From Minisyncoccota bacterium (GTDB lineage Bacteria; Patescibacteriota; Minisyncoccia; Phycocordibacterales; JBAYLF01), in NCBI GenBank assembly GCA_041664205.1, contig JBAYLF010000005.1, positions 7,063 to 71,062 on the forward strand: a DNA stretch of 64,000 nucleotides. The letters are read 5' to 3'. The notes below the pieces were generated by a model that ran no database searches, was not told the origin of the DNA, and saw only the letters and a list, made by a program, of their open reading frames with translations. A program made the translations under genes and the position numbers. Shown piece by piece: positions 1-64,000 of this stretch (positions are counted from its first letter, which is position 1; each line of letters starts with the position of its first letter).

Positions 1-2177
1 ATTTAAATGCTTTGACAGGACACGGCGTTCATATAGTTACTGTTAATGATTATCTTTCAAGAAGAGATGCAGTATGGATGGGAGAAATTTATTCTTTTCT
101 AGGACTTTCAGTTGGTGTTATAAACCACGATCTATCATTTATTTACGATCCATCGCATGTTGAAAAAGATGAAGAAAGAGACAAAGTCGGATCTTTTAAA
201 GTTGTATATGATTATTTGCGACCATGCACAAGAAAAGAAGCTTATGCTGCTGATATAACTTATGGAACCAACAATCAATTTGGTTTCGATTATCTTTTTG
301 ATAATACTGAATATGAATTTAGATCAGTAAGACAGCGTGAATACAATTTCGCAATCGTTGACGAAATAGATTCTATTTTAATTGATGAAGCTCGAACTCC
401 GCTTATTATCTCAATGCCAACAGTTGAGTCTGAGGATCTTTATGTTAGATTTGCGGGGATTGCAAACAGGATGAAACCAGAAGTTCATTATAAAGTTGAT
501 GAAAAATTCAAATCAATTTCTATAACAGACGAAGGAATAGATTTTGCAGAAAAAGAACTTGGTGTTGAAAATATTTACACAGAAAAGGGAATTAAATATG
601 TTCATCATTTAGAAACTGCTGTTAGAGCGAAAGCACTTTTCAGTAATGATGTTGATTATGTCGTTCGTGAAGATGAAATTATTATCGTAGACACTTTTAC
701 AGGAAGGCTTCAGCCGGGCAGACGCTGGTCAGATGGCTTGCATCAGGCAATAGAAGCAAAAGAAGGTGTAAAAATTCAGAGAGAATCTCGAACATTCGCT
801 TCTATTACATTTCAAAACTATTTCAGACTTTATAAAAAATTAGGAGGTATGACAGGAACCGCGATAACTTCTCAAGAAGAATTTTTGAAAGTTTATGGCT
901 TGGATACTATTGCTGTTCCGACAAATAAAATAAACCAAAGAAAAGACCACAACGATCTTATTTTCCAGACCGAATCTGGCAAATTTTCTGCTGTTGCAAA
1001 AAGAGTTAAAGAACTAAATAAAAATGGTCAGCCTGTTTTAATAGGAACTGTTTCAATTGAAAAGAACGAAATTCTTTCTGAATTTCTAAAGAGCGAAGGA
1101 GTCCAACATCAAATACTTAATGCAAAAAATCATGAACGCGAAGGAGAGATTATTGCTCAAGCCGGCCGTCGTGCGCAAGTGACGGTTGCAACAAACATGG
1201 CTGGACGAGGTATCGACATCAAGCTTGGTGGCGTGCCCTTCGATCAAGAAGAATATGATAAGGTAAAAAATTTAGGAGGATTGGTCGTTATAGGAACAGA
1301 GCGTCACGAGGCACGCAGAATAGATAATCAGCTTCGAGGACGTGCAGGAAGACAAGGCGATCCTGGAGAAACGCAATTTTTCGTTTCGCTAGAAGATTCG
1401 CTTATGAGAATTTTTGCTACCGATACTCTTAAAACAATGATGGGAAGATTTAATATTCCTGAAGATCAGCCGATAGAAAATGGAATAATCACGCGATCAC
1501 TCGAGGCAGCTCAGACAAAGATCGAAGGCTTCCATTTTGATTCTAGAAAACAAGTTCTTGAATATGACGATGTGTTAAACCATCAACGAAAGACTGTTTA
1601 TGACAGACGAAGAAAGATATTGAGTGGAAATCCGGAAGAAATCAAAGTAGTGCTCCAAGAAATGTTTGCGGACGATGACGACACTTTAGATGTTTTAGAC
1701 AAAAGAGTAGAACTTGTCGGCGAAGCGGAATTTTATCCTGCGGTAAAGCGCTTATTGCTTCAAACGATCGATTTGTTCTGGGTAGACCATTTGGAAATGA
1801 TGGATTATTTGCGAGGAAGCGTAAATTTGCGCGCTTACGGGCAGCGTGACCCATTAGTTGAGTATAAGAAAGAAGGTCTTAAACTTTTCCGCGATATGCA
1901 GGTTTCAATTGCAGACCAAGTTGCTAAATTTATTCCAGAACTTGGTGCTGGCGCTTTGATAAGAGAAGAAGAAAAGGCAAAAGAAGCGCATAAGCATATT
2001 GTTGCTGTGGGCGGTTCTGACTCATCCGGAGATTCTGTTGCTTCAAAAATCATACATTCAAAAAACAGCAATCAAAATCAAAACAATCCTTCTACTTCTT
2101 CGGACGAAAAACTCGGCAGAAACGATCCTTGCCCATGTGGAAGCGGAAAGAAATATAAAAAGTGCTGCGGAAAGTAA
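1..2177 (+). CDS. secA: Preprotein translocase ATPase SecA, 5'-truncated at the window edge (reading frame begins at nt 3)
   Basis: Translation ...LNALTGHGVHIVTVNDYL... matches SecA motor-domain motifs. C-terminal CPCGSGKKYKKCCGK is the SecA zinc-binding tail. TAA stop at 2175-2177. Confidence 0.9.
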   Translation, partial: LNALTGHGVHIVTVNDYLSRRDAVWMGEIYSFLGLSVGVINHDLSFIYDPSHVEKDEERDKVGSFKVVYDYLRPCTRKEAYAADITYGTNNQFGFDYLFDNTEYEFRSVRQREYNFAIVDEIDSILIDEARTPLIISMPTVESEDLYVRFAGIANRMKPEVHYKVDEKFKSISITDEGIDFAEKELGVENIYTEKGIKYVHHLETAVRAKALFSNDVDYVVREDEIIIVDTFTGRLQPGRRWSDGLHQAIEAKEGVKIQRESRTFASITFQNYFRLYKKLGGMTGTAITSQEEFLKVYGLDTIAVPTNKINQRKDHNDLIFQTESGKFSAVAKRVKELNKNGQPVLIGTVSIEKNEILSEFLKSEGVQHQILNAKNHEREGEIIAQAGRRAQVTVATNMAGRGIDIKLGGVPFDQEEYDKVKNLGGLVVIGTERHEARRIDNQLRGRAGRQGDPGETQFFVSLEDSLMRIFATDTLKTMMGRFNIPEDQPIENGIITRSLEAAQTKIEGFHFDSRKQVLEYDDVLNHQRKTVYDRRRKILSGNPEEIKVVLQEMFADDDDTLDVLDKRVELVGEAEFYPAVKRLLLQTIDLFWVDHLEMMDYLRGSVNLRAYGQRDPLVEYKKEGLKLFRDMQVSIADQVAKFIPELGAGALIREEEKAKEAHKHIVAVGGSDSSGDSVASKIIHSKNSNQNQNNPSTSSDEKLGRNDPCPCGSGKKYKKCCGK

Positions 2178-2178
2178 C

Positions 2179-2706
2179 ATGAGATACATTACTGATAAAA
2201 ATGAAAAAATTGTTGCTGATAAATATATCGAAGAAGCAAAAATAATGGCCCAAAAAGCAACATGCAGCCGTGCGAAATGCGGAGCTGTAATCGTAAAAGA
2301 CGAGGAAATTATTGGTAGAGGTTTTAACTCTCCTCCATATAACGATGAAAAAGAGCGCAGATGCGAAAACAAAAAGAATGAATATGATATAAAGGTTACC
2401 GATAAAACATGTTGCATGCATGCTGAACAGCGAGCGATTATGGATGCTTTACGTAACCATGCAGATAAATTAGAAGGATCAAAACTTTATTTTTCTCGTT
2501 TTTATTCTAATGGAAAGCAGCGGCTTACTGGAGGAAGGGAAGGAAAAAATCAATTATATTGCACAGTTTGTACAAAAATGATGTTTGATGTCGGTGTCGC
2601 AGAATTTATTCTTCCACATGTAAAAGGTATTGGTGTATATCTTGCAGAAGAATATTTGGTCAGATCATTTGGTTATGGTAAGTATGATGTAGAAAAATTA
2701 AAATAA
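2179..2706 (+). CDS. CMP/dCMP deaminase family zinc enzyme (ComEB-like)
   Basis: ATG at 2179, immediately after the secA stop. Carries CMHAEQRAI (HAE zinc/catalytic motif) and downstream CTVC (PCxxC-like). The longer 1999 ORF start is rejected because it overlaps secA. Confidence 0.65.
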   Translation: MRYITDKNEKIVADKYIEEAKIMAQKATCSRAKCGAVIVKDEEIIGRGFNSPPYNDEKERRCENKKNEYDIKVTDKTCCMHAEQRAIMDALRNHADKLEGSKLYFSRFYSNGKQRLTGGREGKNQLYCTVCTKMMFDVGVAEFILPHVKGIGVYLAEEYLVRSFGYGKYDVEKLK

Positions 2707-2710
2707 GCTT

Positions 2711-3280
2711 ATGAAAATTATTTTAGGATCACAATCAAAAGGAAGAAAGCAGATTTTTGAGGAAATGGGTTATCAGTTTGAAGTAATGTCTTCAAATATA
2801 GATGAAAAGGCAATTAGATTTGAAGATCCAAAGGAACTTACACTTGCTCTCGCTAAAGCAAAAGCAGAAGCTCTCAAACCGCAGATATTAGAATCTGCGA
2901 TTCTTATTACTTCAGATCAAGTAGTTGTGTGGAATAATGAAATTAGAGAAAAACCGCAGGATGAAAAGGAAGCCAGAGAATATTTGGAAGGCTACAATAT
3001 TTATCCCGCAGAAACAGTAACTGCTGTTGTGGTGACAAATCTTGCTACAGGTAAACAAGCAGAAGGAATAGATATTGCAAAAGTGCATTTTAATGAATTT
3101 TTAGAAAAAGATATTGAAGACATTTTGAATGATGGAAGAACATTTGAAATAGCTGGAGGATTTACAGTAGACGGCGAATTATGGGAGTCTCATATAAAAG
3201 AGATCGAAGGAACTAGAGATAGCGTAATAGGATTACCAAAAGAACTTACCGAGCGATTGATGAACGAAGTTTTGGAATAA
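2711..3280 (+). CDS. maf: Maf-like nucleoside triphosphate pyrophosphatase / septum formation protein
   Basis: N-terminal IILGSQSKGRKQIF is the Maf ILASxSPRR-type motif. 189 aa is typical of the family. Confidence 0.75.
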   Translation: MKIILGSQSKGRKQIFEEMGYQFEVMSSNIDEKAIRFEDPKELTLALAKAKAEALKPQILESAILITSDQVVVWNNEIREKPQDEKEAREYLEGYNIYPAETVTAVVVTNLATGKQAEGIDIAKVHFNEFLEKDIEDILNDGRTFEIAGGFTVDGELWESHIKEIEGTRDSVIGLPKELTERLMNEVLE

Positions 3281-3303
3281 ATTAAAATCAGAGACAAAAA
3301 ATC

Positions 3304-3339
3304 AAAGCCTAACTCATAGAGTTAGGCTTTGTGTTGTTT
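3304..3339. terminator. Intrinsic terminator hairpin (AAAGCCTAACTC-ata-GAGTTAGGCTTT) with T-rich flanks on both strands
   Basis: Perfect 12-bp inverted repeat followed by GTGTTGTTT on the + strand. On the - strand it is followed by TTTGATTTTTTG. Confidence 0.6.
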
Positions 3340-3345
3340 AACAAA

Positions 3346-3519
3346 TTATTTTTCTGCTTTAGGAACATTTTGTAATTCATTAAATTCGCGAACTTGTTCA
3401 AGAAGATCGACTAATGTTGAAACAAGATATTTCTTGCTGACTTCTGTAGAAATTTTTATCCCAGGACGAATGAGTGGGGAAGTGACCTCAACAGTGTATG
3501 TTTCGTTAGTTCTATTCAT
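3346..3519 (-). CDS. Small hypothetical protein (57 aa)
   Basis: Minus-strand ORF MNRTNETYTVEVTSPLIRPGIKISTEVSKKYLVSTLVDLLEQVREFNELQNVPKAEK, too short for the supplied ORF track. Hydrophilic, protein-like composition. It ends at the 3304-3330 hairpin with a T-tract. The antisense + ORF 3329-3550 is Cys/Ser-rich low complexity. Confidence 0.25.
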   Translation of the reverse strand: MNRTNETYTVEVTSPLIRPGIKISTEVSKKYLVSTLVDLLEQVREFNELQNVPKAEK

Positions 3520-3569
3520 AATTTTATCTATTGAAAAGCATACTATTTAAAAATAAAAATTACAATAAA

Positions 3570-3605
3570 AAATCGCCTTTTTATGTTAAGGCGATTTTCA
3601 TTTTA
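3570..3605. terminator. Bidirectional intrinsic terminator (AAATCGCCTT-loop-AAGGCGATTT) downstream of the Cys-rich repeat gene
   Basis: 10-bp inverted repeat 3570-3579/3589-3598 with T/A-rich flanks. It sits 12 nt past the stop of the minus-strand gene ending at 3610. Confidence 0.55.
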
Positions 3606-3609
3606 TCTG

Positions 3610-5697
3610 TTATTTGATGAGTAATAATGTTTTAAAAATATCTACTACCGAAGCTCCAAAGTTGTATAAAGTATTCATCGAAACTGGCGAAGTTGGTTCA
3701 GGTGGTGGAGGTGGTGTTTGAACTGGCGGAGCAGATTCCATCGGCATAGGAGGTGGTGGCTGCATCTGGGGTTGAGGTGATTGCATTAAGGTTGGGTTTG
3801 CAGGCATCATTTGGCCTTCACCTCCAGTGGTGCTATTTGATGGTGGTTGCATCATTTCTCCGGAAGATGGCATTGAGCCACCTCCAGTTGTTCCTTGTGG
3901 AGGTTGCTGGTACTGCTGGTAATTTTCTTGTGGTGGTTGCATTTGCGGACAATTTTCACCTTCGCATTTAATCATTGTTGTCGGAGGAACAGGCCCTCCA
4001 GAGCTTCCAGCAGGAGCTCCACAGTTTGTAGGATTTGACTCGCAGTATTTTTGGCACTCTTCAGGACTACTGCATCCACCTGGACCCTTCATTGTTTGCT
4101 GCATTTGATAACCACCGCTAGTACTACCAGATGTTCCTGGCGCCATTTGATTTTGGATATTTTGAGTTCCAAAGTTTTTGCATTCTTCCTGATTTGATTC
4201 ACAATATTTCTGACATTCTTCGGGGCTGCTACATCCGCCTGGGCCTTTCATCATTTGTGGTTGTTGATAGTTGCTGTTATTGCCAGGAGCTCCAGGCATA
4301 ATTTGATTTTGGCCATCACCTTGTGGTCTAAAATTGGCACACTCTTCTTTATTTGATTCGCAATATTTCTGACACTCTTCAGGACTGCTGCATCCACCCA
4401 GACCCTTCATCATTCCTCCATTAAAAGTAGAAGATCCATTACCTCCTTGTCCTGGAGGAGTCATATTTTGAAAGTTTTTCATATTTGATTCAAAACAAGT
4501 TCGTATTTTATCACCGATAGATTGGGTTGCAGGACCTGATCCACTTTTTAATTTATTCATAGCTTCAGTTCCGATTTGTGCTTCCAAACAAGTTAATACT
4601 TCTGGTGGAGCTTGTTTTAACGATTCGTTAAAACGTGCTGTTCCTTCCTCCATTCTTTTTAGATCTTCAGGACTTATTAATCCGTTCTCTTTTCCAAAAT
4701 CAAAGCATGTTTGTTGATTGTCAGGATTATTACAAAAGGCATCACATTCTTGTTTATTTTTGCACCCGCCAGGACCTTTACCTTTTGTTTTTTTGGCCAT
4801 AGTTGCTTCTTCTGGTGTCATAAATCCTGCAGCTTCGGCAAAAGCTGAACATTCGTCAAAATGTTCTTCAGCACCGCAATAAGCATCGCATGCTTCTTTT
4901 CCTTTGCAGTTTGGCATTTTAACTCCTTTTTTAATTGCCGCCAGTACTTTTTGAGAATCAGCTTTTTCTTGATCGCTCATAAAGCCTGCTTCTATGGCGA
5001 AGTTCATACAAACTTCCATATGTGATGAATCATTGCAGTATACATCGCAAGCTTCCTTGCCGTTGCATGGCGGAGGCACAGCACCTTTTTTAACTGCTGC
5101 GACCATTTTTTTAGCATCTTCAAGTTCTTTGCCTTGTATAAAACCTGCAGCTTCGCCAAAAGCGATACATGCTTCCATGTGACTCGAATCATTGCAGTAA
5201 GTATCACACTCTTTTTTGTTATTACATGGCAGAGGTTTTATGCCACTTGTTAGAGCTTTTTGAACTTTTTTTGCTTCTTCCAGTTGGTCTGGAGGCATTA
5301 TGTCATTTTTTTCAGCAAAGGAGACGCATTCATCAATATGGCTCATATCGTTGCAGTATTGCTCACAACTATTTTTATCCTTGCATCCACCTGGCCCCTT
5401 GTTGCCGGCAGCTTTAAATTTTTTTGCTACAGACAGATCTTCTTTGGACATAAGATTATTTTTTTCTGCAAAGTTTAAACATACTTCCATGTGAGCTGAA
5501 TTGTCGCAATATGTTTTGCACGCAGCTTTATCTTTGCAATTTCCCAGTTCTTTGACCGGATATTGAACGCTTTCTATTCCAGTAATTTCGGTGGTAGTTT
5601 GAGCAATAACAATATTTATGAAAAATGCTGATGCTATTGTTAAAAAACCAAGAGTAACTAATTTAGTTAAATTTTTTGTATTCATATTTTTATTCAA
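3610..5697 (-). CDS. Secreted Cys-rich tandem-repeat protein (695 aa): signal peptide, about 6 repeats of C-x5-C-x3-C-x6-H-x3-C, 3 repeats of GPGGCSSPEECQKYCESN, Pro/Gln-rich tail
   Basis: Long uninterrupted ORF. N-terminal hydrophobic signal LVTLGFLTIASAFFINIVIAQ. Repeat units about 53 aa (type A) and about 51 aa (type B) are visible in the translation and as near-identical DNA blocks. The C-terminus is PQPQMQPPPPMPMESAPPVQTPPPPPEP. Confidence 0.8.
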   Translation of the reverse strand: MNKNMNTKNLTKLVTLGFLTIASAFFINIVIAQTTTEITGIESVQYPVKELGNCKDKAACKTYCDNSAHMEVCLNFAEKNNLMSKEDLSVAKKFKAAGNKGPGGCKDKNSCEQYCNDMSHIDECVSFAEKNDIMPPDQLEEAKKVQKALTSGIKPLPCNNKKECDTYCNDSSHMEACIAFGEAAGFIQGKELEDAKKMVAAVKKGAVPPPCNGKEACDVYCNDSSHMEVCMNFAIEAGFMSDQEKADSQKVLAAIKKGVKMPNCKGKEACDAYCGAEEHFDECSAFAEAAGFMTPEEATMAKKTKGKGPGGCKNKQECDAFCNNPDNQQTCFDFGKENGLISPEDLKRMEEGTARFNESLKQAPPEVLTCLEAQIGTEAMNKLKSGSGPATQSIGDKIRTCFESNMKNFQNMTPPGQGGNGSSTFNGGMMKGLGGCSSPEECQKYCESNKEECANFRPQGDGQNQIMPGAPGNNSNYQQPQMMKGPGGCSSPEECQKYCESNQEECKNFGTQNIQNQMAPGTSGSTSGGYQMQQTMKGPGGCSSPEECQKYCESNPTNCGAPAGSSGGPVPPTTMIKCEGENCPQMQPPQENYQQYQQPPQGTTGGGSMPSSGEMMQPPSNSTTGGEGQMMPANPTLMQSPQPQMQPPPPMPMESAPPVQTPPPPPEPTSPVSMNTLYNFGASVVDIFKTLLLIK
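4030..4420. repeat. In-frame tandem repeats (about 153-nt period) encoding type-B modules MMKGPGGCSSPEECQKYCESN
   Basis: Near-identical DNA blocks around 4037-4090, 4181-4250 and 4335-4405. Confidence 0.65.
4587..5550. repeat. In-frame tandem repeats (about 159-nt period) encoding Cys/His-rich type-A modules of the secreted protein
   Basis: Recurrent blocks encoding C..K..C..YCNDSSHMEVC..FAE..GFM...AKK....KG. Confidence 0.6.
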
Positions 5698-5971
5698 AAG
5701 GATTAGTTTTTACATCTTTAAAAGGATTTGCTTTGTCAACCGGATTAATATCTGGCTTATTTTCAAGAGGGTTTGTTGTGACTGAAGGTAAAACTCCCTT
5801 TGAGGCCGAGTCAGTAATTACCTTAGCGGATTCACTTGCTGCTTTGTCAGCATTTTGTTCAATGTTGGTTTTGATATTATTTTTATTTACCAGATAAAAA
5901 TAAATTACGACCGAAAAAACTATAATTATTACAATAGCCACTGAGGAGATTGTAATCGATTTTTTGTTCAT
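5690..5971 (-). CDS. Small membrane-anchored hypothetical protein (93 aa). Its stop overlaps the start of the Cys-rich repeat gene by 8 nt.
   Basis: N-terminal TM helix ITISSVAIVIIIVFSVVIYFYLV. 8-nt overlap with the downstream gene suggests translational coupling. Confidence 0.5.
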   Translation of the reverse strand: MNKKSITISSVAIVIIIVFSVVIYFYLVNKNNIKTNIEQNADKAASESAKVITDSASKGVLPSVTTNPLENKPDINPVDKANPFKDVKTNPFE

Positions 5972-6073
5972 GTTAATTGATAATTATTTTATAATCTTGC
6001 TACTTATTATATAATGATTGATGTTTTTATGTTTGGAAAACTGTGAATAAAAATTAAAGTTTTATAAAATAAT

Positions 6074-6499
6074 ATGAATGATCAAATACCAAGAGTGGGC
6101 GTTGGAGTAATGATTTTTAAGGATGGAAAAATTTTACTAACTAAGCGCAAGGGTGCGCATGGCGCTGGCGAATACTCATTTCCAGGAGGTCATTTGGAAT
6201 ATATGGAATCATTTGAAGAATGTGCGAGACGAGAAACGAGGGAAGAGGCGGGTATAGAAATTCAGAATCTAAGATTTTCTTATGTTACAAATTCAAAAAA
6301 ATATACTCCGAAGCATTATATTCACATCGGACTTATTGCAGATTGGAAAAGTGGCGAGCCTAAAATAATGGAGCCTGAAAAGTCTGAAGAGTGGAAGTGG
6401 TATGATTTGGACAATTTACCAGAACCGCTTTTTGAGTTTTCGGAATTTGCTGTTGAGGCTTATAAAAACGGCGAAAATTATATAAAATTATTTGAATAA
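6074..6499 (+). CDS. NUDIX hydrolase
   Basis: Nudix box GGHLEYMESFEECARRETREEAGI matches Gx5Ex7REUxEExGU. Confidence 0.8.
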   Translation: MNDQIPRVGVGVMIFKDGKILLTKRKGAHGAGEYSFPGGHLEYMESFEECARRETREEAGIEIQNLRFSYVTNSKKYTPKHYIHIGLIADWKSGEPKIMEPEKSEEWKWYDLDNLPEPLFEFSEFAVEAYKNGENYIKLFE

Positions 6500-6501
6500 A
6501 A

Positions 6502-6540
6502 AACAGGCTAATCTCTAAATGAGATTAGCCTGTTGGGTTG
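6502..6540. terminator. Bidirectional terminator hairpin AACAGGCTAATCTC-taaat-GAGATTAGCCTGTT
   Basis: 14-bp perfect inverted repeat between convergent genes. Confidence 0.6.
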
Positions 6541-6558
6541 TAATGTGCGTCCAGATCT

Positions 6559-6813
6559 CTAGATCAGAGGACTGGTGCTTGTCACTACTTTTCTGCCACA
6601 TGAACAGCCATAAAGATTATGGTTTGTTCTGATGCCGTTGGTTTTAGTATACTCGGGACCGTATTTTTCGTTCCACTCTTCGTGTTCGAATTCGTGTTGA
6701 TGCATCGGATCTCCGGCTTCAACCACGTTACCTTTCAATATATCAGGTGTTTCTTTTGGCATATTTTTATTTCTGCTGTTAAATAAATTATAGTATATAT
6801 GTATGTTTGTCAA
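6559..6813 (-). CDS. Small hypothetical protein (84 aa, or 67 aa from the internal Met at 6762)
   Basis: Supported only as an ORF between a terminator and a promoter-like AT-rich region. Sequence ...HEFEHEEWNEKYGPEYTKTNGIRTNHNLYGCSCGRK. No recognisable family. Confidence 0.3.
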   Translation of the reverse strand: MTNIHIYYNLFNSRNKNMPKETPDILKGNVVEAGDPMHQHEFEHEEWNEKYGPEYTKTNGIRTNHNLYGCSCGRKVVTSTSPLI

Positions 6814-6885
6814 GTAGCTATGTTGAGTTCATGTGATTTTGATACTTATAAATACAGTTTAAAGATGCTATAATAAATTTTAATT

Positions 6886-7800
6886 ATGTTTTGGAAAAGA
6901 AAAAAGTCTCTTAAAGTTGTTACTCACTGTGGCGGATTTCACGCGGACGATGTGTTTGCAACAGCTACACTATTTATAGTTTTTGGAGAGGATAATATTG
7001 AGGTTATCCGAACACGTGATCCTGAGATCATAAAAAATGCGAACATTGTTTTTGATGTTGGTCATATATACGATGTTGAAAAAAATCGTTTCGATCATCA
7101 TCAAGGAGGAGATGACTTAATGAGAAAAAATGGAATTCCTTATGCATCATTTGGTTTGGTTTGGAAAAATTTTGCTTCCAGAATCATTCCTCATCAAGAA
7201 ATAATAGACGCTATCGATAAAAATCTGGTTCAGCCCGTAGACGCAGGAGACAACGGTGTTGTTATTGCAAAAAGTCTGTTTGACGAAATCACGGAGTATG
7301 AAATTTCAGATGTTATAGAAGCTTTTAATAACACTTGGAAAGAAAAGCACTACGATCTAGATAAAGAATTTTTAAATATGGTTCACTTTGCTAAACAACT
7401 CTTGGAAAGGGAAATCGCTCACGAAAGTTCGAAATTTGAAGCTTATCAAATTGTCCAAAAGATTTATAACGAAACTTCTGATAAAAGAATTATAATTTTA
7501 GATCATTATTATCCTTGGAAAAATTTTATTACAAAATGTCCAGAACCTCTTTTTGTTATCGCTCCTTATTTTGAAAATTATGGTGTTCATGCCGTTCCTG
7601 TGGAAGAAAAAAGTTTTGATACAAGAGTAAAAATGCCTGTAGAATGGGGTGGAAAAGAAAAAGAAGAGTTAGCTTTGGCATCAGGTATTCCTGACGCTAT
7701 TTTTTGTCATAAAGGTAGGCATTTTGCTGTTGTAGAAACTAAAGAAGGCGCATTGGAAATGGCAAAAAAAGCGATACAAGCAATTGACGGAAGTTATTAA
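6886..7800 (+). CDS. MYG1/UPF0160 family metal-dependent protein hydrolase
   Basis: N-terminal VVTHCGGFHADDVFATATL and DHHQGG resemble the MYG1 HxGxFHxDE and DHHQ signatures. Confidence 0.7.
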   Translation: MFWKRKKSLKVVTHCGGFHADDVFATATLFIVFGEDNIEVIRTRDPEIIKNANIVFDVGHIYDVEKNRFDHHQGGDDLMRKNGIPYASFGLVWKNFASRIIPHQEIIDAIDKNLVQPVDAGDNGVVIAKSLFDEITEYEISDVIEAFNNTWKEKHYDLDKEFLNMVHFAKQLLEREIAHESSKFEAYQIVQKIYNETSDKRIIILDHYYPWKNFITKCPEPLFVIAPYFENYGVHAVPVEEKSFDTRVKMPVEWGGKEKEELALASGIPDAIFCHKGRHFAVVETKEGALEMAKKAIQAIDGSY

Positions 7801-7827
7801 TTAATATAATCTTTTTTTAGAATATTT

Positions 7828-8286
7828 ATGGAAGAGAAAAAAGTTGTAGTTATAAGCGGAGGTTTTGATCCAATTCATGTTGGTCACATTAGAATGATCC
7901 ATGAAGCGGCTGAGTTAGGAGATGAACTTATCGTTATTGTAAACAATGACAACTGGCTTCGAAAGAAGAAAGGTTTTGCTTTTATCGACGAAGGGGAGCG
8001 AATGGAGATCGTTAAAGCTATAAAAGGTGTTGATAAAGTTGCGCTTTCCGAACATGGTCCAAATCCAACCGACATGAGCGTTTGCGCTGAACTTGAGAAG
8101 ATCAAGCCTGATATTTTCGCTAACGGTGGAGATCGCACAGACAAAAATATTCCAGAGATTCCTGTTTGTGAGAAGATTGGATGTAAAATGGTGTTCGGTG
8201 TAGGGGTCGGAGGTAAAGTTCAAGCGAGTTCTGATCTTCTTAGAAGATACGCTGATTTTTTGAAAAGAAAGGAGAAAGGTGAATAA
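7828..8286 (+). CDS. Cytidylyltransferase-like nucleotidyltransferase (RfaE domain II / TagD-like, HIGH-type motif)
   Basis: VVISGGFDPIHVGHIRMI is the (T/H)xGH nucleotidyltransferase motif. Downstream NGGDRT resembles the KGGD motif of heptose-1-phosphate adenylyltransferases. Confidence 0.6.
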   Translation: MEEKKVVVISGGFDPIHVGHIRMIHEAAELGDELIVIVNNDNWLRKKKGFAFIDEGERMEIVKAIKGVDKVALSEHGPNPTDMSVCAELEKIKPDIFANGGDRTDKNIPEIPVCEKIGCKMVFGVGVGGKVQASSDLLRRYADFLKRKEKGE

Positions 8287-8488
8287 ATATCCTGTTAATG
8301 AGGTTAATAATCCAAATTGCTTTGTTTGTCGAAATGAAGATGGTGAAGTTTCAATTTGGCCTAAATTCAAAGATATAACCTTGCAAGAATTAATGGAAAT
8401 TTTGGAGCAGGAATTTCCGAATGTTCCAAGCACTGATATAAAAATCAAAACTCTTGCTATGTATGTGAAGAAAAGCGAACCGAAATAA
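8279..8488 (+). CDS. Small hypothetical protein (69 aa), GTG start overlapping the upstream stop by 8 nt
   Basis: ORF with a GTGAATAA overlap on the preceding gene. Followed by a strong terminator. Confidence 0.4.
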   Translation: MNKYPVNEVNNPNCFVCRNEDGEVSIWPKFKDITLQELMEILEQEFPNVPSTDIKIKTLAMYVKKSEPK

Positions 8489-8506
8489 CGGTTCGCTTTT
8501 TGTTTT
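8474..8506 (+). terminator. Intrinsic terminator AGCGAACCG-aaataa-CGGTTCGCT followed by TTTTTGTTTT
   Basis: 9-bp GC-rich stem plus T-tract. The stop codon of the small ORF lies in the loop. Confidence 0.65.
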
Positions 8507-8540
8507 GCAATACTGCTAAAATAAGCTATATTTTAAGCAT

Positions 8541-9509
8541 ATGTTAATAGATGAATTAGAGGTTTATATAAAAGCAGGCCGAGGTGGTAATGGTGTAGTT
8601 CGCTGGCTTCATGAGAAAGGGAAAGAGTTCGGTGGTCCTTCAGGAGGTAATGGCGGAAAAGGTGGCGATGTTTATGTTCACGCTATACGTGATATCGGTC
8701 TTCTTGCTAAATACAGAAACAAAAAAAGTTTTGAGGCGCAACGTGGCGAAGATGGTAGAAAAAATTCCATGCACGGAAAAGATGGCAAAGACATCACTAT
8801 CGATCTTCCTGTAGGTTCAGTAATCACTAACTTAAAAACTGGCAAAAAAATCCAACTTCTTTCTGAAGGAGAAACCGTTATGATATTAAGAGGTGGAAAC
8901 GGTGGACTTGGTAATGAACACTTTAAAGCATCAACAAATGTTCGACCTATAGAATTTACCTTAGGTAAGGAATGCGAAGATGCAGATTTTTTTATTGAGC
9001 TCGAACTTGTAGCAGATGCAGGACTCATAGGTTTCCCAAATGCTGGAAAATCAAGTTTGCTTAATGATCTTACAAATGCGAATGCAAAAGTTGGAAGCTA
9101 TCAGTTTACGACTCTTGAGCCGAACTTGGGAGATATGCACGGATTTATTTTAGCTGACATTCCAGGACTTATTGAAGGCGCTTCACAAGGCAAAGGTTTG
9201 GGTCATAAATTTTTACGTCATATAAAAAGAACAAGACTTCTTATTCATCTTATTTCACTCGAAGAGGATGATGTTTTATCAAAATATGATGTGATCCGTA
9301 AAGAGCTCGAAGATTTTGATAAAGATCTTTCTGAAAAAGAAGAAGTCGTGGTTCTCACAAAAACAGATCTTGTTACTGAAAAAGAATTAAAAGAAAAAGT
9401 TAAGCAGATAAAAAAGAGAAATAAAAAAGTTTTTACCGTTTCCATTTTAGATGATGAAGCTATGAAGAATTTAAAAGACGAATTGGTGAAGATTTTAAGA
9501 AAAATTTAA
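8541..9509 (+). CDS. obg: GTPase Obg/CgtA
   Basis: N-terminal glycine-rich Obg fold (GGNGGKGGDVY). G1 GFPNAGKSSLL and G3 DIPGLIEGA motifs. Confidence 0.9.
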   Translation: MLIDELEVYIKAGRGGNGVVRWLHEKGKEFGGPSGGNGGKGGDVYVHAIRDIGLLAKYRNKKSFEAQRGEDGRKNSMHGKDGKDITIDLPVGSVITNLKTGKKIQLLSEGETVMILRGGNGGLGNEHFKASTNVRPIEFTLGKECEDADFFIELELVADAGLIGFPNAGKSSLLNDLTNANAKVGSYQFTTLEPNLGDMHGFILADIPGLIEGASQGKGLGHKFLRHIKRTRLLIHLISLEEDDVLSKYDVIRKELEDFDKDLSEKEEVVVLTKTDLVTEKELKEKVKQIKKRNKKVFTVSILDDEAMKNLKDELVKILRKI

Positions 9510-9558
9510 AATTTACTAGTCATCTTTCTTCTGTTTAAGAAAGTGATAAAATAATTTT

Positions 9559-10974
9559 ATGAAAGATTATAAAACTACAATTGGTTTGGAAATACATGCA
9601 GAACTCAAAACAAAGACAAAGATGTTTTGTAATTCCAAGAACGATCCCGATGAAGACAAACCTAATGTAAATATCTGCCCTGTATGTATGGGTCATCCTG
9701 GAACTTTGCCTGTTGTAAATAAAGAGGCAGTTAGGCATGTGCTTAGGGTTGGAGTTGCTGTGGGTGGAAAAATTGCCGATTTCACAGAGTTTGATAGAAA
9801 AAACTATTTTTATCCTGATATTCCTAAGGGCTATCAGATAAGCCAATACAAATATCCGCTTGTTAGCGGAGGAATGCTTCGTGGAATAGAAATTACTCGC
9901 GTTCATCTTGAAGAAGATACAGGAACCTCACTTCATGAAGAAGGCGATTACTCTCTATTAAATTACAACCGTGCAGGCGTTCCTTTAATGGAGCTTGTTA
10001 CTGAACCAGTAATTCATACTGCCAAAGACGCTTCGGATTTTGCCCGCGAACTTCAGCTTCTTTTGCGCTATTTGGGCGCAGGTGAGGCCAATATGGAAAA
10101 GGGCGAGATGCGAGTTGAGGCAAATATTTCTGTAAGCGCAGATGAAAAATTAGGCACAAAAGTTGAGGTAAAAAATCTAAACTCATTTAAGACAGTTGAA
10201 AAGGCGATTGAGTATGAAGTAAAAAGACATATCGAAGCGTTGGAGAACGGTGAGCAGATCGTTCAAGAAACAAGAGGTTGGGACGAAGTAAAGCAAGCAA
10301 CTTTCTCTCAGCGAAAAAAAGAGGATTCACACGATTATCGTTATTTTCCTGATCCTGATATTCCAAAATTTAAATTATCAGAATTTCCTGAGTTTAGAGT
10401 TGAAGAAATCAAAAAAGGATTACCGGAACTTCCATGGGAAAAAAGAAAGCGCTATGAAGAAAAATACGGTATAAAGCTTGAAGATGTTGAAATATACGTT
10501 CGCGATAAAAAGTGGGCAGATTATTTTGAAAAAGTTACAGCCGAGTTTAAGGGTGATGTTGAGCTTATTAAACTCGCATCAAATTACATCACTTCAGATC
10601 TTGTTGGGCTTATTAAATCAATAGGTGAAGCAAAATTTCCAGAAGCAATGTTGCTTGCGAAACTTATAAAAATGACGAAGGATTCAATGGTTTCTTCTCG
10701 TGGAGCAAAAGATATTCTAAAAATTATGTATGGTCATGGTGGCGATCCAGAAGAAATTGCAAACAAGGAAGGCTTATTGCAAAAGAGCAATGAAGAAGAA
10801 CTTAAGGCGACTGCAGAAAAAATCATTGCAGCTAATTCTCAAGTCGCAGCCGATTACAAAGCAGGCAAAGAATCTTCTCTTCAGTTTTTGATCGGACAAG
10901 GAATGAAAGAAACAAAAGGAAGCGCAAATCCTCAAGTTCTCAGAAAGATATTTATGGAATTATTGAAGAATTAA
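9559..10974 (+). CDS. gatB: Asp-tRNA(Asn)/Glu-tRNA(Gln) amidotransferase subunit B
   Basis: MKDYKTTIGLEIHAELKTKTKMFC... is the canonical GatB N-terminus. 471 aa. Confidence 0.9.
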   Translation: MKDYKTTIGLEIHAELKTKTKMFCNSKNDPDEDKPNVNICPVCMGHPGTLPVVNKEAVRHVLRVGVAVGGKIADFTEFDRKNYFYPDIPKGYQISQYKYPLVSGGMLRGIEITRVHLEEDTGTSLHEEGDYSLLNYNRAGVPLMELVTEPVIHTAKDASDFARELQLLLRYLGAGEANMEKGEMRVEANISVSADEKLGTKVEVKNLNSFKTVEKAIEYEVKRHIEALENGEQIVQETRGWDEVKQATFSQRKKEDSHDYRYFPDPDIPKFKLSEFPEFRVEEIKKGLPELPWEKRKRYEEKYGIKLEDVEIYVRDKKWADYFEKVTAEFKGDVELIKLASNYITSDLVGLIKSIGEAKFPEAMLLAKLIKMTKDSMVSSRGAKDILKIMYGHGGDPEEIANKEGLLQKSNEEELKATAEKIIAANSQVAADYKAGKESSLQFLIGQGMKETKGSANPQVLRKIFMELLKN

Positions 10975-11008
10975 AAAAATATTTTTTCTGTCATTTCACT
11001 TTCTCTTG

Positions 11009-11078
11009 TCATTCCCGCGAAGGCGGGAATCCAGATTAAACAGAGATAAACTAGATTCCCGCCTTCGCGGGAATGACA
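11009..11078. repeat. GC-rich palindromic intergenic element, copy 1: GTCATTCCCGCGAAGGCGGGAATC - 22-nt loop - GATTCCCGCCTTCGCGGGAATGAC
   Basis: The 70-bp core matches 48537-48606 with a single mismatch; 24-bp inverted arms. An extra partial duplication of the left end lies at 10988-11008. Confidence 0.7.
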
Positions 11079-11093
11079 GATTTTTAAAATAAA

Positions 11094-11128
11094 AAAAGAC
11101 CGTCTGTAATAGTCGGTCTTTTTGTATT
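11094..11128. terminator. Bidirectional terminator AAGACCG-loop-CGGTCTT between gatB and the convergent 95-aa gene
   Basis: 7-bp stem flanked by an A-tract upstream and TTTTTG downstream. Confidence 0.5.
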
Positions 11129-11414
11129 ACGATATTTCTTTTTGCTTTTGCCATTCTTCTGAATTGCACCATTCGAGACTGAATAACTCTTTCTTTACAC
11201 TTTTTTTGCCATTTACTATTATTTCAACTTCTATTCTTACAAATTGATTTTTAGCATCTGACTCTAAATGTTTCGTTACTACAGCTCTATTTCCGCGATA
11301 TTCGCCACTTCTTATGTATATTATTCCACCAATCGGAGCATTTCTTTCAATTCTGTCCCTCAGCTGATTATTGTATGATTTATCAGCTTCTTTTAATCTA
11401 TCTTTATCATTCAT
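11127..11414 (-). CDS. Hypothetical protein (95 aa)
   Basis: ORF preceded by a strong SD (GGAGGT 6 nt upstream of ATG on the minus strand). No recognisable family. Confidence 0.5.
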   Translation of the reverse strand: MNDKDRLKEADKSYNNQLRDRIERNAPIGGIIYIRSGEYRGNRAVVTKHLESDAKNQFVRIEVEIIVNGKKSVKKELFSLEWCNSEEWQKQKEIS

Positions 11415-11609
11415 GTTTTAACCTCCTAAGGCTAGATTTATCGTTAAAATTTAATCTACGATATTCCAATGTCATTATAAGGCATAGACAGGAATAATTA
11501 AAATAATTTAAAATATTCAACAAAAGATATTAACTTCGTCAACACTTAAGTCTTTTAAAGATATTAGTTATAATATAGGAATAATTTATATTTAAAATTA
11601 AATTTCAAT

Positions 11610-12638
11610 ATGGCAAAACTAAAAGTAGCAATTAATGGTGCAGGAAGGATCGGTCGGGCATTTTGTAAGATGGCTCACAAAAGAGAGGGGCTTGATATTG
11701 TCGCGATAAATGATCTAGGAAGTATTGAATCTGTCGCATATCTTTTAAAATATGATACTGCATATGGCATAAGTGATTTATCAGTGAGTGTAAATAAAGA
11801 TAAGACGGCGATTATAATTGATGGTAAGGAAGTAAAATATCTAAGTGAGAAGGATCCTAACAATCTTCCTTGGAAAGCACTTGATGTGGATGTTGTTGTA
11901 GAATCAACAGGTTTGTTTACAACATATGAAAAGGCAAGAGCACATATTAATGCTGGTGCAAAAAAGGTTGTTATAACAGCTCCAGTAAAAGGTGATTCAA
12001 AAGATGAGACAGAAGCAACAGTGCTTTTGGGTATCAATGAAGAAAAATTAAAAACTTGTGTTATTAGCTCAAATGCTTCTTGCACAACAAACGCAGGATC
12101 ACCTCTTATGGCAATTCTTCACGAAAATATTGGTATTGAAAAAGCAATTTTAAATACTGTTCATGCTTATACTGCAAGCCAATCAATAGTTGATGGAATT
12201 AACAAAAAAGATCTAAGAGAAGGACGAGCCGCAGCACAAAACATTGTGCCTTCTTCTACTGGTGCCGCGATTGCAGTTACTAAAGCTTTGCCAGATCTTT
12301 TGGGAAAATTTGATGGAATATCAATGAGAGTGCCAGTAGTCGTAGGTTCAATAGTTGACGTTACATTTATTGCTAAAAGAAATACAAGTTCTGAAGAAGT
12401 AAACGAAATTTTGCAAAAGGCTGCACAAGATCCAAGATGGAAAAATATTTTTACAGTTACAGACGAGCCAATAGTTTCCTCGGACATCAGAGGCAACATT
12501 TATGCATCAATTGCCGATTTGTCTTTTACTCGCGTAGTTGATGGAAATTTGGTAAAGGTTTTGGCGTGGTATGATAATGAAATGGGGTATACGTATACGT
12601 TGGTGGAGCATGTTATAAAGACAGGACAATACTTATAA
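11610..12638 (+). CDS. gap: Glyceraldehyde-3-phosphate dehydrogenase (type I)
   Basis: NAD-binding INGAGRIGR. Catalytic SNASCTTN. Confidence 0.9.
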   Translation: MAKLKVAINGAGRIGRAFCKMAHKREGLDIVAINDLGSIESVAYLLKYDTAYGISDLSVSVNKDKTAIIIDGKEVKYLSEKDPNNLPWKALDVDVVVESTGLFTTYEKARAHINAGAKKVVITAPVKGDSKDETEATVLLGINEEKLKTCVISSNASCTTNAGSPLMAILHENIGIEKAILNTVHAYTASQSIVDGINKKDLREGRAAAQNIVPSSTGAAIAVTKALPDLLGKFDGISMRVPVVVGSIVDVTFIAKRNTSSEEVNEILQKAAQDPRWKNIFTVTDEPIVSSDIRGNIYASIADLSFTRVVDGNLVKVLAWYDNEMGYTYTLVEHVIKTGQYL

Positions 12639-12668
12639 TTTTTATTAGCCATAAAATATTTAAAACAT

Positions 12669-13121
12669 ATGAAAATTTTTATTGCCAGTGATCATGCCGG
12701 ATTTAATTTAAAAAAAGAACTTATTGGGCATCTTCGCGAACTAAATTATGACGTTGAAGATAAGGGCGCTTTAACTCTTGATGAGAATGATGATTATCCA
12801 GATTTCATTTCTTTGGTTGCAGAAGAAGTTGCAAAGAATCCCATTGAACATAGAGGTATTGTATTGGGAGGTTCAGGCCAAGGCGAAGCTATAGTAGCAA
12901 ATAGATTTCCAGGTGTTTATGCCGCACTATATTATGGTTCAAATATCGATATCGTAAAATATTCTAGAGAGCATAATAATGCAAATATTCTTTCTCTTGG
13001 TGCAAGATTTCTTTCAGAAGAAGAGGCATTAGATGCAGTTAAGTTATGGTTAGAAACCGATTTTAGTAATGATCCAAGACATGTTCGCAGAATTGGAAAA
13101 ATAGATCAACTTTTAAAATAA
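12669..13121 (+). CDS. rpiB: Ribose-5-phosphate isomerase B (RpiB/LacAB family)
   Basis: MKIFIASDHAGFNLKKEL... matches the RpiB N-terminus. 150 aa. Confidence 0.85.
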   Translation: MKIFIASDHAGFNLKKELIGHLRELNYDVEDKGALTLDENDDYPDFISLVAEEVAKNPIEHRGIVLGGSGQGEAIVANRFPGVYAALYYGSNIDIVKYSREHNNANILSLGARFLSEEEALDAVKLWLETDFSNDPRHVRRIGKIDQLLK

Positions 13122-13130
13122 ATTAATGGG

Positions 13131-13796
13131 ATGGAAATTATTCCTGCTATAATACCACAAAGTTTAGATGATCTGCGAGAAAAATTATCGCTTGTTGTTG
13201 ACCGTGTTCCTTTTGTTCAGATAGACGTTACGGATGGACATTTTGTTCACTCAAAAAGTTGGCCATATGATGATAATGGTGAAGAATTTAATCGCATAGT
13301 AAATGGTGATGAAGGACTGCCTTTTTGGGATAAAATTAATTTTGAAATTGATATGATGGTGGAATATCCTGAAGATAAAATCGAGCAGTGGATAAGCGCA
13401 GGAGCTTCAAGAATAGTTTTTCATATAGAAAGCACAAAAAATCCTGAGATCGTTATTGATCATTTAAAAGAGTTGGGTGTAGAAGTTGGAGTCGCTTTAA
13501 ATATTGGCACGCCAGCAGAAATTTTAGATCCTATTGCAGAGAAGATCGATTTTATACAGTGTATGGGAATTGGGAGGATTGGTTTTCAAGGGGAAACTTT
13601 TGATGAACAGGCTATTTCAAAAGTTGCAGATCTAAAAGAAAAATATCCTAACATTCCGATAAGTGTTGATGGTGGAGTTAATTTTGAAAATATAGAAGAA
13701 CTTCGCAATGCTGGAGCAACACGTTTTGTTGTCGGTTCTGCAATATTCGAAAGCGGAGACGTCGAAGATTCTATCGAACAATTTAAAAATTTATAA
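13131..13796 (+). CDS. rpe: Ribulose-phosphate 3-epimerase-like protein
   Basis: IDVTDGHFVHS resembles the Rpe DxMDGHFVPN motif. Location between rpiB and transketolase supports the call. Divergent, with insertions. Confidence 0.6.
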   Translation: MEIIPAIIPQSLDDLREKLSLVVDRVPFVQIDVTDGHFVHSKSWPYDDNGEEFNRIVNGDEGLPFWDKINFEIDMMVEYPEDKIEQWISAGASRIVFHIESTKNPEIVIDHLKELGVEVGVALNIGTPAEILDPIAEKIDFIQCMGIGRIGFQGETFDEQAISKVADLKEKYPNIPISVDGGVNFENIEELRNAGATRFVVGSAIFESGDVEDSIEQFKNL

Positions 13797-13846
13797 ATAA
13801 GATTTACGAGTTTGACACATCTCTTTGTCACTCGCTTATAATAATT

Positions 13847-14716
13847 ATGTCTATCGATGATAAAAAAATAAAAGAATTGGAAATTAAAGCTAATCTTATT
13901 CGCGAATCTGTTATAGAGATGTTGCTTGAGGCTGGCTCAGGTCATACTGCAGGTCCACTAGGAATGGCAGACGTTTTCACATATCTTTATTTTCATGCTT
14001 TAAAGTATGATCCTAAAAATCCATTATGGTCTGATCGTGACAGATTAGTAGTTTCAAACGGTCATATCTGCCCAGTGCTTTATGCATCTATGGCTGCTGC
14101 TGGATATTTTCCATATAGTGAACTTTTAACTCTTAGAAAATTTGGTTCGATTCTTCAAGGTCATCCTCAACGCGAAAAGCTTCCTGCTGTTGAAACAAGT
14201 TCGGGTCCTTTAGGTTCAGGTCTTTCTCAGACTGTAGGAATGGCTTTAGCCTCTAGAATTGATAATGGAAAAAATACTTTTAAAAATTTTTTCTATTGCA
14301 TAATGAGCGATGGTGAGCTTGATGAAGGACAAAGTTGGGAAGCGATTATGCTTGCTGGAAAAGAGAAGATTGGAAATTTGATTGCGATTGTTGATCGTAA
14401 TTATATTCAGATAGGTGGTTCTACCGAAGATGTTATGCCTCTTTCTCCGTTATCTCAAAAATGGGAATCATTTAATTGGCATGTTCAAGAAATAGATGGG
14501 CACAACTTCGAAGCTCTTGATATTGCATTTGGACGAGCAAAAGCAGAATTCGAAAAGCCTTCTGTAATTATTGCCCACACTATTCCAGGAAAAGGCGTAG
14601 CAGAATTTGAACGCAATTTTGAGTGGCATGGCAAACCTCCAAGTAAGGAAGAAGCTAAGAGGGCTCTTACTGAACTACGAACGTTGGGTGGAAAGATTAT
14701 AAGCGAACATCAATAA
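13847..14716 (+). CDS. Transketolase, N-terminal subunit (split transketolase)
   Basis: GSGHTAGPLGMADV thiamine-diphosphate binding region. 289 aa. Confidence 0.85.
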   Translation: MSIDDKKIKELEIKANLIRESVIEMLLEAGSGHTAGPLGMADVFTYLYFHALKYDPKNPLWSDRDRLVVSNGHICPVLYASMAAAGYFPYSELLTLRKFGSILQGHPQREKLPAVETSSGPLGSGLSQTVGMALASRIDNGKNTFKNFFYCIMSDGELDEGQSWEAIMLAGKEKIGNLIAIVDRNYIQIGGSTEDVMPLSPLSQKWESFNWHVQEIDGHNFEALDIAFGRAKAEFEKPSVIIAHTIPGKGVAEFERNFEWHGKPPSKEEAKRALTELRTLGGKIISEHQ

Positions 14717-14723
14717 AATAAAT

Positions 14724-15719
14724 ATGATTCCAGATTCAAAAAAACTTAATCCAAAAATTTTTGACAACGATGTTGAAAGAATATCTGTTCGCGTTGGATT
14801 TGGTCAAGGTTTACTTGCGGCGGGGGAATTGGACGAAAAAGTTGTGGGGCTTTGCGCAGATCTTACCAATTCAACTCAAATGAACCTCTTTGCAAAGAAA
14901 TTTCCCAATCGTTTTATAGAGGTTGGGGTTGCAGAACAAAATCTTGCCAGCGTTGCATCTGGTGTGGCAGCAATGGGGAAAATACCATTCATTGCTTCTT
15001 ATGCAATGTTTAATCCTGGACGCAATTGGGAACAAATACGCACGACTATTTGTTTCAATAATGTGCCGGTAAAAATAATAGGTTCTCACGTTGGTGTTTC
15101 AGTTGGTCAAGACGGAGGAACGCACCAAGCTCTTGAGGATATTGCTATGATGCGAGTTCTTCCAAATATGGTTGTAATCTCTCCTTGCGATTCTTTAGAA
15201 GCAAAAAAGGCAACTATGGCTTGCGCAAAAACCAACATACCGACATATATCAGGTTGGCTAGAGAAAATACTCCAATTATTACTACAGAAGAAACTCCTT
15301 TTGAGATAGGAAAGGCACAAGTTTTTTTTGAGCCTTCTTCTGGAAAGGTAGATGTAGGGATAATTGCAACAGGCACTTTAGTTTACAAGGCATTGGTTGT
15401 GGCAAAAAAATTAGAAGCAGAAGGAATGGGAGTTAAAGTTCTTAATCTTTCAACTATCAAGCCGATAGACGCAGATGCTATTATTTCACTTTCAAAAGAA
15501 GCAGGTGCGATTGTCACTGTAGAAGAACATCAGATACAAGGCGGGATGGGGAGTGCGGTGTGCGAAGTTCTAACAATGAATAATCCAGTTCCAGTTGAGT
15601 TTGTGGGTGTTAACAATCAATTCGGACAATCTGGAAAACCAGAAGAACTTCTAGAATTTTACGGAATGGGTGAGAGTCATATTATTGAAGCTGTTAAAAA
15701 GGTTGTGAAAAGAAAGTAA
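14724..15719 (+). CDS. Transketolase, C-terminal subunit (split transketolase)
   Basis: Pyrimidine-binding region VGVAEQNLASVASGVAAMG. 331 aa. Adjacent to the N-terminal subunit. Confidence 0.85.
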   Translation: MIPDSKKLNPKIFDNDVERISVRVGFGQGLLAAGELDEKVVGLCADLTNSTQMNLFAKKFPNRFIEVGVAEQNLASVASGVAAMGKIPFIASYAMFNPGRNWEQIRTTICFNNVPVKIIGSHVGVSVGQDGGTHQALEDIAMMRVLPNMVVISPCDSLEAKKATMACAKTNIPTYIRLARENTPIITTEETPFEIGKAQVFFEPSSGKVDVGIIATGTLVYKALVVAKKLEAEGMGVKVLNLSTIKPIDADAIISLSKEAGAIVTVEEHQIQGGMGSAVCEVLTMNNPVPVEFVGVNNQFGQSGKPEELLEFYGMGESHIIEAVKKVVKRK

Positions 15720-15741
15720 TTCTATTAAACTATACCGAGAT

Positions 15742-15960
15742 ATGGAAATAATCGCAGGTGGAATTTATCAACATTTCAAAAACAAAAAGTTTTATAAAGT
15801 CATAGGCGTTGGCAAGAACAGCGAGACTATGGAGGATGTTGTTATATACGAACCTCAGTATGAATCAGAAGTTAAATTTTGGGTTCGTCCAATAAAAATG
15901 TTTTGTGAGGAATTGGAGCATGAAGGTATAAAACAGCCAAGATTTAAATTCATAAAATAA
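15742..15960 (+). CDS. DUF1653-like small protein (72 aa)
   Basis: YQHFKNKKFYKVIGVGKNSETMEDVVIYEPQY...WVRPIKMF follows the DUF1653 pattern HYKGGxYxVxGxAxHSETxExxVVY...WVRPxxMF as I remember it. Confidence 0.5.
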   Translation: MEIIAGGIYQHFKNKKFYKVIGVGKNSETMEDVVIYEPQYESEVKFWVRPIKMFCEELEHEGIKQPRFKFIK

Positions 15961-15966
15961 AATACA

Positions 15967-15998
15967 AAAAACTCTGACAGAATTTGTCAGAGTTTTTT
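15967..15998. terminator. Bidirectional terminator AAAACTCTGACA-gaatt-TGTCAGAGTTTTTT
   Basis: 12-bp perfect stem flanked by an A-tract and a T-tract. Confidence 0.65.
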
Positions 15999-16006
15999 AA
16001 TTTAAT

Positions 16007-16483
16007 TTATTTTATAGGACCGATCCTTGTGATAATTAATGAATTGATCTCGATCATTATTTTTTCGGTTTCTCTTTTAAGTTCTCCTAAACGTTTTTCT
16101 AGATCTACCTCTTTTAATAAAACGTCATCAGTTTTATTTTCAAAGTCTTTTAATAGTTCTTTTAATTTTTCTATTCTTTCTTTTTCCTCATTAGATAGTT
16201 CGTCTATTTTTTTTATATCATCGCCATACTGATCATAAATCTTGGTTATATTTTTGATAATTTCATCTCTTTCTGCTTCAAGATGCTCAAGATTTGTTTG
16301 AATTAGTTGAGCTTCTGTTATGGCAGTTTCAAGATCCTTCTTTAATTGTTCTCCTCTAAGAACTTTTTCAGTATCAGATTTAATTTTTTCAGCTTCTCTA
16401 AGTATGCTTTGTGTTCGAGGATCTTTTAAAAGTTCGTTTTCATTATCATGTTCATCTTGCGGGTCAAAATTTTCTTTTGTCAT
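16007..16483 (-). CDS. Coiled-coil hypothetical protein (158 aa)
   Basis: Highly charged, heptad-like E/K-rich sequence. No family assigned. Confidence 0.45.
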   Translation of the reverse strand: MTKENFDPQDEHDNENELLKDPRTQSILREAEKIKSDTEKVLRGEQLKKDLETAITEAQLIQTNLEHLEAERDEIIKNITKIYDQYGDDIKKIDELSNEEKERIEKLKELLKDFENKTDDVLLKEVDLEKRLGELKRETEKIMIEINSLIITRIGPIK

Positions 16484-16519
16484 TTTATTAAATTTCTAAC
16501 TTATATCTTTAATCCAGAT

Positions 16520-16942
16520 TTATTTGCCTGCTTTTTTAGAATGGATTACAGAAAATCTTTGTGCTACTAATCTTAATTGTGAAGCAAGTTCGTTTAATTC
16601 ATTTCCTATTTGAGCCGCTTGTGCGAGTGCCTCACTCAGATCTTTTTTTGAATCTTCGATTACTCTATTTAACAGAGTTTTTTCAGATATTTCTTCTGGT
16701 GTGGGTTCTTCTTTTGCAACTAAATCAAGATATCTTTCTGTGGCATCATTCATATCAGCGATAATTTTATCAGTTTCCGCTTTGATCTCATTTAGTTGTT
16801 CTTTTAGTTTTTCTTGTTCTACTGCTAATTTTCTGTAATTAGCGTCCTTGTTTTCTGGCGTTTGTTGTGTCGATTCAGGCGTTTTTTTTACTTGTTCTTG
16901 TGGAACTGGATTATTTTCAATACCTTCAAGTTTATTTGTCAT
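16520..16942 (-). CDS. Coiled-coil hypothetical protein (140 aa)
   Basis: Charged helical sequence with a disordered N-terminus. Tandem with the previous coiled-coil gene. Confidence 0.45.
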   Translation of the reverse strand: MTNKLEGIENNPVPQEQVKKTPESTQQTPENKDANYRKLAVEQEKLKEQLNEIKAETDKIIADMNDATERYLDLVAKEEPTPEEISEKTLLNRVIEDSKKDLSEALAQAAQIGNELNELASQLRLVAQRFSVIHSKKAGK

Positions 16943-16961
16943 ATTAGTTTATTTTTTAAAT

Positions 16962-17966
16962 TTATAATTTTTTTGGTTTATAATCTGCTGGCGCTTCAGC
17001 TAAGTATTTTTCTAATTGCGCTAGTGTTAGAAGTCCTTTTTGTGCGCCTATCTGTTGAACAACGGACATGGAATTTATCGGAGCCCATTGCAATGCTTCT
17101 GGAATTGATTTTCCAAGAATTATTGCGCTTGTAAATGTTGATGAAAAAGCATCACCTGCGCCAGTTCGGCTTATTGGTGGTCTTGGATCAGGATACATTG
17201 GTCCGAACCATATGTCAGTGCCATCATAAGCGTAAGCGCCATTGGGTCCGTCGGTTATCGATATAATTTTAGGTCCAAGATTTCTAAGGCCGATCAGTAA
17301 ATCTTTTATATCTTTATTAAATGTTCCTAAAATTCTTTGAGCTTCTTCTTTATTGCAGAAAAATAATTCAGAATTTTTATAAATTTTCTTAAGTTTCTCG
17401 TAACCTATTTTTATTTGAAAAGTTCCTGGTTGGAATACCATTTTGGTTTCTGGATGAGCTTCGACATAATCAGCAATCTGTTGTTGGTATGGTAGGGAAT
17501 TTTCTGCAAGGGAACTTAAATAAATCCAACGTGGAGGAATAGCAATATTGGGGAAATTATAATCATACAAATGGTGTTTTACCAAAATTGTTCGTTCATC
17601 TTTAAAACGTAAGACATAGTGATAGTTAGTTTCTTCGCCTTTTTGCGTCGTGACAAATTCGGTGTTGATGCCTTCTTTTTCTAATTGTTCTAAACATTCT
17701 CTGCCGTTATCATCATCGCCTATGTGTGTAACGATTGCAGAATTGAGTCCTAATCTATGTGCTGACACAGCTGCATTCGTGCTGTTTCCTACTGCTGGCA
17801 CTACTTCAACGGATTCATAAGGAATCTTGTCTCCAAAACTCATGCATAATTTTTTTTCTGATTTTGCATCATCATATTCGATCTCTGCCTCTTTAAGTAA
17901 AATAAAAGCATCAGTTACGATATCGCCGAATCCCAAAAAATCAATTTTTTTTTCAACATTTTCCAT
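16962..17966 (-). CDS. PfkB-family carbohydrate/nucleoside kinase (ribokinase-like)
   Basis: C-terminal TGAGDAFSSTF is the PfkB signature 2. Confidence 0.75.
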   Translation of the reverse strand: MENVEKKIDFLGFGDIVTDAFILLKEAEIEYDDAKSEKKLCMSFGDKIPYESVEVVPAVGNSTNAAVSAHRLGLNSAIVTHIGDDDNGRECLEQLEKEGINTEFVTTQKGEETNYHYVLRFKDERTILVKHHLYDYNFPNIAIPPRWIYLSSLAENSLPYQQQIADYVEAHPETKMVFQPGTFQIKIGYEKLKKIYKNSELFFCNKEEAQRILGTFNKDIKDLLIGLRNLGPKIISITDGPNGAYAYDGTDIWFGPMYPDPRPPISRTGAGDAFSSTFTSAIILGKSIPEALQWAPINSMSVVQQIGAQKGLLTLAQLEKYLAEAPADYKPKKL

Positions 17967-18033
17967 ATTATTAATATTAGTTATGTATTTCTAATCATTT
18001 TAACATAATTATAAATTTTGCTACAATACGCGT

Positions 18034-18918
18034 ATGGAAAACGAAAATAAGGACATACAACAAAAAATAAGGGAAATCGAGGAGAAAATGCAGTCTTCTG
18101 ATTTTTGGCAAGATAAGGAGAAGGCACAAGCTTCAGTAAGAGAACTTCAAGATTTAAAGCAGGAAGCAGAAGGTGTGGGTCAGTATGATAAAGGTGGAGC
18201 AATAATTACTGTTTTTTCTGGCGCAGGCGGTGATGATGCAGAGGATTTTTCAAAAATGCTTGTTGAAATGTATCTTAAATATATCCAGAATAAAAAATGG
18301 GAAGTTCAGCTAATTCATGAAAATAAGAATGATCAAGGCGGTTTTAGGAATATTACTTTTGAAGTTCTTGGACATAATGTATATGGCACACTTAAAAATG
18401 AATCAGGAGTTCATCGCTTAGTTAGAATTTCTCCCTTCAATGCAAAGAAATTGCGCCACACATCGTTTTCGCTTGTTGAGGTTATTCCTAAATTTGAAAA
18501 AACAATCGATATAGATATTCCAGAATCTGAACTCGAAGTAAGCTTTGCACGATCAAGCGGGCCGGGCGGTCAGAATGTAAACAAGCGCGAGACCTCCGTG
18601 AGAGTTGTTCATAAGCCTACAAAAATATCTATTCACGTTGAATCAGAAAGATCTCAAGCTCAAAATAAAGAAAAAGCAATACAAATTCTTAAGGGTAAAC
18701 TATATAAAATGAGAGAAGACGAACGTATTGCTAAAGAAAAGGGTATGTATATTTCAAAAACAACAGACATAGAATGGGGAAATCAGATACGTTCATACGT
18801 GCTTCATCCATACAAAATGGTTAAAGACCACAGAACTAATGTAGAAACAGGCGACGTAGAATCGGTTTTGGAAAGAGGAAATTTAGATGAATTTATTGAG
18901 GCTGAAAATAAGCTGTAA
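18034..18918 (+). CDS. prfB: Peptide chain release factor 2 (short N-terminal domain, single ORF with no frameshift)
   Basis: RISPFNAKKLRHTSFSLVEV and SGPGGQNVNK (GGQ motif). 294 aa. I find no upstream in-frame CTT-TGA frameshift site. Confidence 0.8.
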   Translation: MENENKDIQQKIREIEEKMQSSDFWQDKEKAQASVRELQDLKQEAEGVGQYDKGGAIITVFSGAGGDDAEDFSKMLVEMYLKYIQNKKWEVQLIHENKNDQGGFRNITFEVLGHNVYGTLKNESGVHRLVRISPFNAKKLRHTSFSLVEVIPKFEKTIDIDIPESELEVSFARSSGPGGQNVNKRETSVRVVHKPTKISIHVESERSQAQNKEKAIQILKGKLYKMREDERIAKEKGMYISKTTDIEWGNQIRSYVLHPYKMVKDHRTNVETGDVESVLERGNLDEFIEAENKL

Positions 18919-19035
18919 GTGCTATTTATTTGTGCTTATGCAGGCTTTTCTTTCACTACTGATTAGTTGTATAATAGGATTACATTCGTAATAATTTCAC
19001 AAAATAAAAATTGTGAGGTTAATTAACTTGTTATT

Positions 19036-19716
19036 ATGATATATTTCGACAAAGTATCAAAAATTTATCCTGACGGTTCAACTGCGCTTGAAGACGTGAG
19101 TTTTACTATCGAACCGGAAGAATTTGTATCTATAGTTGGGCACTCTGGCGCTGGAAAGACAACTCTTATAAAGATGCTTCTTGCAGAAGAAAAACCGTCA
19201 TCAGGCGGAGTCTTTTTTGAATCAGTTGATGTTCACGATTTGAAAAATAAAGAAATAAATAATCTTCGTAGGCGCATCGGCACCGTATTTCAGGATTTTA
19301 AATTATTACCGCACAAAACAGCTTATGAAAATATTGCCTTTGCTATGGAAGTTGCAGGAAAGACCGAAGAAGAAATAGCCGCAGATGTTCCACATGTTCT
19401 TGATTTAGTTGATCTTGGAGATAAAATGCTAAATTTCCCTCATCAACTTTCTGGTGGAGAGAAGCAACGAGTTGCAATCGCACGTGCTATCGTCAATCAT
19501 CCAGATATTGTCATTGCAGACGAACCAACTGGAAACTTAGATCCTGTAAATACTCAAGATGTAATCAGATTGCTAAAAAAAATAAACGATCTTGGAACAA
19601 CAGTTATTTTAACTACTCACAACAAGGGCGTGATCGACTCTCTTGGCAAACGAGTGGTTACTATTGAAAAAGGAAAAGTTGTTAGAGATGATAAAAAGGG
19701 TCATTACATTTTATAA
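19036..19716 (+). CDS. ftsE: Cell division ABC ATPase FtsE
   Basis: Walker A GHSGAGKTT. ABC signature LSGGEKQRVAIARA. 226 aa, upstream of ftsX. Confidence 0.9.
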   Translation: MIYFDKVSKIYPDGSTALEDVSFTIEPEEFVSIVGHSGAGKTTLIKMLLAEEKPSSGGVFFESVDVHDLKNKEINNLRRRIGTVFQDFKLLPHKTAYENIAFAMEVAGKTEEEIAADVPHVLDLVDLGDKMLNFPHQLSGGEKQRVAIARAIVNHPDIVIADEPTGNLDPVNTQDVIRLLKKINDLGTTVILTTHNKGVIDSLGKRVVTIEKGKVVRDDKKGHYIL

Positions 19717-19736
19717 TAAAATCAACAAATAAAATT

Positions 19737-20663
19737 ATGCTTTGGGTAAAAATAAAACGTGGTATAAAATCTGGTCTAATAAGCTTTTTACGTAATGGCT
19801 ATGTATCATTGGCAGCTATACTCATAATGGTTATTACTCTTTTTATGATCAGCGGTATCATATTTGCTAAAGCCACATTTGAATCAACCCTCGATGTAGT
19901 AAAAAATAAAGTTGACATAAACATATATTTTATTCCTGAAGCGCCTGAAGATGATATTATCGCAATTAAAAAACAAATAGAAAATTTACCAGAAGTTTCT
20001 AAAGTAGATTACATTTCTCGCCAAGATGTTTTAGACAATTTCAAAACAGCTCACGCAGATGACGAGACCAACCTACAGGCTCTTCAAGAGCTTCCAGATA
20101 ATCCATTTGGAGCAAGGCTCAATATAAAAGCCAAAGAGCCTTCACAATATGCAGGAGTTGCCACTTTCTTGGAAAATCAGCATCTTCTATCGAAAGATGG
20201 AATACCGATAGTTGAAAAAGTAAATTACCAAAAAAATAAGCTCGTTATTGACAGACTATCTAACTTCATTAATTCCGCCGATAGAATAGGATACTTTCTA
20301 ACTCTTTTATTTATCATTGTTTCAATAGCTATTACTTTCAACACTATCCGACTCGCCATTTTTATTTCTAAGGACGAAATCGCAGTTATGAAGCTTGTGG
20401 GGGCTAGCAATAGATATATCAGATGGCCTTTTGTTGTGAGTGGTGTGGTGTATGGCTTTCTATCAGCACTCATAGTTCTTATTCTGCTTTATCCGATTAC
20501 ATTCTGGCTGGGGCCCAAGACGCAGGACTTTTTTGCAGGTATGAATGTATTTAAGTATTACGCTTCAAATTTTGGACAAATCTTTCTTATACTAATGAGC
20601 TCTGGAATCTTTATAGGAGCCATCTCAAGTTATCTAGCAGTTAGAAAACATCTAAAGGTCTAA
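19737..20663 (+). CDS. ftsX: Cell division permease-like protein FtsX
   Basis: Four-TM FtsX topology with a large first extracellular loop. Immediately downstream of ftsE. Confidence 0.85.
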   Translation: MLWVKIKRGIKSGLISFLRNGYVSLAAILIMVITLFMISGIIFAKATFESTLDVVKNKVDINIYFIPEAPEDDIIAIKKQIENLPEVSKVDYISRQDVLDNFKTAHADDETNLQALQELPDNPFGARLNIKAKEPSQYAGVATFLENQHLLSKDGIPIVEKVNYQKNKLVIDRLSNFINSADRIGYFLTLLFIIVSIAITFNTIRLAIFISKDEIAVMKLVGASNRYIRWPFVVSGVVYGFLSALIVLILLYPITFWLGPKTQDFFAGMNVFKYYASNFGQIFLILMSSGIFIGAISSYLAVRKHLKV

Positions 20664-20737
20664 CTCTACTTTAAACAGTTTTTAAATTTAACTGCGCAAA
20701 GAGAGTTTAGCGCATTGTAATTTTTTAATTCAATCAA

Positions 20738-21766
20738 ATGACATATAAAAAAATAATAATATTTTATATTTTCACGATATCAGTATTCTTTAGTTTTTTT
20801 GCTATACGTTTTCCGTATGTTTTTGGAATTCGTGCTGATCAAGGAGCCTCATTGGCAGATTCTTCTTTAGATGTATCTGATGGATCAAGTAATGCAAATA
20901 AATCTGGGAATGATAGTTTATCATCTTATGACGGAAAGCCTCTAACTGTTCTTATTGCAGGCGATGTTATGTTTGATAGATACATAAGAAGAAGCTCTGA
21001 ACAAAGAGGAGGGGACTATATTTTTTCATGCGTGAATTATCTGCTTACAAGTAGCGATATAGCTTTAGCTAATCTTGAGGGTCCGATAACTTCAAACGAT
21101 TCTTTAAGCCGTTCAACTCACGAAGGTGATAATCACAATACAACTTTCACATTTGCTACTTCAACTGCACAACTTTTGATTGAAAATAATATAAAAATTG
21201 TAAGCATAGGCAACAATCATATTTTAAATTTTGGAAAAGATGGTCTTTTAGAAACAAGAAATTGGCTTAATGGCGCAGGGGTAAGATTTTTCGGAGATCC
21301 TTACGATGACAATTATAAAGAGTTTCAAATGATGACAAAAAAGATTTTTTTAACTTTTATTAATTACAACGAGTTCGGAGGCGATAAAAAAGAGCGGGTT
21401 TTAGAAAGAATAAAAGAAGCTTCAAAGCTTGGAGGAATTGTAATTGTTTATACTCATTGGGGAGATGAATATTTACCTGTTCCACCGCGTGTAAAAGATT
21501 TGGCACGTCAGTTTGTTGATGCTGGTGCTGATATTGTTGTTGGCTCGCATCCTCATATTGTGCAGGAAAACGAAACATATAAAGGCAAAAAAATTTATTA
21601 CTCGCTAGGTAATTTTATCTTTGATCAGTATTTTGACGATAATGTTATGGAGGGTTTGACGTTGCGTCTGACAATAAATCAAGATCGATCAATTGATGTT
21701 CAAGAAATTCCAGTTCAGCTCGAAAAAGACGGCAGAACCTGCATTAAAGGCCTGCACACATGGTAA
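20738..21766 (+). CDS. CapA/PGA_cap family metallophosphatase (capsule biosynthesis-like)
   Basis: N-terminal TM. LIAGDVMFDR... and IVSIGNNHILNFG match CapA motifs. Confidence 0.7.
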   Translation: MTYKKIIIFYIFTISVFFSFFAIRFPYVFGIRADQGASLADSSLDVSDGSSNANKSGNDSLSSYDGKPLTVLIAGDVMFDRYIRRSSEQRGGDYIFSCVNYLLTSSDIALANLEGPITSNDSLSRSTHEGDNHNTTFTFATSTAQLLIENNIKIVSIGNNHILNFGKDGLLETRNWLNGAGVRFFGDPYDDNYKEFQMMTKKIFLTFINYNEFGGDKKERVLERIKEASKLGGIVIVYTHWGDEYLPVPPRVKDLARQFVDAGADIVVGSHPHIVQENETYKGKKIYYSLGNFIFDQYFDDNVMEGLTLRLTINQDRSIDVQEIPVQLEKDGRTCIKGLHTW

Positions 21767-21795
21767 TTGAGAACTTTTCAAGGATTAGTGAAGAT

Positions 21796-21960
21796 TAGTG
21801 AATAAGATAGTTTAGCGCTGCGCCTACATAGTAAGGCCAAATAGCTATAGCTAAAACTCCTTGCCAGAAGGATAGTTTTAAAAATCCTATAGTAAATAGC
21901 CATGCTCCTAACCACAAACCTCCTGAAAATACGTTATTTTCGATTTTTATTTTTTCCATA
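21796..21960 (-). CDS. Small two-TM hypothetical protein (54 aa)
   Basis: Minus-strand ORF MEKIKIENNVFSGGLWLGAWLFTIGFLKLSFWQGVLAIAIWPYYVGAALNYLIH. Below the 60-aa ORF-track cutoff. Confidence 0.3.
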
Positions 21961-22029
21961 TAATTGTATTTTAATTAGTTATCTTTAATAAATCAATATT
22001 GTTTTATGCTGAAACTTGATGCGGTCTAA

Positions 22030-23046
22030 TTATTTTAACGAAAAGATTGGCACACTTATTCCTTTTTCATTATGCTGTTTTTGCTTTTCAAAATAATCTT
22101 TAAACTTCGAACTAGCATCACTTAATCTACAAACGCCATGCGAAGACATGAACTTTGGATCTGTGTGCCTGAATTTTTTATGAGTTATCTCATTTTCAGT
22201 AGATGAGAATAACATTTTCTTTTTTGAAAGAATCTTTAGAATAGCTTTGATTTCTGGATTTTTTGTTTTTAAAAGCTTCTTAATAACATGCTGATCATTT
22301 TCAGAAAAGTCAGCCAGATTTATTGTGCCTTCTTTAATAGCGAGCTTTAATGCATGAGAAAATAATTTATATCTTGAGACTGCTTCAAAACCACCCCAAT
22401 GATCTTTTTGTAATTTCAAAAAGTTTGTGGCAAAAATATATGCGGAATTTTTATCTTTAAATATCATTTCATTATTATTATTCATAAGCGATTTGAATAA
22501 TAATTTAGCAACAGGAATAGGTAATTCTCTTAAGGCATAATCAACTCTATCTGCACACAGATCAGGCGGATCTTTCTCAAGTAGCGAGAAATTATGATAA
22601 TTAGATATTATTCTTGAACTGGAGTCGTATTTTTCAAGGATATTTTTTATTTCTTCAGAATTGATTATTTTTTTATGATGATTGTCCTGATATGATTCAC
22701 CGCAAGCTTCGTTGCCGATAACCCAATCTATAATATGAGAAAAAGCGGTATGCGATACATCATGAAGCAAACCCGCAGCTTGTTCCTCAAGAGATCCTCC
22801 AAGTGTTTTTATTAATATCATAACACCCACAGAATGTTCATATCTGCTAAAACTTTTCAGATGATAATATTTGTCTGGAATTCCAAACTGACTTATTTTT
22901 TTTAGACGTTGAACAATTTTCGATTCCAATAATTCAATAAGTAATGGCTCGGTAATTATGTGAGTCCCGTATATTCTATCTTTGATAATAACTTTTTTTT
23001 GCATATACGTTTTGATATTAGTAGGGTAATGTTGTTTAAATTCCAT
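22030..23046 (-). CDS. HD-domain phosphohydrolase of the SAMHD1/dGTPase-like (dNTP triphosphohydrolase) type, 338 aa
   Basis: DRIYGTHIITEPLLIELLESKIVQRLKKISQ...SRYEHSVGV...LLHDVSHTAFSH...ADRVDYALRE parallels the SAMHD1-family pattern DPIHGxI...FQRLRxIxQLG...RFEHSLGV...HDxGHxPFSH...DxxDYxxRD. Confidence 0.6.
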   Translation of the reverse strand: MEFKQHYPTNIKTYMQKKVIIKDRIYGTHIITEPLLIELLESKIVQRLKKISQFGIPDKYYHLKSFSRYEHSVGVMILIKTLGGSLEEQAAGLLHDVSHTAFSHIIDWVIGNEACGESYQDNHHKKIINSEEIKNILEKYDSSSRIISNYHNFSLLEKDPPDLCADRVDYALRELPIPVAKLLFKSLMNNNNEMIFKDKNSAYIFATNFLKLQKDHWGGFEAVSRYKLFSHALKLAIKEGTINLADFSENDQHVIKKLLKTKNPEIKAILKILSKKKMLFSSTENEITHKKFRHTDPKFMSSHGVCRLSDASSKFKDYFEKQKQHNEKGISVPIFSLK

Positions 23047-23302
23047 TTATATCACCGTCCAGAAACCATTTATCTTTAACTCGGACTAATTTGATTGTCT
23101 CTCCAGATGAAGTTCTACAAATGCCGTATTCGTCAGTTTTTTCAACCAGCTGAAAACAGCCTCTGAAATTGTAATAGTTTGTAAATGAACTATGAGCAAT
23201 TTGTAAGGTGTGTATTTGATAGATTCCAGCAGTAAGAAATACAACAGCTAAAACGATAATAAAGCCAATAGTTTTGCCTGTATAAAATTTCCTTAAGTCC
23301 AT
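23036..23302 (-). CDS. Small membrane-anchored hypothetical protein (88 aa). Overlaps the HD gene start by 11 nt.
   Basis: N-terminal TM IGFIIVLAVVFLTAGIY. AGGAG-like SD and an extended -10 (TTTTATAATAT) upstream on the minus strand. Confidence 0.4.
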   Translation of the reverse strand: MDLRKFYTGKTIGFIIVLAVVFLTAGIYQIHTLQIAHSSFTNYYNFRGCFQLVEKTDEYGICRTSSGETIKLVRVKDKWFLDGDINGI

Positions 23303-23370
23303 ATTTGTTATTGTATCACTCCTAGAACTGTTGACAGAAATAACAAAAGTATATTATAAAAAAGTTTAAC

Positions 23371-23892
23371 TTATTTCACTTTTTTGATGCTTTTCGGAAT
23401 GTTATTAAATAGGGTTTTTTCGATCTCTGGATTGGGCCATAAAACTATTTCCAACGGATCAAATTTGTCATCAATATCTAGGATTAGTTTTCTGATTTCA
23501 CCAGAAAGAGTTCTGATATCCTTCGCATCAGCTTTCATTTGTAATCTAGCCATAATATCAGTTAGTAATTTTTTGTCTTTAATCCAAAGAGATATTTCAA
23601 TCGACATCTGATTTAACTCCTCATAAAAATTTATAAGCTCACTTTTATTCAAATAAGTTGACTCATTACCTCTATATTTTATCCATCTTGCAAACAAACG
23701 AGCAATTGTCTCTGCTTTCTGTCGTTGTAATTGTTGGAATTTATACTCTTCTAATTTTCTATCGTATTCATGTTGAATTGATTTTTCCAACCTCGCTGAT
23801 ACCCACTTAGTTAATAGCCATTGAACCAACCCAAGACAAAAGGCAATAATTAAGCTACTTGTTAAAATTTGAATAAATGTAAGTTGAATCAT
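23371..23892 (-). CDS. Single-pass membrane protein with a helical soluble domain (173 aa); partner of the SIR2-like gene
   Basis: TM LTSSLIIAFCLGLVQWLL followed by a charged helical region. 22 nt downstream of the SIR2-like gene on the same strand. Confidence 0.5.
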   Translation of the reverse strand: MIQLTFIQILTSSLIIAFCLGLVQWLLTKWVSARLEKSIQHEYDRKLEEYKFQQLQRQKAETIARLFARWIKYRGNESTYLNKSELINFYEELNQMSIEISLWIKDKKLLTDIMARLQMKADAKDIRTLSGEIRKLILDIDDKFDPLEIVLWPNPEIEKTLFNNIPKSIKKVK

Positions 23893-23914
23893 CTATGTTA
23901 TTTTTTAACTTTAA

Positions 23915-24814
23915 TTAAAAACATTTTTCAATTAGTTCGATACATGTAGAATATACTTTTATCTCTGTTTCTGGCTTGCCATATTCTTCACTTAGAAATT
24001 TAAGTATATCAGCTTTTTTAGATGTATCTTTAATTGTTACATGAATTTCAGATATTTGATTTTCGAAGTTAATTTTACCAAGATTGACTTGTAAACCTCC
24101 TCCTAAACCAAGAAAATACAATTTTATATTTGAAACATAATTGATTTTAAAGATGGAATGGTTTTTGCTATCATGACAAGAGACCATATTTATATATTCT
24201 CTATTATCACTTTTTATGGTATCTGACTGTGTGTATATTTGGGAGATATCATATAGTTCTTCTTTATATGAAATATGACCATGAGGATGAATAGATTGAA
24301 CATTTACTCCGGATAAGTAACTTAGTCTTGGTTTGTGTGTAAGGCGTCTCTCTTTGTCTGATAAATGTCCAAACTTAAGAAAATTTCTATTTAAAACATT
24401 ATCATAATTATAATTTATAAATGCAATCCGGTGTTCCAAACTGTTTTGTGTGTTATGCAGAATTTTCTCGTTTAGCACTTTTATCCAACCATTATTATTA
24501 TCTTTATATCTCTCATTTAAGATATCCTCCATTATTAAAAAGATATGATCTTCTATTTTATCACCATCGGAATGATGTTTAACCGATTCTTTTGCTATAC
24601 ATTCATCAATAGTGTTATATTCTTTATTTTCACCAATTTTATCTATCCAAGCCAAAATTTCTTTATGATATTTATATCGGACTTCTTTATCACTATTAAT
24701 TTTATCTTTGATTAACTGATCCAGTTCTTTCCATGTAGGTAAACCATACTCTACAGAAGCTCCCGCACCCAAAATTAAGAGATGTTCAATTTTGTTATTA
24801 AGTTCAAATCTCAT
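23915..24814 (-). CDS. SIR2-like (SIR2_2 family) putative NAD+-hydrolase domain protein, 299 aa
   Basis: N-terminal LLILGAGASVEYGLPTWKEL matches the SIR2_2 hallmark FLGAGxSxxxGxPxWxxL. INYNYDNVLN resembles the TTNYDxLLE motif. IHPHGHIS resembles the catalytic KxHG(S) motif. Starts 38 nt downstream of the tRNA 3' end. Confidence 0.6.
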   Translation of the reverse strand: MRFELNNKIEHLLILGAGASVEYGLPTWKELDQLIKDKINSDKEVRYKYHKEILAWIDKIGENKEYNTIDECIAKESVKHHSDGDKIEDHIFLIMEDILNERYKDNNNGWIKVLNEKILHNTQNSLEHRIAFINYNYDNVLNRNFLKFGHLSDKERRLTHKPRLSYLSGVNVQSIHPHGHISYKEELYDISQIYTQSDTIKSDNREYINMVSCHDSKNHSIFKINYVSNIKLYFLGLGGGLQVNLGKINFENQISEIHVTIKDTSKKADILKFLSEEYGKPETEIKVYSTCIELIEKCF

Positions 24815-24852
24815 TTTATTTTATTAGCTTAACTCTTTAGTTATTCGAATTT

Positions 24853-24925
24853 AGCTCAACTCGGCTGCGGGTCAGGGACTCGAACCCCAATTAATCGCTC
24901 CAGAGGCGATCGTCCTACCATTAGA
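24853..24925 (-). tRNA. tRNA-Gln (anticodon CUG). CC of the CCA end is encoded, the A is not.
   Basis: Manual cloverleaf: acceptor TGCGGGT/ACCCGCA (U1-A72, G73 discriminator); D arm GTCT-AATGGTA-GGAC; anticodon stem ATCGC/GCGAT with loop CU-CUG-GA; T loop TTCGAGT. Confidence 0.7.
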
Positions 24926-25062
24926 CGAACCCGCAATATACTTAAAATACTTTAAATTCGGTAATTATTCAAGTAAAACCATTTGTGAGATTTTTTTAAT
25001 TAAAACTCTAATATGATAATATATTTAAAAGGTATCTTATAAATTACTAATTAAAAATTATT

Positions 25063-25704
25063 ATGGAAAAATCATTAGATTCAGAATTAAATCATAAAGA
25101 AGGAGAAAATGAAGAAGAAGTTATTAACTTAGAAGAAAATACTAAAATTTTGGAAGAAATAAAAAGAGGGGATTTTGATCATGTGAACGAATTAACTTCT
25201 CTTGGTAATGATAATGAAATAGCTGAACTTCTTTCAAAACACGAAGGCCCTCTTTATCTTGGAGGTCTTAAATCTATCACTGATGGGCAAGCAGAACTTT
25301 TATCAAAACATGAGGAAGGTCTTTATGAAAGAAAACTTCTTCCACGCCAAGGCGGACTTGATCTTTCTGGGCTTGAATTTATAAACGACATGCAAGCAGA
25401 GTTTTTATCAAAACATGAAGGCGATCTTGATCTTTCAGGACTTAAATCTATTACCGACGAACAGGCGCAGTCTTTTTCAAATCGCAGAGGTGGTTGTCTT
25501 TACCTTGACGGGCTTGATTCTATTACTGATGAGCAAGCCAAGTCTTTAGGATCAAGATCTAATTATTCAGTTTCTCTTAAAGGTCTTGCTTCTATTAATG
25601 ATGAACAAGCAGAGCATCTTTCAAAAATTACTGACCTGACTGTCTCAAAAGAAGTTATTGAACTTATTGTTAGTAAAAAAAATAAAAAACCTCGGGAAAT
25701 ATAA
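25063..25704 (+). CDS. Acidic tandem-repeat protein (213 aa) with about 22-aa repeats L.GL.SITDEQAE.LSKHEG
   Basis: Six or more degenerate 22-aa repeats, mirrored by 66-nt DNA repeats at about 25225-25640. Confidence 0.55.
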   Translation: MEKSLDSELNHKEGENEEEVINLEENTKILEEIKRGDFDHVNELTSLGNDNEIAELLSKHEGPLYLGGLKSITDGQAELLSKHEEGLYERKLLPRQGGLDLSGLEFINDMQAEFLSKHEGDLDLSGLKSITDEQAQSFSNRRGGCLYLDGLDSITDEQAKSLGSRSNYSVSLKGLASINDEQAEHLSKITDLTVSKEVIELIVSKKNKKPREI

Positions 25705-25722
25705 AATAATTTTTAATCAACA

Positions 25723-25757
25723 AAAACCTCCGCAGTTTTGCGGAGGTTTTTGTTTTA
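25723..25757. terminator. Bidirectional terminator AAAACCTCCGCA-gtttt-TGCGGAGGTTTTTGTTTT
   Basis: 12-bp perfect stem flanked by A/T tracts, between convergent genes. Confidence 0.7.
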
Positions 25758-25777
25758 TAAGTATTTTTAGCGGTCGA

Positions 25778-28177
25778 TTATTTTGAATTTACTCGCATGC
25801 AATAGAAACTTCTCCAAACGAATACAAGTGCGACTGCAAATAGGAGCGTGCCTACATAAGGAGCGATTGAACGGAATCCTTCAGAGATTGTTATTTCCAT
25901 CGCCAAAAGTCCGAATAGCGTGGTGAATTTAATGATAGGGTTTAGCGCGACGGAAGTTGTGTCTTTGAATGGATCTCCGACAGTGTCGCCGACTACTGTG
26001 GCATTGTGCAAAGGAGTTCCTTTTTCTTTTAGATCTACTTCAACTACTTTCTTTGCATTGTCCCATGCGCCTCCTGCGTTTGCCATAAAGATCGCTTGGA
26101 ATAATCCGAAGAATGCGATGCTCATGAGATAGCTTACGAAGAGCGCGATCGGCTGTGCGTTAGTTGCAGAAGGTGCTGACCAAAAAGCGAACGCGAGGGT
26201 AAATGTAAATAGCGCGACGAAAATATTTATCATTCCTTTTTGTGCGTATTGAGTGCAGATCTTTACAACTTCTTTTGATTTTTTTATCGATTCTTCCTGA
26301 TCCTGCTTTTCATCAAGGCTGATATTTTTTCTGATGTATTCAACTGCTCTGTATGCTCCCGCGGTTACTGCTTGGATAGATGCACCAGAGAACCAATATA
26401 TAACTGCACCGCCCAAGAGCCATCCGAAGATTGTGAACGGATTTAGAAGGTTCAAGATAGTTTCTGGTTCTACTCCAAGTTTATTTTTTATCAAGATGAT
26501 CAAAGAGAAGATCATTGTTGTTGTTCCTGCGACGGCTGTGCCGATGAGCACTGGCTTTGCTGTGGCTTTGAAAGTGTTTCCTGCACCGTCGTTTGCTTCA
26601 AGATAATATTTTGCCTTTTCAAAGTCTGGTTTGAAGCCGAATTCTTTTTCGATGTCATATGTTGCTTTGCTGATATTGTTTTCTATGCCAGATAATTCGT
26701 AGACGCTTTGTGCGTTGTCTGTTATTGGTCCATAGCTATCAACGGCGATTGTAACTGGTCCCATACTTAAGAATCCGAAAGCGATCAATCCGAAGGCGAA
26801 GACAACAGGGTAGATCATGAAAGTCGCGAGTCCGAAAGTGCTTGCGTAGAATGCTGTAAACATAAGGCCGAAAAATACTAAACCGTTCCAGAATGCGCTG
26901 AAGTTACCAGCGACTAATCCGGAAAGAATTGTAAGAGATGCTCCGCCTTCACGGGAGGCCTCAACTACTTCTTTAACATGTTTTGATTTTGGACTTGTGA
27001 AAATCTTTGTTACTTCTGGAATAATTGCTGCTCCTAATGTTCCACAGCTTATTATTATTGAGAGCACAAACCAAAGATTATTTGGTAAGGCTCCAAGAAG
27101 CATTTTGCTGACGATGAAAGTCACAATGATAGAAAAGATTGAGGTAAGCCAAACGAGATTTGTTAGAGGCTTTTCAAAATCAAGGTCGTCAGTTTTTCCA
27201 TAAAGAACTTTGCTTAATCCATTGTTCAGCCAGAATGATGAAATAGATGTGATGACCATGAGTATTCTCATAACGAAAATCCATGTAATTAATTCTGCTT
27301 GGTATTGTGGAATTACTGCTAGAACGATGAAGCTGATAAGCGCTACAGCTGTTACTCCGTAAGTTTCAAAACCGTCTGCTGTAGGTCCGACGCTGTCTCC
27401 TGCGTTGTCTCCTGTGCAGTCTGCAATAACTCCTGGGTTTCTTGGATCGTCCTCTTTAATCTTCAAGAAAATTTTCATTAAGTCTGATCCGATGTCGGCG
27501 ATCTTTGTGAAGATGCCTCCGCAGATTCTAAGGACGCTCGCGCCTAATGATTCACCGATAGCAAAACCTATGAAGCATGCGCCGGCAAATTCTTTTGGAA
27601 TGTAATTAAGAATGAAAAGCATCAAGAAGAGTTCAACAGAAACAAGAAGAACTCCGATAGCCATTCCTGAACGTAGGGGAATGTTTAGGAGCTTCAAAGG
27701 TTTTCTTTCAAGTGATGAAAATGCCATTCTGCTGTTTGCGAGAGTATTTACTCTGATGCCGAACCAAGCGACTCCGTATGAGCCGAGAATTCCGATAGTT
27801 GTCCAAGACAATATCAAAGCTACTCCTTTTAGTCCGACTGATTGGAGGTATCCAAAATAGAAGCCAATGAATATTGCAATCAAAACAAAAAGTGAAAGGA
27901 TAAGTTTACCTTGCTGAATAAGATAAGTTTTGCATGTCTCAAAAATAATTTTGGAAACATCGCCCATAGATTCGTGAGTTGGCATTTTTTTAACCTTGAG
28001 GTATTGGTAGACGCCAAAGATAATTCCCAAGATACACACTACAAAACCGATCTTAAATAGGTTTTGCTGGCCACTAGATAGGTCAGGTATCTTTAAGTCG
28101 GCTTCGCTCGCGAGAGCGGTATTAAAGGAGGTTAATAAAAGAAAGAGTGTGAAAAACAATTTTGTTATGATTTTCAT
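25778..28177 (-). CDS. hppA: Membrane-bound proton-translocating pyrophosphatase (H+-PPase)
   Basis: ANAGGAWDNAKK and DCTGDNAGDSVGP signatures. 799 aa polytopic. Confidence 0.9.
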   Translation of the reverse strand: MKIITKLFFTLFLLLTSFNTALASEADLKIPDLSSGQQNLFKIGFVVCILGIIFGVYQYLKVKKMPTHESMGDVSKIIFETCKTYLIQQGKLILSLFVLIAIFIGFYFGYLQSVGLKGVALILSWTTIGILGSYGVAWFGIRVNTLANSRMAFSSLERKPLKLLNIPLRSGMAIGVLLVSVELFLMLFILNYIPKEFAGACFIGFAIGESLGASVLRICGGIFTKIADIGSDLMKIFLKIKEDDPRNPGVIADCTGDNAGDSVGPTADGFETYGVTAVALISFIVLAVIPQYQAELITWIFVMRILMVITSISSFWLNNGLSKVLYGKTDDLDFEKPLTNLVWLTSIFSIIVTFIVSKMLLGALPNNLWFVLSIIISCGTLGAAIIPEVTKIFTSPKSKHVKEVVEASREGGASLTILSGLVAGNFSAFWNGLVFFGLMFTAFYASTFGLATFMIYPVVFAFGLIAFGFLSMGPVTIAVDSYGPITDNAQSVYELSGIENNISKATYDIEKEFGFKPDFEKAKYYLEANDGAGNTFKATAKPVLIGTAVAGTTTMIFSLIILIKNKLGVEPETILNLLNPFTIFGWLLGGAVIYWFSGASIQAVTAGAYRAVEYIRKNISLDEKQDQEESIKKSKEVVKICTQYAQKGMINIFVALFTFTLAFAFWSAPSATNAQPIALFVSYLMSIAFFGLFQAIFMANAGGAWDNAKKVVEVDLKEKGTPLHNATVVGDTVGDPFKDTTSVALNPIIKFTTLFGLLAMEITISEGFRSIAPYVGTLLFAVALVFVWRSFYCMRVNSK

Positions 28178-28292
28178 TCTATAATTTTGCCAAAAAATGG
28201 CTTATTTATTACTTTTAATAAAAATATTCTGAATGGTTAATTCAGAATTAGGTAAGTTCTAATTTAGCAAAATGTAGGCATATTTGCAATGT

Positions 28293-29123
28293 TTATTTAT
28301 CAAGCATTTTCCAGACATTGTTTTTTTCAACGAATTTTTTTGTTGAAGCTATGTCGAAGTTTGAAAGTGACTCATTTCCGGCGTAATTATCCACAACAAT
28401 TTCTTTGTGTCTTATCTTTAGAACGTTGAAAGACACAGGTTCGCCTCTGTATCTTTTTGATATCGCAGTGCCTGCTTGAACAATTATTCCATTGTAACCA
28501 TCTATTTTATAACGGCTGGCAGTATCTCCAATATGAGAAATATGAATGTGTCCTGATAGAAAAACATCAATATTATATTTTGACAATCTTTCCATTGCTA
28601 TTTTTGAGTGAGCAACTACTTTATGAGTCGTTTTTTTATTAATAGGTATATCAAAAGGATGATGACAAACAACTATTTTAATTAATTTAGAATCAACATT
28701 TTGCAAGATTTTTTCAGCTTCTTCCAATTGTTCTTTACTGATTTTTCCTGAAGAGACAGTGAAATTTCTTACTGAATTTATGGCGACAATAGCTATATCG
28801 TTGTCGCGATAAAAAGGTGATATGTCAGGAGAAATAAATTTCGAATATTTTCTAAAAGGAGAGTGAAAGCGTTCTAAAATATTATATAAAGGTATGTCAT
28901 GATTTCCAGGAATAATAAAAGTCGGTCTATTTAGCGACTTTATAAATTTGCGAGCTTCAAGGTATTCTCTTTCTTTTGCTCTCTGGGTAAGATCTCCAGA
29001 AATAATGACAAGCTCAGGGTTTATTGCTTCTATATTTCTAATAAGTGGTTGGATCGCTTTTCTTTCTACTCTGCCAAAATGTAAGTCTGAAATTTGGACG
29101 ATTGTTTTTGTTTTCATAAACAA
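28293..29123 (-). CDS. Calcineurin-like metallophosphoesterase
   Basis: SDLHFG ... GDLT ... GNHD motifs. Confidence 0.75.
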   Translation of the reverse strand: MFMKTKTIVQISDLHFGRVERKAIQPLIRNIEAINPELVIISGDLTQRAKEREYLEARKFIKSLNRPTFIIPGNHDIPLYNILERFHSPFRKYSKFISPDISPFYRDNDIAIVAINSVRNFTVSSGKISKEQLEEAEKILQNVDSKLIKIVVCHHPFDIPINKKTTHKVVAHSKIAMERLSKYNIDVFLSGHIHISHIGDTASRYKIDGYNGIIVQAGTAISKRYRGEPVSFNVLKIRHKEIVVDNYAGNESLSNFDIASTKKFVEKNNVWKMLDK

Positions 29124-29313
29124 GGATTGTTTTTAACGATAACAAAGTATATCAGATTTGATAAAAATTCGGTATATTGCGTTTTATTATTAAGTGACTC
29201 AAAGCTTTGTTGTAAGCGTCTATATTAGTGTATAATAATATATGTTCGCTAATTTAAAATGTTATTAGTGAGCATGTTTTTAAAAATCATTATTAAATTA
29301 TATTTAAAACCCA

Positions 29314-29607
29314 ATGTCATCAATATCAAAAGTAATAGTATTTTTCATTGTCATTATACTGCTAGCTTGTGGAATATTGTGGTATTTTAATCAGCCAGAA
29401 GCTAATCCTAATGTAAATGTTCAATCTCAAGATATAAGCTCAGAACAACAAACAGCAGATAACTCAAAAAGTGCTCCTTTAGATAATTCTGATGAATCAA
29501 TAGATAATGATCTATCAACTATTGATAATCAGTTAAAGACCCTTGATTCAGATGTAAAAAATATCGATAGCGGAATTAATGATGTTCCTGTCTCTCAGGC
29601 GGAATAA
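29314..29607 (+). CDS. Small membrane-anchored acidic hypothetical protein (97 aa)
   Basis: N-terminal TM VIVFFIVIILLACGILWYF, then a D/S/N-rich tail. Confidence 0.45.
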   Translation: MSSISKVIVFFIVIILLACGILWYFNQPEANPNVNVQSQDISSEQQTADNSKSAPLDNSDESIDNDLSTIDNQLKTLDSDVKNIDSGINDVPVSQAE

Positions 29608-29634
29608 AAATATTAATTTTAATTTTAAAAATAT

Positions 29635-30438
29635 ATGAAAACTAAAAAAAGTATAATCGCATTGATCCCGTTAACAATTATTTTATTTGTAGCAGGAGTT
29701 TTTGTACCTAATGCTGGAGCTCAAACTGAAAATGTAGCATCGACTACCAAAACTGCTAAACAACTGGCCAGTGAAAAAAAGTTGATGGTAAAGATAATAG
29801 ATCGTGCTAACAAGGAAATAGACCGAAGAGTTACAGCTCTTGATGCTTTAGCAGCTCGAGTTCAGGAAATGAAAAAAGTTTCAGATAATGAAAAAGCAAC
29901 AATTGCTTCTGATGTTCAATCTCAAAATAGCATTCTCGTAAGTCTAAAAGCTAAAATTGCCGCAGATACAGATATAGAAACTATGCGCGCTGATGTTAAA
30001 TCAATCACAGGAACATACAGGGTTTTTGCACTTATTATTCCTAGAGGACATATTGTTGCTTCTGCAGATAAAATTAATACTGTGGCCGATCTGTTCACCG
30101 CTATAGTTACCAAGCTTGAAGCTAAAATAGTCGTAGCAAAATCAGCAGGAAATGATGTAGCAGTTTTGGAATCGACTCTTGCCGATATGAAAGCTAAAAT
30201 TGCTGATGCAAAAGTTCAAGCGCAGAATGCAGATGCTAAAGTTGCTCCGTTAACTCCAGATCAAGGAGATACGGCGAAACTTCAAGCAAATAAAACTGCT
30301 TTATCACAAGCAAGAACATCGATTAAGGTGGGCAATGACGATCTTAAGAAGGCCAGACAAGATGCAACCCTTATTGTTAAAGAGTTAAAAGCATTCAAGG
30401 TAAATACAGCAACGACTACTCCAGCTTCTGTTCAATAG
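29635..30438 (+). CDS. Secreted alpha-helical hypothetical protein (267 aa)
   Basis: Signal peptide ending AGAQ. Ala/Lys-rich helical body. Confidence 0.5.
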   Translation: MKTKKSIIALIPLTIILFVAGVFVPNAGAQTENVASTTKTAKQLASEKKLMVKIIDRANKEIDRRVTALDALAARVQEMKKVSDNEKATIASDVQSQNSILVSLKAKIAADTDIETMRADVKSITGTYRVFALIIPRGHIVASADKINTVADLFTAIVTKLEAKIVVAKSAGNDVAVLESTLADMKAKIADAKVQAQNADAKVAPLTPDQGDTAKLQANKTALSQARTSIKVGNDDLKKARQDATLIVKELKAFKVNTATTTPASVQ

Positions 30439-30467
30439 AATATTTTTCTAGTTTAATACCAAAACAA

Positions 30468-30497
30468 AAAACCTCTAATGTAAATTAGAGGTTTTTG
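30468..30497 (+). terminator. Intrinsic terminator AAAACCTCTAAT-gtaa-ATTAGAGGTTTTTG
   Basis: 12-bp perfect stem plus T-tract. Confidence 0.65.
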
Positions 30498-30546
30498 TTA
30501 TAGGGCTTATAATAGACTTGTCGTAAAATAACCTATAAATAAATTT

Positions 30547-31764
30547 ATGAACCCTTTTGAAAATGCACTTAAACAACTTGATCGAGTTGTGAAAGTAAAA
30601 GTTTTTGATGAAAATTTTATTACTAAACTTAGATTGCCTGAGCGCGAGATAAAAGTTTCTATCCCTGTGAAAATGGATGATGGAAATGTTAAGGTTTTTG
30701 AAGGCTACAGAGTTCAATATTCAAATGCTCGCGGACCATATAAAGGAGGGATTCGTTTTCATCCTGATACAGAGATAAACGAAGTTCGAGCGTTGGCATT
30801 TTGGATGGCGCTTAAATGTGCAGTAGCAGGAATTCCTATGGGTGGGGGAAAAGGCGGAGTTACAGTTGATCCAAAAAAATTATCAAAAACGGAGCTTGAA
30901 AAACTCTCACGCGGATTTGTTAAGATGCTTCATCTTGTAATTGGCCCGCAAAAAGATGTTCCTGCTCCAGATGTTAATACTACGCCAGAGATAATGGCGT
31001 GGATGTCAGATGAATATGAAAAGCTGTCAGGAGACAAAAGTGGAGCAACATTTACCGGAAAGTCGGTTGAGCGAGGCGGATCAGAAGGAAGAGGTGTTGC
31101 AACAGGACTGGGAGGTTTTTATGCTTTTGATGTGTTGAGAGAGAAATTAAAGTTGCCTAAGAAATCTACGGTTGTTATTCAAGGAATGGGAAATGTCGGA
31201 GGAAATGCCGGAAAGATATTTAACAAGAACGGACACAAAGTTATTGCAATTTCAGATTCTAAAAGTGGAATTTACAATAAAGATGGAATTGATGTAAATG
31301 AGGTTGAAGAATATAAAAAGGCCAATGGCTCGCTTGCAGGGTTTCCTAATTTTAAAAAGATAAGCAACGCAGAGCTTTTAGAACTTTCATGCGATGTTTT
31401 AATACCTGCAGCACTTGAAAATCAGATAACAAAAAACAACGCTTCAAAAATTAAGGCAAAAGTTATTTTGGAACTTGCTAATGGTCCAACAACAACGGAA
31501 GCAGATGATATTTTATTTAAGAGAAAAATAAAAGTCATCCCAGATATTTTAGCGAACTCTGGCGGAGTGATCGTTTCAACATTTGAATGGGAACAGAATT
31601 TAAAAGGCGAGCATTGGAGTGAGAAAAAAGTTTTAGATAAACTAAAGAAAATTATTGATAGGGAATCGATAAATGTTTGGAATACTGCTAAGAAAAACAG
31701 AACAGATATGAGAAGGGGAGCGTTTATTGTTGCGTTGGATCGTTTAGAAAAATCGATGAAATAA
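30547..31764 (+). CDS. gdhA: Glutamate dehydrogenase (Glu/Leu/Phe/Val dehydrogenase family)
   Basis: YKGGIRFHP and GIPMGGGKGG signatures. Rossmann GMGNVGG. Confidence 0.9.
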   Translation: MNPFENALKQLDRVVKVKVFDENFITKLRLPEREIKVSIPVKMDDGNVKVFEGYRVQYSNARGPYKGGIRFHPDTEINEVRALAFWMALKCAVAGIPMGGGKGGVTVDPKKLSKTELEKLSRGFVKMLHLVIGPQKDVPAPDVNTTPEIMAWMSDEYEKLSGDKSGATFTGKSVERGGSEGRGVATGLGGFYAFDVLREKLKLPKKSTVVIQGMGNVGGNAGKIFNKNGHKVIAISDSKSGIYNKDGIDVNEVEEYKKANGSLAGFPNFKKISNAELLELSCDVLIPAALENQITKNNASKIKAKVILELANGPTTTEADDILFKRKIKVIPDILANSGGVIVSTFEWEQNLKGEHWSEKKVLDKLKKIIDRESINVWNTAKKNRTDMRRGAFIVALDRLEKSMK

Positions 31765-31771
31765 TTTTTAT

Positions 31772-31812
31772 AAAAAAATGAGCCCGACGCATAGCGTCGG
31801 GCTCTAAGGTTT
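31772..31812. terminator. Bidirectional GC-rich terminator hairpin GAGCCCGACGC-ata-GCGTCGGGCTC (copy A)
   Basis: 11-bp perfect GC-rich stem between convergent gdh and the metallophosphoesterase gene. Flanked by an A-tract and T-rich sequence. Confidence 0.7.
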
Positions 31813-31828
31813 ATAAAATTAAAAGGTA

Positions 31829-32542
31829 TCAATTTTCATGATTTATTTTAACCCCATTTTCATCGATGGTGATCAAACTTGATGGAATGCTTGTCCAGTC
31901 GCCGGTGTTGTAGTATTCAATCCCATTGATTGTCCAATGGAGTTCTTGATGAGTGTGTCCGCAAAAAACAAAATCAGCTCCATAAGGTTTGCTGTGACGA
32001 ACTGCTCCTTCGGCAATTTTACGAGAAACTCTCAGCCATTTTTTGCTCATCTTTTTTACATAACGGCTGAAACGATGAGTTTTTTTGTCCAACTTCTGAA
32101 GAAGTTCGTAAAAAATTGTTGCCAATTCGCTAAGCAACCAATTATTTTTCATAAAGCTGTCGAATTGGTGACCATGAATAGCAAAATAAATCTTTCCTTG
32201 ATAAGCCCAGGAATATTCTACTTTAGTTCTGATACCAACGAGGTGTGCCATTACGTCAGCAAGAGCTTCGTCATGATTTCCTAATACCCACACAACTTCA
32301 ATATTTCTTTTCGGATTTGAAAGAAGACGGATATAAGAAATAAGTTTCCAATGCTCCTTTTTTAATCTTTTAAAATTAAGATCATCAAACATATCGCCTA
32401 AAATGATCAATCGTTTGAAACGATAACGTTTTAGAACTTGAAGAAGTGTGCTGGCTCGGCTTACTTCAGAACCTAGATGAACGTCAGAAAAAATAAGCGT
32501 GTCAACTTCCGTTATAGGTATAGCAGTTTGTGTTTGTTCCAT
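31829..32542 (-). CDS. Metallophosphoesterase (LpxH-like calcineurin-fold), 238 aa from the internal Met
   Basis: DVHLG...GDMFD...GNHD...GHTH motifs. The longer ORF to 32683 would contain the 32597-32621 terminator hairpin and a non-protein-like N-terminus, so the start at 32542 is preferred. Confidence 0.65.
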   Translation of the reverse strand: MEQTQTAIPITEVDTLIFSDVHLGSEVSRASTLLQVLKRYRFKRLIILGDMFDDLNFKRLKKEHWKLISYIRLLSNPKRNIEVVWVLGNHDEALADVMAHLVGIRTKVEYSWAYQGKIYFAIHGHQFDSFMKNNWLLSELATIFYELLQKLDKKTHRFSRYVKKMSKKWLRVSRKIAEGAVRHSKPYGADFVFCGHTHQELHWTINGIEYYNTGDWTSIPSSLITIDENGVKINHEN

Positions 32543-32596
32543 ATCTAACTCTCTTTTTCTGAGGTCAGTATAGCTTATTTGTAAAATAAAAAAAGT

Positions 32597-32629
32597 GAGC
32601 CCGACGCTATGCGTCGGGCTCATTTTTTG
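32597..32629. terminator. GC-rich terminator hairpin GAGCCCGACGC-tat-GCGTCGGGCTC + TTTTTT (copy B, inverted relative to copy A)
   Basis: Stem identical to 31780-31804. Downstream of the PAP2-like gene that ends at 32640. Confidence 0.65.
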
Positions 32630-32639
32630 ATTTGTTAAA

Positions 32640-33287
32640 TTAAGATCTGACGCCTTCATAGAACATTTTCCTGTCTTTTTCAAAGAATTTTTCTGCTATG
32701 TGATGAATTGAGTAAGTGATGAAGAACGCTGCAAATACATCAATTGTGTAGTGAAGGTGACCCAGAAGAACAACAGCGCCAAAGAAGACCGCATTCGCTA
32801 TAAAAAATATTTTAAGTATTTTATTTTTTTCAAAAATTAAGGCCAGTAAAAACGGCAAGCCTGTGTGAGCGGAGAAAAATAGATCTGCTCCAAAAGTGAA
32901 GTTGTTTATCCAACTTTCTGGATTAAGCGCTATTTGATCTGGATAAGGACCGATATGTGTCATCGTAAGAAAAACAGATCTAATGATAACAAAAAGCGCA
33001 ATGCTTTTTAAGATAAAAGGTATGCGTTTTGGTTCATGAACACAAAGGAGGGTAACGTAAAACCATAAAATCAAAGGTCCATAAATGAATATAGTATTCA
33101 TGTTAAAAACTGGCGTATTACTGAGGATTATGTCTTGCACAGGACTACTAGCACTTTCTGAAGCATAAGTGCCAGCATAGTAATTTATAACGAGACTAAT
33201 TAAAATAAATACCAAACCTAAAAAAGAAGATAGCATGAACGATTTATTAGAAAGATAGAGTTTGTATTTTTTAGTAAGTGTTTTCAT
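32640..33287 (-). CDS. Polytopic membrane protein, PAP2-superfamily-like (phosphatase/phosphotransferase)
   Basis: Six or more TM segments. FFSAHTG and GHLHYTIDV resemble the PAP2 PSGH and SRx5Hx3D motifs. Confidence 0.45.
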   Translation of the reverse strand: MKTLTKKYKLYLSNKSFMLSSFLGLVFILISLVINYYAGTYASESASSPVQDIILSNTPVFNMNTIFIYGPLILWFYVTLLCVHEPKRIPFILKSIALFVIIRSVFLTMTHIGPYPDQIALNPESWINNFTFGADLFFSAHTGLPFLLALIFEKNKILKIFFIANAVFFGAVVLLGHLHYTIDVFAAFFITYSIHHIAEKFFEKDRKMFYEGVRS

Positions 33288-33424
33288 TTATTTAAATTTA
33301 CTATAAAGGTTAAATATTATTTGTTAAATTATATCAGATTTTAAATTTTAGTATAAGTTAAAAATTCTAAAATATTTATAAATTTTTACCTCATAGACAT
33401 AATTATGGTTTTATTCTTTTAATT

Positions 33425-33461
33425 AGCCACAACTTTAATTTTCAAAGTTGTGGCTAATTGA
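33425..33461. other. Perfect 15-bp inverted repeat hairpin ATTAGCCACAACTTT-aattttc-AAAGTTGTGGCTAAT
   Basis: Seen directly between two minus-strand genes. No strong U-tract on either strand. Confidence 0.5.
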
Positions 33462-33484
33462 TTATTGATGTTAAAAAGTGATTG

Positions 33485-33973
33485 TTAATTTGCTGTTGGT
33501 TGTTGTGGTTGTGGTTGTGGCTGTGGCTGTGCTGCTCTAATTTGAACGGTTTGAGCTGTTATGCTTCCGTCTGAGTTTGCACTTCCTGAGGCAACTACTT
33601 GAACACCATTAGATAGATCATTCTTTGAACCTTCGGTATCTTTTGTAACTTTTGTTGAATCAGAAAGGAAGACAATTTTTGATCCGCCGTTAGTAAGTTT
33701 TATTGTTATACTTTTATCATCTTTGGAAAGTATTTCGCCTGCTGCGAAACCTCCGTTTCCATTCATCATATTGTTTCCGTTGTGAGCTGTTCCTTTTTGG
33801 TTTAAATTAAATCCCGCACCACCCATTTGCTGGAATTTTTGACCTCTAGTAGCTGACTGATTACTTTGGTCGTATTTCATGCCAGCATAAAAAGATCCAC
33901 TTCCTACAACTATTAAACTTATAATGACTGAAATTAATATTTTTTTATCCATACCATATATTTTATTATTCAT
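33485..33973 (-). CDS. Secreted Gly/Asn-rich hypothetical protein with a C-terminal PQ repeat (162 aa); last gene of the efflux operon
   Basis: N-terminal TM/signal. C-terminal PQPQPQPQPQQP. Confidence 0.5.
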   Translation of the reverse strand: MNNKIYGMDKKILISVIISLIVVGSGSFYAGMKYDQSNQSATRGQKFQQMGGAGFNLNQKGTAHNGNNMMNGNGGFAAGEILSKDDKSITIKLTNGGSKIVFLSDSTKVTKDTEGSKNDLSNGVQVVASGSANSDGSITAQTVQIRAAQPQPQPQPQQPTAN

Positions 33974-34005
33974 ATTTTTTGTTATTAATTGATAATGTTA
34001 ATAAT

Positions 34006-35229
34006 TTATTCGTAACGTAATGCCTCTATTGGATTCAATGATGCGGCATGACGAGCAGGATAATAACCAAAAACAATTCCTATTGTTGCTGAAACTCCAA
34101 ATGCTAAAAGTATTGAATAAAGTGAAACTGAAGCTGTAATAATATTGAAGTAAGTTACAGCAAAAGATATTAGCCACCCTATTATTACTCCTAGAATTCC
34201 TCCTAGAAATGTAAGCGCAACAGCTTCAGCTAAAAATTGTAAATTTATATCGCGTTTTTTTGCACCAATAGCTTTACGTAATCCGATCTCTCTTGTTCTT
34301 TCTGTGACTGTCGTAAGCATCATGTTCATAATTCCGATTCCGCCGACTACAAGCGAGATGCCAGCAATTGCCGCGAGTAGTGTTGTAAAAGTTGTCGCCA
34401 TGCTTGAAGCTGCGGAAACTATATCAGCTTGGTTCATTGTGCTGAAGTCTGCGAGAGTTGAATCAGATATATGGTGGCGAGTTAATAGAAGATCAGTAAT
34501 TTGCTGTTGAACTTCAGATAATGTTTCCGAATCCTGTCCTTCAACGCTTATTGTAGTTACATAAGTATTTCCCGCTAGAAATTTTTGAGCAGTTGAAATT
34601 GGAATAAAAATTATATCATCCTGACTCCCAAAGCCAGATCCACCTTTTGCTTTGGTTACTCCTATTACTTTAAATTCTATTCCTTTGATACGTAATACTT
34701 GACCTACTGCATCTGTGTCGGTTCCAAAAAGATCATCACGAGTTGTAGGTCCTATTACAGCAACTTTTGCCATACTACTAACTTGTTGATCAGTTATAAA
34801 ATAACCCTGATCTACTTCAATCTTTCTAACTTCAGGATATGAAGAAACTGTTCCAGTAACGGAAGTGTTTGTGTTTGTTCCTTTTGCTGTTATTTGGTAT
34901 CTTCCTGAAACTTCAGGAGCGATAGCTTTTATGGAAGTTATTTCTTTTGCGATTGCGTTAGCATCTTCTTGAGTGAGTGATTGGGCCGAACCTCTTCCTG
35001 AGCTCACTTGCATTCCAGGCCCTTTTTGAGTTCCTGGAGTAACTAATATAAGATTTGAACCAATTGATTGAATGCTTGATTGTATGGAATCTTTTGTGCC
35101 TTGTCCGATTGCAACCAATGCAATAACAGAACTAATACCAATAACAATACCAAGAACTGTAAGTCCTGACCTTATTTTGTTTGCTGATAGGGCAGCATAT
35201 GTTTCTTGTAGTATATCTAAGGTTGTCAT
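34006..35229 (-). CDS. ABC transporter permease, MacB/FtsX-like
   Basis: N-terminal TM, large periplasmic domain, three C-terminal TM helices (FtsX fold). 407 aa. Confidence 0.85.
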   Translation of the reverse strand: MTTLDILQETYAALSANKIRSGLTVLGIVIGISSVIALVAIGQGTKDSIQSSIQSIGSNLILVTPGTQKGPGMQVSSGRGSAQSLTQEDANAIAKEITSIKAIAPEVSGRYQITAKGTNTNTSVTGTVSSYPEVRKIEVDQGYFITDQQVSSMAKVAVIGPTTRDDLFGTDTDAVGQVLRIKGIEFKVIGVTKAKGGSGFGSQDDIIFIPISTAQKFLAGNTYVTTISVEGQDSETLSEVQQQITDLLLTRHHISDSTLADFSTMNQADIVSAASSMATTFTTLLAAIAGISLVVGGIGIMNMMLTTVTERTREIGLRKAIGAKKRDINLQFLAEAVALTFLGGILGVIIGWLISFAVTYFNIITASVSLYSILLAFGVSATIGIVFGYYPARHAASLNPIEALRYE

Positions 35230-35940
35230 CTATTTGTTGTGGTTAATTAATCTTCTTTTATGATCCTTACTATCGCTTACTATAAGACCGTCTCTGATAT
35301 GAATAATTCTTTGGGCATGTTCTGCAACGTCATGTTCGTGAGTAATAAGTATGATCGTTCTGCCCATTTCTTTATTTAATTTTTGAAATGTTCCCAAAAC
35401 AATTTCTCCAGTTTGAGTATCTAGGTTTCCTGTTGGCTCGTCTGCAAGAATAAGTGTCGGATTGTTTACAAGAGCTCGGGCAATCGCGACACGCTGAATT
35501 TGTCCTCCTGAAAGCTGATTTGAAAGATGGTGAAAATGTTCCTCGTCTAGTCCTGCCGCTTTGAGTGATTTTTTAGCAACATCATTTCGTTCCTGTTCAT
35601 CAACACCAGCGTAAATTAAAGGAAGCATCACGTTTCGCAATACTGTTGCTCTGGGAAGAAGATTGAAAGACTGAAATACGAAACCAATTTTGTCTCTTCT
35701 GATGTCAGCTAATTCATCGTCACTTAATTTTGAGACATCTTTTCCATCTAGAAAATATGTGCCAGCAGTTGGGTTATCAAGCGCACCTAAAATATGCATG
35801 AGTGTTGATTTACCAGAACCTGATGGTCCCATGATCGCAACGAACTCTCCATCTTCAATTTTGAAACTCACACCTTTTAAAGCTTGTGTTTCAAAAACTT
35901 CACTTTTATATATTTTTGTTATATCTTTAATCTCAATCAT
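35230..35940 (-). CDS. ABC transporter ATP-binding protein (MacB/LolD-type)
   Basis: Walker A GPSGSGKST. Signature LSGGQIQRVAIARA. Walker B ILADEPTGNLD. Confidence 0.9.
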   Translation of the reverse strand: MIEIKDITKIYKSEVFETQALKGVSFKIEDGEFVAIMGPSGSGKSTLMHILGALDNPTAGTYFLDGKDVSKLSDDELADIRRDKIGFVFQSFNLLPRATVLRNVMLPLIYAGVDEQERNDVAKKSLKAAGLDEEHFHHLSNQLSGGQIQRVAIARALVNNPTLILADEPTGNLDTQTGEIVLGTFQKLNKEMGRTIILITHEHDVAEHAQRIIHIRDGLIVSDSKDHKRRLINHNK

Positions 35941-35949
35941 TTTTTTTGT

Positions 35950-37764
35950 TTAATCAACTCTTGGGATTTTAACGGCGCCACTTGCACTACCTCCATTTCT
36001 TGCGCCTCCACCTCCAAACAAACTTGTGGCCGTTGTTGTTTTTGTTGTAGCTGAAGAAGCTGTGATTGTTTTGGTTACAATTTGATCACCTTCTTTAAGA
36101 CCTGAAATAATTTCAATTGATGTGTCGTCAGACAATCCTACTTCTACTGTTTGTTGTTTAGGTGCTGTTGCAGAAGGAGTTCCTTGAGTACCAGAAGTTG
36201 CGGTTAGTGCCGGAGAAAATATTTCAACATAAGATGTGCCATTTTGTGATTTTACAGCACTACTTGGAACTACAAGAACATCTTGTTTTGAATCTGTAAT
36301 GATTGAAGCAGACACACTCATTCCTGATTTTACTCTGTCATCTTGAGTATCAAAATTAATTTTTATGGCATATGTTACAACTCCTTGACTAACTGTGCCG
36401 ATTGAATCTACTTGAGATACTTGTCCGGCAATGCTTAGATCGGAAATGGCATCAAATGTTAATGTTGCTTTTTGTCCAACTTTCACTTTTGCAGCATCAA
36501 CTTCATTAAGTGATAGCTCCGCTATTTTTTGTTTAGTTACAAGAGTTGCGACAGAAGTTCCGCTTGATACTGAATCTAATGCTGTTATGTTTATTTTTGC
36601 AACGACGCCATCAAATGGAGCTCTGATGTAATAATTTGCAAGAGTGTCTTGAGCATCAAGAAGCGCATTTTCTCGTTGTTTAATAGAAAGTTCTGAAGAC
36701 TGTATATCTAATGTGTCGGCTCCAGCTTGAAGTTTTTTTAAAGATTCGGTTTTTTCTTGAATTGTAAGATCACTATTTGCGATTGAGTTTTTATCGTTTT
36801 TAATAGTGTTTATCATGTTTAAAAGCGATAACAAGTTCGAGTTTGCTTTACTTGTATATGTTCCAAGACTTGTTTGATCAGTGGTTAGTTGAGAAGGAAA
36901 ATTTCTATTGTGTGTTGTGAGCTGATCTTTTACAAAACTTAATAGGTCACTGCTGCTTTTTACTGATTCTGAAATTGATTTTGTTGTAGCATAAGTTTCG
37001 TTTAATAATTTTTCGATTGTTTGAGTGTCAGCATATCTACTGGTTGATTTATAGTCTAGAAAATTTTTATCATATGCAGTTCTGGCTGTTTGATAAGTTG
37101 ATGCTGCATTGTCTCTGTAGTTTGATACATTTGTATCCCAGCTTTGCACAAGGTCGTTGTAATATGAAATATTGCTCTGACTACTACTGTAGTCATTGTC
37201 ATAAAGCACTGATTGAACTCCTGTGATAACTGTTGGTAAATCTAGAAAGGCGTTTGAAATTGCAGTGAAGGCATCATCGTAGGCTTTGTTAAGATCGTCT
37301 TGTGCTTGTTTCTTTGATTGTTCCGCATTAGTAATAGCATTTTGAGCTTGAAGTAAAGAAAGTGTATCCGCAGGTTGTTTGGTTTTTTCAAGCGAAAGTT
37401 TTGCGCTATCAAGGTTTGCTTGAGCATCACGCACAGTTTTGTCTGCACTTGTTGTATCAAGTCTTGCAATCAATGTTCCAGATTTTACGCTTTGGCCTTC
37501 AAGGTTAGCAAGATAAACAACATCACCCGATGCTTTTGATTTTAATTCTACTGTGTTTGAAGCTGATACTTGACCGCTTCCTGTTACAGAAGAAATTATC
37601 GTTCCTTTTTTAACGGTATCTAAAACATAGCGTGTTTCTCCGCTAGTGCTTGTTAGTTTGTTATATGACCAATAGCTTCCGTAGACTAAAATAATAAGAA
37701 CGACGATGCTTATAATCTTATGTGCAATAGCGTAGGTTTTTATTTTTAAGAAAAGATTTTTCAT
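35950..37764 (-). CDS. Periplasmic adaptor (membrane fusion protein, HlyD/MacA-like) with an extended coiled-coil hairpin and a Gly-rich C-terminal tail
   Basis: N-terminal TM, biotinyl/lipoyl-like hairpin halves, long helical insert. 604 aa. Confidence 0.7.
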   Translation of the reverse strand: MKNLFLKIKTYAIAHKIISIVVLIILVYGSYWSYNKLTSTSGETRYVLDTVKKGTIISSVTGSGQVSASNTVELKSKASGDVVYLANLEGQSVKSGTLIARLDTTSADKTVRDAQANLDSAKLSLEKTKQPADTLSLLQAQNAITNAEQSKKQAQDDLNKAYDDAFTAISNAFLDLPTVITGVQSVLYDNDYSSSQSNISYYNDLVQSWDTNVSNYRDNAASTYQTARTAYDKNFLDYKSTSRYADTQTIEKLLNETYATTKSISESVKSSSDLLSFVKDQLTTHNRNFPSQLTTDQTSLGTYTSKANSNLLSLLNMINTIKNDKNSIANSDLTIQEKTESLKKLQAGADTLDIQSSELSIKQRENALLDAQDTLANYYIRAPFDGVVAKINITALDSVSSGTSVATLVTKQKIAELSLNEVDAAKVKVGQKATLTFDAISDLSIAGQVSQVDSIGTVSQGVVTYAIKINFDTQDDRVKSGMSVSASIITDSKQDVLVVPSSAVKSQNGTSYVEIFSPALTATSGTQGTPSATAPKQQTVEVGLSDDTSIEIISGLKEGDQIVTKTITASSATTKTTTATSLFGGGGARNGGSASGAVKIPRVD

Positions 37765-37787
37765 AATTTATTTATTAATTTAAAAAA

Positions 37788-38264
37788 TTATTTATTACGT
37801 GTACTTGTTCCCATTATTGGTGGAGTTGGTATGAGTCTGATAAGTTTTGCTTCGATTTGTGATTTACTATTAGGTTCTCCGACAACAACTATAGAATCGT
37901 TAATCTTAAGATTTTCTGGTTTTATTTTTTCTCTGAATTGATTGATTAAGGTATCGTCTGTTATAAGAACTATTTTTTCAATATTATCTGGTCCCAAAAC
38001 TATTATTGAAGGTAATTCAATTTTTATAATTTTTCCTATTGCTCCGTGAGATGTTGGAAAATCATCTCCCATAGGTGAATTCATCATAGGTTCTCTATGA
38101 GGATTTCCGAATGTTTGATAATAGTTATTTCCCCACATGTATGAAAATTCTGCTTTTTTGTAACCAACAAATTCTCCTGCTTGAAAAACAACAAGAATTA
38201 AAACTAATACTCCTACGCAATAAATGATTATTTTAAATTTTTTTGATTCAAAGATTTCTTTCAT
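37788..38264 (-). CDS. Membrane-anchored hypothetical protein (158 aa)
   Basis: Single N-terminal TM. Positioned between the anti-sigma-like gene and the MFP gene. Confidence 0.45.
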   Translation of the reverse strand: MKEIFESKKFKIIIYCVGVLVLILVVFQAGEFVGYKKAEFSYMWGNNYYQTFGNPHREPMMNSPMGDDFPTSHGAIGKIIKIELPSIIVLGPDNIEKIVLITDDTLINQFREKIKPENLKINDSIVVVGEPNSKSQIEAKLIRLIPTPPIMGTSTRNK

Positions 38265-38294
38265 GATAATTTAATTAATTTTTATTAAAGATTA

Positions 38295-38717
38295 TTAAGC
38301 TGGTCGACTTGATAAAAATAATACCTTAGTATTTTTTTCAACAAATTTTAATGAGCCGAGCATTACGAATATTACCGAAAGTAATGCTGCAAAGCCTAAT
38401 ATTGGAAGAGACTCAACTAGTGATAGTGCGATTTCTTTCCAATAGCTCAAAATCAATGTTCCTTCCGATAAAAGTGAAAGGTATTGATAAAATCCTGATT
38501 GACTAAATCCGATCATTAAATATTGATATGCAGGAACAATAAGAACTAAAGAAACTAAAGTCACAGATGAAAAGAAGGCTAATTGTATAATTGCTTGTCT
38601 TCTTTGTGCGATTTCAATTCTGTGTAAAATAGCAGAAAATAACAGAGGTGAAGGTTCCGCCTGTTTTAAATCTGCAAACAATTCTTCATATTTTTTATCC
38701 ATATTGTCCATATACAT
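38295..38717 (-). CDS. Putative anti-sigma factor (membrane protein downstream of the ECF sigma)
   Basis: Cytoplasmic N-terminal helix followed by TM segments. Gene order is sigma then anti-sigma. No sequence family assigned. Confidence 0.4.
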   Translation of the reverse strand: MYMDNMDKKYEELFADLKQAEPSPLLFSAILHRIEIAQRRQAIIQLAFFSSVTLVSLVLIVPAYQYLMIGFSQSGFYQYLSLLSEGTLILSYWKEIALSLVESLPILGFAALLSVIFVMLGSLKFVEKNTKVLFLSSRPA

Positions 38718-38759
38718 ATACTTATACGAAAAAGACTTGTGTTTTGGTGCTTTTTCGAC

Positions 38760-39359
38760 TTAATTAATAATTTTTTGTATTTTTTGTTTGTCTATGATTT
38801 TTCTAAGCATTATAAGTGCTCGTCTATGCTGGCTTTTTACTGTATCTGTGGATTTGTTTAGTATTTTCCCCATATCGCTGAAAGTCAGCTGTTCGTTGTA
38901 ATGAAGGAAAAGTATTTCCTGATAAAGAGGCGATAGTTGTTTTAGTAAATCTTCTATAAGTTTTTTATCTTCAATTATTGCAATCAGTTCATCTGATAAT
39001 GGTTCCGGATCGGTAATATTTTCTTCAAAAGTATTGCTGCCGTCTTTGTTCTCAAAATCGGAAAATGTGAGATTTTTCTTTTTACGCAGCCAGTCTATTG
39101 TTGTATTTCTTGCGATAGTGAAGATCCAAGTTTTAAAATTTTCTCCCTTTCTATATTTTTTGATATTTTTCCATACTTTCAAAAAAGTTTCTTGGGTTAT
39201 ATCTTCGGATTCTTGAGTATTTTTCGTTAGACGAAAAATAAAATTATAAATAGGTTTTAAGTAATCTTTAACAAGTTCTGAAAATGCTTCATTGTCTCCA
39301 TTTAAGTAGTCAATGATAAGTTGCTCATCATTTTCTTGATTGTTTTTAATAAGTACCAT
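38760..39359 (-). CDS. RNA polymerase ECF-type sigma-70 factor
   Basis: Region 2 DITQETFLKVWKNIKKY and region 4 helix-turn-helix LSPLYQEILFLHYNEQLTFSDMGKIL. Confidence 0.85.
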   Translation of the reverse strand: MVLIKNNQENDEQLIIDYLNGDNEAFSELVKDYLKPIYNFIFRLTKNTQESEDITQETFLKVWKNIKKYRKGENFKTWIFTIARNTTIDWLRKKKNLTFSDFENKDGSNTFEENITDPEPLSDELIAIIEDKKLIEDLLKQLSPLYQEILFLHYNEQLTFSDMGKILNKSTDTVKSQHRRALIMLRKIIDKQKIQKIIN

Positions 39360-39477
39360 ATTTGGATTTTTTATTTATACCATTAAATTTGATAACGGTC
39401 TAACTAGAGTAATTTTTGTTTGACTCATATTCTGCGCAGTCATATAATATGCATTATTATCAAATTAGAAATATTTT

Positions 39478-39711
39478 ATGAAAAAAATTACTATTTATTC
39501 AACTCCAACTTGTGTTTATTGCAAAATAGCAAAAGATTTTTTTAAGGCTCATGATCTAACTTACACAGAAAAAAATGTTCTTGCAGATCCAGCGTCTAGA
39601 AAAGAAGCAGTTGATAAGTCTGGCCAGATGGGTGTTCCTGTTATAGATATAGAAGGAAAGATAATTGTTGGTTTTAATGAAGATCAGATCTCTAAAGAGC
39701 TCGGAATATAA
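39478..39711 (+). CDS. Glutaredoxin/NrdH-like thiol-disulfide redoxin (77 aa)
   Basis: CVYC active-site CxxC in an ITIYSTPTCVYCKIAK context. Confidence 0.75.
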   Translation: MKKITIYSTPTCVYCKIAKDFFKAHDLTYTEKNVLADPASRKEAVDKSGQMGVPVIDIEGKIIVGFNEDQISKELGI

Positions 39712-39713
39712 TT

Positions 39714-40475
39714 ATGACTCAAAAAAATTCTTCCTGGGACAGCGTTTCTGAATGGTATGACGAATATTTGGAAGTTTCTGAAGATAGTTTTCAGAAAAAA
39801 GTTATACTACCCAATATTTTAAGGATTATTGATATTAAAAAGGGAGATAAAGTTCTTGATCTTGCTTGCGGACAAGGTTTTTTTTCCAGAGAATTTTATA
39901 ATGCAGGCGCAGAAGTATCGGGTGTAGACATTTCTCCTAAATTAATAGAAATAGCAAAAACAAAATCTCCAAAAGATGTAAGGTTTGAAGTTGCTTCAGC
40001 AGACAAGCTGTCTTTTATTAAAGACGGCTCTTTTGATCGAGCCGTTATAATTTTAGCTCTTCAAAATATTGAAAATTTAAATGGCGTAATAGGAGAGTGT
40101 TCCAGAGTTTTGAAAAAAGGCGGAAGATTTATTTTTGTGCTTAATCATCCAGTTTTTAGATTACCTAAAAAATCCAGCTGGGGCTGGGATGATGAAAATA
40201 AAATTCAGTATCGTCGCTTAGATAGCTATCTTAGTGAATATAGTTCGCAAATAGAAATGCATCCAGGAGAAAGATCAAAAGAACACACGATAAGTTTTCA
40301 CAGATCGCTCCAAGTGTATTTAAAAGCTCTTATAAAAAATGGTTTTTGTCTAACTAATTTTGAAGAGTGGATCTCTCACAAAAAAAGCGAACCAGGACCT
40401 CGTGCTAAGTCTGAAGATACTGCTAGAAAGGAATTTCCGATGTTTTTATGCATCGGAGCGACTAAGCTACTATAG
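39714..40475 (+). CDS. Class I SAM-dependent methyltransferase
   Basis: Motif I VLDLACGQGFF. Motif post-II GGRFIFV. Confidence 0.8.
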   Translation: MTQKNSSWDSVSEWYDEYLEVSEDSFQKKVILPNILRIIDIKKGDKVLDLACGQGFFSREFYNAGAEVSGVDISPKLIEIAKTKSPKDVRFEVASADKLSFIKDGSFDRAVIILALQNIENLNGVIGECSRVLKKGGRFIFVLNHPVFRLPKKSSWGWDDENKIQYRRLDSYLSEYSSQIEMHPGERSKEHTISFHRSLQVYLKALIKNGFCLTNFEEWISHKKSEPGPRAKSEDTARKEFPMFLCIGATKLL

Positions 40476-40534
40476 CTTTGATTAGGCGCTAGTTTTTTAA
40501 ATAATCTGGAGTATTATTTACACAGAGGTGATTT

Positions 40535-41278
40535 ATGTTTGATCCTATTACTTTTAATTCGCCATTGAGAAGTTTTCTTTTAAAATCAAAAGAAGCTTTG
40601 GATCTAAAAGAACAAATTAGTGTTGTTCGTGATGCTATTGTATTTACAAAGCAACATTTCAAAGGATATTTAAGATTCTATTCTATACGAAATATTCTTT
40701 TTCAGCTGAATAATTTACCATTTCTTTATATTAATGATAATGATACTCAGTTTTATCGCGTTAAAACTGAATTAAGGCAAGCTGATATCGGAGAGATTTC
40801 TTATGATACACTTTGCTTGTTTCTTACCATTAATGATGATTCTAAGGTTTCTGAAAAAATTAAATGTGACGGAATAATATCACTTCAAAATGAAGGATTG
40901 CTGTCTCATTTTATTTTATTGACTGATGACGGAAGGTTAATTTATTGGAGAGCTAGGTTTAAATTTGTTCCCAGGGACGATCTGCGAGTTCGAGAATGCA
41001 AAGAAGCAGTGTCCGAGATTTTTCAAAAACCTGCAAACTTTACACCTAATGAATGTGTAGAAATTATCTTTAACACACTTTATTGTCCGGAAGAAAGAAG
41101 GGATAGAAGGTGTAAGTGGAGTTATTTTCACCATCACATAGAACTTGCCAATGAATTTGGAGTGATAGATGATTTTGCACTTTGGGAATTGTTCAATAAA
41201 AATCAGTTCATCGCATTTGATATTGTAAGCAAATTAGATATTTATCTGCTTAAAGCAGAACATAGAAAAATTCGTTAA
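40535..41278 (+). CDS. Hypothetical protein (247 aa)
   Basis: Clean ORF ending at a terminator. No recognisable motifs. Confidence 0.45.
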   Translation: MFDPITFNSPLRSFLLKSKEALDLKEQISVVRDAIVFTKQHFKGYLRFYSIRNILFQLNNLPFLYINDNDTQFYRVKTELRQADIGEISYDTLCLFLTINDDSKVSEKIKCDGIISLQNEGLLSHFILLTDDGRLIYWRARFKFVPRDDLRVRECKEAVSEIFQKPANFTPNECVEIIFNTLYCPEERRDRRCKWSYFHHHIELANEFGVIDDFALWELFNKNQFIAFDIVSKLDIYLLKAEHRKIR

Positions 41279-41283
41279 TTTAA

Positions 41284-41362
41284 AACAGCAGACATATTTA
41301 GTCCGCTGTTTTTTATTTTGTATTAAAAATAAAAACGAGGATTAATTAATCCTCGTTTTTAA
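41284..41362. terminator. Two consecutive terminator hairpins (CAGCAGAC...GTCCGCTG+T6, then the palindrome ACGAGGATTAATTAATCCTCGT+T5) between convergent hypothetical genes
   Basis: Inverted repeats read directly. The second is a perfect 22-bp palindrome. Confidence 0.6.
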
Positions 41363-41392
41363 ATTTTTAAAAAAGATCTTATCATTTTTTAT

Positions 41393-41932
41393 CTAAAGTT
41401 TAACCGGAATTACTATATATTCAGGATCTAGCCAAATAGTATTCAGGTCATCTGCAATTTCAGGAACATCTTTTACATCAAAAATACAATGCCACGCGCT
41501 GTGTTTTTTCGCACATCTTTTTTTAGAAATATTATTGTTATGGCGCCTCTCTTTTTTTACTTCTTTAAAGAGATATCTAGGCCTTCTGTGGTGCTTAGTG
41601 CTTTTCGGTTCTGCTTCTTCATCGCTCTTAGCTTCTCGGCGTTTAATGAAATCTTGCAAAATATCTGGATCGATTCTGTCTTTTTCTATTGAAAGAGGAT
41701 TGGCATCTTTTCCATATTCTTTTAAAAAATCTTCTTTCGTCATTAAAATTAAAATATATAGAAGATCGAGAAAAGGCTCATTTATTTCATCTATGACTTG
41801 TAAAGGATCTTTATTGCCAAAGTTTATATACCAAGCTTTTTTCTTGTTTAGATTAACCCAAGAGGTATTTTTTTTGCTTTTATCTCCCCCTAATTTTAAG
41901 GGTTTTCTATAGTGAGGCACTTCGTCGTTCAC
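41393..41932 (-). CDS. Basic hypothetical protein (179 aa)
   Basis: ORF with lysine/arginine-rich segments. No family assigned. Confidence 0.45.
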   Translation of the reverse strand: MNDEVPHYRKPLKLGGDKSKKNTSWVNLNKKKAWYINFGNKDPLQVIDEINEPFLDLLYILILMTKEDFLKEYGKDANPLSIEKDRIDPDILQDFIKRREAKSDEEAEPKSTKHHRRPRYLFKEVKKERRHNNNISKKRCAKKHSAWHCIFDVKDVPEIADDLNTIWLDPEYIVIPVKL

Positions 41933-42090
41933 GTGTTCATCCTTTCTTTGTGAGTTGTCCCTGTGTTTTTATGTGAATTTTTTAAAGATCAAAATGTTGA
42001 CTACATTATATACTGATAAAAAAATTAAGTAAATTTATTAGCCAATAACTTCTAAAGACATCATTATTATAGTGTGTTATTATTTAGGTT

Positions 42091-42561
42091 ATGAAAAACA
42101 AGAAAATATTTACTGTAATTTTATTAATGATTATTGCTTTAGTCGGCTTTTCTGTTTTTGTTTGTTTTAAAAAAGATCAGGTTGAGGTAATGCCAGTTTT
42201 AAATACTAATATTAAAGACGTGGGAAATTCAGTAGAACATTCTGACTTGATCAGAGTTGGTGCACCAAAAGCAAATGATGTTATTAAAAGCCCCTTAATT
42301 ATTTCCGGAGAGGCTAGAGGAACCTGGTATTTTGAAGCGAGTTTTCCTGTGAAATTAATCGATGCTAATGGAAATGTTGTTGCTAGTGTGCCAGCTCAAG
42401 CTCAAGGCGAGTGGATGACGGAGAATTTTGTGCCTTTTAAAGCAGAACTAAAATTTAATATACCTTCCACTGATTATGGCACACTGATTTTAGAAAAAGA
42501 TAATCCGTCAGGATTGCCTGAAAATAATGATGAAATAATAATTCCTATTAGATTTAAGTAG
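42091..42561 (+). CDS. Membrane-anchored Gmad2-like immunoglobulin-like domain protein
   Basis: N-terminal TM. ISGEARGTWYFEASFPVKLIDANGNVVA...GEW...F resembles Gmad2/GerMN-type Ig-like domains. Confidence 0.45.
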   Translation: MKNKKIFTVILLMIIALVGFSVFVCFKKDQVEVMPVLNTNIKDVGNSVEHSDLIRVGAPKANDVIKSPLIISGEARGTWYFEASFPVKLIDANGNVVASVPAQAQGEWMTENFVPFKAELKFNIPSTDYGTLILEKDNPSGLPENNDEIIIPIRFK

Positions 42562-42606
42562 AACTTATTACTATTTGTTTATCTATTTATATTGTAAAAT
42601 AATTTT

Positions 42607-43542
42607 ATGATCAATATGGTCAAAAAAATTATTGTTATCATTCTCGTCCTATTTTTTGTAAGAGGAATTGTTTTCTATTGGAATGATGTTGGATTTTCTT
42701 CGATATTTTCAACAAATAGTGATTTAGCTATTATAAAAGATGATATTTCAAAATTAAATAATGATATTTCTAGCACGACAAATAAATTTTTTGGACAAAA
42801 TTTAGAAAAGATAAAATCTCAAATTTTTACTCCTTCTCCTCTAAAATCTACTTCAAAAGATGAAACCAACAATTCAGCAGTTCTTACACAGCAAGGCGTT
42901 CTAGATTCGACAAATAAAGCTAGAATTGATAATAAAGAGAAATCTCTTACGTTTAATAAAACATTAAATGCTATTGCTCTAAAAAAGACGAATGATATGT
43001 TTGAAAAAGGATATTTTGAACACATATCGCCATCTGGAGTAGGAGTTTCCGATTTAGCCAAAGAAGCAGGCTACGAGTATGTTATTTTAGGAGAAAATCT
43101 TGCTTCCGGAGATTTTAAAGACGATGAAGCTTTAGTTGATGCTTGGATGGCAAGTCCTGGGCATCGCGCAAACATTTTAAATTCACGTTTCCAAGAGATA
43201 GGTATTGCTGTTAAGAAAGGAAAATTTAAAGGTGAAGATGTGTGGCTCGCAGTTCAAACATTCGGCACTCCGCTTTCCGCATGCCCCGCAGTTGATCAGA
43301 GTTTAAAAATGACAATTGAGAATAATACTAAAATTATCAGTGATATGGAAAAACAATTACAGATCGTAAAAAATAATATAGACAAACTTACTTCGAATGA
43401 TAAGCAAACAAATAGCCAGATGCTCGATTTGTATAATCAGTTAGTTGCAAAATATAACGATCTAGTAAATGAAACAAAAATTAAGGTTTCAACGTATAAT
43501 AAAGAGGTCAAAGAATTTAATTCTTGTGTCGGATCTAATTAA
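42607..43542 (+). CDS. CAP/SCP (PR-1-like) domain protein with N-terminal TM and C-terminal coiled coil
   Basis: GYFEHISPSG ... WMASPGHRANIL matches the bacterial CAP-domain consensus. Confidence 0.7.
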   Translation: MINMVKKIIVIILVLFFVRGIVFYWNDVGFSSIFSTNSDLAIIKDDISKLNNDISSTTNKFFGQNLEKIKSQIFTPSPLKSTSKDETNNSAVLTQQGVLDSTNKARIDNKEKSLTFNKTLNAIALKKTNDMFEKGYFEHISPSGVGVSDLAKEAGYEYVILGENLASGDFKDDEALVDAWMASPGHRANILNSRFQEIGIAVKKGKFKGEDVWLAVQTFGTPLSACPAVDQSLKMTIENNTKIISDMEKQLQIVKNNIDKLTSNDKQTNSQMLDLYNQLVAKYNDLVNETKIKVSTYNKEVKEFNSCVGSN

Positions 43543-43569
43543 AAAAATTTAAAATTAAAAATCAAAAAT

Positions 43570-44799
43570 ATGAACTATCTAACATCATTAACGAATTCTC
43601 TATTACAAGTAGATATTCAAAAGATCTGGGAATTTATGCCAGTAGTGCTTTCTAATATCCAAGTTAAAGATATTTTCGACATAGTTGTCGTAGCATTTTT
43701 TATTTACCTTATATTTTTGTTTATAAAACAAACGCGATCATTCTCTGTTCTTTTTGGCACTTTTTTACTTTTTATCTTGTATTATCTTTCCGTGGTTTTT
43801 AATTTGGTGCTGACTAGGCAATTCTTTCAGCAGATAGTTACTTTCTTATTGGTTATTTTTATTATTGTTTTTCAAAGAGAAATCCGTCGCTTCTTTCAAT
43901 GGTCATTTGCTTCCAGAGGACCAATTTATAATCAACTTCGTTTGGAACAAACCTCAACCGAAATTTCTGAACCGATAGTTACCGTCGCTATGGAAATGGC
44001 TCACAAAAGAATTGGAGCAATAATGGTATTAACAGGGGATTATCCTTTAGGTGATTTAATGGAGGGGGGTTTTGCACTAGATGGAATGGTTTCTGTTCCT
44101 ATACTTTTAAGTATTTTTGATTCAAATTCTCCTGGGCATGATGGAGCTGTTATTCTTGAAGATGGGCTTATAAAAAGATATGGAGTTCATTTACCATTAG
44201 CAGAGAATTTTAAGGGGATTACAAAAGTTGGAACACGTCATAGAGCGGCCGCTGGAATAACAGAAAGAACAGATGCTTTAGCAATTGTAGTTTCTGAAGA
44301 GAGAGGTGAAGTATCGATTATGGAAGATGGACAAATGACCGTTATTAACGATAGAGATAAATTATTTGAAATAGTAAAAAAATTCCTAAAAGAAAATATT
44401 GATGAGCCAAAAAGTTTTTGGAGTTATTTCTTTGCAAAAAACTTTTTGGAAAAAGTTTTTGCTATTTTGTTAGCTATTGTTCTATGGTTTTCATTTGCGT
44501 TTCAAACTGGTGTTGTAAATCAAGATTTTTCTATTCCCGTTGAATATCAATTTTTATCTAACAATTATGTAATTTCTGATACTAGCACTAAGGAGATAAA
44601 GGTTACCTTGGCTGGAAGCAATAAAGATTTTAACACTGCTACCGACGAATCTGTTAAGGTTGTGGTTGATCTTAAAGATAGAACCGATGGAACTTATAAG
44701 ATACCTATTGGTGAAGAAAATATTTTACATCCTTCTTACTTTAATTTTGTTGATGTAAATCCTAAATACGTCTGGGTTACGGTAAAGAATAGTCAATAA
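43570..44799 (+). CDS. cdaA: Diadenylate cyclase CdaA (3 TM + DAC domain) fused to a C-terminal TM and YbbR-like domain
   Basis: DAC motifs DGAVIL and GTRHRAAAGITE...VSEERGEVS. C-terminal beta-rich repeats (KVTLAGSNKD...VKVVVDLKD) resemble the YbbR/CdaR domain. Confidence 0.75.
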   Translation: MNYLTSLTNSLLQVDIQKIWEFMPVVLSNIQVKDIFDIVVVAFFIYLIFLFIKQTRSFSVLFGTFLLFILYYLSVVFNLVLTRQFFQQIVTFLLVIFIIVFQREIRRFFQWSFASRGPIYNQLRLEQTSTEISEPIVTVAMEMAHKRIGAIMVLTGDYPLGDLMEGGFALDGMVSVPILLSIFDSNSPGHDGAVILEDGLIKRYGVHLPLAENFKGITKVGTRHRAAAGITERTDALAIVVSEERGEVSIMEDGQMTVINDRDKLFEIVKKFLKENIDEPKSFWSYFFAKNFLEKVFAILLAIVLWFSFAFQTGVVNQDFSIPVEYQFLSNNYVISDTSTKEIKVTLAGSNKDFNTATDESVKVVVDLKDRTDGTYKIPIGEENILHPSYFNFVDVNPKYVWVTVKNSQ

Positions 44800-44812
44800 A
44801 ATAAGGAAACTA

Positions 44813-44842
44813 AAAACACCGACTAATTGTCGGTGTTTTTTA
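44813..44842. terminator. Bidirectional terminator AAAACACCGAC-taatt-GTCGGTGTTTTTT
   Basis: 11-bp perfect stem between convergent cdaA and cysS. Confidence 0.7.
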
Positions 44843-44850
44843 TTGAATCG

Positions 44851-46251
44851 TTATATTTTTTTGATCTTTAAATCTTCTCCTGACGAGTTATCTTCAACTT
44901 CATATCCAAGATTTTTTATTTCTTCGCGTAGTGAATCGGCTTTTGACCAGTCTTTGTTTTTTCTGGCTTCTTCTCTTTCTTCTGCGAGCTTTTTTATTTC
45001 TTCAGGAATTTCTTCAACTGAAGCAGCTTTCTTTTCTGCTTCTACTTTTATATTAAGTCCTAGCGCCAGATCAAAATAATCTAGCGTGGCTTTTTTATCA
45101 GCTGGAGATATGTTGTCATCTTTTATTAATTCCCAAAGCAACGCGATGGCTTGTGGGGTGTCGAAATCATTATTTATATGTTCTAGGAATTTTTCAGAAT
45201 AATTTTTATCAGCAGTTCCCGCTGTGTCGCCGAGAGAACTGTAAGTATTTAGCAATTTATCAAATGCTTTTTGCGCACCTTCTACTGCTTCCCATGTGAA
45301 GTTTGCAGGAGTGCTGTAATGGCTTGTAAGAAGCCAATAGCGATAGGCGAGAGGATTCAAACCTTTTTCCTCTAGATCTTTAATATAAAATTCATTATGA
45401 AGGGATTTTGCGAAACGCTGACCTTCGACTGTTATGAAGTTTGCGTGTATCCAATAGTGAACGAAAGGCTTTCCGGTAGCAGCTTCACTTTGAGCGATTT
45501 CGTTATTATGATGAACAGGAATATGATCTATTCCTCCAGTATGAATATCAAAAGTTTCTCCCAGATATTTCATACTCATTGACGAACATTCGATGTGCCA
45601 GCCAGGGAAACCTTTTCCCCAAGGAGAATCCCAACCTAGTTTTTCGTTGAATTTCCAAACAGCAAAGTCGGTATGATGTTTTTTTTCTGGGTTTGCTACT
45701 ACTCGCGCGCCTTCCTTAAGTTTTTCGATATTTATATTTCCAAGTTTTCCATATCCTTCAAATTTAAAAGTATCAAAATAAACTCCGTCACTTGTTTTGT
45801 AAGCGAAGCCTTTTTCCTCAAGTCGTTTTATAAGTTCGATGTTGTCGGAAATATGTTCACTTGCTTTTGATATTATGTCTGGAATTTCAATATTTAATTT
45901 TTTAGTATCTTTTGCGAATGCTTCTGCATAAAAATCTGCCACCTCTTTCATCGCTTCCAATGTGAGCGGTTTTCCTTCGCGTTTCAATGCAAGGGTCATC
46001 TTGTCCTCGCCTTCATCTGAGTCTGAAGTGAGGTGTCCGACATCGGTGATGTTCATTACTTGCTTAACCTGATATTTATTTATTTCAAAAACTCGCCTTA
46101 TTGTGTCGGCAAAAACGTACGCTCTAAGATTGCCAATATGAGCGTAGTTATAAACAGTAGGTCCGCAATGATACATATAAACAAACCCGGGTTTAACGGG
46201 TTCGAATACTTCGACTTTCTTTGTTAATGTATTGTGAATTTTTATGTCCAT
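44851..46251 (-). CDS. cysS: Cysteinyl-tRNA synthetase
   Basis: HIGN (HIGH) motif. KMSMK (KMSKS-type). Cysteine-binding CGPTVY. 466 aa. Confidence 0.9.
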
Positions 46252-46266
46252 TATTTCGCTATTGTT

Positions 46267-47199
46267 TTAAAGCCATTTTTTATATTTGAAGAACCCAAAC
46301 ATTACGGTAATTATTGCTAGCATTATACCCATAATAATCCAAAAGTCATTATGCATTCCGATTATTGGCAAATGCGTAGTATTCATTCCAAAAATTGACG
46401 CAACAAGAGAAAGTGGAAAAGTTACAAATGCTAGAATAGTAAGAACCTTCATTGTTTCGTTTTGTTTTGTTGTCAGTAAGGAATCGTTGGTTGTTCTTAA
46501 TTCGTCTAAAAATTCTTTATTATCTTGAATTGCTTGTTTTATTTTTAAATATTCATTAAGTATTGCTTCACTGTGATAGCTGAATGATTCACCAAAAAAC
46601 TTTTTTGATGCGCCAACAAAAGATTCTAATACACTTTTGTGGAGTGATGATGCTTGCTTGAAGTCTAAAAGGTCTCTGCTTAATTGAGATATTTCAGATA
46701 CCATTTCACGTTCCTCTCCTTCAAATATTTTTTCTTCTATATCTTTTATGTCTTTTTCAATATAATTAATTTCTGATTCCAAAGAATGATAAATCTCTCT
46801 TATCATGTAATAAAAGATAAATCCGGCATGATCTCCGATATTACTATGATCAATTCTTGAGCTTACTTCAAAAATTTTAGAGAAATTATGCAATGGCTCT
46901 ACTTCTCCATAATGAGTTGTTATGATGAAATTTTTACTAATAATAAAATCAATCTCAGTCCCATGTTTATTAGCGTTTATGTATCTAAAAGGAGGGAAGT
47001 GCAACACTAAGTAGATATAATTTGAATAAAGATCAACTTTTGATTTTGGACTAGGTATCATTAATTCATCAGCGACGATAATTGCCAAAGAATATTCCTC
47101 CATTACTTCTTTGATATCGTCTGATGTTGGATTTTCTAGATCAATCCAAGTGAGTTTTTTGTAAGTATATTTTTTTAACATACTTATCATTATATACAA
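46267..47199 (-). CDS. corA: CorA-family Mg2+/Co2+ transporter
   Basis: C-terminal two TM helices with the GMN signature (IFGMNTTHLP). Confidence 0.8.
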   Translation of the reverse strand: MYIMISMLKKYTYKKLTWIDLENPTSDDIKEVMEEYSLAIIVADELMIPSPKSKVDLYSNYIYLVLHFPPFRYINANKHGTEIDFIISKNFIITTHYGEVEPLHNFSKIFEVSSRIDHSNIGDHAGFIFYYMIREIYHSLESEINYIEKDIKDIEEKIFEGEEREMVSEISQLSRDLLDFKQASSLHKSVLESFVGASKKFFGESFSYHSEAILNEYLKIKQAIQDNKEFLDELRTTNDSLLTTKQNETMKVLTILAFVTFPLSLVASIFGMNTTHLPIIGMHNDFWIIMGIMLAIITVMFGFFKYKKWL

Positions 47200-47283
47200 T
47201 TTGATGTGTAACGAGCAATGTGCAAAAGGTGGATTTTGTTAGTTTGACCATATTGTTGTTTTTTGTAATAATTTACATTAAGA

Positions 47284-48507
47284 ATGAAAATAAAAGAACT
47301 CTTCTCAAAGAAAAGTCTAGTTATAATATTCGCACTTCTTATTATTGGAAGTTCTTTTTTTCTTGGTGTGTTTGTAGGAGCTGAAGTTCGTTCTGATGTG
47401 GACAGAGTTGCTAGTTTGAGTAATAAAGAAGACGTTACAGTGCCCGTTGATTTCGCTCCTTTTTGGAAAGCTTGGAATATTTTAAAAGAAAAGCATATTT
47501 CTGGAACTACAACTCCTGATCAAACAAAAGTTTGGGGTGCTATACAAGGACTTGCATCATCATTTAATGATCCATATACCACTTTCTTTCCACCACAGGA
47601 GGCTAAAGTTTTCAAAAGTGAGATAAGCGGTAATTTTGAAGGTATTGGTGCGGAAATAGGAATTAGAGATAATTTAATTACAGTTATATCTCCATTAAAA
47701 GGATCGCCTGCTGAGAAAGCTGGAATGCTTCCAGGAGACAAGATAATTAAGATTGATGACAAAGATGTTATTAAGACAAGCGTTGAGGATGCTGTAAAAC
47801 TTATTCGTGGAGATAAAGGAACAAAGGTTAAGATTACAGTTACAAGAGCAGGAGTAAAAGAATCGATAGAACTTTCTGTTACACGTGATGTTGTTGATAT
47901 ACCTACTGTTGAAACTAAAAAAAGAAGCGATGGTATTTTCGTGATTAGTCTTTATAGTTTCTCGGCAACCTCAGCAGATCTTTTTAGGAAGGCTTTAAGA
48001 GAATTTGTTATTTCTAAAGATGATAAGCTTATTTTGGACTTGCGTGGCAATCCAGGTGGATATTTGGAAGCAGCTGTTGATATGGCAAGTTGGTTTTTAC
48101 CATCAGGTGAGGTTATTGTGAGTGAAAACTATGGAGGACATCACGAATCAGATTTTTATAGAAGTAAAGGATACAACATATTTAACAAAAATCTTAAATT
48201 TGTTATATTAGTCAACAATGGTTCCGCTTCTGCTAGCGAGATTTTATCTGGAGCGTTGCAGGAGTATGGTATAGCAAAGCTTGTTGGAACTAGGACTTTT
48301 GGTAAAGGCTCAGTCCAAGAATTGGTAAGTATAACGCCTGAGACATCTCTAAAAGTAACAATTGCTAAATGGTTTACTCCAAAAGGCAGATCAATCTCAG
48401 ATGGGGGATTAACGCCAGATTTTGAAGTTAAAATGACAGAAGAAGATTTTAAAAATGGCAAAGATCCTCAAATGGATAAGGCTATAGAGGTTGTTAAGAA
48501 TATGTAA
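47284..48507 (+). CDS. Carboxyl-terminal processing protease (S41 peptidase with PDZ domain)
   Basis: PDZ GIGAEIG...GSPAEKAGMLPGDKII. S41 catalytic region LDLRGNPGG and VNNGSASASE. Confidence 0.85.
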   Translation: MKIKELFSKKSLVIIFALLIIGSSFFLGVFVGAEVRSDVDRVASLSNKEDVTVPVDFAPFWKAWNILKEKHISGTTTPDQTKVWGAIQGLASSFNDPYTTFFPPQEAKVFKSEISGNFEGIGAEIGIRDNLITVISPLKGSPAEKAGMLPGDKIIKIDDKDVIKTSVEDAVKLIRGDKGTKVKITVTRAGVKESIELSVTRDVVDIPTVETKKRSDGIFVISLYSFSATSADLFRKALREFVISKDDKLILDLRGNPGGYLEAAVDMASWFLPSGEVIVSENYGGHHESDFYRSKGYNIFNKNLKFVILVNNGSASASEILSGALQEYGIAKLVGTRTFGKGSVQELVSITPETSLKVTIAKWFTPKGRSISDGGLTPDFEVKMTEEDFKNGKDPQMDKAIEVVKNM

Positions 48508-48536
48508 GAATACGCATGTTGTTCTGGCGGTTTTCT

Positions 48537-48606
48537 GTCATTCCCGCGAAGGCGGGAATCCAGATTAAACAGAGATGAACTAGATTCCCGCCTTCGCGGG
48601 AATGAC
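48537..48606. repeat. GC-rich palindromic intergenic element, copy 2
   Basis: Matches 11009-11078 except one base (G vs A in the loop). 24-bp inverted arms; each arm also forms a TCCCGC-GAAG/CTTC-GCGGGA hairpin. Confidence 0.7.
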
Positions 48607-48663
48607 AGCGAATAAGTAAGTTTTTAATAATAAGTTTAATTAAAAGTATTAATAAAAAATAAT

Positions 48664-49113
48664 ATGAAAGTAATACTACTTAAAGATGTTCCAAAGATTG
48701 GAAAAAAGTTTGAATTAAAAAATGTTTCGGAAGGACATGCATTAAATTTTCTTATCCCAAAAGGTTTAGCAGAAAATGCTACTCCTTCAGCATTAAAGAA
48801 AATGGATCAAAGCAGAAAAGTAGAAGACGAAAAGAGAAAAATTCAGGAAGCTTTATTGGCCCAGAATCTTTCAAGTGTTTCCTCAGTTGTAATTGAGTTC
48901 AAAGAAAAGGCAAACGAAAAAGGTCACCTTTTTGCTGGAGTCAACAAAGAAGAGATTGCAGAAGAACTTAAAAAGCAAACTCATTTGGATATTCCTGCTG
49001 AATACATAGACTTGGAAAAGCCGATCAAAGAAGTAGGCGAATATGATGTAGAAGTTAAAATTGGCAATAAGACAGGAAAGTTCAAAGTAAAAGTTGAAGC
49101 ATTAGTTGAATAG
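48664..49113 (+). CDS. rplI: Ribosomal protein L9
   Basis: MKVILLKDVPKIGKKFELKNVSEGHALNFLIPKG canonical L9 N-terminal domain. Confidence 0.9.
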   Translation: MKVILLKDVPKIGKKFELKNVSEGHALNFLIPKGLAENATPSALKKMDQSRKVEDEKRKIQEALLAQNLSSVSSVVIEFKEKANEKGHLFAGVNKEEIAEELKKQTHLDIPAEYIDLEKPIKEVGEYDVEVKIGNKTGKFKVKVEALVE

Positions 49114-49134
49114 AGCTACTCAAAAATCTAAACA

Positions 49135-49164
49135 AAAACACCGGCTTCAAGCCGGTGTTTTTGT
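49135..49164. terminator. Bidirectional terminator AAAACACCGGC-ttcaa-GCCGGTGTTTTTG between rplI and rpmA
   Basis: 11-bp stem plus flanking A/T tracts. Confidence 0.7.
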
Positions 49165-49181
49165 TTAATTTGTTTGAGATT

Positions 49182-49454
49182 TTATATTACTTCTGCAACT
49201 TTCTTGGTCAAAACTTGTCCGTTGAAGTTCTTTTTTCTTTTATCTTTATAGGAAACGGTGCCAGCTTTAATTGCGAACAAAGTATGGTCTTTACCAACTT
49301 TTACATTGCGTCCTGCAAGTATTTTTGTTCCTCTTTGGCGCACCAAAATTGAACCAGTTTTTGCTTGTTCTCCAGAATATAGCTTAACTCCTAAGTATTT
49401 AGGGTTTGAATCTTTTAGGTTTTTAGCTGAACCTCCAGCTGCTTTATGTGCCAT
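49182..49454 (-). CDS. rpmA: Ribosomal protein L27
   Basis: [12 protein letters not shown]...LGVK...RQRGTK...GKDHTLFA canonical L27. Confidence 0.9.
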
Positions 49455-49579
49455 AGTGGTTTAAATGAATTTATGATATATATAAACTTACAATGAGTAT
49501 ACGAGAAATTGCTTATAAAATCAAGGGGTTGTGACAAAATCTTCTAAATAATATAGAAGGCGACTATTATGTAGTAATC

Positions 49580-49921
49580 TTGATAGTTTTAGTGAGTTTC
49601 GGGTCATTTGGACTAGGAAGACTTTCTGTTTTAGAAGAAAAAAAGTCTCCAGTCCGTATTGAGTATAACGAAAATACTTCGAGCACAGCCAGTGCCTCTA
49701 ATTTTATTGCAGGATCCTCGAAAAAGACTACTAATAGCTCTGTAAAAGCAATCGGAACAAATTCTGAGGTTGTTGTTGCTTCAAAAAATGGCAAAAAATA
49801 CTATTTACCATGGTGTTCTGGAGTAAATCGGATAAGTGAGAAGAATAAAATTGAGTTTGCTTCTAAAAAAGAGGCGGAAAATGCTGGGTATACTCCGGCA
49901 AGTAATTGTAGCGGTCTGTAG
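49580..49921 (+). CDS. Small secreted/membrane-anchored hypothetical protein with C-terminal motif YYLPWCSG...F.S..EAENAGYTPASNC
   Basis: TTG/GTG start inferred. Hydrophobic N-terminus. The C-terminal ~40 aa loosely resemble the Ada-type metal-binding YxxPxC...F.S..EA..AGYRPC pattern but keep only two Cys. Confidence 0.4.
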   Translation: MIVLVSFGSFGLGRLSVLEEKKSPVRIEYNENTSSTASASNFIAGSSKKTTNSSVKAIGTNSEVVVASKNGKKYYLPWCSGVNRISEKNKIEFASKKEAENAGYTPASNCSGL

Positions 49922-50067
49922 CAGATTCCTTTCTCGGTCGGGTATCAAATTTTATAATCAGAGTTATGCTACATTTGAGTAATAATGTAAAGGCTAAAAA
50001 AACAAAAAACCCTTTATTTAAGCCATCAGGCTAACTATTGACAAAGTGCATAAAATATTACATTTGC

Positions 50068-50096
50068 TTGACTTCGGCTACTAAAAATGCTAATCT
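50068..50096 (+). promoter_or_regulatory. Sigma70-like promoter: TTGACT - 17 bp - TAATCT
   Basis: Canonical -35 hexamer and 17-bp spacer read directly. About 125 nt upstream of the transglycosylase-like gene. Confidence 0.5.
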
Positions 50097-50107
50097 TTAG
50101 GATAGAT

Positions 50108-50135
50108 ACTCGGAGTAATTCCGAGTTTTAATTTG
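50108..50135 (+). terminator. Hairpin ACTCGGA-gtaat-TCCGAGT followed by TTTTAATTTG, starting about 7 nt after the predicted TSS (candidate attenuator or short sRNA terminator)
   Basis: 7-bp perfect stem plus U-rich tract immediately downstream of the promoter -10. Confidence 0.4.
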
Positions 50136-50230
50136 TCTGTAAACCAGATGGGAACATTAATGATTTGTTATTTAATTAAACTCTAACAAAGATTATTTAT
50201 TTAATAGATCTAGCGCAATATGAATGAGTT

Positions 50231-50746
50231 TTGGATGCGTTATTACCAACTAAGAAATGGCTTATTTTATCTTTAACACTATCTTTACTGTTTATTGCTA
50301 ATAATATTGCACCTTTTCAAAACACCACATATCCTACCGTATCTCTTGCTTCTACAACTTCAATAGCTTATGAACAAACTGATGTTCAAGCCCTAAAAAA
50401 TCATTTACCAGAAAGATCAGAAATTGAAGCTCTCGTTAGAAAATATTTCAAAGATATTCCAATACTTATCGAAATCGCAAATTGTGAATCTGAATTTAGA
50501 CACTATACACCTGACGGTGAAGTGATTAGAGGAAAGATAAACAACCAAGATGTCGGAGTAATGCAAATAAATGAGAAATATCACTTGGAAGAAGCTAATG
50601 ATCACGATATAGATATATATACTCTTGAAGGAAATATGCGATATGCTAGAAAGCTTTACGAAAAAGAAGGAACCAAACCTTGGACCTCTTCAGCAAAATG
50701 CTGGCGTAATAATACCAACAAAACATTAGCCTTAAATACAAAATAA
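50231..50746 (+). CDS. Secreted lytic transglycosylase-like (SLT/lysozyme-like) protein, TTG start inferred
   Basis: Signal/TM WLILSLTLSLLFIANNIA. CESEF...DVGVMQINEKYH resembles the SLT E-S ... G-L-M-Q-I catalytic core. Confidence 0.5.
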   Translation: MDALLPTKKWLILSLTLSLLFIANNIAPFQNTTYPTVSLASTTSIAYEQTDVQALKNHLPERSEIEALVRKYFKDIPILIEIANCESEFRHYTPDGEVIRGKINNQDVGVMQINEKYHLEEANDHDIDIYTLEGNMRYARKLYEKEGTKPWTSSAKCWRNNTNKTLALNTK

Positions 50747-50781
50747 ATAATCTCTACCAACTGGTAGAGATTATTTATTTG
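50746..50781 (+). terminator. Terminator AATAATCTCTACC-act-GGTAGAGATTATT + TATTTG
   Basis: 13-bp perfect stem. Confidence 0.6.
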
Positions 50782-50855
50782 TGTGTGTAATGTATAACTT
50801 GTATAAGTTAGATTTTTGATATAATCTTCAGGAAGATCAAAAGATATTTCTAATT

Positions 50856-51860
50856 ATGAAAATACGAGTAAATACAGCTCGATGCATTGAAATTGCAGAG
50901 TATATCAAAACAGTAGGAGGTGTTCCTCTAGATATTGAAGATCCAATGGCTTATTCTTTTCCAAGCAATATTGTTCATAATGCTTGGTGGGCGGTGGTAG
51001 CTATCAATCAGCAAACTACTCCTGTTGCAGGTTTGCCTTTATGCGGTAGTGTAATGGGGAAAAAATTACGAGGATGGGACTATTTGCTTCAAAAAGCTAT
51101 ATTTTGTTCAAACAAAAATTCAGAACTTTTTACGAAAAAATGGCTCTTGGAAGTTTCGCCGGATGAATTGCGAAAAATTTATCACGATGAAGAAGTAGGT
51201 GATACTCTAAACCAGATTAGCACAAGAGCTTCTCTTCTTAATGGTTTGGGAAAACTTTTGAATGAACTTGAGTGTGAAAGTATAAATTACGCATATCTAA
51301 TATCCGAAGGTTTTATTATACGAAGTGACGGGAAGGGTATTGCGCAGATACTTTCTAAAACTAGAGCTTATAGCGATCCTGTGCAGAAAAAAACTTTTTA
51401 TTTTCTAGCGATCATGCGTAATCAAGGTTTGTGGTCTTACAAGGATGAGTTAAATTTAAGTGCGCCGGTTAATTATCACGAACAGAGGGGGAGTTTTAGA
51501 TTGGGCACTGTGACTATTGCAGATGAAGAGCTTAAACGCAAAATAATGGCGAGAGAAAATATTACAGACGAAGAAGATATTGAAATTCGACTCGCTGTAA
51601 GAAGGGCGTTGGAGTTCATTGCGCAATATTTAGATGTTTCTCCATCACGTTTGCATTATTATTTTTGGAATCATATACGAAATTGTTGCAGTCGCGAACA
51701 TCCGCACTGTAAATCTTGTGATTCTTCTTGCACACTTCCAAAAAGATATAGAGTGAATGGTGATGAAAAATGTATATTTGAATCTGTATGCTCAAACGCA
51801 TTATTGTCTGTAAATCAAATGCTTATCGAGCCAAGACTTGATACTACGATTTGGCAGTAA
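50856..51860 (+). CDS. Hypothetical protein with C-terminal Cys cluster C-x6-C-x2-C-x3-C (possible HhH-GPD-like DNA glycosylase or queuosine-salvage-like fold)
   Basis: Helical 334-aa protein. CCSREHPHCKSCDSSC resembles an endonuclease III-type [4Fe-4S] loop. The assignment is a weak guess. Confidence 0.4.
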   Translation: MKIRVNTARCIEIAEYIKTVGGVPLDIEDPMAYSFPSNIVHNAWWAVVAINQQTTPVAGLPLCGSVMGKKLRGWDYLLQKAIFCSNKNSELFTKKWLLEVSPDELRKIYHDEEVGDTLNQISTRASLLNGLGKLLNELECESINYAYLISEGFIIRSDGKGIAQILSKTRAYSDPVQKKTFYFLAIMRNQGLWSYKDELNLSAPVNYHEQRGSFRLGTVTIADEELKRKIMARENITDEEDIEIRLAVRRALEFIAQYLDVSPSRLHYYFWNHIRNCCSREHPHCKSCDSSCTLPKRYRVNGDEKCIFESVCSNALLSVNQMLIEPRLDTTIWQ

Positions 51861-51882
51861 AATTTATAATTAGTGAAATTTA

Positions 51883-51910
51883 AAAACAGAGATAATATCT
51901 CTGTTTTTTT
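51883..51910. terminator. Bidirectional terminator AAAACAGAGATA-at-TATCTCTGTTTTTTT
   Basis: Palindrome between convergent genes. Confidence 0.6.
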
Positions 51911-51959
51911 ATATCATACTTATAACTCGAATTGTATCAAAATACTAAAATTCTATTTT

Positions 51960-53132
51960 TTATCGCGTGTCTTTGAGAGCGAAAGCATAATACACTCCTA
52001 AAAGCATTAAAAGTCCAAGAACTATGAAAATATACTGAAAAGAAAGAAATGCAAGAACAAAGAAGGCTATTATGGGACTTATTATGTATGGAAGTTCTCG
52101 CAACATTCTGAATAAGCTTATAAGATTAACATCATCTTTTTTAATTTTTTTGAAAAAGTATGATTCTGTGCCGAGTTCTATAAAACTTGCACCTGTTCTT
52201 GTCGCGAAAAGTATAACCGTCCATAAAATAAAATTATTTTCTCTAATGAAGGGGATAGCGAGAGTCGATATTCCAGCAATAATTGATCCCGTAATTAAAA
52301 TCTCCTTTTCACCTAGTTTTTTATCGGCAAGATATCCTAAAGGATATTGGAATAAAACAAATGGCGTCAGCATTATACTGAACATTATTCCTATCTCTGT
52401 CCATGTAAAATGCACAAATTGAACTAGATAGATAGGAACATAAATTGCCATCCATGAATAGAAGAAGTTTAAAAGAAATGTGTTTGCGATAATGTCGAAA
52501 ATATCTTGATTTTTGCCTACTTTTTTTAAGGTTTTAAAAATAGATATTTCTTGATACGATTCATCTTCGAAATTTTTGAATTTAAAATATATTAATAAAA
52601 ACAAAGGAATGACAAGAATAAAGGCTGTTATATATAGGTATGAGAATGAATATTTATCCAAAATAATTCCTGATATAAAAGGTGCAACAATTACAGGTAA
52701 GTTCAACATTGTAAGATAAACACCTCGAATACGGCCAACATTTTTTTCTTTAGAATATTTTTTTAAGAATATATCAATTCCAAAAATAAGCAGTGGATTG
52801 GTGGCGAAATGAATTAGAAAAAGTGGGGCGACGATTCCAAGAGTCTTTCCAAAAGCTAATCCTAATAAGGAAGTTGCTTCAAGAAATAGAAGCACCATAA
52901 AAAATTTGAAGTTGCCATATCTTTGCAGAAGTTTAGGTGCGGATAAAAATAGAAATACATTGATTATTGCGGCGGCTGCATATGCAAAACCAACATATTG
53001 ATCTGGAATGAAGGTGCTTAAAAAAGTTGAGTTTATGAAAAAAACGAAATAGTAATGAAACGACAGAAAAAATGTTGCAATATATAACGTAAGAAGAAAA
53101 CCGTTTTCAGTGTGAGAATTTTTATTTTCCAT
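51960..53132 (-). CDS. Major facilitator superfamily transporter
   Basis: 12-TM hydrophobicity pattern. 390 aa. Confidence 0.75.
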   Translation of the reverse strand: MENKNSHTENGFLLTLYIATFFLSFHYYFVFFINSTFLSTFIPDQYVGFAYAAAAIINVFLFLSAPKLLQRYGNFKFFMVLLFLEATSLLGLAFGKTLGIVAPLFLIHFATNPLLIFGIDIFLKKYSKEKNVGRIRGVYLTMLNLPVIVAPFISGIILDKYSFSYLYITAFILVIPLFLLIYFKFKNFEDESYQEISIFKTLKKVGKNQDIFDIIANTFLLNFFYSWMAIYVPIYLVQFVHFTWTEIGIMFSIMLTPFVLFQYPLGYLADKKLGEKEILITGSIIAGISTLAIPFIRENNFILWTVILFATRTGASFIELGTESYFFKKIKKDDVNLISLFRMLRELPYIISPIIAFFVLAFLSFQYIFIVLGLLMLLGVYYAFALKDTR

Positions 53133-53177
53133 TCCTTAATTATATAAAATTTAGTGTTTTATGCATAACGAGTTGTT

Positions 53178-53216
53178 AAAAAAACCGTTACGAATGTAAC
53201 GGTTTTTTTATTTTTA
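53178..53216. terminator. Terminator AACCGTTAC-gaat-GTAACGGTT with T-tracts on both sides (downstream of RNase J)
   Basis: 9-bp stem flanked by A7 and T7. Confidence 0.65.
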
Positions 53217-53225
53217 AAAATTGTT

Positions 53226-55292
53226 TTATACTCCAATCAGGACAGGTATGACTATTGGTCTCTTTGCTGTCTTTTGGAAAAGAAATCTGCCGAGATTATC
53301 GCTTACGATGTTTTTTACATAATCAAAGTTTATAGGATGCATTCCTTCAGTAGATTCTTCAACAGTTTTTTTGATTAGATTGCGGGCATCTTTTAGCAAA
53401 TCTTGTGATTCTCTTAGATATACGAATCCGCGCGAAATAATGTCCGGAGATTTTTTGAGTTTGCCTGTGCTTGTGTTTATGCTTGCTACTATGACAACGA
53501 ACCCATCTTCTGCAAGCATCTGGCGATCTCGTATAACAACCTCTTGGATATCTCCAATTGCAAATCCATCAACCATCACAATTCCAGACGGAGCTTTTAC
53601 AGGAAGCTTAACCATTTTATTTCCATTATCTTGAATTTCAATAATACTTCCATTATCTGGAACTATTATATTTTCTGATGGCACTCCAAGATTATTTGCG
53701 AGTTCTGCATGTAATCTAAGCATGTAATGTGAACCGTGAATTGGTATAAAGAATTTTGCTTTGATTTTTTTATGTAGCCATTCAATTTCACCTCTGTTTC
53801 CATGTCCTGTTGAGTGAATAAATACATCTGATGTTCTGTAATGAACGATCTTTACTCCCTGTCTTGCAAGGTTGTCTTTAAGCTTTTGAACTGACTTTTC
53901 ATTTCCTGGAACAATCGATGACGAAAGCACTACAGTATCACGTTCGTTTATTCGGATATTTTTATGCGCTTTATTTGCCATTCTCATAAGTGCTGCGAAT
54001 TCTTCACCTTGTCCACCAGTAGCAAGAATGACAACTCTGTCGGGTGGGTAGCTATCCATATTCTGTGAAGAAACAATAGTATCTTTTTTAACAGTGAGGA
54101 GTCCTGCTTGGATAACTATTTCAACGTTATTTTTCATACTTCTGCCTTCGAGGAATATTTTTTTGCCATACTTCTCAGCAACTTGAATAACGCTAACAAT
54201 ACGAAGAATATGTGAAGCAAACATTGTCATGATTAAGCGTCCTTTTGTATTTACTACAATATCCTCAAGATTTTTTTGAACAATTTTTTCTGGAGTAGAA
54301 AAGCCTGGATTTTCAATGTTTGTAGAATCTGTAAGAAGAAGAAGATTTTTTTCATTATCAAATATTTTGTAAACTTCTTCCTCATTTTCTGTAGGTATTC
54401 CATTTTCATGATCAAGTTTATAGTCGCCAGGAGTTACGATGTTGCCATAAGGAGTTCTGATAATAATTCCCATACAGTCAGGAATTGAGTGCATAACACC
54501 GAAGAATTTTACTTTTAAGCCTCCAATCGAAATTTCCTCATTATTTTCTATAACCTTAAAATCAATAGGATCTAGGTGTGGAAATTCTGACTGTCTTTTT
54601 TTTATCATTAAAGAAGTAAGATTTCTTGTGTAAATTGGAGGATTTCCAATTCTATCCATAATGTAAGGAATTGCACCAACATGGTCTAAGTGTCCATGAG
54701 TTATGAAAAGTGCACGAACCTTATTTTTTCTTGTTTCAAGATATTTTGTGTTCGGTAGTATGTAGTCAATTCCTGGGGTTTCTTCTTCTTTAAATTGAAA
54801 TCCAGCATCGATAACAACAATGTCATCATTGTATTCTATGAGAGTCATGTTTTTGCCTATCTCTTCAACACCGCCAAGTGGAATAATTCTTATATTTCCT
54901 CTCTCTAAAGGTGGAATTATCGCAGAACTCTCTTTTTTGTTTATTGGATCTCTGTGCTGTTTTGGGTTTTGATGAGCGCGTTTTCCTAAGTCTTTGCTTT
55001 TGATATTTATGGTGGATACTTCACGTTTAACTATAGGAGGAGATAATCTTTTGTTGAAATTTCTATTTGGATTTTTATTGGCGGTTCTAGGATTGTTATT
55101 ATTTATTGGTGGTTTAGGACTAAATGATCTAGCTAACGCGGAATATGGTTCCGAGTGATTAGTTGTCTGCTTAGTTAAATTAGCAGCTCGTTTTTCTTCT
55201 TCTGGGCTAATTGTTGAATATGTTCGTGTTGTAAATCTTCTTACACGATTAACTCCGTCTTGTCTTTGATTGTTTTGATTTCTATTGTTCAT
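53226..55292 (-). CDS. rnj: Ribonuclease J (metallo-beta-lactamase/beta-CASP) with a roughly 140-aa basic low-complexity N-terminal extension
   Basis: ITHGHLDHVGAIPYIM zinc motif and beta-CASP region. N-terminal N/R/K/P-rich extension. Confidence 0.85.
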   Translation of the reverse strand: MNNRNQNNQRQDGVNRVRRFTTRTYSTISPEEEKRAANLTKQTTNHSEPYSALARSFSPKPPINNNNPRTANKNPNRNFNKRLSPPIVKREVSTINIKSKDLGKRAHQNPKQHRDPINKKESSAIIPPLERGNIRIIPLGGVEEIGKNMTLIEYNDDIVVIDAGFQFKEEETPGIDYILPNTKYLETRKNKVRALFITHGHLDHVGAIPYIMDRIGNPPIYTRNLTSLMIKKRQSEFPHLDPIDFKVIENNEEISIGGLKVKFFGVMHSIPDCMGIIIRTPYGNIVTPGDYKLDHENGIPTENEEEVYKIFDNEKNLLLLTDSTNIENPGFSTPEKIVQKNLEDIVVNTKGRLIMTMFASHILRIVSVIQVAEKYGKKIFLEGRSMKNNVEIVIQAGLLTVKKDTIVSSQNMDSYPPDRVVILATGGQGEEFAALMRMANKAHKNIRINERDTVVLSSSIVPGNEKSVQKLKDNLARQGVKIVHYRTSDVFIHSTGHGNRGEIEWLHKKIKAKFFIPIHGSHYMLRLHAELANNLGVPSENIIVPDNGSIIEIQDNGNKMVKLPVKAPSGIVMVDGFAIGDIQEVVIRDRQMLAEDGFVVIVASINTSTGKLKKSPDIISRGFVYLRESQDLLKDARNLIKKTVEESTEGMHPINFDYVKNIVSDNLGRFLFQKTAKRPIVIPVLIGV

Positions 55293-55307
55293 TTTTTAAT
55301 TATTAAT

Positions 55308-57077
55308 TTAAATTGTTTTATTTTTAACGAATATATCCCACACTTTTTCTGTCTCTATATACCAGTTATATACGTTGTTAAATCGTTCTGCTGGAATTGC
55401 GAGTCCTCCAATTGAAAACCCTTTTACTTTTTGTGGAACTATGTAAATGAAATCGGGTGAATAAAGAAAAATAGCAGGAATATCTTTCTTTATTTCTGTT
55501 TCAAAATTTTTATATTGATTAAGTCGTTTTTGCTTATCATATATTAGGCGTCCATTTTCCAGTAATTTATCAATTTTAGGATTTACATATTGAGCGATAT
55601 TTAATCCGGGATCATTTCTTTGTGATGAATGCCAAAATGCATAAAGATCTAAATCTCTTCCTATTATTTCACCAAATAGAAGGGCATCGTATTTTCTAGG
55701 TCTTATTACGTTTTGGTTAAGATCTCCAGGTTCGAATATTTTTACATCAACTTTTGCTCCGATCCTTTCATATTGTGTTTTGAGTATTTGAGCAACCGTT
55801 TTTAATTCAGGTGAATTTGATGTTGATATTGAAAATTCCAAAGTCTTGGTTTCTTTTTTACTTATATTTTTTACCCTTACTCCATCGGAATTAATTTTCC
55901 ATCCATTTTTATCCAAAAGCGTTTTTGCATTTTCTATGTTTTGATCATTGTTTTCAGTTCCTTTTGCTTTATCTGTTGATGATTCTAAAACAGCTCTTGG
56001 AATAGGACTATTGTCTTCTACTCCATATCCTTGAAGGATTTCGTTTATAATTTGTTCTCGATTGACTGACATATCTAGGGCTTGTCTCACTTCTTTATAT
56101 GATAAAACTGGCGATTGGTTTTGATTTAAAAATAATCCGAATATTCTTGGAAGTGGAGATGTTTCGATTCGTGCGCCAGTTTTTTCAAAAATTTTTGCAT
56201 TTGATGGTGATACGCTGTTCATACTTTCGATTTCTCCTCTTTCATATGCAGCTATTAGATTTTTTTCATCAGAGTAAAATTTGATAATAATATTTTTTAT
56301 ATAAGGTTCTCCTAAAGCAAAATTATTAAAAGCGGTAAGTTCATAGTATTCAGGTAAACCTGAGGATGTTCTTTTTATTTTTGAAATTTTATATGGACCG
56401 GAACCGATCGGTTCTATGTTGAATTGACTGAATGTAAACTGATCAGATGTTATATTCCCCCAAATATGCTTTGGTAATATTCCTAATGTTGTGTTTTCTG
56501 TAAAGGGTGCATAAGGGCTTTTTAATGTAAATTTTATTTGTTTATCATTTATTTTTTCTACCGTAACACCATCCCAGTTTGCTCGCTTGGTGCTTTTTAA
56601 AGTAGAATCTTGAGCTTTTTTGATCGTGAATTCAATATCATCTGTTGTTACTGGAGTTCCGTCATGGAAATAGATATTGTCCTTAAGTGTAAAAGTGTAG
56701 ATTAGTCCATCCGAAGAGATAGTATAATCTTTTGCTAAGTCAGGAATAAGATTGCCATTCTCATCTGTTCTCATAAGTCCTGAATAAACAAGAGCAGTTA
56801 AATCATTGCCAGGTTCTGAACCGAACAGAAGGGGATTAATGAAGGGTGGGTATCCTATGACGCCCTCAGTAAGAGTGCCTCCTCTGGAAGGTATTTCCAT
56901 AAGAAAGTTATTATTTAGTTTGATCGCGATCCAAAATGCGCTTAAAGAAAAAATTCCAACAAACACAAAGAATATGAGCTTTTCGAATACTGAGAAATAG
57001 GAAACAACGCCATTTAGTTTATCTAAATAGTCTACATGAATTTCCTTATTTAAAATTTTTTTAATTTTTTCGTTCAC
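55308..57077 (-). CDS. ABC transporter substrate-binding protein, family 5 (oligopeptide/dipeptide-type), membrane-anchored
   Basis: N-terminal TM. About 590 aa with an SBP_bac_5-like organisation. Confidence 0.75.
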   Translation of the reverse strand: MNEKIKKILNKEIHVDYLDKLNGVVSYFSVFEKLIFFVFVGIFSLSAFWIAIKLNNNFLMEIPSRGGTLTEGVIGYPPFINPLLFGSEPGNDLTALVYSGLMRTDENGNLIPDLAKDYTISSDGLIYTFTLKDNIYFHDGTPVTTDDIEFTIKKAQDSTLKSTKRANWDGVTVEKINDKQIKFTLKSPYAPFTENTTLGILPKHIWGNITSDQFTFSQFNIEPIGSGPYKISKIKRTSSGLPEYYELTAFNNFALGEPYIKNIIIKFYSDEKNLIAAYERGEIESMNSVSPSNAKIFEKTGARIETSPLPRIFGLFLNQNQSPVLSYKEVRQALDMSVNREQIINEILQGYGVEDNSPIPRAVLESSTDKAKGTENNDQNIENAKTLLDKNGWKINSDGVRVKNISKKETKTLEFSISTSNSPELKTVAQILKTQYERIGAKVDVKIFEPGDLNQNVIRPRKYDALLFGEIIGRDLDLYAFWHSSQRNDPGLNIAQYVNPKIDKLLENGRLIYDKQKRLNQYKNFETEIKKDIPAIFLYSPDFIYIVPQKVKGFSIGGLAIPAERFNNVYNWYIETEKVWDIFVKNKTI

Positions 57078-57258
57078 GAGAAACTAATAACAAGTTTATT
57101 TAATTGAAGAATAAGTAAAATATTAAAAACAAAATGAGTTTTTATATTTTAGTTATGAATTAGATAGATCGAATCAAATTTAAAGACAGAAAAGTAAACA
57201 ATAAAATTTGTAAATTTTTATATGTTTTTAATTACGTCAGAAGCCTTAAGTTTGGCTA

Positions 57259-57495
57259 TTATTTTATAGTTAAAGCTAAGAATGAAGAAATTGTAAGCAA
57301 AATTGCAAATAAGATTGTGGCATTGAAAAGCACCTTTTCAAATCCGCGTCGGGTGTGATATGCACTGCTGAAACTGTCTCCACCACCAAAAGCTCCTCCT
57401 GCACTTGAAGATGTTTGCTGAAGCAAAATGGCAACTATCAATAAAACTGAAAGCCCAATTTGAATATATGGTAAAAATGGGATTATAAAATTCAT
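57259..57495 (-). CDS. secG: Preprotein translocase subunit SecG
   Basis: Two TM helices separated by the Gly-rich loop SSAGGAFGGGDSF, typical of SecG. 78 aa. Confidence 0.7.
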   Translation of the reverse strand: MNFIIPFLPYIQIGLSVLLIVAILLQQTSSSAGGAFGGGDSFSSAYHTRRGFEKVLFNATILFAILLTISSFLALTIK

Positions 57496-57540
57496 AAGTA
57501 ATAATAGTATACATGAAATACTTGAAAGAGCAATAGTTTA

Positions 57541-57569
57541 GCCCCCGTCTCATAAAAAATGAGACGGGG
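57541..57569. other. GC-rich hairpin CCCCCGTCTCAT-aaaaa-ATGAGACGGGGG with no U-tract
   Basis: 12-bp perfect stem between two minus-strand genes. Confidence 0.5.
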
Positions 57570-57587
57570 GCGTGGTTACGGTGTTTG

Positions 57588-57791
57588 TTAGCTATTTTCT
57601 ATCCGAAGAAGTTGAAAATTAAGGATTACTACTATATCATGCTTTTTTAGATTAAAGCTATCAGCAATTCTTTTTCCTAACTGATGAATTTGTTCTTGAG
57701 TAGTAATTCTTCCATCTTCTGTTACATATGCATTGCCAAATCTACTATCTGCTTGGAACGCAACAAAATATACATACTTTTTCTTTTTCAT
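57588..57791 (-). CDS. Small hypothetical protein (67 aa)
   Basis: ORF only. MKKKKYVYFVAFQADSRFGNAYVTEDGRITTQEQIHQLGKRIADSF... Confidence 0.3.
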   Translation of the reverse strand: MKKKKYVYFVAFQADSRFGNAYVTEDGRITTQEQIHQLGKRIADSFNLKKHDIVVILNFQLLRIENS

Positions 57792-57903
57792 ATCTTCTAT
57801 AAAAAAGAGTAAGGTAATATTAAAATTTTGTCAATAGTACGAACGTCCTGAATTTTTTTGACCCCTATTGATTTTGATGTTATTCTCTAAATTAGAAAAC
57901 GTA

Positions 57904-58443
57904 ATGAGAGCACATCAAATTGTCCTAATTAAACACGACAGAAGTTTAAATGAACCTAATCATCATAAACTTCAGTTGTTAACAGAAATGCTGAAATCGT
58001 ATCTTGATGGTGGGGTGCCACTTGTAATATCTTCTACTACTCCACATGCGATTCAAAGCGCAGAATTTGTTGCAGAAAGTTTTTCAGTAAAATTAAGGAA
58101 GAGTAAATTACTATATGATGCTAATCAGGATCACGAGAGACTTGAAAAAGTTTTTTCTATGATCAGAAATTTAAGTCATAAACATGATGCGAATGTAATT
58201 ATTTTAGTAACACATCATCTTTGTGTAACTGAATTTCCAGTGTTCGTTGCTAATAAAGTTTTCGGATCGAAACTCAAGAGGAACTTCGAAGTAAAACCTA
58301 ATGAGGCAGTGATCGTAAATTTAGACGAACATCATCCTTCTTTTTTAATGATGAGGCCAAAAAAATTGGATTTACATGAGTATCTTAAACATCACAATTA
58401 CGTTGTAAATTTACCATTTCGTAGACCGAATGCTTCTTCATAG
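57904..58443 (+). CDS. Histidine-phosphatase-superfamily-like protein (SixA/PGM-like) with KHD in place of RHG
   Basis: IVLIKHD..., PLVISSTTPHAIQSAEF and IILVTHH parallel the RHG..., ...SPlxRAxQTA and ...VxHG blocks. Start chosen at the Met of MRAHQIVLIKHD; the ORF-track start is 57868. Confidence 0.4.
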   Translation: MRAHQIVLIKHDRSLNEPNHHKLQLLTEMLKSYLDGGVPLVISSTTPHAIQSAEFVAESFSVKLRKSKLLYDANQDHERLEKVFSMIRNLSHKHDANVIILVTHHLCVTEFPVFVANKVFGSKLKRNFEVKPNEAVIVNLDEHHPSFLMMRPKKLDLHEYLKHHNYVVNLPFRRPNASS

Positions 58444-58455
58444 TTCTTTTTATAT

Positions 58456-58487
58456 AACCCACCTTTAATAAAAGGTGGGTTTTTTTA
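58456..58487 (+). terminator. Terminator AACCCACCTTT-aataa-AAGGTGGGTT + TTTTTT
   Basis: 11-bp stem plus T7. Confidence 0.7.
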
Positions 58488-58489
58488 AA

Positions 58490-58518
58490 TTGCAAAAGGT
58501 TGGCAAATAAGTATAATA
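58490..58518 (+). promoter_or_regulatory. Sigma70-like promoter TTGCAA - 17 bp - TATAAT upstream of groES
   Basis: Canonical -10 and near-canonical -35 read directly. No CIRCE-like inverted repeat found. Confidence 0.5.
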
Positions 58519-58584
58519 TAGGCCTCTTCAGAGGTTATCTGGGAGGCAAAATTAATTAAAATTATTAGTAACTTTAAATAAGAT

Positions 58585-58926
58585 ATGAAGAAACAAGAAA
58601 AAAAAGAAGAAAGATTCGCATCAAAAAGTATTATCGTTCCATTAGGGGATAAAGTTTTAGTAAAACCGCTATCTGAAGAAGATATGCACAAAAAAACTGC
58701 TTCAGGAATAATAATTCCTGACACTATAAGTAAGGAAAAGCCAGAACAAGGAAAAGTTATCGCAGTAGGTGAAGGAAAATATGACGACAACGGAAAATTA
58801 ATTCCTATGCAGGTAAAAGTTGGCGACAGAGTTTTATTTTCAAAATATGGATTTGATGAAATCAAGATCGACGATGAAGAATATTTTATATTAAGTGAGT
58901 CAAGTGTATTAGCAATAATAAAGTAA
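58585..58926 (+). CDS. groES: Co-chaperonin GroES (with a short basic N-terminal extension)
   Basis: IVPLGDKVLVKP...ASGIIIPD...GKVIAVGEG...VGDRVLF canonical GroES. Confidence 0.85.
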   Translation: MKKQEKKEERFASKSIIVPLGDKVLVKPLSEEDMHKKTASGIIIPDTISKEKPEQGKVIAVGEGKYDDNGKLIPMQVKVGDRVLFSKYGFDEIKIDDEEYFILSESSVLAIIK

Positions 58927-60708
<1,782 letters not shown>

Positions 60709-60734
60709 TTTCTCTGCTAATTATTTTTTAAGGC

Positions 60735-60768
60735 AAAATCATCCGAATAATCGGATGATTTTGTTTTC
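60735..60768 (+). terminator. Terminator AAATCATCCGA-ataa-TCGGATGATTT + TGTTTT
   Basis: 11-bp perfect stem plus T-tract. Confidence 0.7.
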
Positions 60769-60813
60769 ATGTTGAAATGCTAGATTTTTAATATTTATGT
60801 ATAATAGTGGAAT

Positions 60814-61413
60814 ATGGACAAGAATTTTTCAGCAATTTTAGGAGTAGCTCTAATTCTTATTGTTTTAATAAGTGGCGTTATCAATACTGTAAAAACTAAA
60901 ATTAATCAGACGCCCAATGAAAATTATTCATTGTCTGAAACTTCAATTTTATACAAAGATAAGACAAATGGTTATTCGATTTATTATCCCAAAGATTTTT
61001 CTATGATAGAAACCGATGATACAAAAACATTTGATATTCCGATAAAAAATTATTTTAATACTATACTTGCAAATGAAGCGCGATTAACTATTAGCAAACC
61101 TTCTTCAAAATGTCCGCAATCGGAAGGTGATCAAATAGTTTCTGCAGGTGAAATAAAATCAGGCGACATTGTTTTTAAAAAGGATAATTGGTCTGGAGTT
61201 GGAGCGGGGCAATTATATGTCGGTGCCGATTATACGACTTTAAAAAACGGACTATGCTATTCAATCCATATTTTTACACATAGCACTAATGGCGCAGGTT
61301 TTTATATAGATGATCCAGTTGAAATAAAGAAAATCGACGACGAGCATGCTGCTGATATGAAAAAGTTTTTAGAAGCCATAGATGGCATAGTTTCAACTTT
61401 TAAGTTTTTATAA
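60814..61413 (+). CDS. Membrane-anchored extracytoplasmic hypothetical protein (199 aa)
   Basis: N-terminal TM AILGVALILIVLISGVI. Beta-rich body. Confidence 0.5.
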   Translation: MDKNFSAILGVALILIVLISGVINTVKTKINQTPNENYSLSETSILYKDKTNGYSIYYPKDFSMIETDDTKTFDIPIKNYFNTILANEARLTISKPSSKCPQSEGDQIVSAGEIKSGDIVFKKDNWSGVGAGQLYVGADYTTLKNGLCYSIHIFTHSTNGAGFYIDDPVEIKKIDDEHAADMKKFLEAIDGIVSTFKFL

Positions 61414-61502
61414 ATGCATTATCTTTTGCGCGGTTATCCGATAGCTTTTTTATTGCCAGTAATTTGATATAATGCAATTATTATTTTAAATAATTTAAAT
61501 AT

Positions 61503-62060
61503 ATGAACACTACATTATGGATAATTTTAGGAATAGCTATTGTCTTGGTTTTGTGGCTAGTTTCAAGCTATAACAGATTTGTTACTCTTTTAACTCGAAC
61601 TAAAGAAGCTTGGGCGGACATTGATGTCCAACTCAAACGCCGATATGACTTGATCCCAAACTTAGTAAATACTGTAAAAGGTTATGCCGAACACGAAAAA
61701 GGAGTTTTTGAGAAAGTAACAGAAGCAAGAGCTAATGCTATTGGTGCGCAAAATGTAGGAGATAAAGCTAAAGCAGAAGATATGCTTTCCGGTGCATTAA
61801 AAAATCTTTTCGCTGTAGCTGAAGCTTATCCTGATTTAAAGGCGAACCAAAATTTTCTAGAACTTCAGCGAGAACTTTCTGATACAGAAAACAAGATCCA
61901 AGCCGCAAGAAGATTTTACAATGGCAATGTTCGCGATCTAAATATCAGCATAGATGTTTTCCCAGGAAACATTATTGCAGGTGCATTTCATTTTTCAAAA
62001 ATGGAATTTTTCCAGCTTGAAAACGAAGCTGAAAAGCAACCTGTTGAAGTTAAGTTTTAA
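61503..62060 (+). CDS. lemA: LemA family protein
   Basis: N-terminal TM then YNRFVTLLTRTKEAWADIDVQLKRRYDLIPNLVNTVKGYAEHE, the LemA signature. Confidence 0.8.
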   Translation: MNTTLWIILGIAIVLVLWLVSSYNRFVTLLTRTKEAWADIDVQLKRRYDLIPNLVNTVKGYAEHEKGVFEKVTEARANAIGAQNVGDKAKAEDMLSGALKNLFAVAEAYPDLKANQNFLELQRELSDTENKIQAARRFYNGNVRDLNISIDVFPGNIIAGAFHFSKMEFFQLENEAEKQPVEVKF

Positions 62061-62072
62061 TTTTTTACTTTA

Positions 62073-62534
62073 ATGGATAAGGAACTTCATCGCATAGCTA
62101 TAACCGCCATCATCTATAGAGATGATGGTCGGTTTTTAATTACTAGACGAAACTTAAACAAAAAAGCTTCTCCTGGAAAATGGACAGTGCCTGGAGGTGG
62201 TTTAAATGTCGATGATTACGTTGATACTCCGAAGACTCACGAAAATCAATGGTATAACACTGTTGAAAAAACTTTACGAAGAGAAGTGAAGGAAGAGGTT
62301 GGACTTGAAATAGAAAAGCCAGAATATCTTACAGATTTAACTTTTATAAGACCGGACAATATTCCTGTGCTTGTTTTGAGTTATTACGCTAAATATTCTT
62401 CAGGTGAAGTTGTGCTTAATGAAGAAAGCATAGATTTTAAATGGGTAAGTGTAGAAGAAGCAAAGAGTCACGATCTCATTGATGGGATTTTGGAAGAGAT
62501 AGAAATGGTAGATAAAAAATTGCGAGCCAAATAA
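62073..62534 (+). CDS. NUDIX hydrolase
   Basis: Nudix-like box PGGGLNVDD...LRREVKEEVGLEI, with an insertion. Confidence 0.65.
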   Translation: MDKELHRIAITAIIYRDDGRFLITRRNLNKKASPGKWTVPGGGLNVDDYVDTPKTHENQWYNTVEKTLRREVKEEVGLEIEKPEYLTDLTFIRPDNIPVLVLSYYAKYSSGEVVLNEESIDFKWVSVEEAKSHDLIDGILEEIEMVDKKLRAK

Positions 62535-62600
62535 CAATACCGCTTTGTTTGACATGAATAACGGCGGTGCTATCGTTATGTCAGAAAGGAGGTGGACATT

Positions 62601-63107
62601 ATGATTATATTTGCAGAAGGTTTGGGAGATCGATACCCAATTATTCCTTGTAGTGTTGCGCGATGGCTTTTTGAAAGAAGCTGGCAAAATTTAAAAGTTG
62701 TTTGCGAGATTGATTGGGATCCTGCTCCACAAGTAGCTATTTTAGATTACGAAAAAGTTCTTTGTCGATATTCAAAAATATATTATTTTAATGAAGAAGG
62801 CGGATGCACTAGAGTGTTGTTTCTTTATGAAAAGCAGGTTTGGATAGTCGATATAGTAGGGAAATACACAGTGGGTGATAATTTTTTGATACCAATACCA
62901 GTTTGTATTCGCAGAGAAGACCTTAAACCACTGTCTTTTCAGGAAAGGAATTATTTCTCAGGACTTAATAATATTAAGTATCTCCGTCCTATTGGTAAAC
63001 ACAGGCTTAAAAATGAAACAGCTTCAATTGTGAGTGATGGCTATAGTTTAATAGCTGTTCATGCCAAATGGAAAAAGAATGGAATTCAAGAAGAAGACTT
63101 CATTTAA
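62601..63107 (+). CDS. Hypothetical protein (168 aa) with a strong SD
   Basis: AGGAGG 8 nt upstream of ATG 62601. The ORF-track GTG start at 62592 is rejected. Confidence 0.5.
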   Translation: MIIFAEGLGDRYPIIPCSVARWLFERSWQNLKVVCEIDWDPAPQVAILDYEKVLCRYSKIYYFNEEGGCTRVLFLYEKQVWIVDIVGKYTVGDNFLIPIPVCIRREDLKPLSFQERNYFSGLNNIKYLRPIGKHRLKNETASIVSDGYSLIAVHAKWKKNGIQEEDFI

Positions 63108-63146
63108 AACTCCGGCCACTAGAGGTCGGAGTTTTTGCTTTTTTAT
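63107..63146 (+). terminator. Terminator AACTCCGGCC-loop-GGTCGGAGTT + TTTGCTTTTTT
   Basis: Imperfect 9-bp stem plus T-tract. Confidence 0.55.
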
Positions 63147-63185
63147 TAAAATATTGTAAAATTTTACTACATTAAACATTTAAAT

Positions 63186-64000
63186 ATGGCAACATTATAT
63201 ACACAACAATCTTCGAATATTAGAAAAACTTGGATTTTAATGACATTTTTTTTCGTCGTTATAATCTTTCTTGGGTGGGGATTCAGTTATATTTATGACA
63301 ATCAGGTGATTTTATATGGTGCTGTTTTATTCAGCATAATAATGAATTTTGTAAGTTTTTGGTATTCGGACAAGATAGCTCTTGCGACCGCTGGAGCAAG
63401 GCCTGCTACGCGCGAAGAATTTTTTGATTTGTATACCGTTACTGAAAATCTTGCGATAACCGCAGGACTTCCAATGCCAAAAATTTTTGTTATCAATGAT
63501 TCGGTCCCCAACGCTTTTGCAACCGGTAGAAACAAAGAACATGCAGCTATCGCTGTAACAGCAGGACTTCTTCGAGACTTGAACAGAACCGAGCTTGAAG
63601 GCGTTATTGCTCACGAACTTTCACATGTTGGCAATCGAGACATTTTACTTTCAACAGTCGTTGTCGTTCTTGTCGGATTTATTGCGCTAATTTCAGATAT
63701 GTTTTTAAGAATGTCATTTTGGGGTGGTGGATCAAGAGATAGAGAAGAGGGAAACTTGGGCATAGTAGTAATGTTGCTCGGAGTTATTTTTTCAATTCTT
63801 TCTCCGATTATTGCAACAATTATTCAACTCGCAATTTCTCGAAAAAGAGAATTTCTAGCTGATGCTTCTGGCGCGCTTTTGACCCGTTATCCTGAAGGAC
63901 TTGCAAGCGCTCTCGAAAAGATAAGTAAATTTAGCGCGCCAATGCAACATGCAAATAATGCAACAGCGCATCTTTATATTTCAAATCCATTTGGCGCAAA
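63186..64000 (+). CDS. htpX: M48 zinc metalloprotease HtpX, 3'-truncated at the window edge
   Basis: Two N-terminal TM helices. HELSHV zinc motif. Open reading frame runs to nt 64000 without a stop. Typical lemA-htpX neighbourhood. Confidence 0.85.
   Translation, partial: MATLYTQQSSNIRKTWILMTFFFVVIIFLGWGFSYIYDNQVILYGAVLFSIIMNFVSFWYSDKIALATAGARPATREEFFDLYTVTENLAITAGLPMPKIFVINDSVPNAFATGRNKEHAAIAVTAGLLRDLNRTELEGVIAHELSHVGNRDILLSTVVVVLVGFIALISDMFLRMSFWGGGSRDREEGNLGIVVMLLGVIFSILSPIIATIIQLAISRKREFLADASGALLTRYPEGLASALEKISKFSAPMQHANNATAHLYISNPFGA

Follow-up and report, generated by a model that had tools for sequence, protein, structure and literature searches.

The HcpA-E/Sel1-like proteins of Helicobacter are secreted, solenoid-like proteins built from tandem α-helical repeats that are stapled by disulfides. 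The bacterial protein described here, which is predicted to be exported, resembles them in its tandem helical repeats and in what are probably disulfide staples. The repeat itself is different: that of the Hcp proteins has two helices, ~36 aa and one disulfide, whereas the one considered here has three helices, ~53 aa and four cysteines. Nor are the Hcp proteins known to have a dedicated small partner gene. No Sel1 or TPR profile matches the Cys-repeat protein in Pfam at E ≤ 1, and it has no significant structural match.

Parcubacteria account for a large share of bacterial diversity, yet very little is known of their cell surface or host interface. The gene pair examined here lies in a 64,000-nucleotide stretch of contig JBAYLF010000005.1 of a Minisyncoccota bacterium (assembly GCA_041664205.1), the whole of which is termed the window below. 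The family to which the larger protein belongs is unannotated and uncharacterized, and hundreds of Parcubacteria (CPR) genomes keep the two genes of the pair side by side. We give about an even chance to the proposition that these genes encode a cell-surface complex, as a cassette shared throughout the Parcubacteria/Paceibacteria lineage.

Gene pair and protein architecture

Both open reading frames reported in the initial annotation are real, namely the 695-residue frame that begins at TTG and the 93-residue frame upstream of it (Table 1). The NCBI call for the larger one, WCW87_02770, instead uses the in-frame ATG. Each of the two starts is present in public annotation, and it is to the ATG that the N-termini of homologs align. 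The genes overlap by 8 nt, as had been described, only if translation begins at the TTG; from the ATG they are separated by a 4-nt gap. The minus strand carries no terminator-like site between the genes, the only one being the hairpin after the large gene, which marks the end of the two-gene unit. This placement of the terminator, together with the 4-nt gap or 8-nt overlap, supports an operon.

Table 1. Features of the gene pair (window positions; residue numbers refer to the 695-aa form of the Cys-repeat protein unless marked otherwise)
Feature	Positions	Strand	Basis or detail
Cys-repeat protein gene	3610..5697	-	ORF; 695 aa from TTG 5697 or 691 aa from ATG 5685; stop 3610-3612
Small partner gene, 93 aa, single-pass membrane protein	5690..5971	-	NCBI WCW87_02775; ORF and homologs upstream of the repeat protein
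Intrinsic-terminator-like hairpin followed by T-run	3568..3599	-	12-pair stem, just downstream of the Cys-repeat gene
Predicted Sec signal peptide	5602..5685	-	MNTKNLTK, then a 20-residue hydrophobic core ending VIA/Q; read from sequence
Six long modules, ~53 aa each	4621..5553	-	C-x5-C-x3-C-x8-C, then helices; three helices per module
Central non-repeat helical domain	4450..4620	-	Two invariant Cys, aa 370 and 401 (C366 and C397 in 691-aa numbering)
Three short modules	4021..4410	-	GPGGCSSPEECQKYCESNxEEC, C-x5-C-x3-C-x6-C; Gly/Pro/Gln-rich linkers between
Conserved C-x-G-E-N-C pair, aa 578-583	3949..3966	-	Family consensus has PCxGENC
Pro/Gln/Gly-rich low-complexity spacer, predicted disordered	3679..4020	-	Composition; pLDDT <50
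C-terminal hydrophobic or amphipathic helix	3613..3678	-	MNTLYNFGASVVDIFKTLLLIK; predicted helix 672-689
Partner: N-terminal transmembrane or signal-anchor helix, aa 6-28 of partner	5888..5956	-	Read from sequence; preceded by KK
Partner: conserved C-terminal peptide, four NP motifs, ends protein	5693..5797	-	GVLPSVTTNPLENKPDINPVDKANPFKDVKTNPFE; proposed docking ligand

The larger protein contains 40 cysteines in its 695-aa form, and its architecture is fixed in the family: signal peptide, six three-helix four-Cys modules, central helical domain, zero to three short Cys knots, Pro/Gln-rich spacer and a short C-terminal hydrophobic helix. The N-terminus has a hydrophobicity of 2.32 and its predicted "..AQ" boundary is kept in most homologs; the signal contains neither a twin-arginine motif nor a lipobox Cys. 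The count of six long modules and their length of about 53 aa stand as initially described, with first cysteines at aa 54, 105, 158, 211, 264 and 312. The spacing does not, since the C-x6-H-x3-C segment given there is in fact C-x4-H-x3-C. All 24 module cysteines and the two of the central domain are invariant among 118 sequences, and acidic residues are conserved beside the module cysteines (D/E after C2, EE before C4). Five residues beyond C3, family-wide, the position is His in modules 2, 3 and 5 and Asn in modules 1, 4 and 6 (106 homologs). The i/i+4 Cys pair of the modules could also help to bind metal.

The short modules are likewise three in number, as had been noted, and repeat with a period of 53 aa (159 nt) rather than ~51 aa, their first cysteines falling at aa 436, 489 and 542. 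They represent the same knot as the long modules, lacking the third helix. The Pro/Gln-rich tail and the hydrophobic C-terminus are present as stated. A tail resembling this C-terminal helix is found in 90 of 120 homologs, with an uncharged run of mostly 7-17 aa that usually ends in R or K; a canonical TM segment would be longer and less polar than this helix. A general C-terminal sorting signal was considered and rejected, there being no other ORF of the window with a similar tail. Neither paralogs nor a Dsb-like CxxC protein were found in the window.

The KK that precedes the hydrophobic helix of the small partner leads to a predicted N-in/C-out topology. Its conservation is concentrated at the other end, where the invariant columns are G59, L61, P62, N67, P68, D74, N76, P77, N82, P83, K88, N90, P91 and F92, within the consensus GVLPS..NPLENKPDxNP..NPFKxIKTNPF. 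The partner aligns with homologs at 41-53% identity. Among 69 distinct partner homologs there are three to five NP motifs, always at the extreme C-terminus, and the conserved part is Cys-free.

Distribution and conservation

A search for the module in other genomes, as the initial annotation had proposed, finds the four-Cys module in hundreds of Parcubacteria genomes. The Cys-repeat protein has more than 2,073 homologs, all annotated "hypothetical", the module is present in 1,839 clusters at 50% identity, and the family in at least 369 species representatives. Wherever a lineage name is given, it is Patescibacteria/Parcubacteria, except for a few labels that we read as placeholders or mis-binning. 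The window protein aligns with the family over its full length at 45-63% identity and keeps all invariant columns, and every family hallmark is present in the window: signal peptide, IQYPVxELGNC cap, six modules, central two-Cys domain and upstream NPF-tail partner. The number of long modules is six in 106 of 120 homologs, and the Cys count is even in 112 of the 120.

The proposed link between the Cys-rich repeat protein, which is predicted to be exported, and its small membrane partner is borne out across the family. The partner lies upstream at 73 of 81 assessable loci, and re-inspection adds seven more (80/81), while the genes that flank the pair are not conserved. The partner is also found beside divergent relatives, namely a lectin-fused variant and a 1,555-aa variant, and the pairing therefore tracks the shared N-terminal array and not the C-terminal half. 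Laminin_G_3 and Kazal matches occur in some relatives. Median identity of the Cys-repeat protein is 51.6%, as compared with 44.4% for housekeeping orthologs in the same genome pairs. Such high conservation fits a core function, without saying which.

Structure prediction and searches for known relatives

In an AlphaFold2 model of the full-length protein, residues 40-410 are all α-helical with pLDDT >90, and the helices of the central domain (361-408) have pLDDT 83-95. The cores of the short modules are folded (pLDDT 83-93), with disordered linkers. Prediction of a single module, a check suggested at the outset, gives three helices at pLDDT 86.7; in the full-length model the modules pack as one continuous array, not as separate bundles.

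The possibility that the module belongs to a known, characterized domain family was pursued through Pfam, NCBIfam and the PDB, by sequence and by fold, and no such match emerged. A Pfam scan of the Cys-repeat protein at E ≤ 1 returns only a noise match to ssDBP; Pfam and NCBIfam scans of both proteins yield nothing beyond sub-threshold noise, which for the partner amounts to a weak match of its TM region. None of the 120 homologs has an entry in its precomputed Pfam field, and sequence searches of the PDB, whether by the protein alone or by a profile of 118 sequences, give nothing at E ≤ 10. Foldseek against the PDB reaches a best E of 1.1 with the full-length model and 2.6 with the single module; its top matches are unspecific helical repeats (TPR, Rap, AlgK, CID), all at E >1 (Rap at E = 4), and are not evidence of relationship. 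A literature search on the GPGGC motif and on cysteine-rich Parcubacteria/CPR proteins found no description of the family, and an mBio metatranscriptome paper makes no mention of it.

Proposed mechanism

The arrangement that we favor is one in which a disulfide-stapled, helical-repeat surface scaffold would dock on the NPF tail of a membrane anchor, by analogy with helical-repeat scaffolds that bind extended peptides. The large protein would be exported by Sec, and its first ~370 mature residues would fold outside the cell into a rigid, all-α repeat array made up of the six three-helix modules and the central helical domain. Each module would be stapled by its four invariant cysteines, most likely through two disulfides, C1-C3 and C2-C4, and these would be the work of the MdbA/VKOR-type machinery for oxidative folding present in CPR bacteria. 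The C-terminal half is variable; with its zero to three mini-knots and Pro/Gln-rich disordered spacer, it may serve as a flexible, exposed extension with a short amphipathic helix at its end, and in some relatives it also holds lectin-like or Kazal-like domains. The small protein would be the single-pass anchor, N-in and C-out, whose strictly C-terminal NP[LF]-repeat peptide may bind the repeat array and so tether the scaffold to the membrane. The role of the complex would be that of a structural or ligand-presenting envelope scaffold.

An extracellular setting is suggested by the N-terminal hydrophobic signal, by the Laminin_G_3 and Kazal matches in relatives and by the MdbA/VKOR machinery, CPR being enriched in an MdbA-like oxidoreductase with VKOR (10.1101/335083). 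Of the two possibilities first offered for the module cysteines, disulfide knots or metal sites, a fixed Cys/His metal site does not fit the alternation of His and Asn from module to module, and disulfide knots appear the most plausible reading.

Alternative explanations

The metal-site idea nevertheless extends to a protein for extracellular metal binding or storage, in which four-Cys clusters, with or without a nearby His, would coordinate Zn, Cu(I) or Fe and the array would buffer or scavenge metals. Four invariant, constantly spaced cysteines per module would suit such a protein, as would the conserved acidic residues beside them, and the habitats of many Parcubacteria are anoxic, which makes disulfides more difficult to maintain. 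We nonetheless consider it unlikely: an invariant ligand set that includes His is lacking, a cofactor could not be pre-assembled given that there is no twin-arginine signal, and metal-binding families in Pfam, NCBIfam and the PDB give no match. The prevalence of even Cys counts and the disulfide machinery encoded by CPR point the other way, and the obligate NPF partner would be left unexplained. A protein that, in the manner of saposins or plant LTPs, carries or scavenges hydrophobic ligands or other nutrients, taking up lipids or other host-derived molecules beyond the biosynthetic reach of these reduced bacteria, is rather improbable. CPR bacteria do depend on external lipids, the modules are small, helical and Cys-stapled, and housekeeping-level conservation suggests a core physiological role; on the other hand, neither sequence nor fold resembles the saposin or LTP families, and the continuous packing of the modules is not that of separate bundles. 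Adjacent genes, a small protein predicted to be exported, conservation concentrated in its C-terminal peptide and the helical-repeat architecture of the larger protein together recall the layout of Rap/Phr cassettes in Firmicutes, with the partner as a pro-peptide whose released NPF peptide is sensed by the repeat protein. Such a peptide-receptor pair is highly unlikely, as the large protein is itself predicted to be exported and has no output or DNA-binding domain, the conserved peptide runs to ~35 aa with no obvious processing site, and the Foldseek match to Rap is not significant.

The initial annotation had taken the repeats to be nearly identical at the DNA level, and hence recently expanded or contracted and prone to phase or length variation, with a surface adhesin as a candidate role and an assembly artifact as a possible source of error. 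That the protein is an adhesin varying rapidly through gain and loss of near-identical repeats, or that such repeats collapsed in assembly, is extremely improbable. Tandem Repeats Finder detects no array in the gene, and tandem DNA repeats were accordingly rejected, as was a contingency or phase-variable locus, there being no long, near-identical tandem DNA repeats. The long modules share 45-61% nucleotide and 25-52% amino acid identity pairwise, and the short modules 48-59% over their 159-nt period; even the 63-nt core of the latter, 76-84% identical, uses different codons for 5-13 of its 19-20 identical residues. With module DNA so diverged, and the longest exact stretch shared by two modules only 14 nt, there is no support for phase variation, recent expansion or assembly collapse; the modules are old paralogs, and the protein-level repeats are ancient, not recent. 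The steady number of six long modules points the same way. Comparison of repeat number across strains agrees: length changes between near-identical strains fall mostly in the Pro/Gln-rich tail, and the sole whole-module gain seen is in one strain pair of another lineage, which differs by exactly one 53-aa module. An artifact is further opposed by the recurrence of the identical protein on a 218-kb and a 75-kb contig of independent origin, and by module counts that are conserved across many MAGs. That one strain pair, the variation of short-module number between species and the lectin-like domains of some relatives do speak for an adhesin, and the last of these keeps an adhesive role in some measure alive; since the pair is as conserved as housekeeping genes, however, it is not a fast-changing adhesin, and the "phase-variable adhesin" reading is wrong.

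Significance and comparison with known systems

Found in at least hundreds of species, conserved like cell-division genes and with no detectable relative whose function or structure is known, the pair can therefore be put to the test as a candidate core component of the envelope. Domain databases could gain two units from it, one being the four-Cys three-helix module and the other the NPF-tail partner. One may go further and suppose that a new disulfide-stapled three-helix fold reads the NP[LF]-repeat peptide at the free C-terminus of a dedicated membrane anchor, and that this lineage-defining Parcubacteria envelope complex performs a core extracellular task, for example envelope or S-layer organization or the capture of host-derived molecules, in place of machinery that these reduced bacteria lack; in this full form we regard the idea as doubtful.

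With the wall-spanning surface proteins of Gram-positive bacteria (LPXTG/sortase substrates) the Cys-repeat protein shares an N-terminal signal, repeats, a Pro-rich spacer and a C-terminal hydrophobic segment with a basic end. Its hydrophobic run is, however, mostly 7-17 residues and is followed by a single terminal R or K, and the protein lacks LPXTG and related motifs and matches no C-terminal sorting domain of NCBIfam. The Rap/Phr (RNPP) systems offer a likeness of a different kind, in that the genes for a helical-repeat protein and for a small exported one, conserved at its C-terminal end, are tightly paired. RNPP receptors are cytoplasmic TPR proteins with regulatory outputs, whereas the Cys-repeat protein lacks a TPR signature, bears a signal sequence and is Cys-rich. 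TPR, armadillo and CID domains, too, are cytoplasmic, and they are free of disulfides; with Foldseek at E >1, the resemblance to them would be one of function, not of homology. What they have in common with the Cys-repeat protein is an all-α array, and their binding of a partner's C-terminal peptide is the mode that we propose here for the scaffold and its membrane anchor.

The gene pair and its surroundings

The initial annotation described a Cys-rich repeat protein encoded together with a small membrane protein, and both are real; its further claims, of near-identical repeat DNA, recent expansion and a fixed His, do not hold. Public annotation has both forms of the repeat protein, 691 aa at NCBI (WCW87_02770, Candidatus Paceibacterota MAG) and 695 aa at JGI, the ATG start being where the N-termini of homologs align. 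With the TTG start the two genes overlap by 8 nt, while with the ATG start a 4-nt gap separates them, and no minus-strand terminator was found between them.

Features of the gene pair and of other ORFs in the window
Feature	Position	Strand	Description
Repeat-protein ORF	3610..5697	-	695 aa from TTG
Alternative start	5685	-	in-frame ATG, 691 aa
Long modules (six)	first Cys at aa 54, 105, 158, 211, 264, 312		C-x5-C-x3-C-x8-C
Short modules (three)	aa 436, 489, 542		C-x5-C-x3-C-x6-C; period exactly 53 aa (159 nt)
Partner ORF	5690..5971	-	93 aa, upstream of repeat gene
Hairpin + T-run	3599..3568		terminator-like, 3' of repeat gene
Hairpin terminator	3303-3331	+	
ORF	6559-6813	-	84 aa
ORF	19036-19716		taken as FtsE
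ORF	19737-20663		taken as FtsX
ORF	25778-28177	-	799 aa

The flanking genes (dCMP deaminase, Maf, NUDIX, MYG1) are housekeeping genes unrelated to the pair. The Maf and repeat genes are convergent and lie 330 nt apart; two separate hairpin terminators stand between them, and the one nearer the repeat gene is terminator-like on either strand. Between the NUDIX and MYG1 genes lies an 84-aa ORF with a His/Glu-rich stretch, HQHEFEHEEW, and no Pfam match. Elsewhere in the window, the product of a 799-aa ORF is hydrophobic at its N-terminus and has, at the C-terminal end, a TM-like segment with a basic tail behind it (...VALVFVWRSFYCMRVNSK); it may be another surface-anchored protein.

One module in two lengths

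The repeat protein contains 40 Cys residues. Because its short modules share the knot of the long ones, without the third helix, what had been read as two repeat families is a single module family in two lengths. The DNA of these modules has diverged: long modules share 45–61% nucleotide identity (25–52% amino acid), short modules share 48–59% over their 159-nt period, no two modules share an exact match longer than 14 nt, and Tandem Repeats Finder reports no array. Within the 63-nt cores of the short modules nucleotide identity is 76–84%, and 5–13 of the 19–20 identical residues differ in codon. Such DNA is no substrate for slipped-strand variation or assembly collapse, and the proposed proneness to phase or length variation loses its footing.

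The two members of the window protein's 90% cluster differ solely in start call, and no whole-module change was seen in this lineage; in other 90% clusters, indels of 3–18 aa in the Pro/Gln-rich tail separate complete members. The only whole-module difference seen among near-identical strains is an exact 53-aa insertion separating P0118 from P0321, homologs in one Harrisonbacteria-type cluster, which yields eight long modules instead of seven and may be genuine allelic variation or stem from assembly. From this single case, whole-module change occurs, but rarely.

An AlphaFold2 model built from 118 sequences has only helical secondary structure, three helices to a module, and pLDDT >90 at residues 40–410; small helices are modelled with confidence in the short knots, and disorder is predicted for the linkers and tail. 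A lone module gives the same three helices (pLDDT 86.7). By helix register, C2 and C3 lie four residues apart on helix 1, C4 sits mid-helix 2 and C1 falls in the preceding loop, from which we infer C1–C3 and C2–C4 as the predicted pairing. No known characterised domain, a possibility that the initial annotation had allowed for, was matched: Foldseek against the PDB returned nothing significant (best E 1.1 for the full-length model and 2.6 for the single module, the weak matches being generic helical repeats: TPR, PPR, AlgK, Rap, CID), and PDB sequence searches with the repeat protein and with a 118-sequence profile gave no matches.

Family distribution and architecture

More than 2,073 homologs were found at E ≤ 1e-3. 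The best 120 of these (45–63% identity, 410–735 aa) are nearly all named "hypothetical", contain no Pfam domains and come from Patescibacteria, with Paceibacterota, Azambacteria, Jorgensenbacteria, Portnoybacteria and Liptonbacteria among the names. With each GTDB species represented by one genome, at least 369 encoding loci were detected, a lower bound because the scan relied on two peptide patterns, and Nealson-, Staskawicz-, Yanofsky-, Gribaldo-, Taylor-, Nomura-, Niyogi- and Magasanikbacteria joined the named lineages. Searched against 1.84 billion cluster representatives, a single-module profile matched 1,839 proteins at E ≤ 1e-3, of which 994 reached E ≤ 1e-30. The Parcubacteria-type cassette also occurs in MAGs labelled Gammaproteobacteria, Aenigmatarchaeota, Omnitrophica and "uncultured Candidatus Saccharibacteria" (loci L045, L064 and L085, homolog P0124, many "binchicken" MAGs); these labels probably reflect placeholder naming or contigs binned wrongly, not true occurrences outside the lineage.

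The architecture is fixed: a signal peptide ending "..AQ", the cap motif IQYPVxELGNC, the long modules (six in 106 of 120 homologs, five in 8, seven in 6), a central helical domain with two invariant Cys, 0–3 short modules, a Pro/Gln-rich region and, in 90 of 120, a short hydrophobic C-terminal helix. Three relatives (P0185 at locus L087, P0261, P0285) carry a C-terminal Laminin_G_3 (ConA-like lectin) domain, two of them (P0185, P0261) with an added N-terminal domain; others (P0181, P0272) have Kazal-like matches, and P0173 (L088), a Cys-rich giant of 1,555 aa, has a Cys/Pro/Thr-rich extension of ~1,000 aa.

The partner gene

Four loci reached via identical proteins share a single conserved neighbour, a gene of 89–104 aa immediately upstream, whose products align at 41–53% identity. 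Where the large ORF is complete (81 loci), an upstream ORF ending in an NPF motif is present in 73 and, on manual re-inspection, in seven more; the remaining locus has just 94 nt of upstream sequence. The partner gene also lies just upstream in both variants checked, P0185 and P0173, and since relatives so different keep it, the pairing tracks the shared N-terminal array. Partners have an N-terminal TM helix after basic residues, a variable linker and a conserved peptide, SATxGVLPSxxxNPLENKPDxNPxxKANPFKxIKTNPFx, which is Cys-free, has 3–5 NP motifs and always stands at the extreme C-terminus. One partner homolog, P0138, bears the source name "flagellar basal body-associated protein FliL". NCBIfam FliL and SAG1386 matches to the partner are far below cut-off and confined to the TM region, and the name is probably an annotation artefact.

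A putative stapled scaffold

A thiol-disulfide oxidoreductase of MdbA-like type, often adjoining VKOR, is enriched in CPR genomes (10.1101/335083). Together with the type of N-terminal signal (no twin-arginine motif, no lipobox), an even Cys count in 112 of 120 homologs and the extracellular-type domains of relatives, this supports, at the level of sequence, an exported, disulfide-stapled protein. The best-supported mechanism, we infer, is one in which the array would dock on the NPF tail of the membrane-anchored partner, the variable C-terminal half being the exposed part; it draws on a helical array that is rigid and conserved, on a partner that is obligate and membrane-anchored, and on the partner's free C-terminal peptide as the focus of conservation.

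Rivals to docking are metal binding, ligand carriage, peptide signalling and phase-variable adhesion. A fixed Cys/His spacing had been proposed, with His six residues beyond C3. None of the 24 module Cys varies in the family alignment. The supposed His in fact lies four residues beyond C3, and across 106 homologs this position holds His in modules 2, 3 and 5 but Asn in the other three (1, 4 and 6); the pattern seemed fixed because the window protein chances to carry His also in modules 1 and 4. As to a surface adhesin, median identity to related loci is 51.6% for the repeat protein against 44.4% for flanking orthologs in the same genomes (28 pairs, a small and non-independent sample), which argues for a core function and against an adhesin of the fast-evolving, host-specific type. 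Orthologs of the ORFs taken as FtsE and FtsX share 53–59% and 28–35% identity, respectively.

Neither this four-Cys repeat family, which is biologically notable, nor its module or partner turned up in Pfam, NCBIfam, the PDB or the literature searched. When tested for membership, the repeat protein fell outside the Hcp/Sel1-like family. The Hcp/Sel1-like proteins of Helicobacter are secreted, Cys-stapled helical-repeat scaffolds, and the repeat protein would be a scaffold of the same general kind.

Follow-up and report, generated by a model that had tools for sequence, protein, structure and literature searches.

Our analysis covers a 64,000-nt stretch of one contig (the window) from an AT-rich Patescibacteria (Paceibacterota) MAG. 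A repeat search of this window revealed a 73-nt direct repeat at positions 11007-11079 and 48536-48608, with 99% identity. The two copies agree at 72 of 73 positions, the lone difference being an A versus a G in a short central spacer, and each forms a large palindrome, as the original prediction had noted. That prediction also placed both copies in 3' intergenic DNA, and we find copy 1 33 nt past the stop codon of gatB and copy 2 28 nt past that of an S41 C-terminal protease gene. After gatB, the source contig carries the copy 1 element, an intrinsic terminator, and a convergent 95-aa open reading frame (ORF) without a Pfam match; the terminator is common to gatB and this ORF. The features of the two loci are listed below, with each element described as a doublet of two arms that match the Neisseria Transformation Sequence (NTS) and the Ssn-related motif (SRM).

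10984-11006, + strand: partial tandem duplication of the left junction of copy 1, TTTTCTGTCATT then TCACTTTCTCT, offset 18 nt
11007-11079, no strand: doublet copy 1, NTS-> 16-nt spacer <-NTS; gatB stop at 10974, intrinsic terminator 15 nt ahead
11007-11034, + strand: left arm of copy 1, a forward NTS, TGTCATTCCCGCGAAGGCGGGAATCCAG; one mismatch to the NTS, exact match to the SRM
11035-11050, no strand: spacer of copy 1, ATTAAACAGAGATAAA, AT-rich, 16 nt, 19% GC; no conservation outside the source genome
11051-11078, - strand: right arm of copy 1, a forward NTS, TGTCATTCCCGCGAAGGCGGGAATCTAG; matches NTS and SRM
11094-11127, no strand: canonical bidirectional intrinsic terminator (A-run, GACCG...CGGTC stem, T-run), outside the element
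48536-48608, no strand: doublet copy 2; protease stop at 48507, rplI start (48664) 55 nt ahead
48536-48563, + strand: left arm of copy 2, a forward NTS; matches NTS and SRM
48580-48607, - strand: right arm of copy 2, a forward NTS; matches NTS and SRM

The arms of each element share the sequence TGTCATTCCCGCGAAGGCGGGAATCYAG and are arranged convergently, with their GTCAT ends outermost. On either side of the 16-nt spacer, they pair over 25 bases without a mismatch, or over 28 if one C/T mismatch is included, in place of the 24-bp arms and 22-nt loop first proposed; in copy 2 the palindrome is one base longer (CTGTCA...TGACAG, 48535-48608). Each element contains the 25-mer TGTCATTCCCGCGAAGGCGGGAATC once on each strand, giving four occurrences in the window; 100 shuffles gave no match to it even with three mismatches allowed. 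The element has a GC content of 50.7% and the arm one of 60.7%, in a window of 34.3% GC; the earlier estimate of about 70% was too high. Folded as RNA, the whole element forms one long hairpin of -69.4 kcal/mol (z = -13.6), and folded as single-stranded DNA (ssDNA) it again forms one long hairpin of about -34 kcal/mol (z about -11 to -12). A single arm folds as ssDNA into an 8-bp stem (ATTCCCGC/GCGGGAAT) with a free energy of -8.9 kcal/mol; its 4-nt loop, GAAG, had been described as a GNRA tetraloop and is not one. The minimum-energy ssDNA fold of the doublet is thus the single long hairpin (-34 kcal/mol), not two separate arm hairpins (2 x -8.9 kcal/mol).

Strict matches to ATTCCC-N8-GGGAAT, which the original prediction had likened to Neisseria dRS3 repeats, are confined in the window to the four arms of copies 1 and 2, where this core is perfect. 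In Neisseria, dRS3 is included in the NTS, a 28-nt sequence (CGTCATTCCCGCGMAVGCGGGAATCYRG) for which its authors tolerate at most one mismatch, and alongside which they define a broader, degenerate motif, the SRM (HGTCWY N0-2 YYVSBRH N0-5 WNVSBRG N0-2 RNCYNB), as reported by Chenal et al (2025; Nat Commun, PMC11893778). All four window arms agree with the NTS consensus with one mismatch each (C>T at base 1), and the SRM has four exact matches in the window, all inside the two elements. The GTC 5' of the palindrome and the C 3' of it are present in all arms. In a sample of 537 distinct arms, GTCATT is preceded by C in 51% and by T in 41%; with T at the outer base in so large a share, the window arms are canonical. 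Since the arms fit the published NTS, with dRS3 inside it, the likeness to dRS3 is more than a resemblance.

The NTS is the binding site of SsnA, a GIY-YIG nuclease of about 100 aa (cd10448) that cuts about 3 nt 5' of it (Chenal et al, 2025). According to that report, SsnA cuts only ssDNA and only the forward strand, and does not bind RNA; the C that follows the palindrome matters most for binding, and the three bases that precede the palindrome matter most for cutting. In N. meningitidis, the SsnA/NTS system reduces transformation by NTS-bearing DNA (Chenal et al, 2025). Overall, we conclude with a probability of roughly 0.6 that each element in the window is an inverted pair of the NTS/SRM hairpin repeat, the motif bound and 5'-cut by Ssn-family GIY-YIG nucleases (cd10448). 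As both the motif and the nuclease are already published, the kind of element is known, and with these palindromes a known repeat appears in a new host. A literature search on the exact 20-mer core returned no match, and Rfam at gathering thresholds returned a tRNA alone and no family match for the element.

We extended the contig beyond the window through look-ups of window proteins. This revealed another doublet, the third, at L127 12012-12083 (64084-64155 in window numbering), 84 nt outside the window and 4 nt past the stop codon of an M48 peptidase gene. Its arms are identical to those of copies 1 and 2, and its 16-nt spacer, AGAATTAAGATGAAAA, is different. About 800 nt past copy 3 lies a degenerate single arm (L127 12889-12916, equivalent to 64961-64988), in which one stem pair has changed from C-G to A-T, a compensatory change that keeps the hairpin; it is positioned between a terminator and what we take, by eye, to be a tRNA gene. 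In place of the two copies first counted, about 80 kb of this one contig thus hold seven arms, in three doublets and one single. Each of the three doublets follows a + strand stop codon at a distance of 4-33 nt, and all share one orientation, an agreement with a chance probability of 0.25. Comparison of the flanking bases, a check that the original prediction had proposed, identified no target-site duplication at any of the three doublets, and none of the seven arms contains an insertion.

Contigs assembled independently from another run (Logan SRR6484324) enter the first arm from gatB and from the M48 peptidase gene, with identical junction sequence. At these two loci the Logan contigs (ends of L122 and L128) stop at the same k-mer in the first arm, ...GGCGGGAATCCA, as expected since the arm is a repeat. 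These doublets fragment short-read assemblies and are unannotated in public records. Separately, the window contains two near-identical GC-rich hairpins, GAGCCCGACGC-NNN-GCGTCGGGCTC, about 800 nt apart at 31780-31804 and 32597-32621, each adjoined by an A-run or T-run; these look like terminators with a common stem and may represent a second small repeat family. The window also carries a 159-nt unit in three tandem copies (4003-4414; 61-78% identity) within a long minus-strand ORF (3610-5697) that probably encodes a repeat-domain surface protein.

Beyond the source contig, more than 120 IMG/VR viral contigs, with GC contents of 0.43-0.73, carry the exact 24-mer arm between unrelated flanks. 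The general doublet pattern GCGGGAATCCAG-N12-20-CTAGATTCCCGC (CCAG-N12-20-CTAG) was found in at least 116 genome stretches. Among the matches listed, hosts include Desulfobulbaceae, Pirellulales, Smithellaceae, Methylotenera, Elusimicrobia, Omnitrophota, Acidobacteria and others, as well as the CPR groups Magasanikbacteria, Parcubacteria, Saccharibacteria, Komeilibacteria and Taylorbacteria; many of the genomes among these listed matches contain several doublet copies. Both 28-nt arms occur exactly in 14 metagenome contigs (GC 0.33-0.50), which represent 12 distinct sites because two contig pairs are duplicates, and each of the 12 sites has its own spacer. The spacer of copies 1 and 2 together with the inner arms gave no match in 185,579 species genomes and JGI metagenomes, and this version of the doublet is, by these sequence searches, private to the source lineage. 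As a search pattern for the element it is too narrow, since copy 3 has a different spacer.

In some lineages, a longer conserved unit encloses the NTS doublet and has outer inverted repeats of its own, such as cgtaaaaagt...actttttacg or ttacgaaac...gtttcgtaa. Such nested doublets occur in Desulfobulbaceae MAG127 (L142, L149, L166, L174, L195, L197, L222, L231), in Smithellaceae (L150, L160, L212, L224), in a Desulfuromonadales MAG (L223), and in Saccharibacteria-like sequences (L151, L156, L233). Evidently, larger MITE-like elements can contain NTS doublets.

In the doublets, the GC content of the spacer correlates with that of the host (rho 0.53, p 2e-10, n = 124), whereas the arms stay constant. 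Similarly, copies 1 and 3 are identical at 56 of 56 arm positions and at 8 of 16 spacer positions (Fisher p 1e-6). Among 1039 distinct arms, double substitutions at stem pairs are compensatory in 92 cases versus non-pairing in 2. Together, the invariant arms, drifting spacers and compensatory changes show selection or conversion acting on both the arm sequence and the hairpin, and recent copying alone does not explain them.

The arms also show a recurrent feature on their 5' side. The original prediction had noted a partial duplication to the left of copy 1, which is real and spans 10984-11006; within it, TTTTCTGTCATT (10984-10995) repeats the left junction as it stands in copy 2, at an offset of 18 nt on the upstream side of the true end. 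Across 496 distinct arms, an upstream partial GTCATTCC copy is present at 58, versus 27 in the downstream control, and the offsets of this stutter peak at 18-22 nt. The stutter unit comprises about 9 nt of flank plus GTCATTCCCGC, in one to three tandem copies before the full NTS, and it occurs across phyla; examples include the window (10984-11006), L003, L039, L082, L120 and others. This stutter may be a trace left by nicking, slippage or copying events at the hairpin. In the accessible text of Chenal et al (2025) we found no description of it.

The convergent arrangement of the arms has a counterpart elsewhere. At seven viral-contig loci (L029 at 7785-8165, L057, L090, L074, L015, L046 and L040), two convergent arms enclose an ssn gene (NTS-> ssn-> <-NTS), with an arm-to-arm gap of 322-332 nt. 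The ORFs of these units are GIY-YIG proteins (Pfam PF01541, E 1e-14 to 1e-16), and in several IMG/VR contigs an arm lies just upstream of a small GIY-YIG gene. Because the doublet shares its convergent geometry with these units, it looks like a cargo-less, MITE-like derivative: judged on anatomy, the window doublet would stand to the NTS-ssn-NTS unit as a MITE stands to its parent element. We know of no demonstration of transposition or homing by Ssn, and GIY-YIG enzymes hydrolyse DNA without covalent intermediates. Across the viral contigs, convergent NTS pairs are only slightly commoner than tandem or divergent pairs, and we make no claim that the convergent doublet is a uniquely favoured form. 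In the survey of Chenal et al (2025), ssn genes are often bracketed by the motif on both sides, and an IS-like hypothesis is put forward there.

We searched for an ssn or other GIY-YIG gene near the copies by tblastn, with a 9-sequence HMM run with filters off, and with a GIY-YIG motif regex over all six-frame ORFs, and found none in the window plus about 16 kb of extensions (about 80 kb in total). Pfam tables for most of this region list housekeeping genes and ORFs without a Pfam match, with no GIY-YIG, transposase, integrase, recombinase or prophage gene among the called genes. An Ssn profile searched against a 5.8-billion-protein set identified at least 8000 homologues; the named matches among the 120 listed are almost all proteobacterial. 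A plasmid BLAST search returned a few matches, which are unannotated.

We compared the gatB region with that of the three closest relatives checked, whose GatB homologues are 71-72% identical and whose downstream gene order is different. No NTS or SRM lies within up to 10 kb on either side of gatB in these relatives, contig extent permitting, so the doublets are not conserved terminators. In two of the three (L123 11440-11800; L126 11430-11677), gatB is followed by what we take, by eye, to be an RNase P RNA gene (GAGGAAAGTCCG...). The original prediction had set against mobility the case that only two copies exist, conserved orthologously in relatives; there is instead a third doublet, and the gatB regions of the three relatives checked are without an NTS. 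No precise empty site is visible among the three, as expected from their distance and differing gene order, and among the contigs retrieved for the identical GatB and Ctp proteins, none represents a strain without the element.

Based on these data, we propose that an NTS-ssn-NTS unit gave rise to the 73-nt element as a non-autonomous, MITE-like derivative, which would have entered the Paceibacterota genome horizontally and then multiplied in intergenic 3' regions. Either gene conversion or a sequence-specific, trans-acting protein would keep its arms from changing. As SsnA cuts only the forward NTS strand, the convergent doublet would offer one cuttable site per strand, and either strand, once single-stranded during replication, DNA uptake or conjugation, would present a forward NTS. 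From the cleavage position reported by Chenal et al (2025), an Ssn nick is predicted about 3 nt outside each end of the element: near 11003/11004 (+) and 11082/11081 (-) for copy 1, and near 48532/48533 (+) and 48611/48610 (-) for copy 2. Such nicking could promote recombination or copying and, where cells are competent, would fragment incoming DNA. The fold predictions suggest that the long hairpin, which resembles the duplex form uncut by SsnA, may mask the two NTS hairpins. Any effect of the 28-bp RNA hairpin on the gatB and ctp-rplI transcripts would be secondary.

A bolder extension, which we consider speculative and on balance improbable, starts from a Paceibacterota genome that carries NTS doublets and has no Ssn of its own. 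Here, the doublets would be selfish hairpin DNA that crosses phyla via ssDNA uptake and relies on nucleases from the host or from neighbouring cells, or else marks used by DNA-scavenging CPR cells to tag or fragment incoming strands, with the 18-22-nt stutter as a footprint of copying.

The position of the doublets could also suggest an RNA-level primary role, with the 28-bp hairpin serving as a terminator, 3'-exonuclease block or RNase III site in the gatB 3' UTR and at ctp-rplI, and its repeat nature incidental. All three doublets follow + strand stops within 4-33 nt in one orientation, the hairpin predicted for the RNA is highly stable (-69 kcal/mol, z = -13.6), and the right end of copy 2 supplies a -35-like ATGACA with AATAAT 18 nt on (48602-48631), a sigma-70-like promoter match 33 nt upstream of rplI in a group whose promoters are poorly known. 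Yet one orientation in three of three copies is expected by chance at 0.25, and the long hairpin is without a T-run, so that it does not class as an intrinsic terminator; a terminator scan gave a weak flag on the inner arm of the - strand and nothing else in the long hairpin. Copy 1 has a separate canonical bidirectional terminator 15 nt downstream, which makes the terminator role suggested in the original prediction unlikely there. Moreover, the element has no Rfam family match, gatB is not followed by it in the three closest relatives checked, and in other phyla and phage contigs the arms occur in all contexts and orientations. SsnA is reported not to bind RNA (Chenal et al, 2025). All told, we consider a primary role in RNA unlikely; a secondary RNA effect of the hairpin is possible. 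Misjoining of GC-rich foreign fragments into an AT-rich contig, by assembly artefact or contamination, might be suspected from an element of 51% GC in a host of 34%. This is excluded by independent assemblies and multiple sites: the junction is identical in the Logan SRR6484324 assembly, three sites with different flanks lie on one 218-kb contig (ENA ERZ27249449, k141_993241), and doublets of the same kind occur in many other CPR assemblies.

Two further explanations keep the repeat as DNA and assign it to a different enzyme. A REP/REPIN-type inverted doublet mobilised by a domesticated IS200/IS605-like tyrosine transposase (RAYT), and not by Ssn, would share the anatomy seen here: a pair of inverted hairpin repeats around a short spacer, placed between genes in several copies and without target-site duplication. 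Chenal et al (2025) themselves draw the REPIN analogy. The arm is specifically the NTS, however, for which the experimentally shown partner is SsnA (Chenal et al, 2025), and the genes bracketed by arms elsewhere encode GIY-YIG proteins, not Y1 transposases. No Y1_Tnp or other transposase Pfam match occurs among the called genes of the approximately 80 kb, and REP sequences are normally species-specific, whereas the NTS arm is identical across phyla; we therefore regard involvement of a RAYT as quite unlikely. Alternatively, the arms could be dRS3-type attachment or target sites for a site-specific recombinase, making the doublet a landing pad and not a mobile unit. In Neisseria, the IS110-like recombinase PivNM integrates Nf filamentous prophages at dRS3, so that dRS3 is documented as a phage recombinase target (cited in Chenal et al, 2025), and a perfect dRS3 lies within each arm. 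Set against this, recombinase and prophage genes are absent from the approximately 80 kb and all seven arms are free of insertions, which leaves the landing-pad explanation unsupported; it would also leave the multiplication of doublets with invariant arms unexplained, and we give it very little credence.

Reading the elements as NTS/SRM pairs adds several observations to a system whose NTS/Ssn pairing was described only in 2025. Cargo-less NTS doublets in AT-rich CPR genomes are new, as are the combination of invariant arms with drifting spacers and the recurrent 5' stutter. An arm of 61% GC in an AT-rich, reduced CPR genome would be expected to decay quickly unless maintained, and direct evidence of constraint comes from arms that stay the same while their spacers take on the composition of the host. 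The minimal doublet, with the end geometry of NTS-ssn-NTS units, supports a view of those units as IS-like and of doublets as their MITEs, and the recurrent stutter may point to the copying mechanism.

The MITE/REP-like reading of the original prediction fits the anatomy of the elements, with arms that converge like the NTS pairs around ssn, and the comparison with known systems can now be drawn more closely. Like MITEs such as the Neisseria Correia elements, the doublets are short and cargo-less, have inverted-repeat ends, lie near gene ends and can supply promoter-like hexamers. They differ in that each terminal repeat is itself a hairpin and in that no target-site duplication flanks the three copies, so that despite their inverted ends they are not classical MITEs. 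We know of no transposase with ends matching the doublet; NTS-ssn-NTS units share the doublet's ends, and the mobility of such units is hypothetical. Neisseria dRS3/NIMEs resemble the doublets in their perfect ATTCCC-N8-GGGAAT core and in the inverted dRS3 pairs around a short intergenic segment. In NIMEs, the internal segments (RS elements) measure about 50-150 bp and are members of repeat families, whereas the segment enclosed here is 16 nt, belongs to no repeat family elsewhere and is unique to the source genome, and the host phylum differs; the doublets are thus not NIMEs.

REP/BIME/REPIN elements of Enterobacteria and Pseudomonas are similar in being inverted hairpin doublets that form a long hairpin, intergenic, multi-copy and without target-site duplication, and in their thought dependence on a single trans-acting enzyme specific for ssDNA hairpins. 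That enzyme is an HUH tyrosine transposase (RAYT) there, versus a hydrolytic GIY-YIG nuclease here, and REPs are lineage-specific, in contrast to an NTS arm that is identical across phyla. The doublet arrangement of the REP-RAYT system is present in the window, but a RAYT (Y1 HUH) gene is not found in the approximately 80 kb. Compared with the NTS/SRM and Ssn system, our elements differ in having no ssn between or near the arms (about 80 kb), a spacer of only 16 nt, and T in place of C at the outer base, with Ssn cleavage here predicted from sequence. Their host, an AT-rich Paceibacterota MAG, belongs to a group poorly covered by the RefSeq-based survey reported by Chenal et al (2025). The elements share with the NTS described there its consensus, with one mismatch, its 8-bp hairpin and its flanking GTC 5' and C 3' (Chenal et al, 2025). 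On the source contig they are likewise multi-copy and intergenic, and their inverted arrangement is that of the NTS pairs around ssn.

What the first reader, a model, noticed from the sequence alone, without database searches (positions are those of the whole stretch)
22030..24925. tRNA-Gln-adjacent four-gene block: SIR2_2-like NADase + TM protein + small TM protein + SAMHD1/dGTPase-like HD enzyme. Candidate undescribed defence island.
A 4-gene minus-strand block sits directly 3' of a tRNA-Gln(CUG), a classic island insertion site. It is flanked by housekeeping genes: capA on one side, hppA and a repeat protein on the other. Two of its four proteins belong to families repeatedly recruited to anti-phage systems. 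SIR2_2-like domains cause NAD+ depletion in Thoeris, DSR and SIR2-HerA. SAMHD1-like dGTPases cause dNTP depletion. Each enzyme is paired with a membrane protein. I know of no described system with the architecture SIR2-only + 1-TM helical protein + small TM + 338-aa dNTPase-like HD. The block may be two 2-gene modules. A 68-nt gap with its own extended -10/SD separates them at 23303-23370.
Basis: partly seen in the sequence, partly recalled or inferred. Interest (0 to 1): 0.78.

Follow-up and report, generated by a model that had tools for sequence, protein, structure and literature searches.

The report
Lone SIR2-like gene beside tRNA-Gln
The four genes next to this tRNA are real, but they are not one defence system: only the first, a divergent stand-alone SIR2-type NAD-using enzyme, is a plausible immunity gene, and the HD enzyme is a common enzyme of this bacterial group, probably housekeeping.

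Summary
The window comes from a Patescibacteria (CPR, Paceibacterota) genome.

The "four-gene system" does not hold. In about 60 loci with SIR2-like homologues, none carries the 173-aa, 88-aa or HD gene nearby. HD homologues (>3,500 clusters, CPR-wide) and 173-aa homologues sit in unrelated contexts.

What recurs is position. The SIR2-like gene lies just 3' of a same-strand tRNA (mostly Gln or Asn) in 13 of 38 loci. The 173-aa gene is the usual 3' neighbour of tRNA-Gln(CTG). So the SIR2-like gene occupies a slot between that tRNA and its normal neighbour. A GNAT gene fills the same slot in another genome, and relatives show duplicated tRNA 3' ends there.

Verdict: a new small family of stand-alone immune-type SIR2 ("sirim") enzymes in a tRNA-proximal variable slot. 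A defence role is plausible but unproven. Interest is moderate to low.

The parts
24863..24935 (-). tRNA-Gln(CTG) gene. It heads the gene string; the SIR2-like ORF starts 48 nt after its 3' end.
   Evidence: ARAGORN; Rfam tRNA, 56 bits. The trailer after the tRNA is homologous to those in L006 and L114.
25016..25043 (-). Promoter-like match (TTTATA-16-TATTAT) upstream of the tRNA. Candidate start of a tRNA-mRNA co-transcript (inferred only).
   Evidence: Matches of this quality occur at chance frequency in this region.
23915..24814 (-). 299-aa stand-alone SIR2-like ('sirim'-type) protein, the only defence-like gene of the block. Motifs: GAGAS at residues 16-20 (24755-24769), N136-Y-D138 (24401-24409), H178-G179 (24278-24283).
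23371..23892 (-). 173-aa protein with an N-terminal TM helix continuing into a long stalk helix, plus a small helical bundle. CPR-specific family. It is the usual 3' neighbour of tRNA-Gln(CTG) and not a SIR2 partner.
23036..23302 (-). 88-aa ORF with one N-terminal hydrophobic helix. Orphan, function unknown.
   Evidence: No Pfam, PADLOC, NCBIfam or PHROG hit. No tblastn hit at E<0.1 in the 107 loci held at that point.
22030..23004 (-). HD phosphohydrolase of the COG1078 / SAMHD1-EF1143 type (324 aa from M15; the ORF extends to 23046). Widespread CPR enzyme, judged housekeeping. Metal ligands in 324-aa numbering: H57, H81-D82, D152/D155.
   Evidence: Pfam HD E 1.9e-8. Profile vs PDB: 2hek full length E 2.4e-16, EF1143 1.5e-14, SAMHD1 1e-10. 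3,529 homologous clusters. Invariant residues. Unrelated contexts in L105-L107, L122 and L123.
21795..21959 (-). 54-aa hydrophobic small ORF that closes the same-strand gene string.
   Evidence: Weak PHROG hit only.

Best explanation
The block is not one system. It is a string of unrelated genes lying 3' of tRNA-Gln(CTG) in a Paceibacterota genome.

The region just after this tRNA is a variable slot. In other CPR genomes the tRNA is followed directly by the 173-aa membrane-anchored helical protein. Here a single extra gene, the 299-aa SIR2-like protein, sits between the two. Whether it was gained here or lost elsewhere is not resolved.

That protein is a minimal, stand-alone member of the immune-type SIR2 ('SIR2_2/sirim') superfamily. 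It belongs to a small CPR-centred family that Pfam does not cover.

Inferred mechanism: it binds NAD+ in the Rossmann pocket (GAGxS) and cleaves the nicotinamide-ribose bond using the conserved Asn136/Asp138 and His178. It acts as an NADase, or possibly as an ADP-ribosyltransferase. By analogy with ThsA, KomC, SIR2-HerA and FAM118B, activity is probably switched on by oligomerisation or filament formation in response to an unknown cue. The most likely role is abortive-infection-type defence.

It is probably transcribed together with the tRNA.

The HD enzyme downstream is a widely conserved CPR phosphohydrolase of the SAMHD1/EF1143 type. It most likely works in nucleotide-pool housekeeping and has no link to the SIR2-like gene.

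Shown: gene positions, the folds, the motifs, the lack of conserved pairing, and the tRNA adjacency. Inferred: NADase chemistry, the trigger, the defence role and co-transcription.
For: SIR2 fold and motifs:
- The model is confident.
- The Foldseek top hits are SIR2-HerA, SPARSA, DSR2, KomC and ThsA.
- The family profile aligns GAGxS..LPxW, NYD and HG to KomC. KomC's catalytic H146 falls opposite H178.
- G16/A17/G18/S20, N136/Y137/D138 and G179 are invariant; H178 is >=90% conserved.
- Distant ~300-aa relatives reach Pfam SIR2_2 at or above its cut-off.
- The model has more than 7 strands and lacks a Cys4 site. This fits the 'sirim' side of the split described in bioRxiv 10.1101/2024.09.18.613514.

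Not a system:
- tblastn finds no HD, 88-aa or 173-aa homologue in any SIR2-like locus.
- Neighbours of the SIR2-like gene are highly variable.
- HD homologues at 62-65% identity lie in five different contexts.
- 173-aa homologues lie without SIR2 or HD.

tRNA slot:
- A same-strand tRNA lies within 400 nt upstream in 13 of 38 SIR2-like loci. The naive binomial P is ~1e-17, ignoring shared ancestry.
- tRNA-Gln(CTG) directly precedes the 173-aa gene in L114-L116 and L118. In L117 a GNAT gene sits in the slot.
- The post-tRNA trailer is homologous whichever gene follows.
- Duplicated tRNA 3' ends occur in L006, L014 and L111/L112.
- Only 3 nt separate the tRNA from the ATG in L013.

Defence flavour:
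- Some homologues lie beside an EcoRI-type methylase, GmrSD-HNH, or MazG-like plus Schlafen-type helicase plus HNH genes.
- Distribution is sporadic: 40 clusters at E<=1e-30 among 1.84 billion representatives.
Against: No enzymatic or phage data exist.

Defence-type neighbours appear in only about 4 of 24 loci. Many neighbours are housekeeping genes such as FtsEX, CTP synthase, RuvB and AlaRS.

The family shows partial synteny with ftsE-ftsX(-capA) in L005, L006, L013 and L016. Its divergence is similar to that of FtsX. This looks like stable vertical inheritance, not a mobile island.

A stand-alone 300-aa SIR2 without a sensor or partner has no validated precedent that I know of, so its regulation is unexplained.

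Two family members carry Asn in place of His178.

Three invariant cysteines (C72, C213, C291) are unexplained.

No relatives were found in IMG/VR viral contigs. The window itself has no att repeats and no integrase.

The housekeeping role of the HD enzyme is inferred from breadth and context, not measured.
Confidence: 0.6

Rival explanations
1. The four genes, or two 2-gene modules (SIR2+TM and TM+HD), form a new anti-phage island that depletes NAD+ and dNTPs and was inserted at tRNA-Gln.
For: All four genes are co-oriented and tightly spaced behind a tRNA. The SIR2 and SAMHD1-type HD folds are confirmed. Both folds are used in known defence systems (established knowledge).
Against: Neither pair nor the block recurs in about 75 related loci. 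The only other occurrences are the same organism (L108, L109). The HD protein has no PADLOC hit and belongs to a family found across CPR lineages. The 173-aa gene is the native neighbour of tRNA-Gln(CTG). No integrase or att repeat is present and GC content is not distinctive.
Confidence: 0.05
2. The SIR2-like enzyme is functionally tied to the tRNA it follows. For example it might carry out an NAD-dependent modification or ADP-ribosylation of tRNA-Gln/tRNA-Asn, or of the machinery that charges them. The adjacency would then reflect an operon and not an insertion site.
For: The tRNA is always on the same strand. 11 of the 13 adjacent tRNAs in the related loci are Gln or Asn (12 of 14 counting the window), and these are the two tRNAs served by the indirect transamidation pathway. 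Gaps are as short as 3-33 nt, which forces co-transcription. The arrangement persists across lineages whose proteins are only 40-50% identical.
Against: tRNA-Trp and tRNA-Ser also occur. About two thirds of loci have no adjacent tRNA. The unrelated 173-aa and GNAT genes occupy the same slot. Duplicated tRNA 3' ends point to integration or recombination at the tRNA. The closest structures are NADases, not RNA enzymes. Shared ancestry inflates the Gln/Asn count.
Confidence: 0.1
3. The 299-aa protein is a housekeeping NAD-dependent enzyme of some CPR lineages, such as a protein deacylase or ADP-ribosyltransferase that regulates metabolism. It would then be unrelated to phage defence.
Against: The best structural matches are the immune-type SIR2s. 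There is no Cys4 zinc module, which is typical of deacylating sirtuins (bioRxiv 10.1101/2024.09.18.613514). Distribution is very sporadic. Some loci lie in restriction/Schlafen-type neighbourhoods.
Confidence: 0.2

Closest known systems
SIR2 subunit of SIR2-HerA (Nezha) systems, e.g. PsSIR2, PDB 8w9l
   Different: No HerA ATPase lies next to the window gene or any homologue examined. Sequence identity is only ~15%. Pfam SIR2_2 is not matched directly.
KomC (Kongming) and ThsA (Thoeris) SIR2 NADases; human FAM118B
   Different: KomC needs KomA/KomB. ThsA carries a SLOG sensor domain and needs ThsB. No such partners or domains are present here. No activating signal is known.
DSR1/DSR2 single-gene SIR2 defence proteins
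   Same: Single-gene SIR2-based defence. The SIR2 domains are matched by Foldseek.
   Different: DSR proteins are ~1,000 aa with a large C-terminal sensor. This protein is the bare 299-aa catalytic domain.
COG1078 HD phosphohydrolases: Aquifex Aq_1910 (2hek), E. faecalis EF1143, SAMHD1
   Same: The HD family profile aligns over the full length to 2hek (E 2.4e-16). Its N-terminal half aligns to EF1143 and SAMHD1. H..HD..D metal ligands and the HDxxHxxFSH and DRxDY motifs are conserved.
   Different: It is shorter (about 320 aa against 450-630). The allosteric and regulatory regions of SAMHD1/EF1143 are not matched. dNTPase activity is untested. It does not hit the PADLOC defence models, and the NCBIfam dGTPase model is matched only at 16.8 bits against a 494-bit cut-off.
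tRNA-targeted genomic islands / integrative elements
   Same: The variable genes lie immediately 3' of tRNA genes. Relatives show direct repeats of the tRNA 3' end (L006, L014, L111).
   Different: No integrase was seen. The segments between repeats are only 80-150 nt. The accessory gene lies outside the last repeat. The window itself has no repeat. The same gene keeps this position across distant lineages.

Membership tests
SIR2 superfamily, immune-type branch (Pfam SIR2_2 / 'sirim') | Rossmann-type SIR2 fold | tested here: met
SIR2 superfamily, immune-type branch (Pfam SIR2_2 / 'sirim') | NAD-binding GAGxS motif, catalytic Asn/Asp (NxD) and catalytic His | tested here: met
   G16-A-G-A-S20 and N136-Y-D138 are invariant; H178 is >=90% conserved. 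These motifs align to KomC, including its catalytic H146.
SIR2 superfamily, immune-type branch (Pfam SIR2_2 / 'sirim') | Match to the Pfam SIR2_2 (PF13289) model at or above the gathering score | tested here: not met
   No Pfam hit at E<=1 for the window protein. Only distant relatives of the family reach the model: P0372 28.6 bits, P0392 29.3 bits, and P0412 24.5 bits, exactly the 24.5-bit cut-off.
SIR2 superfamily, immune-type branch (Pfam SIR2_2 / 'sirim') | No Cys4 zinc module and seven or more beta strands (criteria of bioRxiv 10.1101/2024.09.18.613514) | tested here: met
   About 10 strands in the model. Only three invariant Cys, widely spaced. Criteria read.
SIR2 superfamily, immune-type branch (Pfam SIR2_2 / 'sirim') | NAD+ hydrolase activity | not testable with these tools
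   Needs biochemistry.
SIR2-HerA (Nezha) | Adjacent HerA-type ATPase gene | tested here: not met
   None found among neighbours in the window. None appears among the 25 most frequent Pfam families of 150 neighbour ORFs of homologues (only those 25 of 125 families were listed) or in the neighbours scanned individually.
Thoeris | ThsA SLOG/Macro sensor domain and a ThsB TIR partner | tested here: not met
   The protein is a single domain of 299 aa. No TIR protein appears among the window's neighbour genes or the Pfam families listed for the neighbours of homologues.
DSR1/DSR2 | About 1,000-aa protein with a C-terminal sensor region | tested here: not met
   Nearly all full-length family members are about 290-320 aa; one is 356 aa.
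SAMHD1/EF1143-type HD dNTP triphosphohydrolases (COG1078) | HD domain with H..HD..D metal ligands and the HDxxHxxFSH / DRxDY motifs | tested here: met
   Pfam HD. Invariant H57, H81, D82(>=90%), H85, F88, S89, H90, D152, R153, D155, Y156. Alignments to 2hek, EF1143 and SAMHD1.
SAMHD1/EF1143-type HD dNTP triphosphohydrolases (COG1078) | dNTP triphosphohydrolase activity with allosteric nucleotide sites | not testable with these tools
   The allosteric-site regions of SAMHD1 are not covered by the alignments. Activity needs an assay.
Anti-phage dGTPase / dNTP-depletion defence genes | Match to defence dGTPase models and location in defence islands | tested here: not met
   No PADLOC hit at E<=1. 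NCBIfam dGTPase 16.8 bits against a 494-bit cut-off. Neighbours in five other genomes are housekeeping types.
tRNA-integrated genomic island | Integrase gene and direct repeat of the tRNA 3' end bounding the island | tested here: not met
   No repeat of the tRNA 3' end in window 21700-25200. No integrase among the window's called genes +-10 kb.
tRNA-integrated genomic island | Block absent next to the same tRNA in relatives | tested here: met
   In L114/L115, L116 and L118, tRNA-Gln(CTG) is followed directly by the 173-aa gene without the SIR2-like gene. None of these loci has the 88-aa or HD genes there.
tRNA-integrated genomic island | Atypical base composition | tested here: inconclusive
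   GC is 0.295-0.307 against a window mean of about 0.34. Other parts of the window are equally low.

The most novel reading that the evidence does not exclude
In Patescibacteria the 3' flank of tRNA genes, above all tRNA-Gln(CTG), may act as a dedicated gene-capture and expression slot. Single ORFs (SIR2-like, GNAT, 173-aa) are placed a few nucleotides after the tRNA and expressed from the tRNA transcript, possibly as near-leaderless mRNAs released by tRNA processing. Turnover at the slot would be driven by a so far undescribed family of 80-150-nt structured mini-elements. Each carries an inverted and a direct copy of the host tRNA's 3' end around a conserved GGGGUCG...GUGACCG hairpin. The SIR2-like family would be one cargo of this system.
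Probability: 0.15. Interest if true: 0.7.

Novelty: new member of a known kind. Interest (0 to 1): 0.35.

Why it matters
CPR/Patescibacteria have tiny genomes and live attached to host cells, and little is known about their immunity. A minimal 299-aa SIR2 enzyme with no partner would be one of the simplest NAD-based effectors known. It raises the question of how such an enzyme is kept off.

The family is invisible to Pfam and barely visible to PADLOC, so current defence-annotation pipelines would miss it.

The negative result matters as well. Two defence-associated folds lying close together behind a tRNA is not enough to call a system. The HD enzyme here is a common CPR enzyme.

The repeated use of the tRNA-Gln 3' flank by unrelated genes, and the tRNA-end-mimicking mini-elements in relatives, may point to how these reduced genomes gain and express accessory genes.

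Tried and rejected
- Direct Pfam, NCBIfam and PHROG assignment of the 299-, 173- and 88-aa proteins gave nothing usable.
- Single-sequence PDB search with the 299-aa protein found only a chance hit.
- I looked for a recurrent partner gene of the SIR2-like family by all-against-all clustering of neighbours in 24 loci, and by Pfam/PADLOC scans of 150 neighbour ORFs. No partner emerged, only scattered restriction- or Schlafen-type genes.
- I looked for HerA next to the distant ~300-350-aa relatives and found none.
- I looked for att-type repeats, terminators and above-chance promoters in the window block and found none.
- Rfam search of the window and of eight loci carrying the structured inter-tRNA segments found tRNAs only.
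- A scan of IMG/VR for the mini-element motif gave three hits, all chance matches in regions without a tRNA gene and, in the two read, without the tRNA-like arms.
- IMG/VR scans for relatives of the SIR2-like and 173-aa families found none.
- The fold search for the 173-aa protein gave only generic helical bundles.
- I considered that the conserved Cys72/213/291 form a metal site. This could not be tested because the model coordinates are not exposed.
Full report
**1. What is in the sequence**

The window is a low-GC (about 0.34) Patescibacteria genome. The 299-aa protein is identical to NCBI [quoted passage not shown], and the same locus lies on a 218-kb contig.

ARAGORN and Rfam find a single tRNA in the whole window: tRNA-Gln(CTG) at 24863-24935 on the minus strand. 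Directly 3' of it, on the same strand, lie:
- a 299-aa ORF (23915-24814), 48 nt after the tRNA
- a 173-aa ORF (23371-23892), after a 22-nt gap
- an 88-aa ORF (23036-23302), after a 68-nt gap
- a 338-aa ORF (22030-23046)
- a 54-aa ORF (21795-21959)

These come, and the same genes are called in public annotations.

The flanks are capA/PGA_cap, ftsX, ftsE and a release factor on one side. On the other side are a 213-aa repeat protein without Pfam hits and an H+-pyrophosphatase.

Two corrections apply. First, the HD protein most likely starts at Met15 (23004, 324 aa), as in NCBI and in homologues of 316-332 aa. With that start it does not overlap the 88-aa ORF. Second, the promoter-like match in the 68-nt gap exists (23337-23310), but such matches are at chance level here (20 found, 20.3 expected).

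**2. The 299-aa protein is a SIR2-fold enzyme of the immune type, in a family of its own**

Pfam, NCBIfam and PHROGs give nothing. PADLOC gives weak hits to two "SIR2" models over residues 12-141 (E 3.9e-6 and 3e-4).

A database search found 124 homologues, nearly all 290-320 aa. The named ones are all Patescibacteria: Paceibacterota, Minisyncoccia, Magasanikbacteria, Kaiserbacteria and Gracilibacteria.

In an alignment of 39 of them the invariant residues include G16-A-G-x-S20, N136-Y-D138, G179 (H178 >=90%), T68/D70/C72/E76, S212/C213 and C291.

An AlphaFold2 model built on this alignment is confident (pLDDT 92.6, pTM 0.91).
- Foldseek gives the same families: SIR2-HerA, SPARSA, DSR2, KomC, ThsA.
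- The family profile reaches KomC by sequence alone (E 1e-4). It aligns GAGxS..LPxW, NYD and the His-Gly motif, with KomC's catalytic H146 opposite H178.

A full HMM scan of 1.84 billion representative proteins finds only 40 clusters at E<=1e-30. About 1,350 weaker relatives follow, mostly about 300 aa. Several of these reach the Pfam SIR2_2 model at or above its cut-off, which links the family to SIR2_2 by transitivity.

The model has about ten strands and no Cys4 zinc module. These are the features a recent preprint uses to separate immune "sirims" from deacylating sirtuins (bioRxiv 10.1101/2024.09.18.613514).

**3. The HD protein is a widespread CPR enzyme**

Pfam HD matches at E 1.9e-8. 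A profile of 35 homologues aligns over the full length to Aquifex 2hek (E 2.4e-16). Its N-terminal half aligns to EF1143 (1.5e-14), 2q14 and SAMHD1 (1e-10). The metal ligands and the HDxxHxxFSH and DRxDY motifs are invariant. "SAMHD1-like HD" is therefore correct at superfamily level. dNTPase activity is only inferred.

The family is very large: 3,529 clusters at E<=0.001. The top 120 are all 314-336 aa and 45-100% identical (the 100% hit is the window's own protein), and come from many CPR lineages. It has no PADLOC hit. Against the NCBIfam dGTPase model it scores 16.8 bits against a 494-bit cut-off.

Five homologues at 62-65% identity lie in five different neighbourhoods. None has an 88-aa TM gene, a SIR2 gene or capA nearby. 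Recurrent neighbours are NUDIX (L105, L122) and DUF3850/ASCH (L122, L123). I read this as a nucleotide-housekeeping enzyme.

**4. The four genes are not a conserved unit**

I fetched 45 loci from GTDB species genomes and 59 from metagenomes that encode relatives of the 299-aa protein. tblastn with the HD, 88-aa, 173-aa, 54-aa and 213-aa proteins finds none of them in any of these loci, even at E<1. All-against-all clustering of neighbours in 24 loci shows no recurrent partner.

The 173-aa protein has its own CPR family: 60 clusters at 42-100% identity, the 100% hit being the window's own protein. Its members lie without SIR2 or HD genes. Its model is one long helix (TM plus stalk) and a small helical bundle with no informative structural match.

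Apart from the same organism (L108, L109), the window is the only place where the SIR2-like and 173-aa genes meet.

**5. What is conserved is the position behind a tRNA**

In 13 of 38 SIR2-like loci with enough upstream sequence, a tRNA gene lies within 400 nt upstream, always on the same strand. These are Gln(CTG) x4, Gln(TTG) x3, Asn(GTT) x4, Trp x1 and Ser x1. Five more loci have tRNA-Gln 0.7-4.3 kb upstream. A naive binomial test gives P about 1e-17, but shared ancestry makes this an overstatement.

Independently, the 173-aa gene follows tRNA-Gln(CTG) at 21-158 nt in L114/L115, L116 and L118. It follows tRNA-Pro in L110 and tRNA-Ser in L111/L112. In L117 a GNAT acetyltransferase ORF starts about 3 nt after tRNA-Gln(CTG) and the 173-aa gene comes next.

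The roughly 40-nt trailer after the tRNA is homologous in the window (followed by the SIR2-like gene), in L006 (SIR2-like gene) and in L114 (173-aa gene). The simplest reading is this: tRNA-Gln(CTG) followed by the 173-aa gene is the common arrangement, and the SIR2-like gene in the window occupies a slot between them. Whether by gain here or loss elsewhere cannot be decided.

In L013 only 3 nt separate the tRNA from the SIR2-like start codon. At least there the mRNA must be made from the tRNA transcript.

Relatives also show signs of recombination at the tRNA. Exact or near-exact extra copies of the tRNA 3' end lie between the tRNA and the accessory gene in L006, L014 (two copies) and L111/L112. 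The window has no such repeat, no integrase within 10 kb, and no distinctive GC content.

In L005, L006, L013 and L016 the tRNA-Gln/SIR2-like pair lies near ftsE-ftsX(-capA), as in the window. The SIR2-like identity (40-48%) is close to that of FtsX (45-51%). This suggests long vertical residence in that clade and not recent transfer.

**6. Is it a defence gene?**

For:
- The closest folds are all NAD-depleting defence effectors.
- The distribution is sporadic and crosses phyla. Full-length homologues at 26-28% identity occur in Poribacteria and in a Woesearchaeote.
- Some homologues lie beside an EcoRI-type methylase (L003, L020), a GmrSD-HNH enzyme (L020), or MazG-like plus Schlafen-type helicase (plus HNH) genes (L009, L017).

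Against:
- Most neighbours are ordinary genes.
- There is no sensor or partner.
- Nothing was found in viral contigs.
- There are no experimental data.

I put the defence role at roughly even odds. The NAD-cleaving chemistry is considerably more likely than that.

**7. Comparison with known systems**

The protein works most like the SIR2 effectors of SIR2-HerA, Kongming, Thoeris and FAM118B. It fails the membership tests for each of those systems: no HerA, no KomA/B, no SLOG or ThsB, and no long DSR sensor region. Distant ~310-350-aa relatives are also stand-alone and lack HerA.

The protein is best filed as a new small family within the SIR2_2/sirim superfamily.

The HD enzyme is an ordinary member of the COG1078 group. 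The tRNA-proximal placement resembles tRNA-targeted islands but lacks their defining integrase and bounding repeats in this window.

**8. Verdict**

Novelty: a new member of a known kind (a stand-alone sirim-type SIR2 family in CPR).

Interest is moderate to low, at 0.35. The most unusual lead is the recurring tRNA 3' slot and the structured tRNA-end-mimicking mini-elements in relatives. These lie outside the window and were only partly followed up.

Noticed in passing
L006:4708-4865; L004:9815-9945; L055:106-275; L111:5836-5975 (also L112, L113); partial copy in L118:3843-3990: A shared 80-170-nt structured segment lies between a tRNA gene and the next ORF in several CPR genomes. It consists of a terminator-like hairpin, an inverted copy of the host tRNA's T-arm/3' end, a conserved GGGGTCG...(variable hairpin)...GTGACCG core, and then a direct copy of the host tRNA 3' end. 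It occurs after tRNA-Gln(TTG), tRNA-Gln(CTG), tRNA-Trp and tRNA-Ser, with arms matching each tRNA. There is no Rfam family for it. It may be a miniature tRNA-targeting insertion element or an att remnant.
   Followed up: partly
L013:9086-9092; L117:3457-3462: ORFs start only 2-3 nt after the 3' end of tRNA-Gln(CTG): the SIR2-like gene in L013 and a GNAT acetyltransferase in L117. This leaves no room for a promoter or ribosome-binding site. It implies tRNA-mRNA co-transcripts and possibly near-leaderless mRNAs released by tRNA processing.
   Followed up: partly
window 23371-23892; L114, L115, L116, L117, L118: The 173-aa membrane-anchored helical protein forms a well-conserved CPR-only family (60 clusters, up to 85% identity). 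It is repeatedly the gene next to tRNA-Gln(CTG). Its function is unknown and no structural analogue was found.
   Followed up: partly
L014:9757-10000: Two extra copies of the last 16 nt of tRNA-Gln(TTG) lie in tandem, 85 and 67 nt apart, between the intact tRNA and the SIR2-like gene. This looks like repeated integration or excision events at this tRNA.
   Followed up: no
L065:408-508: A second tRNA-like sequence of 101 nt (Rfam tRNA, 49 bits; not called by ARAGORN) lies between tRNA-Asn and the SIR2-like gene. It may be a tRNA with an insertion or a pseudogene.
   Followed up: no
window 21795-21959 (minus strand): A 54-aa very hydrophobic ORF follows the HD gene on the same strand and is called as a gene in public annotations. 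It has a weak PHROG hit only.
   Followed up: no
window 25063-25704 (plus strand): The 213-aa protein has about five internal repeats of the type LSKHEG.L.L.GL.SITDEQA. It has no Pfam hit and no PHROG hit, and no homologue in the fetched loci.
   Followed up: no
L020:7220-9306, with homologues in L021, L023, L024 (Poribacteria) and L022 (Woesearchaeota): Full-length homologues of the SIR2-like protein (26-28% identity, 340-350 aa) occur outside CPR. In L020 the gene lies directly after an EcoRI-type adenine methylase and a GmrSD-HNH restriction enzyme. This suggests horizontal spread within defence-type neighbourhoods.
   Followed up: partly
proteins P0108 and P0117 (alignment A1, position of H178): Two family members have Asn in place of the presumed catalytic His (PNG instead of PHG). 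They are possibly inactive or regulatory variants.
   Followed up: no
L105, L122, L123 (HD homologue loci): The CPR HD phosphohydrolase repeatedly lies next to NUDIX hydrolases and small DUF3850/ASCH proteins, and once next to a phosphoribosyltransferase and a HAD hydrolase. This hints at a nucleotide-sanitation gene set.
   Followed up: no
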